DNA from: Eledone cirrhosa
Lineage: Eukaryota
DNA: 64,000 bases
NCBI GenBank assembly: GCA_964016885.1
Contig: OZ024742.1
Location: 100,378,001-100,442,000, forward strand
Direction: 5' to 3'
Within the stretch, counting starts at the first letter, position 1; each line of letters begins with the position of its first letter. Below the pieces are notes generated by a model. That model did not search any database and was not told where the DNA came from. It was given only the letters and a program-made list of their open reading frames with translations. The position numbers and the translations under genes were made by a program. Below are positions 1 through 64,000 of the stretch, piece by piece.

Positions 1-908
1 TTAGTCAAGGTTCATTATGTTCTGAGTTCAAATCTGGCCGAGGTCAACCTTGCTTCTCATCATTCCGAGGTCAATAGAATATAGCACCAGTGAAGTACTG
101 TGGTTGGTTTAATCAATTTTCCCCTCCCCATAAATTACTGACCTTGTGCCTACATTTAGAAATCGTTATTTTAGTGTGGTAAATTGGCAGAATCGGTAGA
201 ACAACCGATTAAATATCATTGCGGTATTTCTTCTGGCTCTATACATTCTGAGTTCAAATCCGGTCGCGGTCAGTTTTGCCATCCATCATTCAGGGGTCCA
301 TAAAATAAACTACCACTCAAGTACTGGAGATTAATTAATCCGTTTTTCCGCTAGACTCAAAATTGCTTGCCTTGTGCTTATATTACAAATCATATCTCGT
401 GTCGGAAAAAATGCTTTGCGGTATTTGTTCCGGCTCTTTACGTTCTGAGTTCAAATCTCACCGAAGGCCACTTTACCATCACATCCTTCCGAGGTCGATA
501 ACGCAAATTTCAAGAAAAAATAAGGAAGCCGACATAGATTACCTCCCTTAGCTCCCCGCTCCCCAAATAAGTGGCCTTGTGCGTAAATTAGAAATCATGT
601 GAAAAGCCTGAAATTTTTCATTTCTTTATACTACCATAGAACAGTCGATTCCTACTTGTGATATAACAATTCCTTTTTCTAGAACATTCCTCATTTATTT
701 TATTATTATTGGTTATTTTCGCTAGAATCCTTAGGCAAGGTCATCAGTCATGAACTGCTGGTAGTAGCGTTCATTTTACACAATAAAAAATCTACAAAAC
801 ATAAAATGTATTTCTTGTTTACTTTCGCTAGAAAGTTTTCTTTGGTGAACGCACCAAGTCAGGTTGAGAATATATATATACACACATATATATGTATATG
901 TGTATATA

Positions 909-950
<42 letters not shown>

Positions 951-988
951 CTGTCTGTCTGTCTGTGTATATATATATATATGTGTGC

Positions 989-1115
<127 letters not shown>

Positions 1116-1152
1116 TTACACAATAATCAAAACTATGTTCAAAACATTTTAT

Positions 1153-1199
1153 TGCTGACAATCGTTTCTTCCAAACTTTCGTTTGGAATCATCGGAGCA
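1153..1199 (-). ncRNA. Minimal type I hammerhead in TA-flanked insert 1113-1497
   Basis: TGCT CCGATGA TTCCAAAC-GAAA-GTTTGGAA GAAA CGATTG TC AGCA. Confidence 0.8.
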
Positions 1200-1493
1200 C
1201 TAGCAAAGTTTAGACATATAATTAACTTCCTATTCGACAGAACAAATATATAGATACATAGATATTAATGTTGTCATCAACAGTTTCATATTTACAGAGT
1301 GGAGATGTTAAGGGGAATGTCAGTGGATGTGACAGAGATTACAAAATAAGAAAGTTACTCGCAAAACGAGGACATTAGCAGTACATACACAAGCGTATAA
1401 AGAGTGCAAAAGTGTTAGGCATGTATAGGATAGCTAGGTAGGAAACAGGTAATGGTTCTAGGCATATATATTACAGTATGGCAAAGGTATCAC

Positions 1494-1577
<84 letters not shown>

Positions 1578-1584
<7 letters not shown>

Positions 1585-2120
1585 GTTTGAATTTGGAAAG
1601 CCAAACAATGCAGGTATGGACATAGAATAAAAATACAAATGCAAAAGATATTGTTGACAATTAGTCTTTACCTTAGATTTATTTAAATGTCCTTAATTTA
1701 CGAGATAATATCTCTTCTTCGAAGAAGAGATATTATCTCGAAAATTAAGGACATTTAAATAAATCTAAGGTAAAAGACTAATTGTCAACAATATCTTTGT
1801 TGTGATATAGAATATCTATACCATTTGTTCAACCTTTGTATCAATCTTTGTTGTGATATAGAGTATCTATACCATTTCCTGTCAGCATGACTTGGCAAGC
1901 TATTTAGAACACTGGTTTAACCGCTTTACTTCCCTCCGAAGAAGAGATATTATCTCGAAAATTAAGGACATTTAAATAAATCTAAGGTAAAAGACTAATT
2001 GTCAACAATATCTTTTGCATTTGCATTTTTATTCTATGTCCATACCTGCATTGTTTGGGTTTACAAATTCAAACGTTTATACCTCATTACACAATGCTTC
2101 AAGTGAACTATAACTTCCTC
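1578..2120. mobile_element. Fold-back PLE-like insert with HHR-like motif at 1933-1967
   Basis: 1578-1720 is inverted relative to about 1937-2080, with an internal palindrome centred near 1720. Motif CCT CCGAAGA A GAGAT ATT ATCTC GAAA ATTA AGG. (TA)n flanks. Confidence 0.7.
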
Positions 2121-2215
<95 letters not shown>

Positions 2216-2346
2216 TATATATATATATATATATGTAAGTATATATATAGATAGATAGAGTGATACGATTGCTGCCCTCTCCATCTCTTTGCCGTACAAA
2301 CAGGAATTGTCTTCACTTTTTCAATATGTATATATGTGTATGTGTA

Positions 2347-2391
<45 letters not shown>

Positions 2392-2932
2392 GCGTGTGTG
2401 TGTGTGTATGTATGTATATATATATGTATATGTATATGTATATATATATATACATGTATATGTATATATATATATACATGTATATGTATAAATCTGTGTT
2501 TGTCTGTATGTATATATATATATATACACATCTTTAATTGTATATATGCATATATAATGTTTGGGCGAAAGGTTAAAAAGGAAACAAAACCAATCATTAA
2601 ATGGGTTTCAGTCAGTGTCTACGTATGTCTCGGGGTGTGTGTAACTGTGTGTGTGTGTCGGGGGGGGGGGGGGGGGTAGTCAGTGACCGTATGTGTCTCG
2701 AGACATGTGTAAGTGGGTGTGTCTGTGTCCATATGTGTCTTGGGGTGTGTGTGTAAGTGTGTGTGTCTGTCTACGTATGTGTCTGTTGTTTTTATTCTTT
2801 TCACTATTTTTTACCAATCTTCTCGAGATATTTTATGTCAATTTGTCTTGAAAGTTTCACAACTCCAACAAGTATTGCATTGCTTACATTGAGGAATAAT
2901 CGATATATATATAAACACATATATGTACATAC

Positions 2933-3027
<95 letters not shown>

Positions 3028-3042
3028 CAGTATATATATATA

Positions 3043-3115
<73 letters not shown>

Positions 3116-3118
3116 ATG

Positions 3119-3310
<192 letters not shown>

Positions 3311-3407
3311 CGTGTATATATATGGTTATATATATGTATATATATATACAAACATATATATATATACATATATGTTTGTATATATATATATATATATATA
3401 TATACAC

Positions 3408-3506
<99 letters not shown>

Positions 3507-4330
3507 TCTGTTTGTCTATAGATGTTTTCTTTTTTTAATTTTTTTTAATTCGGCTTGTTTCAAAAGTTTGTTTGCAAGATCTTTGATCCAAAATATATAC
3601 CATTAAATCAGTCATGTGTGACATTTTCGTTTCACAATGTTAAACATAAGTTCAAAAATATGTGACACATGTTCAAAGAAGTGCCATGTTGCAGTACAGA
3701 GACAACTATGATAAATATTTTGCCTGTTGTACTTGATTTAATTTTCTGGTGATCTCCAGGCACGCAGAACAGATTAGAACTAATCATGGTTGAATCAGAT
3801 TAACAGACCATGTACGACTAGGTCACAGCTGCCATATTTCATTGGAAAATTATATTTCTATATTTCTGATATTTTTACGATACTAGTAATATACACGTTG
3901 ATCAATAAAGTAGCCTCACCCTCAGTGGATATAAATATTTCTTTTACTATCGCTGTATATTTTCCCATTACCTTCAGCTAGCTCTAAGTACACACGCACA
4001 ATATATATATATATATAAGTTAATACAATGAAATAAAAATTCAAGTCATTAGGAATATACTTCACTGCTTTACGATCGTTTCTAGGTGATAATAATGCAT
4101 CGTACGCATATTTCGTTATCGATCTATGTAAGGTTACAAAATATCAAATAAGGAATATATTTACCTACGTGTATATCGTCAGCTCCTGGTTGTGTTGTTA
4201 TGTCTCTGAGGAACTGATTCCAGTTCCTCAGAGAAATAACAACACAACCAGGAGCTGGACATATCGATGTATTGACTGAGTAAAACACACTTCAACAACA
4301 TGTGTACCTGTCTTTCCCACACCAATTCGG

Positions 4331-4385
4331 ACTGCCTGAAGAGGTCACAGCCATCACCGGCTGTCACCGAAATATATATAGCAGT
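4331..4385 (+). ncRNA. Type I hammerhead in TA-flanked insert 4017-4440
   Basis: ACTGC CTGAAGA GGTCACAGCC-ATCACC-GGCTGTCACC GAAA TATATA TA GCAGT, followed by AATAAA. A near-perfect hairpin lies at 4180-4257. Confidence 0.9.
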
Positions 4386-4449
4386 ATATCTATAATTTAT
4401 AATAAACGAAGCCAAATTTTACATATTTGACTTAATTATTATATATGTA

Positions 4450-4500
<51 letters not shown>

Positions 4501-4506
<6 letters not shown>

Positions 4507-4725
4507 GAATAGCTTTCACCGTATTTTTGACTAAAGGAATTTTAGCCTGATAATTGGGTTTAGAACCTCACATAAATGGAAAAAGATGAGTATTGACTTA
4601 CGTCAAAACTCATCTTTCTAAACCCCATTATCAGGCTAAAATTCCTTTAGTCAAAAATACGGTGAAAGCTATTCTATTTTCTAATTTCAAACCTGCTCAC
4701 TGTTTCAAAACATACTTACTTGCCA
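4501..4725. mobile_element. Fold-back insert in (TA)n; sibling fragment at 32004-32146
   Basis: 4501-4565 is inverted relative to about 4617-4680, with a one-sided tail to 4725. No HHR is visible in this fragment. Confidence 0.65.
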
Positions 4726-4731
4726 TATATA

Positions 4732-4900
4732 TCATCATCATCATCATCATCATCAACCTTTAACGTCCGTGTTCCACGCTTGCATGGGTTTGGACGGGGG
4801 TTTTCCCACTTGAGGCAAGAGTGATTGTCTTGCTCGCATAGGACTGTCTGGCGGGTTTTCTACAGCTGGATGCCCTTCCTAACACCAACCACATTTACAG
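4732..4900 (-). mobile_element. SINE/LINE 3' end with (ATG)n tail
   Basis: (CAT)n run followed by a GGATGCCCTTCCTAAC motif typical of L2-like tails. Confidence 0.45.
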
Positions 4901-5030
4901 TGTGGGGCTGGGAGGTTTTTACCGTGTTGCCTACACGGCCACATTACAGCGTGGACTTTGTGTTTTTTTGTTGTGACACCTACACGATCTCATTTGTTTC
5001 GGCCTGGATGTTGTGGCACCAACATAACTT

Positions 5031-5126
<96 letters not shown>

Positions 5127-5503
5127 TATTTATTAAATTATATTGCTACATATGCACGAATGATTTTAGAATTTCTCCGCAAGGTCAAATGATGGTTCCT
5201 GGCTTGTTTTCACTGCTGGGCATTGTGGGATGTGTTGACTCAAGCTTGGATAGACACTGTTTCAAAGTTCGTCTTGTATGATCCTGTATGTCGAATGGTC
5301 AATCAAGGTATTCACTGTTACGTCGAATCTTTCTGAGGTATGCATTTTAGATTCGTGTGTTTGTGAACTACCCAATCACTTAACTCTAATTTCACCTGTA
5401 GCGTGGTCTCTTGATCGACCCACTGGAACACTCATCTCGCCGGAATCCTGTAGTGGTCTCTCTCTATATATATACATATATATATATATACATATATATA
5501 TAC

Positions 5504-5534
<31 letters not shown>

Positions 5535-6145
5535 TGTGTGTGCGTAGCAAGAGGGAGAGATAGGTATAACAAAGTCGAAGGCAGTAAATTAGAATGTACC
5601 TCATTTTATTATTTACTTAATCGATGGCATATGTATTTAGATGGTAACTGTATATGTATTTAGATGGTAACGGTTACGACCTCCTCAGACAGCTATTTCG
5701 CGAACAGAAAGTTCCATGAATAAAAATAAGATGAACAAAAATAAAATAAAAACTTCTTATGCAATTTCCATTCAATGATATGCCACGGCTGGGTTATTTT
5801 TGTTTCCTCAAATCTCTGCCTGCTGACACATACACATACAAACACATTACATATATACATATATATATATATATATGTGTGTGTATGTGTGTGTGTATAT
5901 ACTTTAAAATGTACACACAGATATATATATATATATAACTTTGATAACTTTGATAGGTTTCGGACAGTATTGGCCCAAGCCATGTCTAACTTAATAGCAC
6001 CACCTGGCATACATATATAAGTTTATCCCGGGTTCCATCGTGGGCAACCACAGTAAGTAAGGCACTCAATACAAACAGAGTATAAATATTTAATATAGAA
6101 TTGACTTCTACAGGACTAGAAGTGTTTCATTCGGGAGAAATCATC

Positions 6146-6196
6146 GGCTTCCTGATGATTTCTCCCGAATGAAACAGTTCTAGTCCTGTAGAAGCC
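6146..6196 (+). ncRNA. Type I hammerhead in fold-back insert 5938-6224
   Basis: GGCTTC CTGATGA T TTC TCCC GAA T GAAA CAG..CTG TA GAAGCC. An inverted partial copy is at about 6086-6145. Confidence 0.85.
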
Positions 6197-6220
6197 ATTT
6201 TTATATTAAATATATATATG

Positions 6221-6276
<56 letters not shown>

Positions 6277-6463
6277 TATATAATTGTGTGTGTGTGTGTG
6301 TGTAGACACAAAGCCGCCTACCTTACCCATCCTGATAAACACTTTTTTTTTCACCTTCGTACCCTTCAGCTCCCTCCTCTTTACTTCACGTGGTGAAAGT
6401 ATAACGTCCAATACGTTGAGACATTTCTTTTCCAACAAATGTGAAATAAAGACATTGTGTAAT

Positions 6464-6579
<116 letters not shown>

Positions 6580-7615
6580 TATATCAAATTAGAAATTGAT
6601 TGACATATAAATATATCAAAAATAAACATATGAAACAATCACAGGGGATAATTTGTAAAAGTGTGTAAGCACACATAGCTAGGTAGATAACTAAATAAGG
6701 TTTAACTAGAACTTCAAAAATAGATACCTTATAAATTGATTAATCTTCCTTGTATATATATCATTAAAGAAATATATTTCACTAATTAATCGATTGGTAA
6801 ACGACAGTAGCCAGATCCTGGATTTTCAACAAGGAAGAGGTCCAACCATCTGTGTTTACGCATCAAATTCAAATCAGCGACTGGCCAGTAACACGTGCTA
6901 TATTTACTAAAAATACACACATCATACCAGCTTCGTCCCAGTGGCGTGAATAGGGTTATCGACAACTAGAAATAGCAGTCAAGTCCTTTCAACTGAGTTA
7001 ACTCTACAATTAAGTATATATATATATATCCTAAATTAAGTTAAATTAAGGGTGTCATATCAGATAGACATGCGCCATATCACCCGTAAAATATGCTCCA
7101 AGATTCTAATGAATAGATCCGAGCATTTTATATCAAATTAGAAATTGATTGACGCCACTGGGACGAAGCTCGTATGATGTGTGTATTTTTAGTAAATATA
7201 GCACGTGTTACTGGCCAGTCGCTGATTTGAATTTGATGCGTAAACACAGATGGTTGGACCTCTTCCTTGTTGAAAATCCAGGATCTAGCTACTGTCGTTT
7301 ACCAATCGATTAATTGGTGAAATATATTTCTTTAATGATATATATACAAGGAAGATTAATCAATTTATAAGGTATCTATTTTTGAAGTTCTAGTTAAACC
7401 TTATTTAGTTATCTACCTAGCTTGTGTGCTTACACACTTTTACAAATTATCCCCTGTGATTGTTTTATATATTTAATTTAGATATATTTATATGTCAATC
7501 AATTTCTAATTTGATATAAAATGGTCGGATCTATTCATTAGAATCTTGGAGCATATTTTACGGGTGATATGGCGCATATCTATCTGACATGACACCCTTA
7601 ATTTAACTTAATTTT

Positions 7616-7617
<2 letters not shown>
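6580..7617. mobile_element. Two adjacent copies of one PLE-like family in opposite orientation; diverged third copy at 14388-14950
   Basis: 6580-6948 is inverted relative to about 7152-7516, and 7030-7153 relative to about 7495-7617. (TA)n flanks. Confidence 0.8.
7261..7355 (+). ncRNA. Hammerhead with U3-A8 core; copies at 6744-6838 and 14668-14765 on minus strand
   Basis: TCTTCCTTG TTGAAAA T CCA...TGG T GAAA TATAT..ATATA TA CAAGGAAGA, with a 9-bp stem I. Confidence 0.8.
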
Positions 7618-7681
<64 letters not shown>

Positions 7682-7811
7682 ATACTTTGGGAGGGTCATG
7701 TTGCCAATAAGAAACACACGAATCAATTGCTTTCACTTCAATTTATTATAATAAATTTATAAATTTCCGGTTGGTTGGTTGGTTCTACAACCTGATGGTT
7801 GTTTATATATT

Positions 7812-7854
7812 GTCAAAGTTCTTTCGTCACACATTCTGTGACCTCTTCAGTGAC
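7812..7854 (-). ncRNA. Hammerhead in insert 7677-7952
   Basis: GTCA CTGAAGA G GTCACA GAATG TGTGAC GAAA GAAC TT TGAC. Confidence 0.7.
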
Positions 7855-7950
7855 TGGGGATTCTTTTATTTGTTTGTTGTGCCTCTCCTTTGTTCTGTCC
7901 TACGCCATCTTGTTTCAGATAAAGAATCTTGCTAAACAAACTCAGAAACG

Positions 7951-8007
<57 letters not shown>

Positions 8008-8035
8008 ATATATATATGTATATATAAATATATAT

Positions 8036-8138
<103 letters not shown>

Positions 8139-8141
8139 AAT

Positions 8142-8197
<56 letters not shown>

Positions 8198-8321
8198 GCA
8201 CATGGCGTATTATAGTTAATGCGTATTATAGTTAATTGTCACTTATGAGAGAAAGTGAAAAACTGAAACAAATGGAGTAGCAAACATGTACATGCACACA
8301 TATATTTTAAAGTTTTACACC

Positions 8322-8403
<82 letters not shown>

Positions 8404-9918
8404 CACATGGCGTATTTTGGTGGATTTTTCTACCTAATTTCTCTAGATAGTTTATATTAATCAGTCTTAGTGTTGTTACCTAAATAAGTATTGACTTGTT
8501 TACATAGAAGCCGAATTTGGGTAAAAAGAAATGTAATATTTATTGATTTGATATATGATTCTGAAGTTTGTAATTACAAGAATAGTTAGTATTGATCAAA
8601 CTACTATCCTAATTTTCTGTTAGCTACACCTGTGCACGCATAGAAAATAATAGTAATAATTGTTTCTACTTTTGGCCAGCAATTATCCAATGCATTACTG
8701 GTACTTTATTTTATCGACCCGTAAGGATGAAAGGCAAAGTTAATCTCGCCGGGATTTTAACTCAGAATGGCAAGGCAGTAACTCTATGCGTCAAAGCATG
8801 GTGTCCGACCCTCTACCGATACTGCCAATCCACCGCAATTTCTAATTGAGGCACAAGGCCAGCAATTGGTGGGGAGTGTTTCAATCTCGTTCATAACACT
8901 CTTTCGTCATAGCCAATGGGCAGGGAAGAACTGCCTGCTCTTCTTGGCTACAGCAATGTGGCAGTGCGATCTTTACAATCCACTCGGTTAACCCTCGAGT
9001 CCCTCATATATATGATAACCACTGTTCAACACAACTCTACATATCAGCAAGACTCAAGCACTCGACGCGTGCGAGCATAACAGTTTCAAAACGCAGTAGA
9101 AGATCCAATAATTATTATAATTACTGTACAAACCAACAATATTGATAATAGTTTCTAATTTTGGCACAAGGACACCAATTTTGAGGGAGGAGACAGTCGA
9201 TTAAATTGACCCTAGTATCTGACTCGGACTTTATTTTAGCGACCTTGGAAGTATGAAAGGCAAACTTGTAAGATGTCTGGACAAATGCAGCTAAACATTT
9301 TTTCCGTTGCTCTAACTATTTTTATTTCTATTTTTATTTCAGCCCTTATAGCAGTTGTAAATACTACTACTACTACTACTACTACTACTACAACTATTGC
9401 TACTAAAAAATAATTTTGCGGAGAAGAGAAAGTCGATTAAATCGACTCCAGTACTTGATTGTTATTTTATCAGTTCTGAAAGGATGAAAGGTAAAGTTGA
9501 CCGCGGAAGGAATTGAACACAGAACGTAAAGAGCCAGACCAAATGGTGCATAGTATTTATTCGACGTTCATCAGATAAAATACAGATTTGTTTTATAAAT
9601 AAATATTGACATAGCCGGAAAAAAGACAACCTTAACGGTTCGAGCTTCCTGGATAGTGGAGATAGTACGTTTTTTGTTTAGGGTTATACAAAGTTATGAG
9701 TGAGTATGCAAATGAGTGTCCGAAAGGTTGAAAAGATAACGGTTTATTTAAATTAAACTGTTGGAAGAAGATGATATTAAGGGAGAGAGAAAAAAAGAAA
9801 AAAAGAAAAAAGAAAGGAAAAAGATAGAAGAGGAAAGAAAGAACGATTATAGATATTGATAGTGAAGATAGAGTGCACGAAGAAATAAGTTTCAAAGGAT
9901 AAATATACACAGCGTAAG

Positions 9919-10392
9919 TATATAATAATGAAAATGATTGTGTACAGTGCTCAGGTGCACTACAACTCATCAAAGGTGCATATATAGTACATAGAATAAT
10001 GTACAAATGTCAGGAAAGTGAACAGTGTATGAATCATGATATACACACAGATACATAAGTGTGTGTGTATGGAGGGGAATATCAGGTGTAGTGTTGGTGA
10101 ATTTCAGGAAGCATGGAGGTTTTAAAGGATGCAGTCTCCCAACAACTAACATCTGATGCAGGTAGTTTGTTCCATGGAGGTTTTAAAGGATGCAGTGTCC
10201 CGACAGCTAACAACTAATGCAGGTAGTTTGTTCCATGGAAGTTTTAAAGGATGTAGTGTCCCGACAGCTAACAACTGATGCAGGTAGTTTGTTCCATGTT
10301 TCAGCAACTCTAAGTGTGAAAAAATATTTCAAAAAGTCATGGGAGTTGTACTGTTTTCTGATTTTGTAAGCATGTCCACGGGTGTTAGACAC
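9919..10392 (-). mobile_element. CR1/L2-type LINE 3' fragment
   Basis: ORF2 C-terminal signature TRGHAYKIRK...FFTLRVAETWNKLPASVV...SFK, then 3' UTR. Confidence 0.8.
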
Positions 10393-11160
10393 AAAGTTTG
10401 GTATGAAAGGGTTATAATATACAGTTTGGTACTATAGAATCAAGGGGCAACTATGGTTTGATATCAAAAAGGAGAAATAAGGATTAAATATAATATACTT
10501 GAGATGATGATGATGATCTAAGTGAAAGAAGAAATAAGATTAACGTGGAAGAATAATATTTATAATGCAGGGTTCATTATGTCTTGATTACAATACTTAT
10601 AATGAGAGGTTGAAAAATTAGATTAAAATTAAAAATTAGAAATCAAAATTAAAGATTTAAGATTAAAATTTGCCTTAATATTAAAGATTTAATTTAATAA
10701 TTTAATATTAATAATTAGTTTAAATGTGTATGTTAAGGATTATAAATTATTTAAATAAATATATAATATTTTACATTAGAGAAAATCTAGTATGGTTTAT
10801 TTTATTAAAAGTTGTAAGTCAAAATTTAAACATCCAAATAATTCTAAATTTATGAAAAATTTACGAGAGTTTACAAAGGAATAACCACTTAATTATATTA
10901 TAAAAACAGTAAGGAAGTGTAAAGGAAGTTAGAAGTGATTTTTTAAGATCTCAGATGACTCCAAGGATTAAATGTTATAAAGTTAAAAAGTTAAACATTT
11001 TTTATCTTCAGAATATAATTAAAACATGAACCATATGTTATTTTATACGAAGTCATAAATTTACCTGCTATAAAGTTAAATTTTTTTAAATATATACATA
11101 TATGTATATATATGTACATATATACATATATATATATGTACATTTATATATATACGTATA

Positions 11161-11209
<49 letters not shown>

Positions 11210-11251
11210 GTATATATATATATATATGTACGTATATATATATATATGTAC

Positions 11252-11357
<106 letters not shown>

Positions 11358-11395
11358 GTACGTATATATATATATACATATATATATATATGTAC

Positions 11396-11426
<31 letters not shown>

Positions 11427-11441
11427 CATATATATATATAC

Positions 11442-11478
<37 letters not shown>

Positions 11479-11888
11479 AAAACAAATAACGAAACGAAAT
11501 TAAATTTCGTTTCGTTTGTAACTCACTTTTGTATGACTGACGCTTAAACAATTAAGTTAAAAATGTACATCCACATATGTATACTTAATTGTTATATATA
11601 TATATATATATATACGGATTAACAAATAATAGTTAAATTGTTATATATATATATATATATATATACGGATTAACAAATAATAGTTAAATGCAGTCCACTT
11701 AGGTGAAGTCCAGTTATGGTATTCCAGGTAGTGGATGATATTAACGCTTGGCTTGGTTTGACTCAACAAGGCGTTTTCATAGTGATGCTGCGGGTATGCT
11801 GTAATTCCTATGTTGTAAACACTTGGAGTAATAATAAATCAGGAAAGAAGGTTTACATGGTTTGCTATACAAAAAAGTTTTTAATCAC

Positions 11889-11999
11889 ATAGCTTACATT
11901 TGTTTCACTGAACTGGTATGTCTAGAGATCGCTATCCGCCTAATTTTGCGTCACTCGATCGCCAATACAGAATTATAACCAGTCAGATCTTCGGAGCAT
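11889..11999 (-). ncRNA. Hammerhead variant (CCGAAGA, long stem II loop) in fold-back insert 11665-12128
   Basis: ATGCT CCGAAGA T CTGACTGGT...ACCAGTTCAG T GAAA CAAATG TA AGCT. Arms at about 11834-11958 and 12007-12129. Confidence 0.7.
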
Positions 12000-12124
12000 G
12001 CGAGAACGAGTGACGCAAAATTAGGCGGATAGCGATCTCTAGACATACCAGTTCAGTGAAACAAATGTAAGCTATGTGATTAAAAACCTTTTTGTATAGC
12101 AAACCATGTAAACTTTCTTTCCTG

Positions 12125-12226
<102 letters not shown>

Positions 12227-12318
12227 AATATATGTATGTGTATATATATAGAAATATGCATATATATATATAATGTATGTATGTATATATATATATAATG
12301 TATGTATATATGTGTGTA

Positions 12319-12396
<78 letters not shown>

Positions 12397-12479
12397 TACA
12401 TACATTATATATATATACATACATACATACATTATATATATATATATATATATATGCGCATATATATATACACACATAC

Positions 12480-12541
<62 letters not shown>

Positions 12542-12578
12542 CGAAAAATCAGTGATGCATCTGGACTCAGTTTATTGC

Positions 12579-12665
12579 GTGTTACAATTGTTTCGCCGGC
12601 AGGTAGCTCGAGACATGATCACTGTGGATCTGGCTGATTCTACGGCTGCAGGTTCCTTCGGACAC
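12579..12665 (-). ncRNA. Degenerate hammerhead in insert 12537-13228
   Basis: GTGT CCGAAGG ... GAAA CAATTG TA ACAC. Short inverted arms at 12537-12572 and about 13101-13137. Confidence 0.55.
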
Positions 12666-13388
12666 ATGCAATTCTTTTGGAGCAAATTTTCTCACTGGGG
12701 TGTTATCATAAAAAAACACCTACAAAAAACATCTTCCACTCTTGTTATGCCATTGACTGTAGGAAGGACAAAGGCACCCATACGAATTAGACCACCCACT
12801 ACGCGGAGACATTGGTCTGGCACGCACACTGCATGCTTCGCGGCAATTGGGACTAGGGACAGGACACCGACACGTACGGCTGTGGCACCCACCAGAGAGC
12901 ACACTCGGCTTGGTTGTAGTGGTACAGCACAGACAGCAGCATCACATAGACCAAAGTGGACTAGATGTATAGCCGACAACAAAGAAAGACATACCTTAAT
13001 AACTGAAGGGCATAACCCTGATGCCCACAGAGGGCACATATATAGAGACAACACAGGAGATGTAATTGTGCCTGGGCAGAGCACGAGACGGACCAGATAC
13101 ATCGAGTCCAGATACATCACTGATTTTTCGTTTTTTTTATACTATTCACACTCTGCTCTGTAAGAATATTGAGTGCTAATTTTGGCATACCGCCTATGGA
13201 AGCACCATAGCTACCATTAAACACACGATATATATATATATATATATATATTAGAACGTGAGTTTTTTTTTACAAAATGAAAAATAACCGAGGTGTCCTA
13301 CACGAGTGAAAGTATAAAGAAAAAGAGATGAAATCGAAAATGCAACTGGAGTCTTATTTTTTAAAAAACTATATATATTTATTTGGTT

Positions 13389-13426
13389 CCTTTACCGGTT
13401 TCGCAGTTCTTCTGCTTTTCAAAAGG
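13389..13426 (-). ncRNA. Minimal hammerhead with U3-A8 core in fold-back insert 13251-13549
   Basis: CCTT TTGAAAA GCAG AAGAA CTGC GAAA CCGG TA AAGG. The mirror arm is at about 13447-13481. Confidence 0.8.
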
Positions 13427-13567
13427 TGAGTTGAGATGGAGGGTCTTTGAAAAGCAGAAGAACTGCGAAACCGGTAAAGGAGCCAAATAAATATATATAT
13501 TTAAAAAAAAAATAAGGCTCCAGTTGCAATTTCGATTTCATCTCTTTTTATATATATATATATATAC

Positions 13568-13628
<61 letters not shown>

Positions 13629-13639
13629 AACAAGTAAGA

Positions 13640-13732
13640 CCCCGACGGCTGAGCTCAAGCCGTCTCGACGGCTAATTCTGTACTGAATGAAAAATTAATT
13701 CTGGTATTTAAATAGCCGAACTTGTCAAGGGG
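13640..13732 (-). ncRNA. Hammerhead with U3-A8 core (GAAA mutated to GAGA); family fragments at 18643-18778, 18882-19025 and 37178-37369
   Basis: CCCC TTGACAA ..CGGCTA...TAGCCG.. GAGA CGGC-TTGAGCTCA-GCCG TC GGGG. The sibling near 37331 keeps GAAA. Confidence 0.7.
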
Positions 13733-14147
13733 TAATTCCATATATGGTCAAAGAGATAATCACCAGGATTGGTCACATCACAAGTTAGTAGTAAATCTGT
13801 GATGGCAAGTTGGTGGAGGAAGGGGTAGCTAAACCTGCCAGTAGGAGAAAAGGGGAGAGGTGTGGAGTAGACCCATTCATGCGTTGGTAGTGCCAGCTAC
13901 AGCTGGGTGTGAGGTCAAAGAGGATACTGAGGATGGGGAGGGGGAGGAGGTCGAAACGGTAAGTAGAACAATGAAAGGTAAAACTGTAAAAGGTACTGAG
14001 AGAGAAAAAAAATATAAGCAAAATCTGGTTACTAAGACTTAAGTCTCTCGCTATTGCTAGGCTGAGGAAATACATAAATAAATAGATAAACAAATAAGTG
14101 AATAAAAGAATAGATAAATAAATTTTTAAAAAATATATATTATATAC

Positions 14148-14189
<42 letters not shown>

Positions 14190-14190
14190 G

Positions 14191-14236
<46 letters not shown>

Positions 14237-14237
14237 G

Positions 14238-14321
<84 letters not shown>

Positions 14322-14322
14322 G

Positions 14323-14389
<67 letters not shown>

Positions 14390-14945
14390 AAATTAAGATA
14401 GATTAAAAGAATTCAATCAGGATCGAAATTGTGGGTGCCATTCCTTAACGGAATGCGCCATATCGCCCGGAAAATAAGCTCTAGGACTTTGTAGGTACGA
14501 GCATTTTATAATAATAACTAGGAATTGATCAACATATATATAAATAAATATAAACATGAAAAATCACAGGAGATAATTTTTACAAGCGTGTAACCACGCA
14601 TGGCTAGTAGGTAACAAATAAATAAAGTTAACTAGAACTTCAAAAATATATACCTTTTAATGATTAATCTTCCCTGTATATATTTCATTAAAGAAATATA
14701 TTTCACCAATTAATCAGATGGTAAGTCACGGAAAGTGGATATTATTGGATTATCAACAAGGAAGAATAATATCAAGCGATCCATGTTTACACTTCGAGTC
14801 AAAATCTCAAACTGGCCGTTACCACGTGTTGATATTACACATCACAGCGGCTTCGTTTCAGTGGCGTGAATAGGTATTCGACAACTAGAAATAGCAGTCA
14901 ATTCCCTGTTTATATTTATTTATATATATGTTGATCAATTCCTAG

Positions 14946-14997
<52 letters not shown>

Positions 14998-15192
14998 ATA
15001 ATAATAAATTTGAAGACTAACATCCAAAGAGGGCTCGATAAGGATAAATATATATCAAATATATAAGAACCGTAGAACAAATATTTATTAAAATAACAGA
15101 TTAAAGTTTAAGCAAAGAATCAGTGATTTCACCCTTAACGGGATCTTCTGAAACTCAAAGCAGTGATTCTTTGCTTAAACTTTAATCTGGTA

Positions 15193-15238
<46 letters not shown>

Positions 15239-15869
15239 CGTTTGTTGGTTTCCATTTCTTTCGCTAGACGATATTACTCGGAACGGTTGACACGTGGTTA
15301 GGGAGGGTTGGCCGGGATCTGTAGTCGTCGCTGGTTATTGACTGCTAAACAAGGGTTTAATCTTTACTCTATATCCTACCCTGAAAACTTATCGAGACTA
15401 TCTATAATACACTTAAACTTTTTTCATAAAAGACTCTTTCTGTAAATTCTTTAACTAAATCTCACAACGCAAACCTTAAACCTTATTTCATCCGATAACT
15501 CTAAACATAAGTTTAACGTTTCTAATTGTTAACCGAAGTTTCTGTCCACACATTATACCATACAGACGCCCACTATATATGCCTTTGTTAAAGATATGTG
15601 TTCTTTGGAAAAAACATTTTTCGCGGCAATTTCTAGCACCCATAGTCAGCCTGATTGTGGCATGGCCTCAACGCTGACATTTCTCTTTGGCGGAGAGGTA
15701 GTAGCGCATTATAAGCTTACGTCCCCTCACCAGATAGTCATAAGTAGACTTAATAATCAACACTCGAGGGCGGCCGACTGAGGTAGAAGCTGGTAAATAG
15801 TCGGTCGTCCTCTTGTCTCTGATTTTCAGACCCATGAATTTTATGTTATATTCCTTTGTTATATTTTGA

Positions 15870-15927
15870 ATACCTGATGATATCACCGGATTCATACTGA
15901 ACCCCGTCATTGAAATGATCATAGTAT
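15870..15927 (+). ncRNA. Type I hammerhead in insert 15236-15980
   Basis: ATAC CTGATGA T...T GAAA TGATCA TA GTAT, then AATAAA. Confidence 0.85.
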
Positions 15928-15974
15928 AATAAACCTTTCAAGGATTTACACCAGTCCAGCCTCCTGTTATGTTA

Positions 15975-16009
<35 letters not shown>

Positions 16010-16012
<3 letters not shown>

Positions 16013-16155
16013 GCGAGAATCGTATTTCGGTTGGTAGAAAAAGCGAAACGAAACGCAAAATCCTAGAAATGCTGGCGAGCGCTCCAATAGTTAAAAAAAA
16101 CTAGAGCTAAACAATATGTTAAAACCCCATACAAACTGAAAAGTGGTCAAATATA
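16010..16155. mobile_element. TA-flanked repeat fragment; longer inverted copy at 61649-62087
   Basis: Reverse-complement similarity to about 61944-62086. Confidence 0.65.
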
Positions 16156-16162
16156 TATTTTT

Positions 16163-16459
<297 letters not shown>

Positions 16460-16489
16460 CATATATTTTTTTTTATGTGTGTATATATA

Positions 16490-16522
<33 letters not shown>

Positions 16523-16523
16523 A

Positions 16524-16885
16524 GTATTGTTGTCCCAATACAGGCCCTTGTGTTTCTATGACAAAAGAAAAACGATATAGCATACTGATGTCTCACTGTC
16601 ACCAGGGGAAATAAGGAAAGAGGTTTTCAACTGGAAAACACGTCTTAAATACACGTCGTTGAAAATGAATTATTATTATTATTATAAATTTAAAAAATCA
16701 AGGGATATTTACGAGAATTCTAGATATTTCTTTTCTTCAAAACATTTCGTTTTTTTTTAATGGTGTGTGTTTAAGACGCGTTTTCTTGTTGACAGACTCT
16801 TTCCTTATTTCCCCTGGTGACGCATGAGACGACACTCCTGCTTTCTAGTTAGAAACACGTGGCTGCGTATTGAGACTATAATATA
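16524..16885. mobile_element. Diverged MITE with long inverted arms
   Basis: GTCACCAGGGGAAATAAGGAAAGAG (about 16598) pairs with CTCTTTCCTTATTTCCCCTGGTGAC (about 16797). The outer ends are also inverted. Confidence 0.6.
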
Positions 16886-17027
16886 TTATTTGTGTCTTTC
16901 CCCTCCCCTTTCTCTTTCACTTTCCTTTATCTTATGGCTGTATGGTTAAGGATTTCGCTTTCCAGCCATATGGTTTTGAGTTCAGTCCCATTGCATGGCA
17001 CTTTGAATAAATTGTCTTCTACTATTT

Positions 17028-17288
17028 CAGACCTGCCAACTTCTAAGAAACTTGTTAAGGCCTTCATTTTCTACTACACATTCCACACACCCATGCGAAA
17101 TGACGCGAACGATTACAGACCAGCCAACCTCTAAAATCCAAACGGGGTGTACCATGAAAAAAAGTGCTCCAAATGGAGAGAAATGAGGCAAAATGGGGAG
17201 GTTTTACATAATGAAAGCTATACCCATTTTCACAAAATCGGGGTGAAAAGGAGATTCTCTCATCGGTTGGGGAGAATTGATAGGTCTG
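17028..17288. mobile_element. hAT-like MITE nested in a tRNA-derived SINE (about 16934-17530)
   Basis: Termini CAGACCTGCCAA / TTGATAGGTCTG. The TSD is imperfect. Confidence 0.5.
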
Positions 17289-17538
17289 CTACTTACTGAA
17301 TTTGACCAACACCTTGATTGGAATTTGTTTAACGAAAAATGTAGAAGCCTATCGTGTATGTATTGATGTTTACTGTTGGTGTCTTGTAGCTCGCTGATTC
17401 AACAAAGAGATCGATAATATAAGTCCCAGACTGTCGGGGGAAAATATTGTGGTCGATAGGTTCATCTTAATCCATGCAAAGGATGCTCCTGCTTGGCCAC
17501 AGACTAACGAATAAAACCAGCATAAGAGTAAAAAAGAG

Positions 17539-17633
<95 letters not shown>

Positions 17634-18572
17634 GTGTGTGTGTGTGCGTGTGTGGTCTGGTAACTTTGTGAAAAACCTTCTTTAATGTGACGTTGCTAGA
17701 GAATTAAGCATCCGTATTCCAAATGCAGGTCAAAACACTTTTTCAAAAGAAATTCATATCAAGTAGAATAACTTTTCTTTCGTTGCTTTTGCTATATTTT
17801 TTCTTTGAAAGACCTCCACTGGGTGTAAAATCTTATTCAGCAAGTAGAACAGTGAACAAGTGCGATATTCAAGGTCGTAACTCTTTTTTCTTAATCTTCA
17901 GTCTTCCCGGGGGAAAGTGGTAACTTCGAGTCGGAATTATTTAGTTACTCGCTGCTAGATTAATTGCTTAGACAGAGATTAGGAGCCTAGTCAATCCTCT
18001 GTTTTGGTGTTTTAACATTACCTACAAACATGAAAGGTGGTGGATCACTACAATTTATAGAGCGTTGGATAAAAAGCTTTGCGATACATTTTGAGTTCAA
18101 ATCCCACCGAGGGTAACTTTGACTTTCATCTAACCGGGGTCGATAAAATAAAGTACCAATTAAGTACTGAAGCTGATTCAATCAACTTTCTTTTCCCCCA
18201 AATTTGCTGGCCTTGTGCCTAAATTAAAGATCTACATGATCTATAACAATATGCCGTTTTTATATACGTATGAAAAATAAAATTGACCTTGGTGGGATTT
18301 GAACTCAGAGCCAGAACAAATACAAAGGTATTTAAACTGACATTCTGAAGACTGTCAGTTCACCGCATAAATACCTACCAGACCATGGGCGATTGAAGGA
18401 ATGGTTAACATGGTGGATGGGATGCTTTGCTGTATCTGTAACATTGATTCCATATCACCGGAAACGTGGTAACATTTCTGCCATTAGTTGCGACTATTAG
18501 ATAGTATCAGCAATGGAAAGATCAATGAAATCAATTTTTTCTTGGTTCGAACTGACAATTATCTCATTTTGG

Positions 18573-18621
<49 letters not shown>

Positions 18622-18797
18622 ACACACACACACATATATATGTAATCCTCCTGGCTTAGTTCGGATCTGCCGTCGGGGTCCTAACTCTTTTCCTATTACT
18701 CACTCTACTACCCTAAGTATCGAGTACTCTGGTGCGTTATGGTCCACCTGGTATCTTACCACACTTTCTTTGTTTTATATACACACACACACACACA

Positions 18798-18886
<89 letters not shown>

Positions 18887-21800
18887 ATAGAACCAGTTTA
18901 AAACAAATTAGGCCATTACTCAACAGAGTACTCGATACTTGGGATAGTAGAGTGGTATGGCTATATTATAAAGAGTTGGGATTCGACGGTTGAGCTCTTG
19001 CCGTTTCAATAGCTAGTTCCAGTCTATATATAGAGCGCATTAATATTTCAGGGTTAGTGGTTGGGTGTTTTTAAGGTCATGAGTTCGATTCCTGAAGGCG
19101 CCTTGCATCTTTCAAGAGGATATTTTATTTCGAGTTGCTCCATTTCACTCAACTGGGAGAAAAAAATCAATGTTACTTGTATTTCAAAGAGCTGAATCTC
19201 CTTAAGATCTACCTTAAATGTGCACATATTCATGGAATATCTTTAGCCGCTTAGACGTTACTTTAGCGTACAGGCTGCTCCGATTTTCGAGGAATTGGAT
19301 CACTCGTCGTTGGAACCGACGGAAGTCCATTATAACAAACATTTCAAGCCTAGCATTGCCTGTAGAAGCAGCTCGTAGTTGAGCTTGGAAAAGGAATACA
19401 TCAGATTAAATACGTTATGAGGAAAAGGGTGTCCCACTTGGTGTCTTCGGACCTGGAAAGCCTGGGATGAAGTTGGAAGAATAGCACCATCTGTCGTATA
19501 ACGTTCGGTAACAAAGAATCTTTGGAGGTAATGTGTGTGAAGGGGCTATGGGAACTAGTGAAACCGTGACAATACAGACACAATAAACTGCATAGTGACT
19601 GGTTGATAAATAAAATACTAAGGAGTATGGAAATAACAGAAACATGAGAGAAAAACGAAAACTAAACAACATACATATACCCCCACACACACGTGTGGGG
19701 AGGTAAATGCCACTGAGTTTACCTGTGTCTGTTTGTGAGTCTGTCTATGGCTGTGTGTTTGTCTCTATGTGTCTGTGTACCTGTGTGTGCGCGCGCGCAT
19801 GTCTGTGTATGCGCCTGTGTGCATGTGTACGTGTGTATCTGCATGTTTGAGTATGTGTAGAATTTAGAATTTTTAGAATTTCCTATAAAGTTAAAGACGT
19901 CTTTCGTAAAGTCTATTTCAAAATTTAATTGCTAATTCTTCAGAGGGACTATCGTCTCTACCAACAGAATCACTGCTATAAAACACCACCAATATACCCA
20001 CACAACTAATCTATAATGAATACATAGGAAATTTACAGGTAACGCCAAATGTTCGCAGGAATAGAATGTTTATACCCAGATACTAATACTGTATTGACCA
20101 GTCAACACTTAACAATTATTTCAAGCTTCCAATTACGTTGTGAAATACAGTAAAGGCAACGGCTAAGTATTAGATGGAGTAAGAATTGTGAGCTGGGAAA
20201 TTTAATGGATTTTTGGAGGGTTAGATGTGTGGAGTTAATGACTTTTCTACAAGATACCACACAGTGGGATCAAATTCGGGAGCTTTTAACGACGTGAACT
20301 TCCTAACCATACAAATATGTTGTGACCATAACTTATAGTATAAACACGCACTCATATATTGTAGTCAGGTCGATTCCCGGCGGCGTGTTGTGTCCTTCAG
20401 CATGGCACTATATGTTCTGTTACTCCAGTCTACTCTACTGGCAAACCAAAGGATCAGTCTTGTCATATTGTGTCACACTGAATCTCCCCGAGAATTACGT
20501 TAAGTGTGTAGATGTGTGTGCAATGTGGAGCTACATGCAGATAAATTTCCCGAGCAGATGGTCTTGTTGATCGAAAAACAGTAACACTCATCGTCGGAAC
20601 CGGTGGAAATCCAACATACAGTCAAACGAGCCTTTCTTAATGTGACACATTGTTTCGAAGATGTCATTCTCAAAACTAAAATTCAATTGTTCAATTTCTA
20701 ATTGATGTCATGGAAATCTTGAAATATGATTCGTTATCGTTCTGTGTTCTCCTAACTAAATGATACATAGAACCTGCTTCTTAATATAAATTATACGTCC
20801 CTAATGGCTACATATTTAGCTTAATCAACATAACACACTCTCTGCTGGAAGTTCTTGGATTCTCCTGTGGGTATACATATTCCTGTACGTCAATATATAC
20901 AACGATCATGCTATGTAGGGTGAGTTTTTAAATAAACAAATGCAAACGTAAACACATTGAAAGGAAATAAAAAAAAAATTGAGAGTATTAATTTTCTTAA
21001 AAATTTAAACTATTTATCATTATTATCATCGTCATCGTCTGAATTCGAATTCCACTGAGATCAACTTTGCCTTTTATCCTTCCGGGGTCGAATAAAGTAG
21101 CAGTCAAGTACTTCGATTTAATCGACTTTCCTCTCCCATCAAAATTTGCTGTCCTTATGCCTAAACTATAAACCATTATCATCATGATCATTTTCAGCCA
21201 CGACCTGTCCACTGCAAGGCGCTGGCCTTCCCAAGTCGGTGCCAATTCTTCATATCCTACGCCACTCTCATCAGTATAATATCGATAAAGTTATCAATCT
21301 TGTGTTGTCATCAAATGCATGATGTATGCATTATCGACCCGAAAAACTGAAATTTGAAAAGAACTATTAGATGGATTTGAACTCAGAACACTAAGATTAT
21401 TATCTAAACTAAGAAAGCACTACTACTGCCTTGACCTTCTGCACACCATAATAATAATCGACTTACTTAGGTTCCCCGTTGAAAAGCTGTAATTTGAAAA
21501 CACACAAAATAACACACGCATAATTTTGGTCTCTCTCTCTCTCACACACAAACACACATAGCCGTGGCCATACAAACACACAATCGTGGTCATATAAGCA
21601 CTAATACACATACATGTGTGGACATACAAACACACACATATGGGTATGTATAATACTATACATATAATACATTTATATAAACACACGACTCATGTAATCC
21701 CACTCGCACACACATAAAAATATATATATGCACAATAATGTTGTTCATACGATACATAATTATACACACACAACCACTCACATACTCCTGCTGCTGTAAA

Positions 21801-22275
21801 CACACACACACACACACACACTTCCCCAAATACTTTTACAGATATACGAAACCTCGTCCCTAAAAGAACATTTTACTAACTCCATTAGTGCAAAGGTCTC
21901 CGCCCATTCCATTTAACATCGCGATATGTAATCCAGAATTTAGTCGAATATTGGGCTTGAGTAGGGCGGAGTGGCGTGTTATAGTGGTGTTACTGTGGGG
22001 AGGTGTTTGTTGGTGGTGGTGGTGATTGTGTGATTGTGGTGGTATGGTATTCTGGTGAGGTGTTTCTGTGTTGTTGGTGGTATTGTGATAGTGTAGTGGT
22101 TGTGGTGTTGAAGTGAAGTGTTTGTTATTCTAATTGTGGTGGTGGTGGTGGTGGTGGTGGTGGTGGGGTAGTGGTTACCCGTGGCAATTGTAGTGTGGTG
22201 TTTGGGGGGGGAGGTTATGGTTATTCTAGTGGTGATGTTGTTGATGATAGTGATATGGTGTTTTATTGGTTATTC

Positions 22276-22306
<31 letters not shown>

Positions 22307-22815
22307 GGTAGTGGTGTTGGTGGTGTCAGGTAATGTTTGCTTGTTACTCTGCACTTGTAGTAGAGGTGATGATGATGATGCTGGTGTTGATGGTGGCGAA
22401 ATGTTTATCGGTTATTTTAGTTGTGATGATGGTGTGAAAGTAATGGTAATGTTAATATTGCGAATGTTTGCAGTGATAGTGCTATATGGTGAAGAGCTAG
22501 GAATGGATGATGAGAGAATTGGAGAAGAGGGGGAGACTACTAAGTTACTAAAATATAAGATGGTGAAAGAGGAGAGTAGAGGTGAATATGGCGGACAGAA
22601 GACGGCAAAAGAAAGCAAATGAAAAGATAGGTGGGGGAACTAACGAGAAAATAATGGAGAAAATACAAGCCAGAAAAAATAAACATGTAAAAAGGTCAAA
22701 AGTGATGAAACTATACTGTTTGTGTGTGCATATATATATATATATAGTGTAGGTTGTTTAGTGAAATACTGGTGTTGGTACCAAATGAAGCACTCTATGC
22801 ACAGGCAGAGTGTTT

Positions 22816-22941
22816 ATAATAGAAAAGTCACGACGAAGTTTCGTTTACATATAAAAGATATTTATCGTGTAACAGATCGATGCACAATAAATATATTTTA
22901 TATGTAAACGAAACTTCGTTGGGTTTTTTTTCTCTATTATA
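22816..22941. repeat. Fold-back palindrome between TA tracts
   Basis: ACGAAGTTTCGTTTACATATAAAA / TTTTATATGTAAACGAAACTTCGT. Confidence 0.7.
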
Positions 22942-22943
22942 TG

Positions 22944-23003
<60 letters not shown>

Positions 23004-23009
23004 ATATAT

Positions 23010-23067
<58 letters not shown>

Positions 23068-24022
23068 TATACCCTTCCTGACATCAACCCCGTTAATCGC
23101 TTCTTACGACACTCTGCTACAGTGTATATATTCTAAACGGGATACATACTGCTTAATATGTATTTATGTCTGTGTGTGTGTGTCTTTATGCATATATGTG
23201 GCTGTGTATGTATGTATATATGTATGTATATATATATAGTGTGTGTGTGTGTGTGTGTGTCCACACACACATGGTTATTTATATATATACAATAATAAAG
23301 TGGAAAATATACCATTACATGGGAATTATCGTAATAAAATAGACAAACATGACTCCAACATTAGAAATACATATCTCCGATTGACCAGACAGAAATTTAA
23401 GATGAAATGCTCATGTTTTCTATCTGCATACAGTATTAATACGTTCACACCCAAATATTTTTCGACTACACACAAAAAAACAACAACCTAAAATTGTGTT
23501 TAAAAATATGTTTCATGAGAAGGCGGTGCGTGGGTAGAATCGTTGGAATGTCGAATAGAATGGTTTGCAGTATATGCTCCAGCTTTCTGAGTTCAAATTC
23601 AACTGAGGTCTCCTTTGACTTTCATCCTTTCAAGGTCGATAGAAAGTGCAAGTCCAGTACTGAGGTCAATTCCACCCCAACCCCATCTCTCTCTCTCTCC
23701 AAGAAATCGATTGTGTTCAGACCTGGAGAGGGTACGGTCTCCGCTAAATATAAAGTGCCCCAAAACAGAATATCACAACGGTGCCCCTGCATCTCCATCA
23801 AGATTAGCCCGTCCATACACCTATACATCCAAATGTTATGTGTGACACTTGTAGCGAATTTGAAGAATTAGTTAAAATTAACATCCCATAGATCCATAAT
23901 AGACTAATCATTCCGTGTAGCTTGTTACATCTACACCGGAATTATTTAGCCTTATAAAAGGAACACCATTGAAACTTATGTAACGAAATTCCTAAATCCT
24001 GTACAGTAGCTCACAGCTATCG

Positions 24023-24223
24023 TACGAGGGTCGGCTGAAAAGTTCATAGCTGACCAAGATATTCTCATGGAATCAACAAACGAGGTTTATGTTTCATCAT
24101 AGTCTCTGGAAAGAAACAATGCAGTTATTAATAAGAAGAGTTAGAATTAATGCATGCAAGATTTCGCATCTCTAGTATCTCTCCTTCATAGTCAGCTTAT
24201 GAATTTTTCAGCCTCCTCTCGTA
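24023..24223. mobile_element. mariner-type MITE; siblings at 28375-28570 and about 44719-44911
   Basis: TA-CGAGGGTCGGCTGAAAAGTTCAT termini and shared internal sequence. Confidence 0.75.
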
Positions 24224-24455
24224 CACCTATTAGAATGCCTGGTAGGGTATGATGGCCACTAGTGATAACGAATGGATGAGCGGTCGAGCCCTAACAAAAA
24301 AGATCCATCAAACCCATCCTTCCCATTACAATGTATGTATGAGCTGTAACTCCTGGAGAAGTCGTGGAGGCGCCCTATTGACATACAGCGTTTCTTTGGC
24401 CACTTTAAATCTGCCTGAACCTATGTGTCTTCATGTCTGTGATAGAAATGATAAT

Positions 24456-24671
24456 GGTTTCTTATATAGGCACAAGGCCAGTCATTTTGGGCGAGGGGAA
24501 AGTCGATTAAAGCGACACCAGTGCGTGACTGGTACTTTATTTTATCGACTTCATAAGAATGAAAGGCAAAGTTAACCTCGGCGGGATTTTAACTCAGATC
24601 ATAAAGGGCCGTAACTCTATGCCGCAAAGCATGATGTCCGACCCTCTACCGAAACTGCCAATCCACCGCCC
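24456..24671 (-). mobile_element. tRNA-derived SINE with about 20-bp TSD
   Basis: A/B-box-like head (GAGTTAAAATCCC). TSD TCTGTGATAGAAATGATAAT / TCAGTGATAGAAAAGATAAT. Confidence 0.85.
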
Positions 24672-25310
24672 TCAGTGATAGAAAAGATAATGAGAAAGAA
24701 GGATGAGGGAAAAATCGACTGGTACTCCTAAGGAGGAAAGGCAATGTAGACTCCAGTGGGATTTGAACAGGGAGTGTGGAGGGTCTGAACGTATACAGCA
24801 AAGGATTCTATCTAACGTTGTAACCACTCTTCTCATTCACTGCTTTTCGCTAAAATAATAATTCAAGTATTAAATGTGTTTGCATTTATATTTTACTGAT
24901 TGTTTTTCCATGTAAACTGTATTAAACAGCGGTAAATTAGTTATGTTTTGTAATTATAAGTGAATGAAAATTATATTTTATTACATGAAAATTATATTTT
25001 ATTACATAAAATTATATTTTATTACATGAAGTCTATCTATCAAATAAAGGTTTGAGAAGCCTTGCTCTAACTTATTGTGATATTAACATTTTCCTTGAAT
25101 TTTACCGTTTATATATTTGGCACCTTGACATCTAGAAATCAAACGTATGTGTTCTTAGAATTATTAAAAGAGCAGATCTTGTCAGTGAATCAGTGTGATT
25201 GGATTGTCTTATTGAACTTGGCGTCGACTCAGTAGAAAAGTACAAAAATAAAATAAAAAAATATAGGTTTCCCGGATGAACTAGTGGGAAATTGATTCTG
25301 TAGAACCAAT

Positions 25311-25350
<40 letters not shown>

Positions 25351-25458
25351 CTATATGCATTGGTTTATATATATATATATATTTTCATATGTAAATAAAC
25401 ACGCAAGCAGGTATATCATTAACTCCGCGTTATCATTTGGTTGCTGGCATAAATTAAC

Positions 25459-25549
<91 letters not shown>

Positions 25550-26457
25550 CACGAAAACCAATTATATATGCATAATAACCTATTTTCGTACATTTTGTAA
25601 TGAGAATTTTACCATCACTGACATCATAAATGTCTACAACCACCGGCAACACTTACCATCATAACAATCTTTATGATTACCTCTAGCTTCACTCACACCA
25701 TTATCACAACCTTCATCACACCACCCCCACTGCAATTCCAAATTCCAAACATTACCCCCACTACTAGCACCCTTGCAAATAAACTTCCATCACATCACTA
25801 TAACTATCATCATCGACATATTAGAGGGTCGGACGCCATGCTTTGCAGCATAGAGTTACGGCCCTTTACGATCTGAGTTCAAATCCTGCCGAGGTTAAAT
25901 TTGGCTTTCATCCTTACAGGGTCGATAAAATAAAGTACCAGTAATACACTGGGTAATTGCTGGCCTTGTGTGAAAAAGTAGAAACAATTATTTATACCAT
26001 GTAGGGTGGAGCATTTGTTCCGAGTCTTTCACAGTTCAAATCCTCCCGACATCAACTTTGCCTTTCATACTTCTAGGGTCGATAAATAAACACGCAAGTA
26101 GCTATATCATTAACTCTGCGTTAACATTTGGTTTTCTGGCATAAGTTAAACTCTGCCTGTCTGTGTACCCCACAGAAAACAAAATACAGCACCATTTATA
26201 TAGTGGAGTCGATATAATCGATTTTCCCTCCTTCAAAATTGCTGGCCTTGTGTCAATTTAAGAAAGAATTTAGATCCTGTGTTCCAGCAACAGCTAAATA
26301 TTATCTACCTCAGTAATACAATTTTGTGAAACATTATTCTTGCGACTACCATTGCATTCACCTGACTACCATCTCATTCACCACTTCAATGCTACTACAA
26401 CCATCAGCTTCATCACCATCTGATGTATAAAGGCTGACATCGTCGTCAATGCAACTA

Positions 26458-26584
26458 CAGGGTGGCCCAAAAGTCGCGATACATAAAAAAAAATAATTAT
26501 GTTTTATAAGAAACAATTTATTCAAAATAAATAAATATAAAACAATTATTTTGTTTTATGTATCGCAACTTTTGGGCCACCCTG
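26458..26584. mobile_element. Tc1/mariner-type MITE
   Basis: TIR CAGGGTGGCCCAAAAGT on both ends, TA TSD. Confidence 0.85.
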
Positions 26585-27568
26585 TATTATCACTAGAACA
26601 ATCACCATTACAACCAGTAACTACACCATCATCTCATCTCTAAGTCTACACCACTATCAACTGCTACACCATTAAACATCGCAACTATCACCATTTCCAT
26701 AACCGTCTTTTAAACCATACACCACAGCCACAAAATCGAACTTTACCAAATAGAACAACTTCACACCGTTCCTACCTTAAACATCATCAGCCTCCCCGCC
26801 AACACAAACACTAACTACACTAACATCATCAATACCAGCACCATCAAAAACAACACCACCATCACCAAAGATAACACCATGCCCACCACCAACAACACAA
26901 CAAGACAACGATCACCACCACCACCACCACCAATAACAACAACAACAACAACAACAACAACAAATATGGAAAAATCTATGAAATTAAAGACCACTGGAAA
27001 ATCTAATATTTTGCCAAGAAATTCGACGAGGAAGATGGAGATGAATAAGAAACCTCCCAGACCGAACCAATGCACAAAAAATGGCAACCTACCATATTGG
27101 TATCAGATAAGTGTGGGTCTTGGAATAAACTCATTATGGAGTTGCGTCATTTCCGATACATTGGTATTCTGTTATGTCTGCATAAGTGCATCTTACATCT
27201 GTAGGTCGACGGCTATGGAAATAGTTCATTTCCTTCTTGGTGTATTTTCTTTTATTCTTTTTTTAGCTTCAATGATTAGATTGCGGCCATGCTGTGGCAC
27301 CCTCTTGAAGAGATTTAGTCTATTATATCGACCTCTGTAATATTTTTTCTCCCAGTATGGGATCTACTTAAATGATCTCTCTTTTTCAAAGCCCTAGGTT
27401 ACGGGATACAAACACACAAATGTATGTATGTATATATGTATATATGTATGTATGTATGTATGTATGAATGTGTATGTGTATGTGTATGCATATGTATGTA
27501 TGTATGTGTGTATATATGTATGTATATGTATGCACATGAATATACACATGTATATGAACATATGTGTG

Positions 27569-27615
<47 letters not shown>

Positions 27616-27682
27616 ATGTGTATGTATGTATATATGTGCACATGTGTGTATATATTTATATGTGTATATGTGTAGATATATT

Positions 27683-27782
<100 letters not shown>

Positions 27783-27796
27783 ATAGTTTTATAAGA

Positions 27797-28060
27797 CTTA
27801 TTGATGGAGTGTCAATGGTCCTGGAACTTTTCGAACATTGCGATACTGAGATCACATGGTGGGAAAGATATCTCCAAGTCTTTCTTCTGAACCAGTTCAA
27901 GAATGTGATGGCAGCAAGCCAGCCACAAGAGGAATTGTTTCAGAGCTGCCATGGTGTTACTGGTGGTGGTCTCAAATGATATACCAATACCTTTATCCTC
28001 AATTTTGAGTCTTTGAATTTCCTTGAAAACAACTTCAGCAACTTTTTCGGTTCCATCTCT
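27797..28060 (-). pseudogene. hAT-superfamily (hATm-like) transposase fragment
   Basis: Translation GISFETTTSNT...LLWLACCHHILELV...IAMFEKFQDH* matches the FDTTASNTG / LACRHH motif. Confidence 0.65.
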
Positions 28061-29597
28061 TGCTCCTCCTTCCCTTTTCCTGTAACTAAAACTGAAATCT
28101 GATCTTCGGGAAACCGATAGTCATAAATTTCCGTCCCAGTGGAGGACTAGCCAGGATCTGTTTTCTTTACTATAGTCCCTGCCATCATTAGAAATCGTGA
28201 CCTACCTAATCACACAATAAACACCACCTGTTTCCTTTGTGTGAAGAATCTCCGTAGCAGGTGTTCCATCAACGGAATAGCTTGCTCTTAAAATTAACGA
28301 ACCAGTGGCTGGACATTCTACAGACGTGTATACCCTTAACCTTAATTTTCAAGGAGATTCTGCGTGACGCTCAGTACGAGGGTCGCCTGAAAATAAGCTA
28401 ACTAAGATACTCTCATGGAATGACCAAATAAGGTTTATTTTTTTAAATAGCCTTGGAAAGAAACATTTCAGTTATTAATCAGAAGAGTTGAAATTAATGC
28501 ATGCAAGATTTCACAGCTTTAACATCACTTCTTCATAGTCAGTGTATGAAAATTTCAGCCCATCTTCGTATGACACAGCTGTCCCTTTAAATTAGATATG
28601 CAGTCCATCCGACAAACTTTCAGTTAACGTGTATCCAATTTCAGTTACAAGTTTATCTGAGTCTATAGTAAATGATACATTCTCAAGATGCTACTTAGAG
28701 GAATCGAACCTGAGACCTCATTATTAAATCTCTTAACCATTCGGTCATATTGCGTTCACAGCTGTTTTTATTATTATTATTGATATTAACCCTATTCCGT
28801 TGTTTAACTCAGAAATTACAACTTTCCTATGGATTAACAATTAATTAGGGCTTTCTGCTTCCAATGTCATTTCCGTTTTTTAGGCTTATCACATGTTTAC
28901 ATTCTGACTAAGTCCACCCCATCCAACGCATCCGATTCTCTTTTTAATTACAGACACGAAAATAAGTTATCTTTTATGTTTTATGCTTTGTCATTATTTT
29001 TATCACTCTTTCAGACTCTCCCATAATTTTCGCCACTATTTCCACCTAACCCATAACCTCGACCATCTATTTACTTATTAGTAATTATAGTCAACCCTAT
29101 ATTACAGATGATAATTAGCAACTAATTGTTGGAATAAGAACCTCCACTCCTTCTCTTCTAAATATGGACATGTAATAAATGGGTTCTAATTAAAAACAGG
29201 ATGAACAAGTTGACATGTTATCATGTATCATCATTGCTATTGTTGTTGTTGTTGTTGTTAGTAGTAGTAGTAGTAGTAGTATGTTATTATTCGGATAGTA
29301 TTATTACTGCCAACGATTTTATGTTATTTTTAGAGGACATTACAGTGACAGATTACAAAACGCATGTGGGGCTGGGAATCGGATGCGTTGGTTGAGGTGG
29401 ACTTAGTCAGAATGTAAACATGCGATAAATCTAAAAAATATGAGTTAATGCCGAAATATAAAGTAATGTTATATATATATATGAAATATGTTAATGTCCC
29501 AAAAAGAAGACCTCTACCTAGGTATATACAATCAAGGAACTCCATATACAGATCCAAAATTATCTCAAAACGGCATGCTATTGACTGTTGTGCTAAA

Positions 29598-29903
29598 GAC
29601 TCCCTTCAGTCACGAATGACCATGGATTTACAACTAGAATGTTCCTCTTCGAGGCATAAATCTGAGCAAGGTTGTTGAAAGACCAGCAGTCGTAAATACA
29701 TACCATTTCCCCTCTCCACGCCGATGTTGTCCAAGAGGAATGCAATGGCTAATACAACTTGGCACCAATGAAATTGTAACTCATTTCTACTGAAACAACG
29801 TGAAATAAAGTGTCTTGGTCAAGTACACAATGCATCGCCGGTCCGGGAATCGAACTCACAACTTCCCGATTGCAAGCCCAGCGCTGTAACCAGTATGCCA
29901 TGC
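29598..29903 (-). mobile_element. Second tRNA-derived SINE family; plus-strand copy at about 46085-46380
   Basis: GAGTTCGATTCCCGG B box and shared body sequence. Confidence 0.7.
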
Positions 29904-30703
29904 ACGATAAAGGTGTGACAACCACATTATCTAACCAACCCACGTACTTTCACAGTAAATTTACTTTGTGAAAGTACGTGGGTTGGTAGCTAGCGTGTTC
30001 GACACACAGTCGTAACATCGTGAGTTCGATTCTCGACACTATATTTTGCGTTGTTCCAGTCCACACAGCTGGAAAAATGTGTTTACGATTCACAGTGGAT
30101 TCACAGTGGATCTCCCTGGGAACTACGTTAAAGAAAGGTGTGCTGGCCTGCGGAATGCTTAGCCTCTTGCACGTTAATTTCACAAATATGCTGTTCCGTT
30201 GTTAGAACAATTGAAACACTCATGGCTGGAGCCGATGGAGGTACCACAACACCAATTTTCTTAATACCAGACCTCCCGAAACAGCTTCTAATTTTATGGC
30301 ACAGTTAATTCAAAGGGTTTATATTCATGTAAAAATCTTCCATCGTAATTTTACGGAAAAATTTGTAAGTTAAGCTCCAAACACCAGCTAAATGAGAAAG
30401 TTAAATTCTTGAATATTAATAAAACTATTTGAAAATAATGAGTAGTGTCTTTCATTAGAAATATGACCTAGGTGAAAGGACCTCGTCTTAGCATAGAGCT
30501 GTGTTCTGGAGAGTAACATTTGGCATAGGGCTCTTGCCCTCAGTAATTTTAATCGTGTTCTATGGTGTTCTCTAACTGACCCAAAGTCATTATATTTGGG
30601 ACATTCATTCCATTTTATGTTATCAGTTGTGGATTGTGGGGAGAATTTGCTGGGCTGTCGTCAGGTGTCCATGACACACACATACATACATACATACATA
30701 CAT

Positions 30704-30742
<39 letters not shown>

Positions 30743-30807
30743 CATACATACATACATACATACATACATACATACATACATACATACATACATACATACA
30801 TACATAC

Positions 30808-31458
30808 ATGGTGGCTGCCAACTCGTTTTCGAGTACGGCCACTACTTTATATCCATGTAGGAGAACCCCTACCGATGCGCTGAACGAGTGTGACTTTTTA
30901 GTCCAGCTAGCGACTTGAAAACTCTGGTACAAAGAGTACACTTGTGACCATTATTGACACATAGTGCAGGGCCATGGTACCATATGATGACAAGTGCAGA
31001 GAGATCTCCAGATATAAAGCAATGCCTGTGCCGTGAAGATTTTATAGTGAGCAAAGGCACTGCACAAAGCCAGTCCCACTCTCTTAACCAAGATGATATT
31101 TACCAAAAAGAAGAACAAGTCAACATCATTGGATACCATCAGGGTTGCAGGTGTTATATCAGAGTTTTCCTTCTCCTAGAATTCTGCCTTGACAAAGGCT
31201 AAGGGGTCATCTCTCCCGGTGATTTTGGATGGCCATTGACTCTTAAGAGCTCCCTTGCCCTTTGACAGGTTTTGTTTTTAGTCCTGCAGGATGTCCAAAG
31301 TCACCCTCCTCACCAAGAAACCTTGGTGAGGATGTCCAAAGTCACCCTCCTCACCAAGAAACCTTGGTGGGGTTGCCAGTTTAGTCGCCAACGACCCGAC
31401 CATTAGACAGGTTGTACTGGGATACATGTTACCAGTAGCACCAACTGGTGACCTGACA
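30808..31458 (-). mobile_element. Non-autonomous RTE-LINE derivative
   Basis: RTE-like 5' motif GGAGAAGGAAAACTCTGA joined to a C-terminal C2H2 (CTLCTRVFKSLAGLKSHTRSAH), with (TATG)n flanks. Confidence 0.7.
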
Positions 31459-31831
31459 TACATACATACATACATACATACATACATACATACATACATA
31501 CATACATACATACACAAGTACAATCCATTAATGGAACAGTAAATATATGTAAAACATTCCAAAAATTTTGCATCTAATAACTGCATATACACATGTACAG
31601 ATACAAAGCATATACACATGCACACATACAACTCAAAACATACACATCCACACATACAATAACATCCATATCTACACATGCATACACACATACATATCTA
31701 CCTAGTTGATGTTGTGTAAATTCCAATGAGAGAGTCTTGTGTCTATGTCAGAAACCGACTCTCTCTCTTTATTGGTAAAACTTTGTGAAATTATAAAACC
31801 AGAAAAACATACATACATACATACAAACATA

Positions 31832-31999
31832 CCGTATTTCCCGGCGTCGAAGGCGCTACTTTTTTCCTAAAAATAAGTCTAAAAAATCTACTATGCGTCC
31901 TGGAGGCCAAAGGTTGTTTATTATTTCTTTCAAAGTTTTGGTTGTCAAAATTAGGGTGCGTCCTCGAGGACGAAGCGTCTTCAGCACCAGTAAATATGG
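31832..31999. mobile_element. pogo/Tigger-like MITE; second copy at 49329-49496
   Basis: TA-CCGTATTTCCCGGCGTCGAAG termini. Confidence 0.8.
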
Positions 32000-32145
32000 T
32001 ATATTACGTCAATACTCATTCTTTTCCATTTTTAGAGGGTTTTTGAACCTCACTATCAGGCTAAAATTTCTTTAGTCAAAAATACGGTGAAAGCTATTTT
32101 TAACGAATTTCAAACCTCGCTCGATGTTTCAAAACATACTTGCTT

Positions 32146-32245
<100 letters not shown>

Positions 32246-32562
32246 AGGAGGTAAGTTTTATTGTAGTACAATAAAGCAATGCAAATATCGGATAAGTAGC
32301 ACTCTACAGTTTGTAGGACTGGAGTATAAATAATATAAGATCAAAAGATGGTTAAAAGAGTTCCAAGTATTTTATTATGCGCATTTCAAAAACAAATATC
32401 ATCATGAGATGACATTTGCGTTTTCGTCAGATAAAATAGGGATACATGATATGAAGGTTAAAAAACACTTGTGAATAGTGAAGTTTTAAATCAACATATC
32501 ATATGTTGATTTAAAACTTCACTATTCACAAGTGTTTTTTAACCTTTAATATCATGTATCCC

Positions 32563-32633
32563 TATTTTATCTGACGAAAACGCAAATGTCATCTCATGAT
32601 GATATTTGTTTTTGAAATGCGCATAATAAAATA
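32563..32633 (+). ncRNA. Canonical minimal hammerhead; mirror copy at 32368-32438 on minus strand
   Basis: TATTTTAT CTGACGA [16-bp stem II] GAAA TGCGCA TA ATAAAATA, within palindrome 32325-32676. Confidence 0.92.
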
Positions 32634-32672
32634 CTTGGAACTCTTTTAACCATCTTTTGATCTTATATTATT

Positions 32673-32703
<31 letters not shown>

Positions 32704-32799
32704 GCATGCTACCATAAATCATCCTGAAAATGTCAGCCATGCAAACTTATTCCACTCCTGTATGTTGTATGCCTTCATTCTGCCGGTGAAAGCAGACAG

Positions 32800-32960
32800 T
32801 TTTCCTACCAACTGGTAGATATGCTGAAAGATGTGTGGTGGACGAGTCTGAAAGGATTGAAGACAAATTCCTCTTCACTCAATGACCTCATCAACATTTC
32901 CAAGTTCCACTTGGAAAAGAAGGTAGGCTGGAAGGAATAGTGAGCGAATCATTTGCCAAT
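32800..32960 (+). pseudogene. Possible L1/Tx1-like ORF2 C-terminal relic
   Basis: Translation KDVWWTSLKGLKT...DLINISKFHLEKKV. Resemblance is from memory only. Confidence 0.35.
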
Positions 32961-33686
32961 GGTGTCTTTGAACGGAGTTATCTCAGATCTATAGAATTAT
33001 TAAATTAACACAGGTTGGTGGTCTCTCTTATTTGAGAACTCTGTTATATACCTTTGTTACCCTTTTTATGTAAATTCCCACTGTCCTTATTATTAAGGCG
33101 GTCGATTGGTAGTATCGGTAGGGCGTCGGACAACATGCTTTGCAGCATGATCTGAGTTCAAATCCCGCCGAGGTTAACTTTGCCTTTCATCCTTACGGGG
33201 TCGATAAAATAAAGTACCAGTAATGCACAGGGATGAATTTAATCGACTTCCCCCTCCCCCAAAATTGCTTGTCTTATGCCTATATAAGAAGCATTTAATG
33301 ATTTCGGCCCTAGTGGCCAATAAAATCATTGCTGCTGTTGCTGCTGCTGTGTTGTTGCGGCTATTGCTGTTCTTGTTGTTGCTTCTGCTGCTGCTGTTGC
33401 TGCTGCTGTTGTTGCTGCTGTTGTTACTGCTATTGCTGCTGCTGTTGTTATTGCTGTTGTTGCTGCTGTTGATGCCGCTGTTGATGCCGATGTTGTTGCC
33501 GTTGCTGCTGCTGTTGCTGCTGCCGTTGCTGCTACACTTGTAGCAACAGTGAATATGCTGATTCGTTAGATAAAATGTTTTACTGTATTTGTTCCAGTTC
33601 CTTACGTTCTGAGTTCAATTTCCCGCCGAGATCAATTTTTACCTTTCATTCTTTCTCCCTTCCTTAGTGCTTGTAATAGTAACAGT

Positions 33687-33977
33687 CAGAGGCCTCGTTT
33701 GCCTTTAAAATGTGAGGGGGACAAACCAACATTTGTTGATTCTTAAAGGAGCATAAATTGCTTATGGTGCCTTTCCCAGATCCTACCACATAAGTAACAT
33801 TTTACGCTACTTAAATTTTATATATTCAAATGAAGTTCAGATACAAAAAAAATAAGTTTTAAAAAAAATTTATTATATCAAATAAAAAAAGAATAAAACA
33901 GACGCGTTTGAAAAAGTGTGTGTTAGGGGGGGGGGGGGGGGGCTTGTCCCCTGGTACCCCCTGAAACAAGGCCCCTG
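33687..33977. mobile_element. hAT-type MITE
   Basis: Termini CAGAGGCCTCGTTT / AAACAAGGCCCCTG. 8-bp TSD GTAACAGT / GTAGCAGT. Confidence 0.75.
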
Positions 33978-34429
33978 GTAGCAGTACTGATAATTTCATA
34001 TTACGATAGACGGGGACTGCCGTTGTGATGAAGCAAGCACTGAGAGAGTATAGTCGCTGTCTTGTTTGTCTGTTTCAGTACTGTTGATGCTGTTAGAAGT
34101 CTTACTCGTGATGGTTGTAGAAAATAAAGATAATACGTATGTAAGAAATTGATACTAATGTCAGTTAGAAAACGTATGTGTCTGTGTTTATCTCTGCGTT
34201 CAATCGAGAAATAATTGAGATAGTAATAAAAACAGTTAGAGCTATCAATTAAAGTTTCTGTAGTTTATTTTTAAAGGATTGGTGTTGTTGACAAAACGAG
34301 AAAGAAGAAAAGGTCAGCTGGTGGTGTGTCGAACAAATGCTCTCTTTTGTTTTTATTTATTCTTTTTGTGCCTACATACAGTTTTAAACATATAAAGCTA
34401 CATTTCCTATAGTGTGTGTGTGTGTGTGT

Positions 34430-34553
<124 letters not shown>

Positions 34554-35537
34554 GTTGGATCTCTGTCTGATCCAACGATGAATGTTCCAGTTCTTCGAAG
34601 AACGGAGTAGCCGGATTAGTCTGTTTCTGAAATTAACCTACTTGTGGCTGAGCATTACACAGGCCTTGGACTTTTGACGTAGTTCTCAGGGAGACTCAGT
34701 GTAACAGTCTGACAAGACTATCTTTTTGAATGACAGACACAACTAATTTTTCCAGCTGTGTGAACTAGAGTAACGTGTAATAGAGTCTTGTTCAAGGACA
34801 CAACGCTCAGCTAGGAATCGAACAGGTGGAGTAGTAGACGTGCCGTAGTGACATAAAATGTGTCGCGGGTATTTTAAACCTGGTGGAACCCATTCCTCGC
34901 TATATCTGAACACAGCCAATTTCTTCCAGAGGAGAGTGAGGAAGTAACAGTGAGATACTGAGGAAGAAATCGCCCTAGTACTGGACTGGTACTTTTTTAT
35001 GAATGATGAAAGGCAAATTGGATCTCGGTGGGATTTGAACTTTGAGTGCAGAAAGACAGAACAAATACAGCAAAGAAAACTATCCGAAGTTCAAACGACT
35101 CTGCCGATTTGCTGTCTCGAGAGCTATGTATTAGAGCTTTACAAATACATAGTCTGCTCCAAACTTGGGGACTCATCAGGCCAGACATTAACCTGGTTTC
35201 ATTGAATTAAGCGACTGCGAGAACAAATTAACCCAGAACGGAGCACCATTCCATCACAGATTTAACCCATGCTGCTGCTCCTGCTACTGCTGCTACTGCT
35301 ACTGCTGCTCCTGTTGCTGCTCCTGTTGCTGTTGCTGCTGCTGTTGCAGCTGCTACTGCTGCTGGTACTCAATTTTAGCTGATTAGACTGGAATAACGCG
35401 ACGTGAATTGTTTTCCTTCAGAACACAGCATTGGACAAAGAAGTGAAACCATGACATCGCGATCGTGAGCCGAAATCCTCAAACACTTCTTAGCGTGCCA
35501 TCACAATGATGTGCCAAATTGTTTTCATGTATATAAT

Positions 35538-35752
35538 GGTTTCTTATATAGGCACAAGGACAGCATATTTTGAGAGAGGGGGGGTCGATTAAATCGACCC
35601 AGTGCATGACTGGTACTTTATTTTATCGACCCCGTAAGGATGAAAGGCAAAGTTAACCTCGGCGGGATTTGAACTCAGATCATAAAGGGCCGTAACTCTA
35701 TGCTGCAAAGCATGGCGTCCGACATTCTAGCGATACTGCCAATCCACCGCCC
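35538..35752 (-). mobile_element. tRNA-derived SINE, full length. Many relatives, e.g. 1-600, 8670-8835, 18030-18230, 25825-25990, 33096-33290, 52545-52715
   Basis: TGGCAGTATCGCTAG A box and GAGTTCAAATCCC B box. Exact 16-bp TSD TTTTCATGTATATAAT. Confidence 0.9.
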
Positions 35753-36096
35753 TTTTCATGTATATAATAACGTCCTTGTATGTTCTGTCTTTAAATTCGC
35801 TGTCGTTCACGATACGATAAACTGAGATATAAGCTAATGTAATAAACATTATGTAATTTATAGTCTGATGAAATCGGATATAACTGTTCTCTAGAAATGT
35901 TAATTAGAGATCAATATATGTAGTGGTATATTGGTTGTTTTAAACACATTAGTCTAACATCTCTCGGCTCTTAACAAATATATACGTTTTAGGGTCATTT
36001 CTTCATGATAGGCTTTATACTGATTACATAATCCTTTGTGTGTCAATGTTTTATGGCACCAACCATTTTAGTCACCTCTTAGAACACGCAGAGATA

Positions 36097-36213
<117 letters not shown>

Positions 36214-36291
36214 CATGTTGTATAAAGCTGTGCTTGAAGCGAAATCCTATTTCTTTTTTATTATAAGTTGAGCCAACTTATGTAGCTTCAT

Positions 36292-36340
36292 ATGCAAATG
36301 AGATTAATCACCTCATTTACATAGACGAGAAAAATATATA
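36292..36340 (+). promoter_or_regulatory. Candidate snRNA-type promoter (octamer, PSE-like TCACC, TATATA)
   Basis: ATGCAAAT at 36292, TCACC at 36308, TATATA at 36335. Confidence 0.45.
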
Positions 36341-36359
36341 TTCTCAGCTGTCTTCTAGA

Positions 36360-36449
36360 CCAGCAGTCGCAAGCGGTGGGAGGCACCGTCCTGACGAATG
36401 CCAGTTAAGCCTCAAATGCATAGACGGTTGTCCCCCTTGCTTCTGCTGG
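36360..36449 (+). ncRNA. Rod-like hairpin RNA containing a hammerhead (GAAA mutated to CAAA)
   Basis: CCAGCAG/CTGCTGG and GCAAG/CTTGC enclose ACCGTC CTGACGA ... CAAA TGCA TA GACGGT. Confidence 0.75.
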
Positions 36450-36764
36450 ACATCCCCAGAGGGCGTTAGCCCCCCGGTGTTTGCATAGCTTTTTGTTCAA
36501 CACTGACACAGGAACGATGTACTATTTTCAAGATTATTAGCTATCGTCAGCATCGTATACCTTCCTGCCAGATGGTTGAACGTCTGAAAGTATATACTTT
36601 CCTTATACATATTAACGGCTGAGCAGCCTAATTTGCATATCGAGTGAGTTTAGTCGGCTGGGCGCATTTAAGTAAGTGCCGTACTAAGGGTGAGAAATGA
36701 AATTTCGTTTCATTCTATTCCATTTATCGTTTTCGGTGCGCCCAGTCGACTGAACTCACTCGAT

Positions 36765-36812
36765 ATGCAAATTAGGCTGCTCAGCCGTTAATATGCATAA
36801 GGAAAGTATATA
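36765..36812 (+). promoter_or_regulatory. Candidate snRNA-type promoter; copies at 57229-57276 and inverted at about 36591-36638
   Basis: ATGCAAAT at 36765, TCAGCC at 36781, TATATA at 36807. Confidence 0.45.
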
Positions 36813-36847
36813 CTTTCAGACATTCAACCATCTAGCAGGAAGGTGTA

Positions 36848-36888
36848 CGATGCTGACGATAGCTAATAAGCTTGAAACTAGTACATCG
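36848..36888 (+). ncRNA. Minimal hammerhead; copies at 36515-36555 (minus) and about 57312-57352
   Basis: CGATG CTGACGA T AGCT AATA AGCT T GAAA CTAG TA CATCG. Stem I is extended by CAGGAA/TTCCTG. Confidence 0.92.
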
Positions 36889-37100
36889 TTCCTGTGTCAG
36901 TGTTGAACAAAAAGGTGACGTGGTTGCCTAAACACTGTACGGCGTAATTCAGGCTGTTTGTTTGTTTACAAACAAACAAACCGAGCATTATAATAAATGT
37001 TCGGTAAACCGATACGTGCATATATATGTGTGCATGTATGTATATATATACATACTACTGTACGTCTGTATACATATATGTATGTACGTATACATACATA

Positions 37101-37169
<69 letters not shown>

Positions 37170-37365
37170 TATATATAACGAAGGAAGTGTGGTAAGGAAC
37201 CAGATGGACCATAACGCACCAGAGTACTCAATACTTAGGGTAGTAGAGTGGGTAATAGGAAAATGTTTAACCCCGACGGCAGAGCTCAAGCCGTTTCGAC
37301 GGCTATTGCTGGAGTCCAGAAATAGCCCTCGAAACGGTTTGAGCTCTGCCGTCGGGGTTAAACAT

Positions 37366-37451
<86 letters not shown>

Positions 37452-37492
37452 GTATGTATATGTATATATGTATATACATATATATATACACA

Positions 37493-37543
<51 letters not shown>

Positions 37544-37987
37544 CGCTAACATAGACAACATAGAAAATAGAATAATATCTAAACATAGGAATGACCCAGC
37601 AGATAGGCAAATCAGAGAGGCCAGTGAAATAGAAATTAGAAGACCAAAGCTAAACAGAAAGAATGAGTGGAACAACAACAACACCCAAACAAACAACACT
37701 GACCTAAGAGAAGTATAAATAAGTAAATAAAATAAAATAAAATAAGATAAATAAATACATACACAAGCAGAATAACAACAAGCACATAAACACACACTAG
37801 TCATCCAGCAGACACAACACTATACACACTAGTCACACAGCAAACATAACACTATACACACACGCAAACGCATGCGCAAAGAAGACAAAATAAAATAAAC
37901 AAACAAGCAAATAAATAAATAAATATATAGACAGACTGAATAAAAAATGGCGTAGACATACAACACAACAGGAGGAAAAAATATAAC

Positions 37988-38028
37988 ACCACTGACGATG
38001 TTGCAGATGTGCAACGAAAGATTTATGT
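37988..38028 (+). ncRNA. Hammerhead in insert 37542-38240 (3' end shared with 7677-7720)
   Basis: CTGACGA T GTTGCA GATG TGCAAC GAAA GATT TA. Stem I is weak. Confidence 0.65.
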
Positions 38029-38297
38029 AAATTATGTAAACTATATATATGTGTTTGTGTCTATATTGTATCTGTATTATTTTTGACCGTCGGTCAGTCA
38101 ATGGCAACATTGAGGACCGAGTAAGTTAGATCGCAGATATAAAAGACAGCGAGAAGCGAAAACCAACCAAACAGTGAGTGTGTTCTGTTATTAATTCTGG
38201 CAATATTACACAAATATGACCCTCCTCAAGTATAACAATATTTGTTTCGACACACGATTTCATATAAAAAACCTCGCTAAACTAATTCATCGCCGCT

Positions 38298-38332
<35 letters not shown>

Positions 38333-38750
38333 CAAATGTATATGTATACACGAACACGTGTGTGTGTGTGTGTAGAAAGTAGAAAGACAAAGATATATCG
38401 TTATACTCATTAACTTTGAAATATCTTAATTTCCTTACTTTTAACAAGAAACTTGCAAGATAAGAAAAATATAAATACGAAAAATGATAAATTACTTGTT
38501 TTTAATTATTGTTAAACAATTATTTTCTTTTATCCAATTTCGTTTAAGAAATTTTTTCTTGCAGACTCTTCAATTTCTTGCTAAGAAAAAAATTAAATGA
38601 AGCTCAAAATTGTATATTTTGTGAGAAAGCAACTCTTAGAAAGATGATGAATAAACAAATAGTTCTTTGTCTTGTTAATCATAGCTTCATATCGCAAATA
38701 GCTCTGAGGAAATCACAAGACAATCGTTCTTAGCCATGCGCGCGCGCGCG

Positions 38751-38819
<69 letters not shown>

Positions 38820-38841
38820 ACGGACATATATAATTATGATG

Positions 38842-38901
<60 letters not shown>

Positions 38902-39643
38902 ATTTAACATTGAAAAAAAAGAAAAAATATATATATGGTGGAGTATGCTTATTCTATTTGTTTCAGGCATTAGACTGCGGCCAGCTTGGGGCACCACATT
39001 ATGGGGATTTAGTCGATCATATTGACTGCCAAACGGTACATAATCGTAAGCGTCGCGCCCACGCAAAAAATAATCCAAAAAACGGACGTCCATATTAATT
39101 CTGTCTACGAAATTTCACTCCTAAGGGATTAGTCAACCCCAAGCTATTGTTAAAACTACTTGCACATGGTACCACGCAGTAGAAGTGAACCCGAAATCAC
39201 AGTCATTCCTAAATCTATCTTTTCTTGGCATGTAAATTTTTGGCTGGCTTTATTTTGGTTCTTGTTCGTTAGGTAGCCCTATTGTTGCCAATTATTGGCT
39301 ATGGTAGTTTTGTTGATATTTGTAGCAATATTATCATCTTAGTGGTTTTCCAAAGAAAGTGAGCGATACAAAGAGAATCTATACTAGTACTAGACTGGTA
39401 TGATAAACATCAACTTCGAAAGGATGAAAGGCAAAGTTGACCACGACGTTATTTGAACTCAATCCGACGTTCTAACTCTGCCAACGCCCGTTCTCTTTTT
39501 ATCTTTCTTTTCTAACGATGGCTGACTAGCAGCAAAATATGTTTTCTGTTCACTTCTTTTATCAGCCCATTTTCCCCTTTTTTTGCCTTCATCTGTCTTT
39601 TTTCTGCTCTCTCCCATAAGTCCACTCTTTTCTCTATCTCTAT

Positions 39644-39680
39644 CTTCCGATGAAGGACAAGCGTCCGAAGCGTTTACAAG
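39644..39680 (+). ncRNA. Degenerate hammerhead relic
   Basis: CCGATGA A GGAC AAGC GTCC GAAG CGTT. Confidence 0.45.
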
Positions 39681-39746
39681 CTCTATACACTATACTAATA
39701 TACTATTATTGTATTATTCTCTTGTACTGTTTTCCTTTAACATTTC

Positions 39747-39813
<67 letters not shown>

Positions 39814-41129
39814 CATACCTATGCTCCAATAATCGAAACACCACAGTGGATTAGGAGAGGAATTCAACATTGTATTCTCGGTTAAGATAACGGAATGGGT
39901 TCTATTCTCACTTTCTGATACATAAAACTCTTCATTGTAGATCACTGAATCAATTAGACACTAACCAATAGAATCATTTTTTCCCCTAACTCGTGACTGA
40001 AGGAACAATTCAGAATAAACTTTTGCATACATCAGCCAATTTCTCATACACCTAGTAACTTTTCCTATCCATCCATCCATCTCTCTCTCAAAACAACCAC
40101 ACTGCTTTTTTTCGTCTACTCTTTCTACTACGTTGTCTTCTTCCTCCTTTTATGTAAAGTGTATTTGTGTGTGTATATATGTGTGTAAGAGAAAGAAAGA
40201 TTATTTAAACATTCCATTAAGCTATTGTCTCAGTGTTAGGAAATCTATCTGTTCTTGCTCACATTACAATTAAAGACATAATATAGCTAAACAACGAGCA
40301 AAGCATAGCAAATATGATTATTTCAACAACAACAAAAAAAAAACTAACTAATTCTAGAAAAGTCTTCAGTCGGAAAACTATTGGAATGATTTCTGGTTAA
40401 TTTAAATAGACTACCTAACTGTCCAAGCTGCTAGCGAAAAATTCCAAGCTTGCGTTTTTTGTTGTTTTTCCGTCCCGGTTTTTACAACTTTGTTTTAATA
40501 CAAAAAGTGGATTTTTCTTTTTAAATTGAAGCCATTTCTTCTCATTCTATTTCAATTCTATCTTTACCCTCTTTTACTTTTTCTTCAAGTCTATTTTTTG
40601 CATTACTTTTGAGAAAAGAAGAAAAAAATTAATCCGATACTGTGGTTTATGTTGTGATGTGTGTGGTTTTTCTAATTTTGTTTGGCTTGTATTTTTTTTT
40701 GTTTTTTGTCTTTTTTTTTTTTGTTTGTTTTCGGAAAATATCTTTTAAGTTATTTTTTTTATATAACGAAGGAATCGAAATTTCGATTACAATAACGTCG
40801 CCATGCAGTTCTTTGGGGATTTTTTAAAGATTTAGATAATTTTTTCGATGTTGTCTTGTTTTGCGCGTGCGTGTTTCGTTGTTGTTAGTGTGGCTGTCCT
40901 CACACTATTGTCATACTATGGTCATTCGTTGCTCAACCGGGGTGAGAAATACATGAATTATATTTTGGAACATTTTAATGGATAATGATATCACTATCAT
41001 GATCATCATCTGATATACTATCATTACAGACACTGTAAATTAAAAATCAACTATGTTTCTAATCTTAAAAACAATAGTTATATGTTCACATTACATTTAC
41101 CTCAAACTTAATATACGCTGTGTTCTAGC

Positions 41130-41261
<132 letters not shown>

Positions 41262-42943
41262 TGAGACAGTAAAAAAAAAAACAACGTGGAAGCGAAGAGG
41301 CAGTACAAATGTTAATATTAGTTTCCCGCTTCAGAGTGTTGGGTGGGGGACGAGTGTGTGTGTGTAAAGTCTGTGTGTCTAGGGTGTTCGGTTAGCAGGT
41401 TAACAATCATAAGGTCATGAGTTCTATTCTCGACTTCCCGCGACACTTTATTTATTTTTTTTTTTTCATGTTGCTCAATTCCAATAATCTGGCACAAATA
41501 AGTTGTACTTCTAATTCAAATGACTAGCTTTATCACACATCGTATGAATCTCCCTGATAACTACGTTAAGGATCTGTGTGTCTTTGGAAGGCCAAGCCAA
41601 TTAATTTTTCAAGCAGGCTGTTTCATGTTTTCCAACAACTGGAACACTCGTCATCTGAACCGACGGAAACTCAACGCATTTATCGTATGTTTATGTTGAT
41701 ATACGTGGAGAACGGCCTTTCCTTTAGGAATAGCTTCAAAATATCTATTATAGTATTGTTTTAAGTTTGAAATAACAATGCGGCTGATTCTATCATCAAC
41801 ATTTCTTGACTTTCACAGTCTCATCTTAACGATGTAATGCGTTGTTGGCATGTTTATCTTCCTCATACATAGTAGGCAAATGTGACTTTTTTGTAGACTT
41901 TATCGTCAGTTCTTCCATTCGTGTATATGTAGTTTGGTTCTATGTATATCTCTTAACAAGCGCTGATATATACACACATGTATATCCACATTTATTGTAG
42001 ATGCACTCTAATATACATACTCATAGTTATCTTATGTATCTAAATATAAGTATGTATATGTAGATAAATGTATTTATGTCTCAACAGTGCGTATCTTACA
42101 CATATGTCCGTATATATGTGTACGTGCATGTGTTACTTTGTCTTGTATTCTTTTCATTTTCGCTTGGACGCCTTACATACGTGCTTATGTGCATACATAA
42201 GCACCTATTTATATTTATACATCCACTTACATTTGTATATATACTATATTCTCCCTCTTTGCTGGTTTGTATCCCTACGTATATATATACGAATGGGTAT
42301 ATAGATAGATATATATATAAGTGAATGTGCATGTATAAATATGTATGGGTGTACTTAGGCACGTACGTATGTAGGTACTTATGTGCGTATGTATATATGA
42401 ATATGTGCATTTGTATGTCCTTATACACACACACTATATATATAGTGTTTGTGTGTGTGTGTGTGTGTACATATATATATATATTACACAGAGACAGAAA
42501 TTGCCATTTATATATATATATGATAGTCCAAGTGAAAAAGGAAAAGCAAGAAAGAAAATATAAAGTAGAGAGAAAGGGTAGAGAGGCTGAAAGAGTAGGT
42601 CTAAGGTGTGAGAATGAAAATTCTATCCTTCAGTATTTCATCGCAACTCAATCAGTTGTTCATGAATTGTAATTTACCTTTAATATACTGGCGGGGTTAG
42701 CCTGAGGCAAAACAGAAGGTTAGGATATACAAATCCACACAGCTTCCAGGTAAAGATCTTTTAAATTAATTTTGTGATCATGCAGTGTCCTCTTGAACAT
42801 CTCAATAACCTCGCTTACATCACAATTCTGCACTCCATCACATTCTCAGAAACCTTCCCAGTTCCCAAGACTAGAACATCATATGAAAAATAAGTGCAAT
42901 CATAAACCTGACTCTCCTTTTCTTTCCTCCTATCGCTCTCATT

Positions 42944-42995
<52 letters not shown>

Positions 42996-43321
42996 TCTCT
43001 CTCTCTCACCCTCTCTCTCTATCTCATGCGTATATGTGTGTGCACACAGACACATATATATATATATATACATACACACATATATATATATATTTATATA
43101 TATATATATAGATGTATATCACGTATAAGTCTTTTTTCGTGTGTGTGTGTATATATATATATATGTGTATACATACACACATACTCACACACACACACAC
43201 ATTTGTGTGTATATATACATGTGTGTGCATGTATGCGTTATGAATAAATGACTATGTATTATATACATGTGTATGTATGCGTGTGTATGTGTGCATGTAT
43301 TAATGCGTATATATGTAGATG

Positions 43322-43722
43322 GGGAGAGATGACCCCTTAGCCTTTGTCAAGGCAGAATTCTAGGAGAAGGAAAACTCTGATATAACACCTGCAACCCTGA
43401 TGGTATCCAATGATGTTCTTCTTTTTGGTAAATATCATCTTGGTTAAGAGAGTGGGACTGGCTTTGTGCAGTGCCTTTGCTCACTATAAAAGCTTCACGA
43501 CACAGGCATTGCTTTATATCTGGAGATCTCTCTGCACTTGTCGTCACATGGTACCATGGGCCCAGCACTATGTGTCAATAATTGTCACAGGTGTAGTGTT
43601 TGTACCAGAGTTTTCAAGTTGCTGGCTGGACTAAAAAGTCACACTCGTTCAGCGCATCGGTAGGGGTTCTCCTACATGGATATAAAGTAGTGGCGGTACT
43701 CGAAAACGAGTTGGCAGCCACC
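43322..43722 (+). mobile_element. 5'-truncated second copy of the RTE derivative
   Basis: Reverse complement of 30810-31217, with an 11-bp TSD ATATGTAGATG. Confidence 0.8.
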
Positions 43723-43998
43723 ATATGTAGATGAGCGTGTGTATCTGAATACATTTGTGTGGATGTGAATCAGTGTGTGAACTCAGGACAATTATGTCAG
43801 TTTAGCTATGTGTGCGTCCATGTGCATTTTATAAGTGTTATCCCCCAAAAAATAAACCATCCTTGAAAACTTCTAAAACATCATGGTGTGCCACTCTACT
43901 TCTTCAGAAATAGCTGTTAATCACCGAGTGGTCACGTCATTCGATATTATTTAGCCATTCTTGTCCACCTAGACTGTTATATATATATATACGTGTGT

Positions 43999-44066
<68 letters not shown>

Positions 44067-44322
44067 GTGCGTGTGCGTGCGTGTGTGTGTGTGTGTGTAT
44101 GCATATATATACATACTGTTCGGCCGACGTTCGTGTGTGTGTCCGCGCGTATATATATATACAAACTGAACCTATCCTGATTCCCCCCCCCTCTCTATAT
44201 ATATATACATATATGTATATATATATGTGCGTATATATATATATATGTATATATATACATATAAATATATATATACATATATATATATACATATAAATAT
44301 ATATATACATATATATATATAC

Positions 44323-44413
<91 letters not shown>

Positions 44414-44440
44414 AGCATATATATATACATATATATATAC

Positions 44441-44485
<45 letters not shown>

Positions 44486-44505
44486 TATATGCATATATAT
44501 GTATA

Positions 44506-44554
<49 letters not shown>

Positions 44555-44926
44555 ATGTATGTATGTATGTATACATATAAATATATATATATACATATAT
44601 ATATATACATATATATATATACATATATATATACATATATGTATATATATAGAGAGAGGGGGGAGAGAAATCAGGATGGGTTCAGTTTGTATATATATAT
44701 ATACGTGCGGACACACACACGAACGTCGGCCGAACAGTTCACAGGCTGATTATAAAGGAGTGATGCTAGGGCTGTGAAATCTTGCATGCATTAATTTCAA
44801 CATTTCTTATTAATTGTTTCTTTCCAGGGACAATGTTGAAAAATCAACCTCATTTTGGTCATTCCATGAGATTATCTTGGTCAGCCTATGAACCTTTCAG
44901 CCGACCCACGCACATATATATATATT

Positions 44927-44991
<65 letters not shown>

Positions 44992-45048
44992 CAATGATAT
45001 TAATAAATGGAAACTAGATTTATAAAATCATATTTATTTTATTATATA

Positions 45049-45649
45049 CTAGCAGTGGTACCCGGCGTTGCACGGGATAAGGTATTTTGGAACGCGGGCC
45101 GCCAACAGACCTAATCGCGGAAAAACTGCATGCCTGGACAATATATAAAGAAAATAAACCGAATACTCTGATGGCTGGATAATCTTTAACATTTTCCTCG
45201 ATGAAGCAGGAAAATTGCAGGTTTTCACCTAATGCGGGCCCTAGGGAATCAAGAAAATGAATTTTTTTTATGTGCATAATATGCCTTGAAATTTCGGGAA
45301 ACGCGACTAGACGTAACGCCTCCAAAAAGCCCTAAAAAGCTGAAAAAATGAAATTTTACACTTAATGCAGACCCTAGGCCATAAAAAAGTTGGGTTTTCT
45401 TTGCTCACAGTATGAAGAAGAGACTGATTATTACATAGTTACAATTTCAAGGAAATTGGTCTGACGTAACGCCTCAAAAAAACCCTAAAAATCTGAAAAA
45501 ACGCAGTTTTTCACCTAATGCGGGCCCTAGGAGATCAAAAAGTTGAATTTGTTGTGTGCATAAGACTCCCTGAAACATAAGTAATACACATGTAAAGTCT
45601 GAAAAAAGTCGGTTAGGTACTCTCGAGTTTTAGGGATTCAATGTCACAG

Positions 45650-45682
<33 letters not shown>

Positions 45683-45963
45683 GACATCCTCAGGGAAGTG
45701 ATGTAATGCAGACAGTCAGACATTATATGTATGTATCTATCTAAAAAGAAAAAGACTAAGAATTATAGAGAGAGATCGCTAAATCGCCTAATGTGGTCCC
45801 TACGGCATTGAAAATTTGAAATTTTTTTTGCTCAGAACACTCCCTGAAACATAAGTATTACATGTGTAAAGTTTGAAAACAGTCGGTTTTGTGGTTCTCG
45901 AGTTTTAGGGATTCAAACTCACACACACACACAGACAGACATCCTCAGTTTTATATATATAGA
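45049..45963 (-). mobile_element. Non-autonomous Helitron
   Basis: The minus strand starts TC and ends with hairpin CCCG..CGGG followed by CTAG. It is inserted between A and T and has internal direct repeats. Confidence 0.85.
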
Positions 45964-46054
45964 TATTTCAAGGATACCACAATTTTGGTACGCCCTCATC
46001 AGATAAAATACAAAATTTGTTTTATAAATCTGATGAGAGCGTACCAAAATTATG

Positions 46055-46090
<36 letters not shown>

Positions 46091-47108
46091 CCTTGGGTTT
46101 ACAATCGTGGGATTGCGAGTTCGATTCCCGGTGATGCGTTGTTCCTGAGCAAGAGACTTTATTGTACATTGCTCCAGTTTACTTAGCTATAGAAATGAGT
46201 TGCGACGTCACAGGTGCAAAGTTGTATCGGTCTTTGCCTTTTCCTTCGGTGGAGAGGGGAGACTGGTATGCATGGGCGACTGCTGGTCTTCCACAAACAA
46301 CCTTGCCCGGGCTTGTGCCTCTGAAGGGAACTCTCTTGCCGCAAATCCTATGTTCAGTAACTAAAGGGGCTCTTTACCCTATATATATGTGATTTTATTC
46401 TTTTACTAATTTCAGTCATTTGACGGCAGCCATGCGAGGACTCGGCTTTGAAGCTATTTAGTCGATTGCTTCGACCTCAGTACTTATTTTATGGATCTGA
46501 ATTTGTCGAACTGCTAGGTCACACGATTTAAATAAATACACCCAAATATTTGATTTTATCTTTTATTTTAAATATTCTCATTTCTTTTCTCTGCTTCATA
46601 TTTGTTTCCTCCTCCTCTTCTTTTTTTTATTTCTTTTCTATTCTTTTTTTTTTCCTTATCTCTTCTCTTGCATGGTGTTTTCTTCTCCCACCCTCGTAGC
46701 AACCAACCCACTTGTAGCTTAAAAACTGCGTATGGCTGAGTGTTTAAGAAGCTTACTTCGTATTCATATATTCCTTGGTTCGATCCCATCAAGTGGCACC
46801 GTGAGTAATTTCCTTTTTAGTACAGTTTCAGCTAAAAGAGTAAAGAGAAATTGTGACAGCTCCTAATGCTCACATACTGTGTCACTTTAAAGGCACTTTA
46901 AAGTCTGTGGAATACTCAATCGTGTATACGTTATTTTAACAAATACGTAGTTTAGTTGATCGAACAAATTAATAGTCATCGTCGAATACGATGGAGATCC
47001 TATGATTTGGTAGGATATATAAGCCACAAATTGGTCTTTTGATGAACCGCAATGGGTACCGACAATTCGATGCCAGGTACATTTGTTCAGTGGTAGATAA
47101 TTATCACT

Positions 47109-49058
47109 AGGAGAGATTATCTCATTAGCTTTAAACAGAGTACGAAGGAGGGGTTATCTCATTAGCTTTAAACAGAGTACGAAGGGGAGATTATCTTATT
47201 AGCTTTAAACAGAGTACGAAGGGGAGATTATCTTATCAGCTTTAAACAGAGTAGGAAGGGGAGATTATCTTATTAGCTTTAAACAGAGTACGAAGGGGAG
47301 ATTATCTTATCAGCTTTAAACAGAGTAGGAAGGGGAGATTATCTTATTAGCTTTAAACAGAGTACGAAGGGGAGATTATCTTATTAGCTTTAAACAGAGT
47401 ACGAAGGGGAGATTATCTTATCAGCTTTAAACAGAGTAGGAAGGAGGATTATCTTATCAGCTTTAAACAGAGTACGAAGGAGAGATTATCTTATCAGCTT
47501 TAAACAGAGTACGAAGGGGAGATTATCTTATTAGCTTTAAACAGAGTACGAAGGGGAGATTATCTTATTAGCTTTAAACAGAGTACGAAGGGGAGATTAT
47601 CTTATTAGCTTTAAACAGAGTAGGAAGGGGAGATTATCTAATCAGCTTTAAACAGAGTACGAAGGGGAGATTATCTTATTAGCTTTAAACAGAGTACGAA
47701 GGGGAGATTATCTTATCAGCTTTAAACAGAGTACGAAGGGGAGATTATCTTATTAGCTTTAAACAGAGTACGAAGGGGAGATTATCTTATTAGCTTTAAA
47801 CAGAGTACGAAGGGGAGATTATCTTATCAGCTTTAAACAGAGTACGAAGGGGAGATTATCTTATTAGCTTTAAACAGAGTACGAAGGGGAGATTATCTTA
47901 TTAGCTTTAAACAGAGTAGGAAGGGGAGATTATCTAATCAGCTTTAATCAGAGTACAAAGGGGAGATTATCTTATTAGCTTTAAACAGAGTACGAAGGAG
48001 AGATTATCTTATCAGCTTTAAACAGAGTATGAAGGAGAGATTATCTTATTAGCTTTAAACAGAGTACGAAGGGGAGATTATCTTATCAGCTTTAATCAGA
48101 GTACGAAGGAGAGATTATCTTATCAGCTTTAAACAGAGTATGAAGGAGAGATTATCTTATTAGCTTTAAACAGAGTACGAAGGGGAGATTATCTTATCAG
48201 CTTTAATCAGAGTACGAAGGAGAGATTATCTTATCAGCTTTAAACAGAGTACGAAGGGTAGATTATCTTATCATCTTTAAACAGAGTAGGAAGGGGAGAT
48301 TATCTAATCAGCTTTAAACAGAGTACGAAGGGGAGATTATCTAATCAGCTTTAATCAGAGTACGAAGGGGAGATTATCTAATCAGCTTTAATCAGAGTAC
48401 GAAGGGGAGATTATCTAATCAGCTTTAATCAGAGTACGAAGGGGAGATTATCTAATCAGCTTTAATCAGAGTACGAAGGGGAGATTATCTTATCAGCTTT
48501 AATCAGAGTACGAAGGAGAGATTATCTAATCATCTTTAAACAGAGTACGAAGGGGAGATTATCTAATCAGCTTTAATCAGAGTACGAAGGAGAGATTATC
48601 TAATCATCTTTAAACAGAGTACGAAGGGGAGATTATCTAATCAGCTTTAATCAGAGTACGAAGGAGAGATTATCTAATCATCTTTAAACAGAGTACGAAG
48701 GGGAGATTATCTAATCAGCTTTAATCAGAGTACGAAGGAGAGATTATCTAATCAGCTTTAAACAGAGTACGAAGGGGAGATTATCTTATCAGCTTTAAAC
48801 AGAGTATGAAGGAGAGATTATCTAATCAGCTTTAAACAGAGTATGGAGGAGAGATTATCTCATTAGCTTTAAACAGAGTACGAAGGGGAGATTATCTTAT
48901 CAGCTTTAAACAGAGTAGGAAGGAGAGATTATCTCATTAGCTTTAAACAGAGTACGAAGGGGAGATTATCTTATCAGCTTTAAACAGAGTAGGAAGGAGG
49001 ATTATCTAAGCTTTAAACAGAGTACAAAGGAGAGATTATCTTATCTTTAAACGGAGTA
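47109..49058 (+). repeat. 37-bp minisatellite, about 52 copies
   Basis: Unit GGGGAGATTATCTTATTAGCTTTAAACAGAGTACGAA, no spacers. Confidence 0.95.
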
Positions 49059-52000
49059 CCAAATGTCATGAAATACCTATACTTTCTCCATTTATCCCTG
49101 TTCGTTGCCATTGCTTCAGACAATAATGTGATTGATAGCAACCAGGTTATTGTTTGAAGCTAATAGTTTGTCCTGGATAAACATGTTTTATAGTTCTATC
49201 CTAAATTGTTATACCTAGATTTGGCTGTCTCTTATCAGTAGTTATGTATTCAGTCCCTTCAAGATTAAGTTATAGACTCACTTTTATATCTGCAATTAAG
49301 TCATTAAAGAAATCTTGGCGATTAATTACCGTATTTCCCGGCGTCGAAGACGCTACTTTTTTCCTAAAATAAGTCTAAAAAAATCTACCATGCGTCCTGG
49401 AGGCCGAAGGTTGTTTATTATATTTTTTCAAATTTTGGATTGTCAAAATTAGGGTGCGTCCTCGAGACGAAGCGTCTTCGGCGCGGGGAAATACGGTATA
49501 TTAGGAATGATTATATATTGTGAAATACTGATGACGGCAACTGAGATACGGTTGACGATGAATGGTTGCGAAAGTGGCAAACTGAGGAGTTTCGATGTAA
49601 CAGTGCAACATTCCCAAACTGCCATAGGGGAACCCATTCTATCATAATAATCACTATTGGCTTCAACATTGAGAAGGCATGATATATCTGAAGCACGCAA
49701 TCTATAAATTTTTTGGCTACATAATTAGTCATATATGATGTCTTTTAACAATAGTCTATGTTCAGAATAAAGCTAAGTGCAACAAAAATGTTACCAGTGC
49801 TATATATAAAAATTGAAGAATAGGCAAGTGTGGAAGAACATCTGGACTACAAGGAAATAAGAGTTAGGAAGATAATTTGAAGCTCAATAAGTATATAAGT
49901 AACCAGGTGTATTGAATACACATTAGATACATCGCAATGTTAAAATATAAAATAAATGCAATAAAGGAGTGTAGTAATGGGATTTTAACATTGTCAATTA
50001 GTAAATGAATGACAGCTTATATTTCAATGCTAAACCCAGGAAACTTCATTATATATAGAACCAAACTCCCCAAAGCACATGCCCATCAGCAATTTTAAGA
50101 AGTTCTTCACAAAGCCTACATCAATTTTATAATAAATAAATTCTCAACTGGTGGTTTAAGAAAAATCTCTGCAAATTCTATACAACCAGAAAATAACTAA
50201 ACGTAGTTTAAGGTGACAAACATTTCTTGATTCATAAGCATTTTAATAACATAACTCAACAAATATTTAACAGAACATTCATAATATGCGGCAAATTAAC
50301 AGCATCGTTAAAGCGTTGGATTAAAAGTTTCGCTATTTATTCTGGCCCTCTCTATTCCGCCGAGGTCAACTTTCCGTTTCATCCCTTCAGCGTCGATACA
50401 TATAATACCAATCGAGGGGTGGGAGTTTGATGGTATTATTAAGAGTCAGAATGGATGCTTTTCGGTATCTGGTCCGGCTCTACGCGTTCTGAATTTAACC
50501 CCCCTCCTCCTCCTACCAGGAATTTCGACGGGCAGATAGTATCAACAATGGAAATAGTTTCCTTCATCAGATTTTGCGATCGTTTTTTTTTGTTTTTTTT
50601 CTTCCTACTTTTCAGTTAATCTACATCAGCTGAAACCTATGGTCTATTTAAATTCCTGTTATTCCTTGTGTACAAGTAATTACAGGCGTCTTTTATTGTC
50701 TATTTATAACACTGAACGTTAGCATAGCTGAGTGATTAACAGGTTTCCTTCGCAATCATGATCACCCATGTTCGATCCCGCTACGTAGCGTTTTAAGGAA
50801 AATTATCATTTCGAGCTCCATAACAGGCTTCATATATAGAGCCAGGCATTTCAGTTATATCTTACGACATACAGGTATATTTTCCTTGTGATATTGAGAG
50901 ATGTTCTTAGTTAGTTATACACGTGAAAATTCTTTATGAAACGATAGTTTATTCTGCTCTCCATCAATTTACAGTGGATTTCGACTTGGAACAGATTTAT
51001 TTAGAAAGCTATCGGCTCTCGTATTGTCATAACATTGTCATACAGAATTGCAGCATCTAACTAGTCCACTGTACCCTTGGATAAACATCGCTATTGTTTC
51101 ACGAATTCTTAGTCGTTGGATAAACTCACATGTCGGAGCTAAGTCACTACATAAAGACTTCAATTTTGGATGTGATGCAGTCATAATGCTATTTTATACT
51201 TTTCGAGAATGTCTTGCTAATGTGCTTTCATGTGGTTTGTTAATTCAAACGTTTATGGTATCTTTTTTTTTTTTTTGTAGTATTAGGCAAAAGACTCATT
51301 TGTAACGTGATGTAATCCTAGTGCTGGTTTCTACTTTTCAAGAATATCTTGCTAATGTGGTTTCATGTGGTACAGGATATTGTTAAATACAAGACAAGAT
51401 GACAAAATGTAAACAACAAATAAATACTTATTGGTTTATATACTGAATTCCACATTTTGTCTTGTACAAGGTGCAGACATGGCTGTGGTTAATGAGTTCG
51501 TTTCGTTGTCTCCCACTTCGCGATGCTTTGAGTTAGTGTCTTTTATTATAGTCACGGATTGGCCAATGAATAGGGAGTGAAATTTAGATTGATAATGTGC
51601 GAAACCCAGTGAGTGAATGAGTGTGTGTGTGTGTATATATGTGTGTATGTGGGTGTGTGTGTGTGTGTATGTGTGTTAGATTAACGACTAGAGAAAACAA
51701 GATTGTCGAAATACATACCAGACTTGGAAAATCTGGTGTCGATATCGACTAAATTCCTTTACAGCGGTGCCGTCAGTATAGCCGTAATCTAATGACTGAA
51801 GCCAGTAAGAGAATGTGTGAAAGAATTCTTCCAAAATGACAAATGAACGTATCAAACACATAATTCAGAAATTTAAATCTAATGGCAAGGAACATTGGTA
51901 GAACATCATTATACACAGGTGCGTAAACTACAGTATTTACACACAGTGATCGATAACTGATCAATGCTACTTGATCTACTTGTCAACATCATGACAGACG

Positions 52001-52980
52001 GATGTCTTAACCCTTTCGATACCATATTGCCATACAAATGATTTTGAAAATAATTAATAATTTTGACGGATTTAGTAATATAACTTTCACCTAAAATTGG
52101 TATTTGTAAAGTAACTTAAAGGTTCTTATATAGAATTATAATCGAAAGATTTTAGATAAATATAAACACTTTAAGTGATTAAAATCTATTAGTGTACGAT
52201 GTAATAAAGTTTTCTAAATTATATCAACACAATAAGTGGAATTACAACAGATCGTTAATATTCTTATCATTCTTCAACGTAGGCGGTAAATTGGCCCAGC
52301 AATTAGAACGTCGGATAGAATGTTTTACGGTATTCGTTCGAGCTCAAACTGATCTCTGGGTTCAAATCGTGCCGAGGTCAACTTTGCTTTTCATGTTCTC
52401 GTGTTCAATAAAACAACTATCTGTTCAGTACTAGGGATGGTTCTTCTATTATTCCTTTTATACTTATACTCTCTCCTTCTTTGGAGGAAATCGACTGTTT
52501 TCAGCCATAGCGAGGTGATGAGCTCCGTCAGATTTAATTGTTTCTATTTTTGGCACAAGCCCAGCAATTATCCCAGTGTATTACTGCTACTTTATTTTAT
52601 CGAGCCCCTAAGGATGAAAGGCAAAGTTAACCTCTGCGGGATTTGAACTCAGATCATAAAAGGAGGTAACTCAATGCTTCAAAGCATGGCGTCCGACCCT
52701 CTACCGATACTGCCAAAATGTGCCCAGGACACGCTGTATGTCACGACGGCACCTCTCGACGAGTCATTATATACATCTTTCAACGGGGAGTACAATATGA
52801 TAGAGTAATATGTATATATAAATTATATAGATCGTACCTGTGAAATCTTCTGCTACTTGCACATTAATTTCACAAGTAGGCTGCTCTCTTGATCAAACCA
52901 CTAAAACACTCGTCAGTACAGAGCATGGAACCAAGAGATAATGCTGGAGAATGGTTGATATGACGGGTATATTTCTTTTC

Positions 52981-53026
<46 letters not shown>

Positions 53027-53789
53027 GTTTTGATAAAATTAGTAAAGAATGTTATAATGAATTGTTTGTAGTTGTGTGCTTCTGCCAAATGTAAAGTGTA
53101 TACGGAGACTTGTGAGGGAGTATTGTCACATTGCTAGAAGGAGGAATAGACAGACGCATGAGCGGTCAGTCGGTGAAGTTTTAAGCTTACAAAATAAGAA
53201 TATAACATTACAGGAATGATAAAAAAAAACAGTTGGTGACTGTTGTCTTAAACTAATTATTTCCTTTCGTTTATTCGTTTACTGATTTCAGATATTAGAC
53301 TGCAACCTCGCTGGAGAAACGCCCTTGATGGGTTTTTAGTCGATTATATCTATCCCAGTACTTAATTTATCGATCTCTGTTTGTCGAAATGCAATGGCAT
53401 GGGACAAAAACAAACACACACACACACATACACATACACACACACATAACAGATAGATATGATGGGATGGGCTTTGTACAATTGCCATCGCAGAGTATTG
53501 GTCAACCTAAGGCTGTAGCAGAAGACAATTTCTCAATGTGTCACACAGTGGGAGTGTACCTGAAACCACGTGGTTTCGAAACGCACTCCTTAAACCGCAC
53601 GGCGACTGCCTGCTCTTATATATTAATGACATCTTTGAATACTAAAAGTAAACGGAACACTAGTTTTTTTTTTTTATACAGTGGCCATACGTCCTACTGT
53701 GGGGAAAATTGCTCTCATCCTTTACGCATTTGTATGATAAAAATTTATTGAAACTATTCATGCAGAACTATATTATTTAGAGAGTGTGA

Positions 53790-53877
<88 letters not shown>

Positions 53878-54942
53878 AAGCATGTGTGTGTGTGTATTGG
53901 AACTTCATCACTTCCAAAGAGGGTGTTCCAGTGGAATTAACGTGTGAGTGGCTGAGCATTCCAAACACGGGTATCCTTAACGTAATTCTTAGACATGGAA
54001 CACGCCACAGCTGTGTGTGACAAGGCTGGCTCTTTGAATTAAAGGTGCAACTTATTTCAGCCCACTGAGTGGACTGGAACAACATGAAATAAAGTGTCTT
54101 GCTCGAGGACAAACGTATCAGCTGATCCGGGAATCGAACTCACAAACTTACGATTTTTAGCCCAACATCCTAACTGTAATGTGTGTGTATGTGTGTTGTG
54201 GCTACATGGCACTCACCACTACAAAGAACCATCATTAAAAAAAGAAAAATTAAGAACAAAATTGTCTTTTCAGAAAAAAATAACCACGTGCTTTAGAAAA
54301 TAATAATTTCCGGTTTAAAATAGAATTGAAATTTCTTACATTTTTTATTCTTGAAACACCCATCCCCCCCCTCTCTTGTATATATGTATGTATGTATGTA
54401 TGTAAGTATGTATGTATATGTATATGTATATATGTATGTGTGTACGTATGTATGTTCTATATCTGTCGTTGCCTATGTATATCTTTGTGTAAAGTACGTG
54501 TAGATGTGTATATGTATGTATATATGTATGTATGTATATGTATATATGTATGTACGTATGTATGTATGTTCTATATATCTCGTTGCCTATGTATATCTTT
54601 GTGTAAAGTACGTGTAGGTGGAGACTGGAAGGAGGTAGCAACAAAATGAAACATGATCGATGATGTTATACTAAAATGATAAATCAATGAAATTTAGCAG
54701 AAATAATTCCTCTGTTTGGTCTTCGATCATTTCCTTTATCACTTAATTATCAAATGAATGTTACACACCATCAACCTCCTCTTCGTGTTTTACAACTTAA
54801 CCGAAACTGAAAATGTGCCTCGTCAGAAAATAGGTTCCATTTGTGGCTAACAGACAAGACGAAACATAAAATACCAGATGTTGACTGACCGTTCCCTTTT
54901 AATGCACGTTATCATCAACTTTGCCTTGCATCCATTCGAGGT

Positions 54943-55252
54943 CTTCTTCTTCTTCTTCTTTTTCTTCTTCTTCTTCTTCTTCTTCTTCTTCTTCTTCTTC
55001 TTCTTCTTCTTCTTCTTCGCCCACTTATTCCTGAGAGAGTCGTGAGGGCAGAGTCTTCAAACGCCTCCCATCAGGTCCTGTCAGAAGCAACCATCTACAA
55101 CTGATCCGGTTAGATCCCCAAGCGTGACCAGCCAAGCCCATCGATGTTATTCAATCATCTTGTTCGGTGTCTACCTCTGGCTCTCTTGCCGGTTGGTTTT
55201 CTGCGTAAAATCTGTCCCGCGATTTTTTCTTGAGACATTCTAACCACATGCC
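54943..55252 (-). mobile_element. RTE LINE 3' fragment with (GAA)n tail, nested in a SINE
   Basis: Translation WHVVRMSQEKIAGQILRRKPTGKRARGRHRTR, then stops. Confidence 0.8.
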
Positions 55253-56763
55253 AAGCTGGTCGATAAAAGGTCGATAAAAGGTACCAGTCTAGAACTAGAG
55301 TCGATTCTTCCTCTCTATCACTCTCTCTCTCTTTCTCTTTCTCTTTCTCTGGAAGAAATCGGCTGTGCTCAGACCTGGAGAGGAGATGGGCTTCACCAGG
55401 GTGGGTTTGAAAAAAGTCCAAGGAATGCCGTATGTCATTACGGTGTTTCTTACGATTCCATCAGAAGTTACGGGTTACATCATACATACATCATCAATAC
55501 TCTCGGTTTCTTCCGGTCCCTGGACTGCCGTTTTCCTCCGCTAAATTAGGATAAGAACATTTTACCTCAGGAAGGAAACCTGGCTGTCTGTTCTCCGCGG
55601 TAATGTTTTCGTCTTCTTTTCAGTGTGGCGCAGCTAACATACACCATCTAGCTAAAGGTGTGGAGTTTAGTACCCTACCGCTTTGCTTTCACACACACAC
55701 ACACACCCTCCCTCTCTCTTCCTCACTCCCTCTCCCTCATCTCTCTCCTCCAATCCCCTCCCCTTCTCTCTCTCTATCTCTCTCTCTTTCTCTCTCATCG
55801 TTTATCTTTTTATTTCTTTTTCTCTCCTATTTGTTAATATATTTTAAACGTATGTTACATCATAGAATAATGTTTTCTTGATTCCAGAATTATCCTTAGT
55901 TTTATTTTAGCCATAATAAATACACTTGTTTAATTAACATGAGCTCTCAAGTAGAATCAGTGAGAAAATGTGGCAAAGCTGTAATTTTTAATTATATATA
56001 AAATCCATCATACCCGATTTCGCTCAAACGGCGTCGATCGATCTATAGTAAAAAGAAAAAGCTTAACAAAGTTTCCCCGCAGTGGGATAAAACAGTACCC
56101 CATAATTACGATGCGTGGTTCTTAACCACTCTAACATGCCTATATCTACACGCCCAAACGAACACAAACATCTTGTCAAGAACTGTTCAATCTTTGAAAC
56201 AGTTTTAATGGGTATTGTTCTGTCTAAAATTACTTGCTACTTTCTGAAACTTTTTTTCGTTAGCTGTTCTTTGGACAGATATCTAGCGGTGTTCATGCTT
56301 TTATAGAACCAACCGGTCTTTGAAGGTGGTCATTAGCTAAAGTGGATAAGTACTCAGCATGAAACTAAAACAACGAGCCTATTGTCAACTTTGATAAAGG
56401 AAACGAGAAATAAATTATGTTGAAGACCACACCGCGCTACCCAGTCCATGAATACGAACCTACGATCTTATGATCGTGGGTCCAGCACCCTAACCACTAG
56501 GTCACGCAATTCTCCTTCACATATATATATATAGCATAGTGGTAAGAGTTCCATTCCTGGGTTGCGTGTTGTGTTCTTGAGCAAAACACTTCATTTCAGT
56601 ATACTCAGCTGAAAATGAGTACCAGCAATCGCTGGGGGTTTAACCCTGCGATGGACTGGCGTCCTGTCCAGGGGCGAGTCTTGTACTCTGTCGCTCCACG
56701 CCATGAAACCGAGATAAGCACCGGCCAAATGAGCCTTCTGGACTTTAGACAGACTTCAGACTC

Positions 56764-56824
<61 letters not shown>

Positions 56825-57547
56825 CTTGACCGACCAGTCTGTCGGGCGCCAATCGGCGCAGCTGGCCAGAGCACGTCGTGCTGTTTTAGCCATAAGATAA
56901 CGCCATCCCACTGGCTGGGCGGACAGGCCGGTACTCATTTCTACAGCTGAGTAAACTGGAGCAACGGGAAATAAAGTCTCTTGCTCAACGTGAAATAAAG
57001 TATCTTGCTCAAGGAAACAACACATCACCCGGTACGAGAATTGAACTCACAACCTTTCGATTGCAAGCCCAATGCTTTAACCGCTATATATATATATATA
57101 TCTGTCATATATATATATCGAGTGGGTTAATCGGCCGGGTGCACTGAAAACGATAAACGATAAACGATAAACGTTTCATTTTTTCCGTTTATCGTTTTCG
57201 TTGCACCCGGCCGATTAACCCACTCGATATGCAAATTGGGCTACTCAGCCGTTAATATGCATAAGGAAAGTATATACTTTCAGACGTTCAACAATCTGGC
57301 AGGAAGGTATACGTTGCTGACGATAGCTAATAAGCTTGAAACTAGTACAGAGTTCCTTTGTCAGTGTTGAACAAACGAGCAACGATGGTTGCTAGACACT
57401 ATGGCTTAATACGGGATGTTTGTTTACAAACACACCGAGCATTGTAATAAATGTTCGGTGAATCCATACGTACATGTATATATGTGTGCATGTATGTATA
57501 TATATATATACATACTACTGTACGTCTGTATACATATATGTATGTAC

Positions 57548-57804
<257 letters not shown>

Positions 57805-57924
57805 GATATAGATATATATATATAAAATATATATATATATACATATCTATCTATATATATATATACATATATACATATCTCTCTCTCTATATATATACAT
57901 ATATAATATATATATACATATATA

Positions 57925-57997
<73 letters not shown>

Positions 57998-58077
57998 TAC
58001 ATATATACATATATATATATATATATTATATATATATATATATATATACATATATATACATATATATATATATATTA

Positions 58078-58192
<115 letters not shown>

Positions 58193-58868
58193 CAGAGAAT
58201 GAAAGCACAGTAAGTTTCGACAATGAGTGTTTAATCGACAGAACAGTTTGCTCATGACATTATCCCGTAAGTGGCTGAGCATTCAACAGACACGTGTACA
58301 TTTAACGTCATTTTCAGGGAGATTCAATGTGACAAGGCTTGCCATTTGATTACAGGTACAGTCAGTTCGATGGGCTTGCAACTAGCTCACGTCTAGTCAG
58401 TTTCAATCACAAGGTATGGGTCAACCCGAGGCTATAGTAAATGGTACTTACCCAAGATACCGCCCAGGTAGATCGTACCCAGGACCTTATAACTGTAAAG
58501 CGAACTTCTTAACGATTTGACCATGCTGCTTCCACACACACCCACACACATACACACATATACACACACACATTGTGTGTATCTGTAAATTCGTATACAT
58601 GCACGGCACAAACTTGTGAATAAACAAGACAAATGCACACACGAACACGAACGTACACACATACACACAAGCTAGTAAACACAGTCAGATACCGACACAC
58701 GCTGATACAGAAATACATACATACACAAATACATTGTTTTTATACACGGCATCATGTCGCCAACTGAAACCCACACACTCCTACATCACTCTCGTACATA
58801 GACTAACACACAATGTAGCTTTTATTTGGTATTTCTAATGTACATGTGTGTGTGATTAGTGTGTATGT

Positions 58869-58957
<89 letters not shown>

Positions 58958-59072
58958 ATGAAGTGTGTGAAATAGCGATACACATGACTGTCTGAACTCT
59001 GTGTGATGTTTAAATGTTTAATGGATGTCTCTCGAGGCGTGAGTATGTGCATGCTGTGTGTGTATGTGTGTG

Positions 59073-59116
<44 letters not shown>

Positions 59117-59126
59117 GTGTGTGCGT

Positions 59127-59848
<722 letters not shown>

Positions 59849-61420
59849 TAAAGGAAGTTGCGACTGAAAGGCACTGGCTTTTGGCTTGTGTGTTCAGCAT
59901 GCCTTTTCAGGGATGTAGTAATATTTGCAGGGTGTGTAAAAATAAGTCTAGTCTTGGTATTGCTTTAGTCGAATTTATCATAGTAATAAGCTAGTCTGAT
60001 AGATAAAGCGGCGTAGGGGCTAGAGAACTACTTGCCTGGTACTTTATTTTCATGACCCCAGAAGGATGAAGGGACATTTGCCCTCGTTGGGATATGAAAT
60101 AAGACTGTAAAGAGCTGTAACTAAATGCAGCAAAACATTTTGTCCAAGGTTCTAACGATTCTAGTAACTTCATAAATAATAAACGAGATTGTGTAAATGC
60201 GTGAAACATTGTTCGTTGGGTTCTGTTCGCCTTCCATCACTTACGTTATACAAACTATTCGATCAACAGAATATCATCCGCTTGATATTAACGTGTATGA
60301 GCCTTAAAGTAATCCTCAGGGAGATTCAGCCAGGTTTATGTGATAATCCTAACATTTTAAATTAAAAGTACAACTCATATTTTTCCAGCTACGTGGACAG
60401 GAGCAATATTAAATCGATCAGTTCAGAAATCGAACTCACGACCTTACGATTGCGAGTCGAACAACAAGCCACGCGCTTTCACAGTGTTGTGATGGTGCCG
60501 TATATACGAGCTTCATATGATGTACGTATGGTTGAATGTTGTGTGTGTGTGGTTCTATGTTGGGGGTTCACCAACAATGAAATAATTGTGTGATACAGTG
60601 AGACAGACGTTAATCATAAACAGTAGTCACACAAACATAAGGAACACGAACTAAGTGACGACCACATACATGTGTGCCTGTGTATGTATGTATATATATA
60701 TATATAATGCTTACACACATGTATATATTATTTATACATATAGTTATATATATATATAACTATATATTTACGCATATAGTTAAATATATATATATATTCA
60801 TTTATTTATATATTTATATACTCATTATTATTATGGCTAAAAAGTGAGTCTTGTTTCTCTGGAGTTTCGCCTGTTTATCACAGGGCCATCAGACAGGGTG
60901 ACCAGACAAGACATTGTCTAAAGTCTCTCTCAAACCCAGAGGATCATAAGGCAGGTGCTTAACATTAAGCGACTAAGAGTACAAGACTGACCCTAGGACA
61001 GGACACCAGTCCATCGCAGGTTTAAACCTCCCAGCTACTACTGATACACATGTTTAGCTGAAACGAAGTGTTTGGCTCCAGGAATCGAACCCACAACATT
61101 ACGATCCAAAGTCCAACCACCCTAATCACCAGGCGATGGGCCTTCTCGTGTATATGTGTGTATGTATGTATATATATATATATATACGCAGGTGTGAGCC
61201 CCGCGAGTTGGAGTGGCTCTTCCAGTGCGTCTCTCTCGCCGTCCTCCTGGGAAACGCCTTCTCCATTCTGTCCGCCGGGGCTGTGGGTGGACCCCATCGC
61301 GTGCCGTTGTAGTTGTTGTAGAAGAAACAGGAAGACAACATCTAATTTTTTACCTCTTCAATGTGACTCCCTTCCAAACAATTAGAGACTCACCCTATAT
61401 ATATATATATAGATATATAT

Positions 61421-61586
61421 AAGTGGTTACACAACAGTTAGTTCACCATACCGAGAACTGAGGATCCACTAAGGTGAAACAATTGTTCTCGGTATGGGGA
61501 ACTAATTGTTGTGTAACCACTTCTACCTAACTCGTCCCATGGACTGAGTGGTCTACCACTACGGATATTACCTTCCAGTGTTCTAC

Positions 61587-61590
<4 letters not shown>
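61421..61590 (+). mobile_element. Small fold-back insert with hammerhead core at the junction
   Basis: Arms at 61421-61458 and 61485-61523. CTGAGGA T CC ACTAA GG T GAAA CAATTG TT. Confidence 0.7.
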
Positions 61591-61651
<61 letters not shown>

Positions 61652-62084
61652 ATTGCCAAAATCTGGGGTTTTTCCCCTTGTGAATTACACATGTGCTTTT
61701 ACGAAGCTTTGTGTCATTCACAAATTTGGTACAGAGCAAAATACCTGTTGATAACGTGGTATTCCTTGTTCGATCATTATACCTAAAGCTTAAAGTTTTA
61801 AGCAGACAGTATTATTGATTTAGGTGTCATAGAAACCCTGCATTTGGATTTTACCATCAATTCCAGGTCTGTTTTTTTATCATTTATTTTGTTTTGACCT
61901 GTTTAGCTTGATTTACTTTTCGGCTTAGGTGGTTGATGCTTTCTTGACCACTTTTTCAGTTTTGTATGGCGTTTTAACATATTGTTTAGCTCTGGGTGTT
62001 TAACTATGGAGCGCTTGCCAGCATAATTCTGATTTTTGCGTTTCGTTTGGCTTTTTCTACCCGCCGAAATGCGATTCTCGCTGA

Positions 62085-62153
<69 letters not shown>

Positions 62154-62470
62154 GTAATAATAATAAATTTGAAGACTAAAATCCAAAGAGGGCTCGATAA
62201 GGATAAATATATGTCAAATATATAAGAACCGTAGAGCAAATATTTATTAAAATAACAGATTAAAGTTTAAGCAAAGAATCGCTGCTTTCACCCTTAACGG
62301 GATCTTCTGAAACTAACAAAGTCAATCTGTAAACGCAGAAGTGGATATTTCAAAAAACGTTGCAACTGGAGAAAGACAGGAAGACGATACTTTGGTTCGT
62401 GGAAACGTTCCCTGGCAAAGAGCGGGGAAAAACGAATATAATACGTCATTAATAGGAGCGGTGAAAAACA

Positions 62471-62854
62471 ATTGTCTACAAATGTAAGGTTGAAACACCC
62501 ACGTCCCGTAGGGCCTACATAGGGTTAACCGCCAATAGATTCAAGCAGCGTCTTTACATGCATACCCATTCTTTTCGTTACCCTCTTAGAAGGAATATGA
62601 CGTCACTTTCAGCTTATATCTGGAGTCTAAAAGACAACCACACCCAATTTAAGTTACACTGGGAGATCCTAGCTAGGGCTAGATCGTATAACGGAAATAA
62701 AAGACCATGTGACCTCTGCGCCGCTGAGGCCCTGGAAATCCTCTACGCCACAGACCACATCTTAAACAAAAAATCTGAGGCAATTTCGGCTTGTAAACAT
62801 AAATTGCACAAAACTTTCCTGTATTACAGCCCCACATTATATCCTAACGGATAG
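62471..62854 (+). pseudogene. PLE GIY-YIG endonuclease C-terminal fragment
   Basis: In-frame translation IVYKCKVETPTSRRAYIGLTANRFKQRLYMH...LHWEIL...CDLCAAEALEI...ILNKKSE. It shows VY/YIG, Arg, Glu and LN motifs plus a CxxC. Upstream is truncated or frameshifted (in-frame TGA at 62462). Confidence 0.9.
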
Positions 62855-63792
62855 TACGATCTATACGTGGATTTTTTACGTCTTGATGTGGTAGCTAAGT
62901 ATATGTTTTGTTTATACCATTACTTATTTGCATAGGTAAGTATATATTACCTGTATGTTTTGTGTAGGTACGTATACTTTCTCATACGAATATTTGATTG
63001 ATTATGTTGTGGCGTATACACTTTTTATATTTTCTGGTACATATGGTTTGGTTATGTGTATACGGGAGTTTTGCGTCTGCGTGTGTATGCGGGTTCGTAC
63101 GTATGTAGGGTGTGTGTATATGTGTACTTCATGTTTTGGCTGACTTACGTCTTCGAACATTTGTGTATTTACATGTAGGTATGTGGGTGCGCTTGTTATA
63201 TAAGTATTTATTTATTTATATACGTTTATTTAATTATTTATTTGTATACACGCACACACACACACACACACATATTTATATGTGCGTGGTTTTGTATACC
63301 TATGGCAAGTGTTTTGCGTATGCTTATGTATGTACGTATTTGAATGTGTGTATGCATTTATCTAATTTCTATTACCTCTGTATTGTATTTATTTACTTTA
63401 TTCTTAACTCTGAAGCGGAGATTCATTCGGTTTCCTAGTTAAAATTTAGTCTACGTCTTCAGCTATACCATTTACGTGCTTTTGTCTTTGCGTGCAATTG
63501 TTCTCCACGCTCCACATATGACGTATTATCTTCGTTTTTTCCGTTCATTGCCAGATAACGTCTCTATGAACCACCTAAGAGAACATTAGTCTACGACTTC
63601 TTTTATACCATAAACGTGGTTCTGTCTTTGCGCGTAATTGTTCTCCACGCTCCACATATGACGTATTATATTCGTTTTTTCCCGTTCTTTGCCAGGGAAC
63701 GTTTCCACGAACCAAAGTATCGTCTTCCTGTCTTCCTCCGGTTGCAACGTTTTTTGAAATATCCACTTCTGCGTTTACAGATTGACTTTGTT

Positions 63793-63843
63793 AGTTTCAG
63801 AAGATCCCGTTAAGGGTGAAAGCAGCGATTCTTTGCTTAAACT
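63793..63843 (+). ncRNA. Hammerhead variant (CAGAAGA core); mirror copy at 62264-62314 on minus strand
   Basis: AGTTT CAGAAGA T CCC GTTAA GGG T GAAA GCA..TGC TT AAACT. Stems I, II and III all pair. Confidence 0.7.
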
Positions 63844-63859
63844 TTAATCTGTTATTTTA

Positions 63860-63946
<87 letters not shown>

Positions 63947-64000
63947 ACTCTCCCGTCGATATCCGACGTATGAGTGTCCAACAAAAGTTGATGTGAGAAA

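Follow-up and report, generated by a model that had tools for sequence, protein, structure and literature searches.

The window, i.e. the whole stretch of 64,000 nucleotides of the Eledone cirrhosa genome that was analysed (contig OZ024742.1), contains two adjoining hammerhead-bearing units, A and B. Unit A is a partial monomer of its family (about 280 of 320 nt) on the forward strand at 36208..36490, with (TA)n adjoining its 5' end and its 3' end cut at the start of the inverted arm of a family B insertion. This insertion is made up of an inverted 5' arm on the reverse strand (36489..36667), in which a second putative promoter module has its octamer at 36638, and of one circularly permuted monomer of about 440 nt on the forward strand (36665..37103) that has (TA)n at its end. 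The junction of A and B may have arisen by nesting or by template switching. A further forward-strand copy of family B, with a short 5' inversion, lies at 57115..57560 (octamer at 57229, hammerhead core at 57317); both repeats of unit B that the initial annotation had listed, the inverted one and the third copy, were thus found.

Direct inspection of the letters also located every motif that had been claimed for the two units. In unit A, the octamer-containing element TATGCAAATGAG lies at 36291..36302, with the octamer ATGCAAAT starting at 36292, and is followed on the same strand by TCACC (36308..36312, predicted position -57, where the host Pol II and U3 genes have their PSE core) and by a TATATA box (36335..36340, -30). 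The predicted transcription start is the A of CAG at 36365, i.e. at TATA+30, as judged from 29 of 30 copies and from the host rule described below. The element of unit A is that of the host U6, MRP and tRNA-Sec genes at -76 to -79, and it resembles the U3 element at -71 to -74. Unit B has the corresponding forward-strand element TATGCAAATTAG at 36764..36775 (octamer from 36765), TCAGC at 36781..36785 (predicted -56), a TATATA box at 36807..36812 (-30) and a predicted start, again the A of CAG at TATA+30, at 36837 (30 of 30 copies). On both strands of the window the octamer occurs eight times, and four of these occurrences (36292+, 36765+, 36638- and 57229+) have the full module with TCA(G/C)C and TATATA. 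The hairpins had been described as beginning about 25-28 nt after the TATA box; long hairpins are indeed present, but the starts predicted at TATA+30 (36365 and 36837) fall inside them and not before them.

The window contains other repeats as well, and the output of a repeat finder run over its whole length was dominated by (TA)n. From about 47100 there is a tandem array of a 37-bp unit that extends over more than 1.2 kb with 94-97% in-register identity. Further inverted-repeat elements with CUGANGA-like cores adjoin (TA)n at 6100-6200, 37200-37370, 45960-46050 and 61420-61520; these are probably ends of Penelope-like elements (PLEs), and similar pieces recur in the genomic loci examined. A 129-aa open frame on the forward strand (62465-62854) is near-identical to the C-terminus of a longer ORF at locus L270 and resembles a Penelope-type endonuclease fragment, with no match in Pfam.

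The hairpins of A and B represent the canonical type I hammerhead: helix I has 6 bp, helix II 4 bp, and helix III is a short palindrome, a form that has been described as acting in dimers (PMC4209133). In unit A the hammerhead spans 36385..36428 on the forward strand (palindrome AUGCAU, predicted cut 36422/36423), and the direct monomer of unit B has an intact one at 36847..36889 on the same strand (palindrome ACUAGU, predicted cut 36883/36884), with 6 bp in helix I and a U-U at the base of helix II. Other copies of family A read ACCGUC CUGACGA AGGC-CAGUUAA-GCCU GAAA UGCA UA GACGGU, and B reads ACGAUG CUGACGA UAGC-UAAUAA-GCUU GAAA CUAG UA CAUCGU. An Rfam scan at the gathering score gave no match to any of the hammerheads of the window, which is why they were identified via motif, helices and covariation. 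A type I hammerhead could be parsed in 27 of 30 copies of each family, G12 being present in 24 of the 27 A and in all 27 B copies. Among seven aligned A and B copies, 8 of 12 pairs are altered on both sides, as many as in 0 of 500 shuffles, in a test that is inflated by the relatedness of the sequences. The A hammerhead of the window itself departs from the type I core, with CAAA for GAAA at 36413 (G12 to C), and has a helix II mismatch at 36399, and this copy is likely to be inactive; in run X1, G makes up 77,244 of 77,437 of the depth at 36413 and likewise nearly all of the depth at 36399. The hammerhead of the inverted B arm is damaged in helices II and III, and that of the copy at 57115..57560 is mismatched in part of helix I; their folding z values are weak (-1.20 and -1.66, respectively, as compared to -2.76 for A and -2.56 for B). 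We had considered hairpin A as a SECIS element, a Y RNA or a snoRNA, candidates that were dropped in view of the full hammerhead core in other copies. In an older family, C, 25 of 29 copies have U3:A8 as a compensatory change of the core, and PLE hammerheads are known to covary in this way (PMC4209133). In run X5 (organism B, share 0.20) a few contigs are similar to these elements. Contigs from three of the five runs, placed against the elements, showed neither starts nor ends, a result that has no bearing on expression.

Judged by this anatomy and by what the genome holds of them, A and B are copies of two high-copy, non-autonomous, non-LTR hammerhead retrozyme families, and the proposal of non-autonomous hammerhead retrozymes is borne out by the hammerheads, the permuted and tandem monomers and the copy numbers. 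Searches of 3.0 Gb of genome sequence gave 1,954 candidates for unit A and 1,942 for unit B, and among the 40 scored of each family the full-length matches have 94-96% (A) and 97-98% (B) identity. The monomers, of about 320 nt in A and 440 nt in B, are circularly permuted, i.e. the sequence 3' of the hammerhead recurs 5' of the promoter. Head-to-tail spacing is 323 nt in the one natural case of A and 425-578 nt in 20 cases of B (two from the window's own A/B junction being excluded), and pure head-to-tail B arrays are present in the genome. Non-LTR retrozymes generally have monomers of 150-450 bp; those of A and B, like them, are found both dispersed and in tandem, without LTR or ORF. The pattern TATGCAAATKAG-N28-38-TATAWA has 22,889 matches in the genome as opposed to 553 for the reversed control, and TATGYAAAWKAG-N4-6-TCASY has 23,044 as opposed to 37; the first 100 listed matches of the former are B-type in 78, A-type in 13 and other in 9 cases.

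The bodies of A and B share little sequence, as had been noted: their alignment score is 18 against a null of 17.1, a value reached in 119 of 300 shuffles, and no homology of the bodies was detected beyond shuffles. The similarity of A to C is marginal (10 of 300 shuffles as high), while family C (loci L206-L235) is related to B via intermediates, with body scores of 52-72 against a null of about 19. The description of A and B as unrelated thus applies to the bodies but not clearly to the module, given that older copies of the A lineage carry GAGGCTAATCAGC, which is almost identical to the TAGGCTAATCAGC of family C.

The way in which the copies are inserted has the hallmarks of Penelope-like elements, as had been proposed from the window. 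In the best 30 loci per family, a 5' inversion is present in 22 of 30 (A) and 18 of 30 (B), copies exceed one monomer in 18 of 30 and 23 of 30, and (TA)4 occurs at the 3' junction in 24 of 30 and 26 of 30, respectively, as compared to 12% of flank windows. The 3' ends fall into two clusters, about 40 nt apart in A and 60-70 nt apart in B, and target-site duplications are masked because the ends lie in (TA)n. 5' inversions, partial tandems, a terminal tail and microsatellite targets such as (TA)n are traits of PLE insertions in the accessible part of the literature (PMC8557442). Inversions, partial tandems, (TA)n and alternative 3' ends 40-70 nt apart are likewise what would be seen if A and B were pseudo-LTR fragments of autonomous PLEs and the module were the PLE promoter (PMC8557442, as far as its accessible text goes). 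We regard this explanation as very improbable. The hammerheads are canonical and not of the minimal PLE type, pure head-to-tail B arrays would have to be accommodated, and a PLE coding fragment is present in just 5 of 90 A, B and C loci, where it appears incidental: no ORF is framed by any of these copies, and one is interrupted by a C copy. GIY-YIG candidates number 10,597 in this genome, which also has long ORFs with RT, one of them scoring for GIY-YIG too. Among the 44 PLE loci taken from these candidates, B copies occur in three and A copies in none. None of the 44 is framed by either family, and none qualified as an autonomous partner with sequence in common with A or B; at the two long-ORF PLE loci that were checked, the B octamers lie at least 1.4 kb past the end of the ORF.

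The feature that A, B and C have in common is the module itself. The distance between octamer and TATA box is 43 nt in 27 of 29 A, 42 nt in 30 of 30 B and 43 nt in 22 of 23 C copies, TCASC lies 26-27 nt before the TATA box in all three families, and CAG, with its A as the start, stands exactly at TATA+30 in 29 of 30, 30 of 30 and 22 of 29 copies, respectively. The predicted start is 26 nt from the hammerhead core in A, 16 nt in B and 17-23 nt in C, and as this onward distance varies, the spacing of the start is tied to the TATA box. The commonest letter of the three families agrees in 24 of 26 motif columns as compared to 16 of 91 other columns; 18 of the 26 (octamer and TATA) served as anchors, and the non-anchor columns agree in 4 of 5 (TCASC) and 3 of 3 (CAG). 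Within families, the advantage of the motifs over neighbouring positions is weak (private changes outside CpG, p = 0.027, 0.092 and 0.667).

For comparison, host promoters were collected from the DNA upstream of Rfam matches to U6, U6atac, MRP, tRNA-Sec, RNase P, U1, U2, U4, U5, U11, U12 and U3. The set consists of the distinct promoters among the loci retrieved, and copies with no recognisable promoter, which look like retrocopies, were omitted (e.g. L074, L075 and L143-L149). Genes were assigned to Pol II or Pol III according to what is established for such genes in animals. All seven Pol III promoters (U6, U6atac, MRP, tRNA-Sec) have the element TATGC(A/T)AAT(G/T)AG with at most one mismatch at -76 to -79, 46-49 nt before a TATA box at about -30, and start at the G of TG. 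The 17 Pol II snRNA promoters all lack this element; they have YCAGY or TCAT at about -55 to -58 and mostly a TATA-like box near -30 and a downstream 3' box, and the start is A in 12 of the 17, the model starts of U5 and U11 being uncertain. Because most U1, U2, U4, U5, U11 and U12 promoters carry a TATA-like box, TATA is no mark of Pol III in this genome, and we rejected the rule that would equate the two. The U3 genes (L337-L342, L350, L351 and L356) are intermediate, with ATGTAAA(A/T)TA(A/G)G at -71 to -74, TCAT at -54 to -56, a TATA box and A as the start. Unlike the other Pol II genes they have no 3' box; their 3' DNA is T-rich, with T7 in L337, and in this animal the transcription of U3, or its termination, may be unusual. 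One U3 copy carries TATGTAAATTAGGC, a single letter from B and C.

Some further features of the host genes were seen along the way. The RNase P RNA gene (L175) has TCAGT upstream and no octamer, yet ends in a T-run. A U6 array on C19 (L064:153-370 and 1980-2200) has a unit of about 1.8 kb. In every unit seen, the U6 promoter is followed at a distance of about 560 nt by another octamer-like/TATA module with no U6 behind it, which is either a relic or a small RNA gene that lacks annotation. Many host genes have a distal motif at -257 to -288 in common, for which no clear counterpart was seen by eye in the retrozyme monomers. Helix I of the upstream A monomer had been a candidate for such a distal element (about -256), and was rejected: judged by eye, the L158 subfamily has not conserved it, and B has nothing equivalent.

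Set against these genes, the idea of an internal snRNA-type promoter matching the host is supported by both sequence and spacing, while the U6/H1-type Pol III label that had been attached to it is not supported for A and B. Compared with the host Pol III genes, their octamer is 4-5 nt nearer to the TATA box, and in the TCA element and the first transcribed letter they agree with the Pol II and U3 genes. In other words, the module matches host snRNA-type promoters, but not the spacing and start letter of U6. The match to ordinary Pol II snRNA promoters is not complete either. The core position and start letter of A and B fit YCAGY/TCAT at -55 to -58 and a start at A, but A and B have a proximal octamer, and a search for 3' box words found none in the A monomer and one, inside the octamer, in a variant B monomer. 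It is the U3 promoter that A and B resemble in all these respects, i.e. an octamer-like element 40-44 nt before TATA, TCA at about -56, a start at A and no 3' box. In ungapped matching over -78 to -31 (156 gene-family pairs), A, older A, B and the B/C intermediates all match the U3 gene at L338 better than any other of the 26 host promoters (22-24 of 48, z 2.9-3.3), and for family C this gene comes second, with 25 of 48 as compared to 26 of 48 for the U4 gene at L322. Host U3 also differs from the retrozymes: it has ATGTAAA(A/T)T and TCAT where A and B have ATGCAAAT and TCA(G/C)C, its identity to A, B and C over this region is only 22-25 of 48, and it possesses the distal element. From these comparisons, "U3-like" is the most fitting name for the module, which is a hybrid between both snRNA classes of the host.

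Position-specific matrices give a similarly mixed picture. A first Pol II matrix (8 promoters, -60 to -42) scores A at -5.5, B at -4.8 and C at -0.6, with the 95th percentile of the background at 2.4. With a core-realigned PSE matrix of 17 Pol II promoters, C scores 10.6, the B/C intermediates 8.4, older A 4.7 and B 2.6 (tail probabilities 0.0008-0.011), while family A, at -1.8 (tail 0.063), is not significant; the host Pol III genes score -9 to -17 with this matrix, family D (see below) -10.2 and U3 -4 and -6. The Pol III distal matrix gives 10-13 bits for A, B and C, after a shift of 4-5 nt only.

Our main reading is that the A and B monomers carry a host U3/snRNA-type promoter that likely drives their own transcription, more likely by Pol II than by Pol III, and we put its probability at about 0.6. 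Pol II appears somewhat likelier because the geometry of A and B best matches the host U3 promoter; the spacing, the start letter, the T6 in A and the precedent of the newt all lean this way. The same retrozymes could instead use the module as a Pol III type 3 promoter, with U3 itself transcribed by Pol III and monomers made by occasional read-through of T-runs, which we hold to be rather unlikely. That the 12-nt element matches every host Pol III promoter and none of the 17 Pol II ones speaks for Pol III, as do the shifted distal matrix, the missing 3' box of U3 and the T7 at which one U3 copy ends. However, the octamer-TATA distance of A and B (42-43 nt as opposed to 46-49 nt), TCA at -56/-57 and the CA start in place of TG point to Pol II. 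T-runs bear on the question from both sides. The natural A monomer has T6 ahead of the next promoter, and 13 of the 21 spacings assigned to B (one being the A/B junction of the window itself) contain T5-T8, runs that would end Pol III transcription before the promoter was copied; on the other hand, one B subfamily has T4 only.

Family D was found by a pattern with longer spacing (873 matches as compared to 153 in the control; loci L177, L178, L184-L186, L189, L194, L196, L200, L204 and L300-L319). This older hammerhead family has, to judge by its letters, true U6 geometry: the octamer-TATA distance, for which the pattern allowed a range, is 47 nt in 25 of 30 copies and 46-49 nt in 27 of 30, TCASC is absent, G stands at +1 in 11 of 30 with TG as the commonest start, and the best identity is to U6 (z 3.1). 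The copies are old and indel-rich, with many starts displaced by indels, and have a decayed type I hammerhead with a T-run directly 3' of it. As U6 geometry coexists with this T-run, T-runs were no bar to spread in family D, which favours Pol III as an option for A and B as well. Several other old loci among 20 examined have U6-like spacing, some with hammerhead remnants; in addition, L285-L294, L298, L131, L154 and L203 are old octamer/TATA loci with spacings of 42-48 nt, several of which have hammerhead remnants.

A different explanation would be that the retrozymes are expressed solely by read-through, which is the published default (PMC7761336), and that the module is a relic of capture or has a role in the RNA, e.g. 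in folding or in recognition by the reverse transcriptase. The weak conservation of the motifs within families is in line with this, as is the fact that the CAG at the predicted start is also base-paired in the hairpin. We nevertheless consider it improbable. Families with bodies that can no longer be aligned have still kept the motifs and the exact distances of these to TATA, and two distinct host promoter geometries recur in separate families. One natural A monomer and one B monomer were folded as circles, and by eye the module has no structure common to the two.

If the A and B monomers do carry a U3-like promoter of their own, as we favour, the following cycle can be envisaged. Transcription would be initiated by SNAPc and TBP, from the A that lies 30 nt past the TATA box and 16-26 nt ahead of the hammerhead core. 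Without a 3' box in the monomer, the polymerase would continue into the next monomer of a tandem copy, and two hammerheads, probably forming a dimer via the palindromic helix III, would release a monomer that holds the promoter of the next unit. Once the released monomer had been circularised by a host ligase, the circle would serve a Penelope-like RT/GIY-YIG protein as the template for copies inserted at (TA)n sites, and permuted 1.x-mers with inversions would result. Excision and circularisation are on record for other metazoan retrozymes in the accessible text of PMC7229834. By such a cycle a promoter upstream of the start, which is normally lost in retrocopies, would move along with the element.

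More broadly, we speculate, with well under even confidence, that retrozymes captured snRNA promoters of both polymerase classes and kept them as the circle makes an external promoter internal. Were this true, the genome would contain some 23,000 dispersed SNAPc-type promoters, U3/U1-like in A, B and C and U6-like in D and others, and the constitutively high expression of metazoan retrozymes, from newt satellite 2 to the mussel, might find an explanation. Related mobile families may then show a switch of polymerase class. The comparison also yields a grammar of the snRNA promoters of this genome, including U6 promoters that are useful for guide-RNA expression and an unusual U3 promoter.

It is instructive to compare A and B with the known hammerhead retroelements. 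Non-LTR retrozymes have been described in coral, the mussel Mytilus galloprovincialis and axolotl (Cervera and de la Peña 2020, PMC7229834). The earlier statement that nothing of the kind was known in molluscs thus needs correction, as the mussel retrozymes are described there and shown as circRNAs, while it stands for the promoter, of which we found no description. In the accessible text of that paper these elements share with A and B the type I hammerhead, tandem monomers of 150-450 bp, low GC, the lack of LTR and ORF, and co-occurring PLEs that are proposed as their mobilisers; the U-U at the base of helix II in B recalls axolotl HHR_Amex2. Their expression and circles are shown there, and an analysis of element promoters is absent from the main text. 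The elements described here differ from the mussel, coral and axolotl retrozymes in a host-matched, snRNA-type module that is kept across families. In a 2020 review, metazoan retrozymes seem promoterless and reliant on read-through (PMC7761336), and yet they accumulate highly in all tissues tested. A conserved, host-matched putative promoter with start sites predicted to the base offers a direct test of this puzzle. In our literature search, which covered subscription and older papers thinly, there was no paper on a promoter in invertebrate retrozymes and no account of cephalopod retrozymes. Non-LTR retrozymes, including those of mussel, and the snRNA promoter of the newt are known, and what appears to be new is that retrozymes of an invertebrate match a promoter of the snRNA type.

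In newt satellite 2 the promoter is reported to comprise an octamer and a PSE. The snRNA promoter of this satellite is used by Pol II (Coats, Zhang and Epstein 1994, cited in PMC2220036), and the hammerhead satellite Sm-alpha of schistosomes has an internal Pol III promoter (cited in the same source). Sm-alpha is similar to A and B in having its own promoter within a hammerhead repeat, with the distinction that the module of A and B is of the upstream snRNA type, as far as can be told from that secondary source. With PLEs, A and B have in common 5' inversions, partial tandems, a terminal tail, a preference for (TA)n and hammerheads (PMC8557442 and PMC4209133, in their accessible parts). They differ from PLEs in having no ORF, a canonical and not a minimal hammerhead and no sequence in common with the sampled PLE ends. 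Newt satellite 2, as far as the citing paper describes it, is likewise a hammerhead repeat with an internal snRNA-type promoter. Our comparison ties that result to an invertebrate and suggests how promoters located upstream could acquire mobility. The present case differs from the newt satellite in that another phylum is concerned, that several families and two geometries, U3/U1-like and U6-like, are present, and that the module includes a TATA box.
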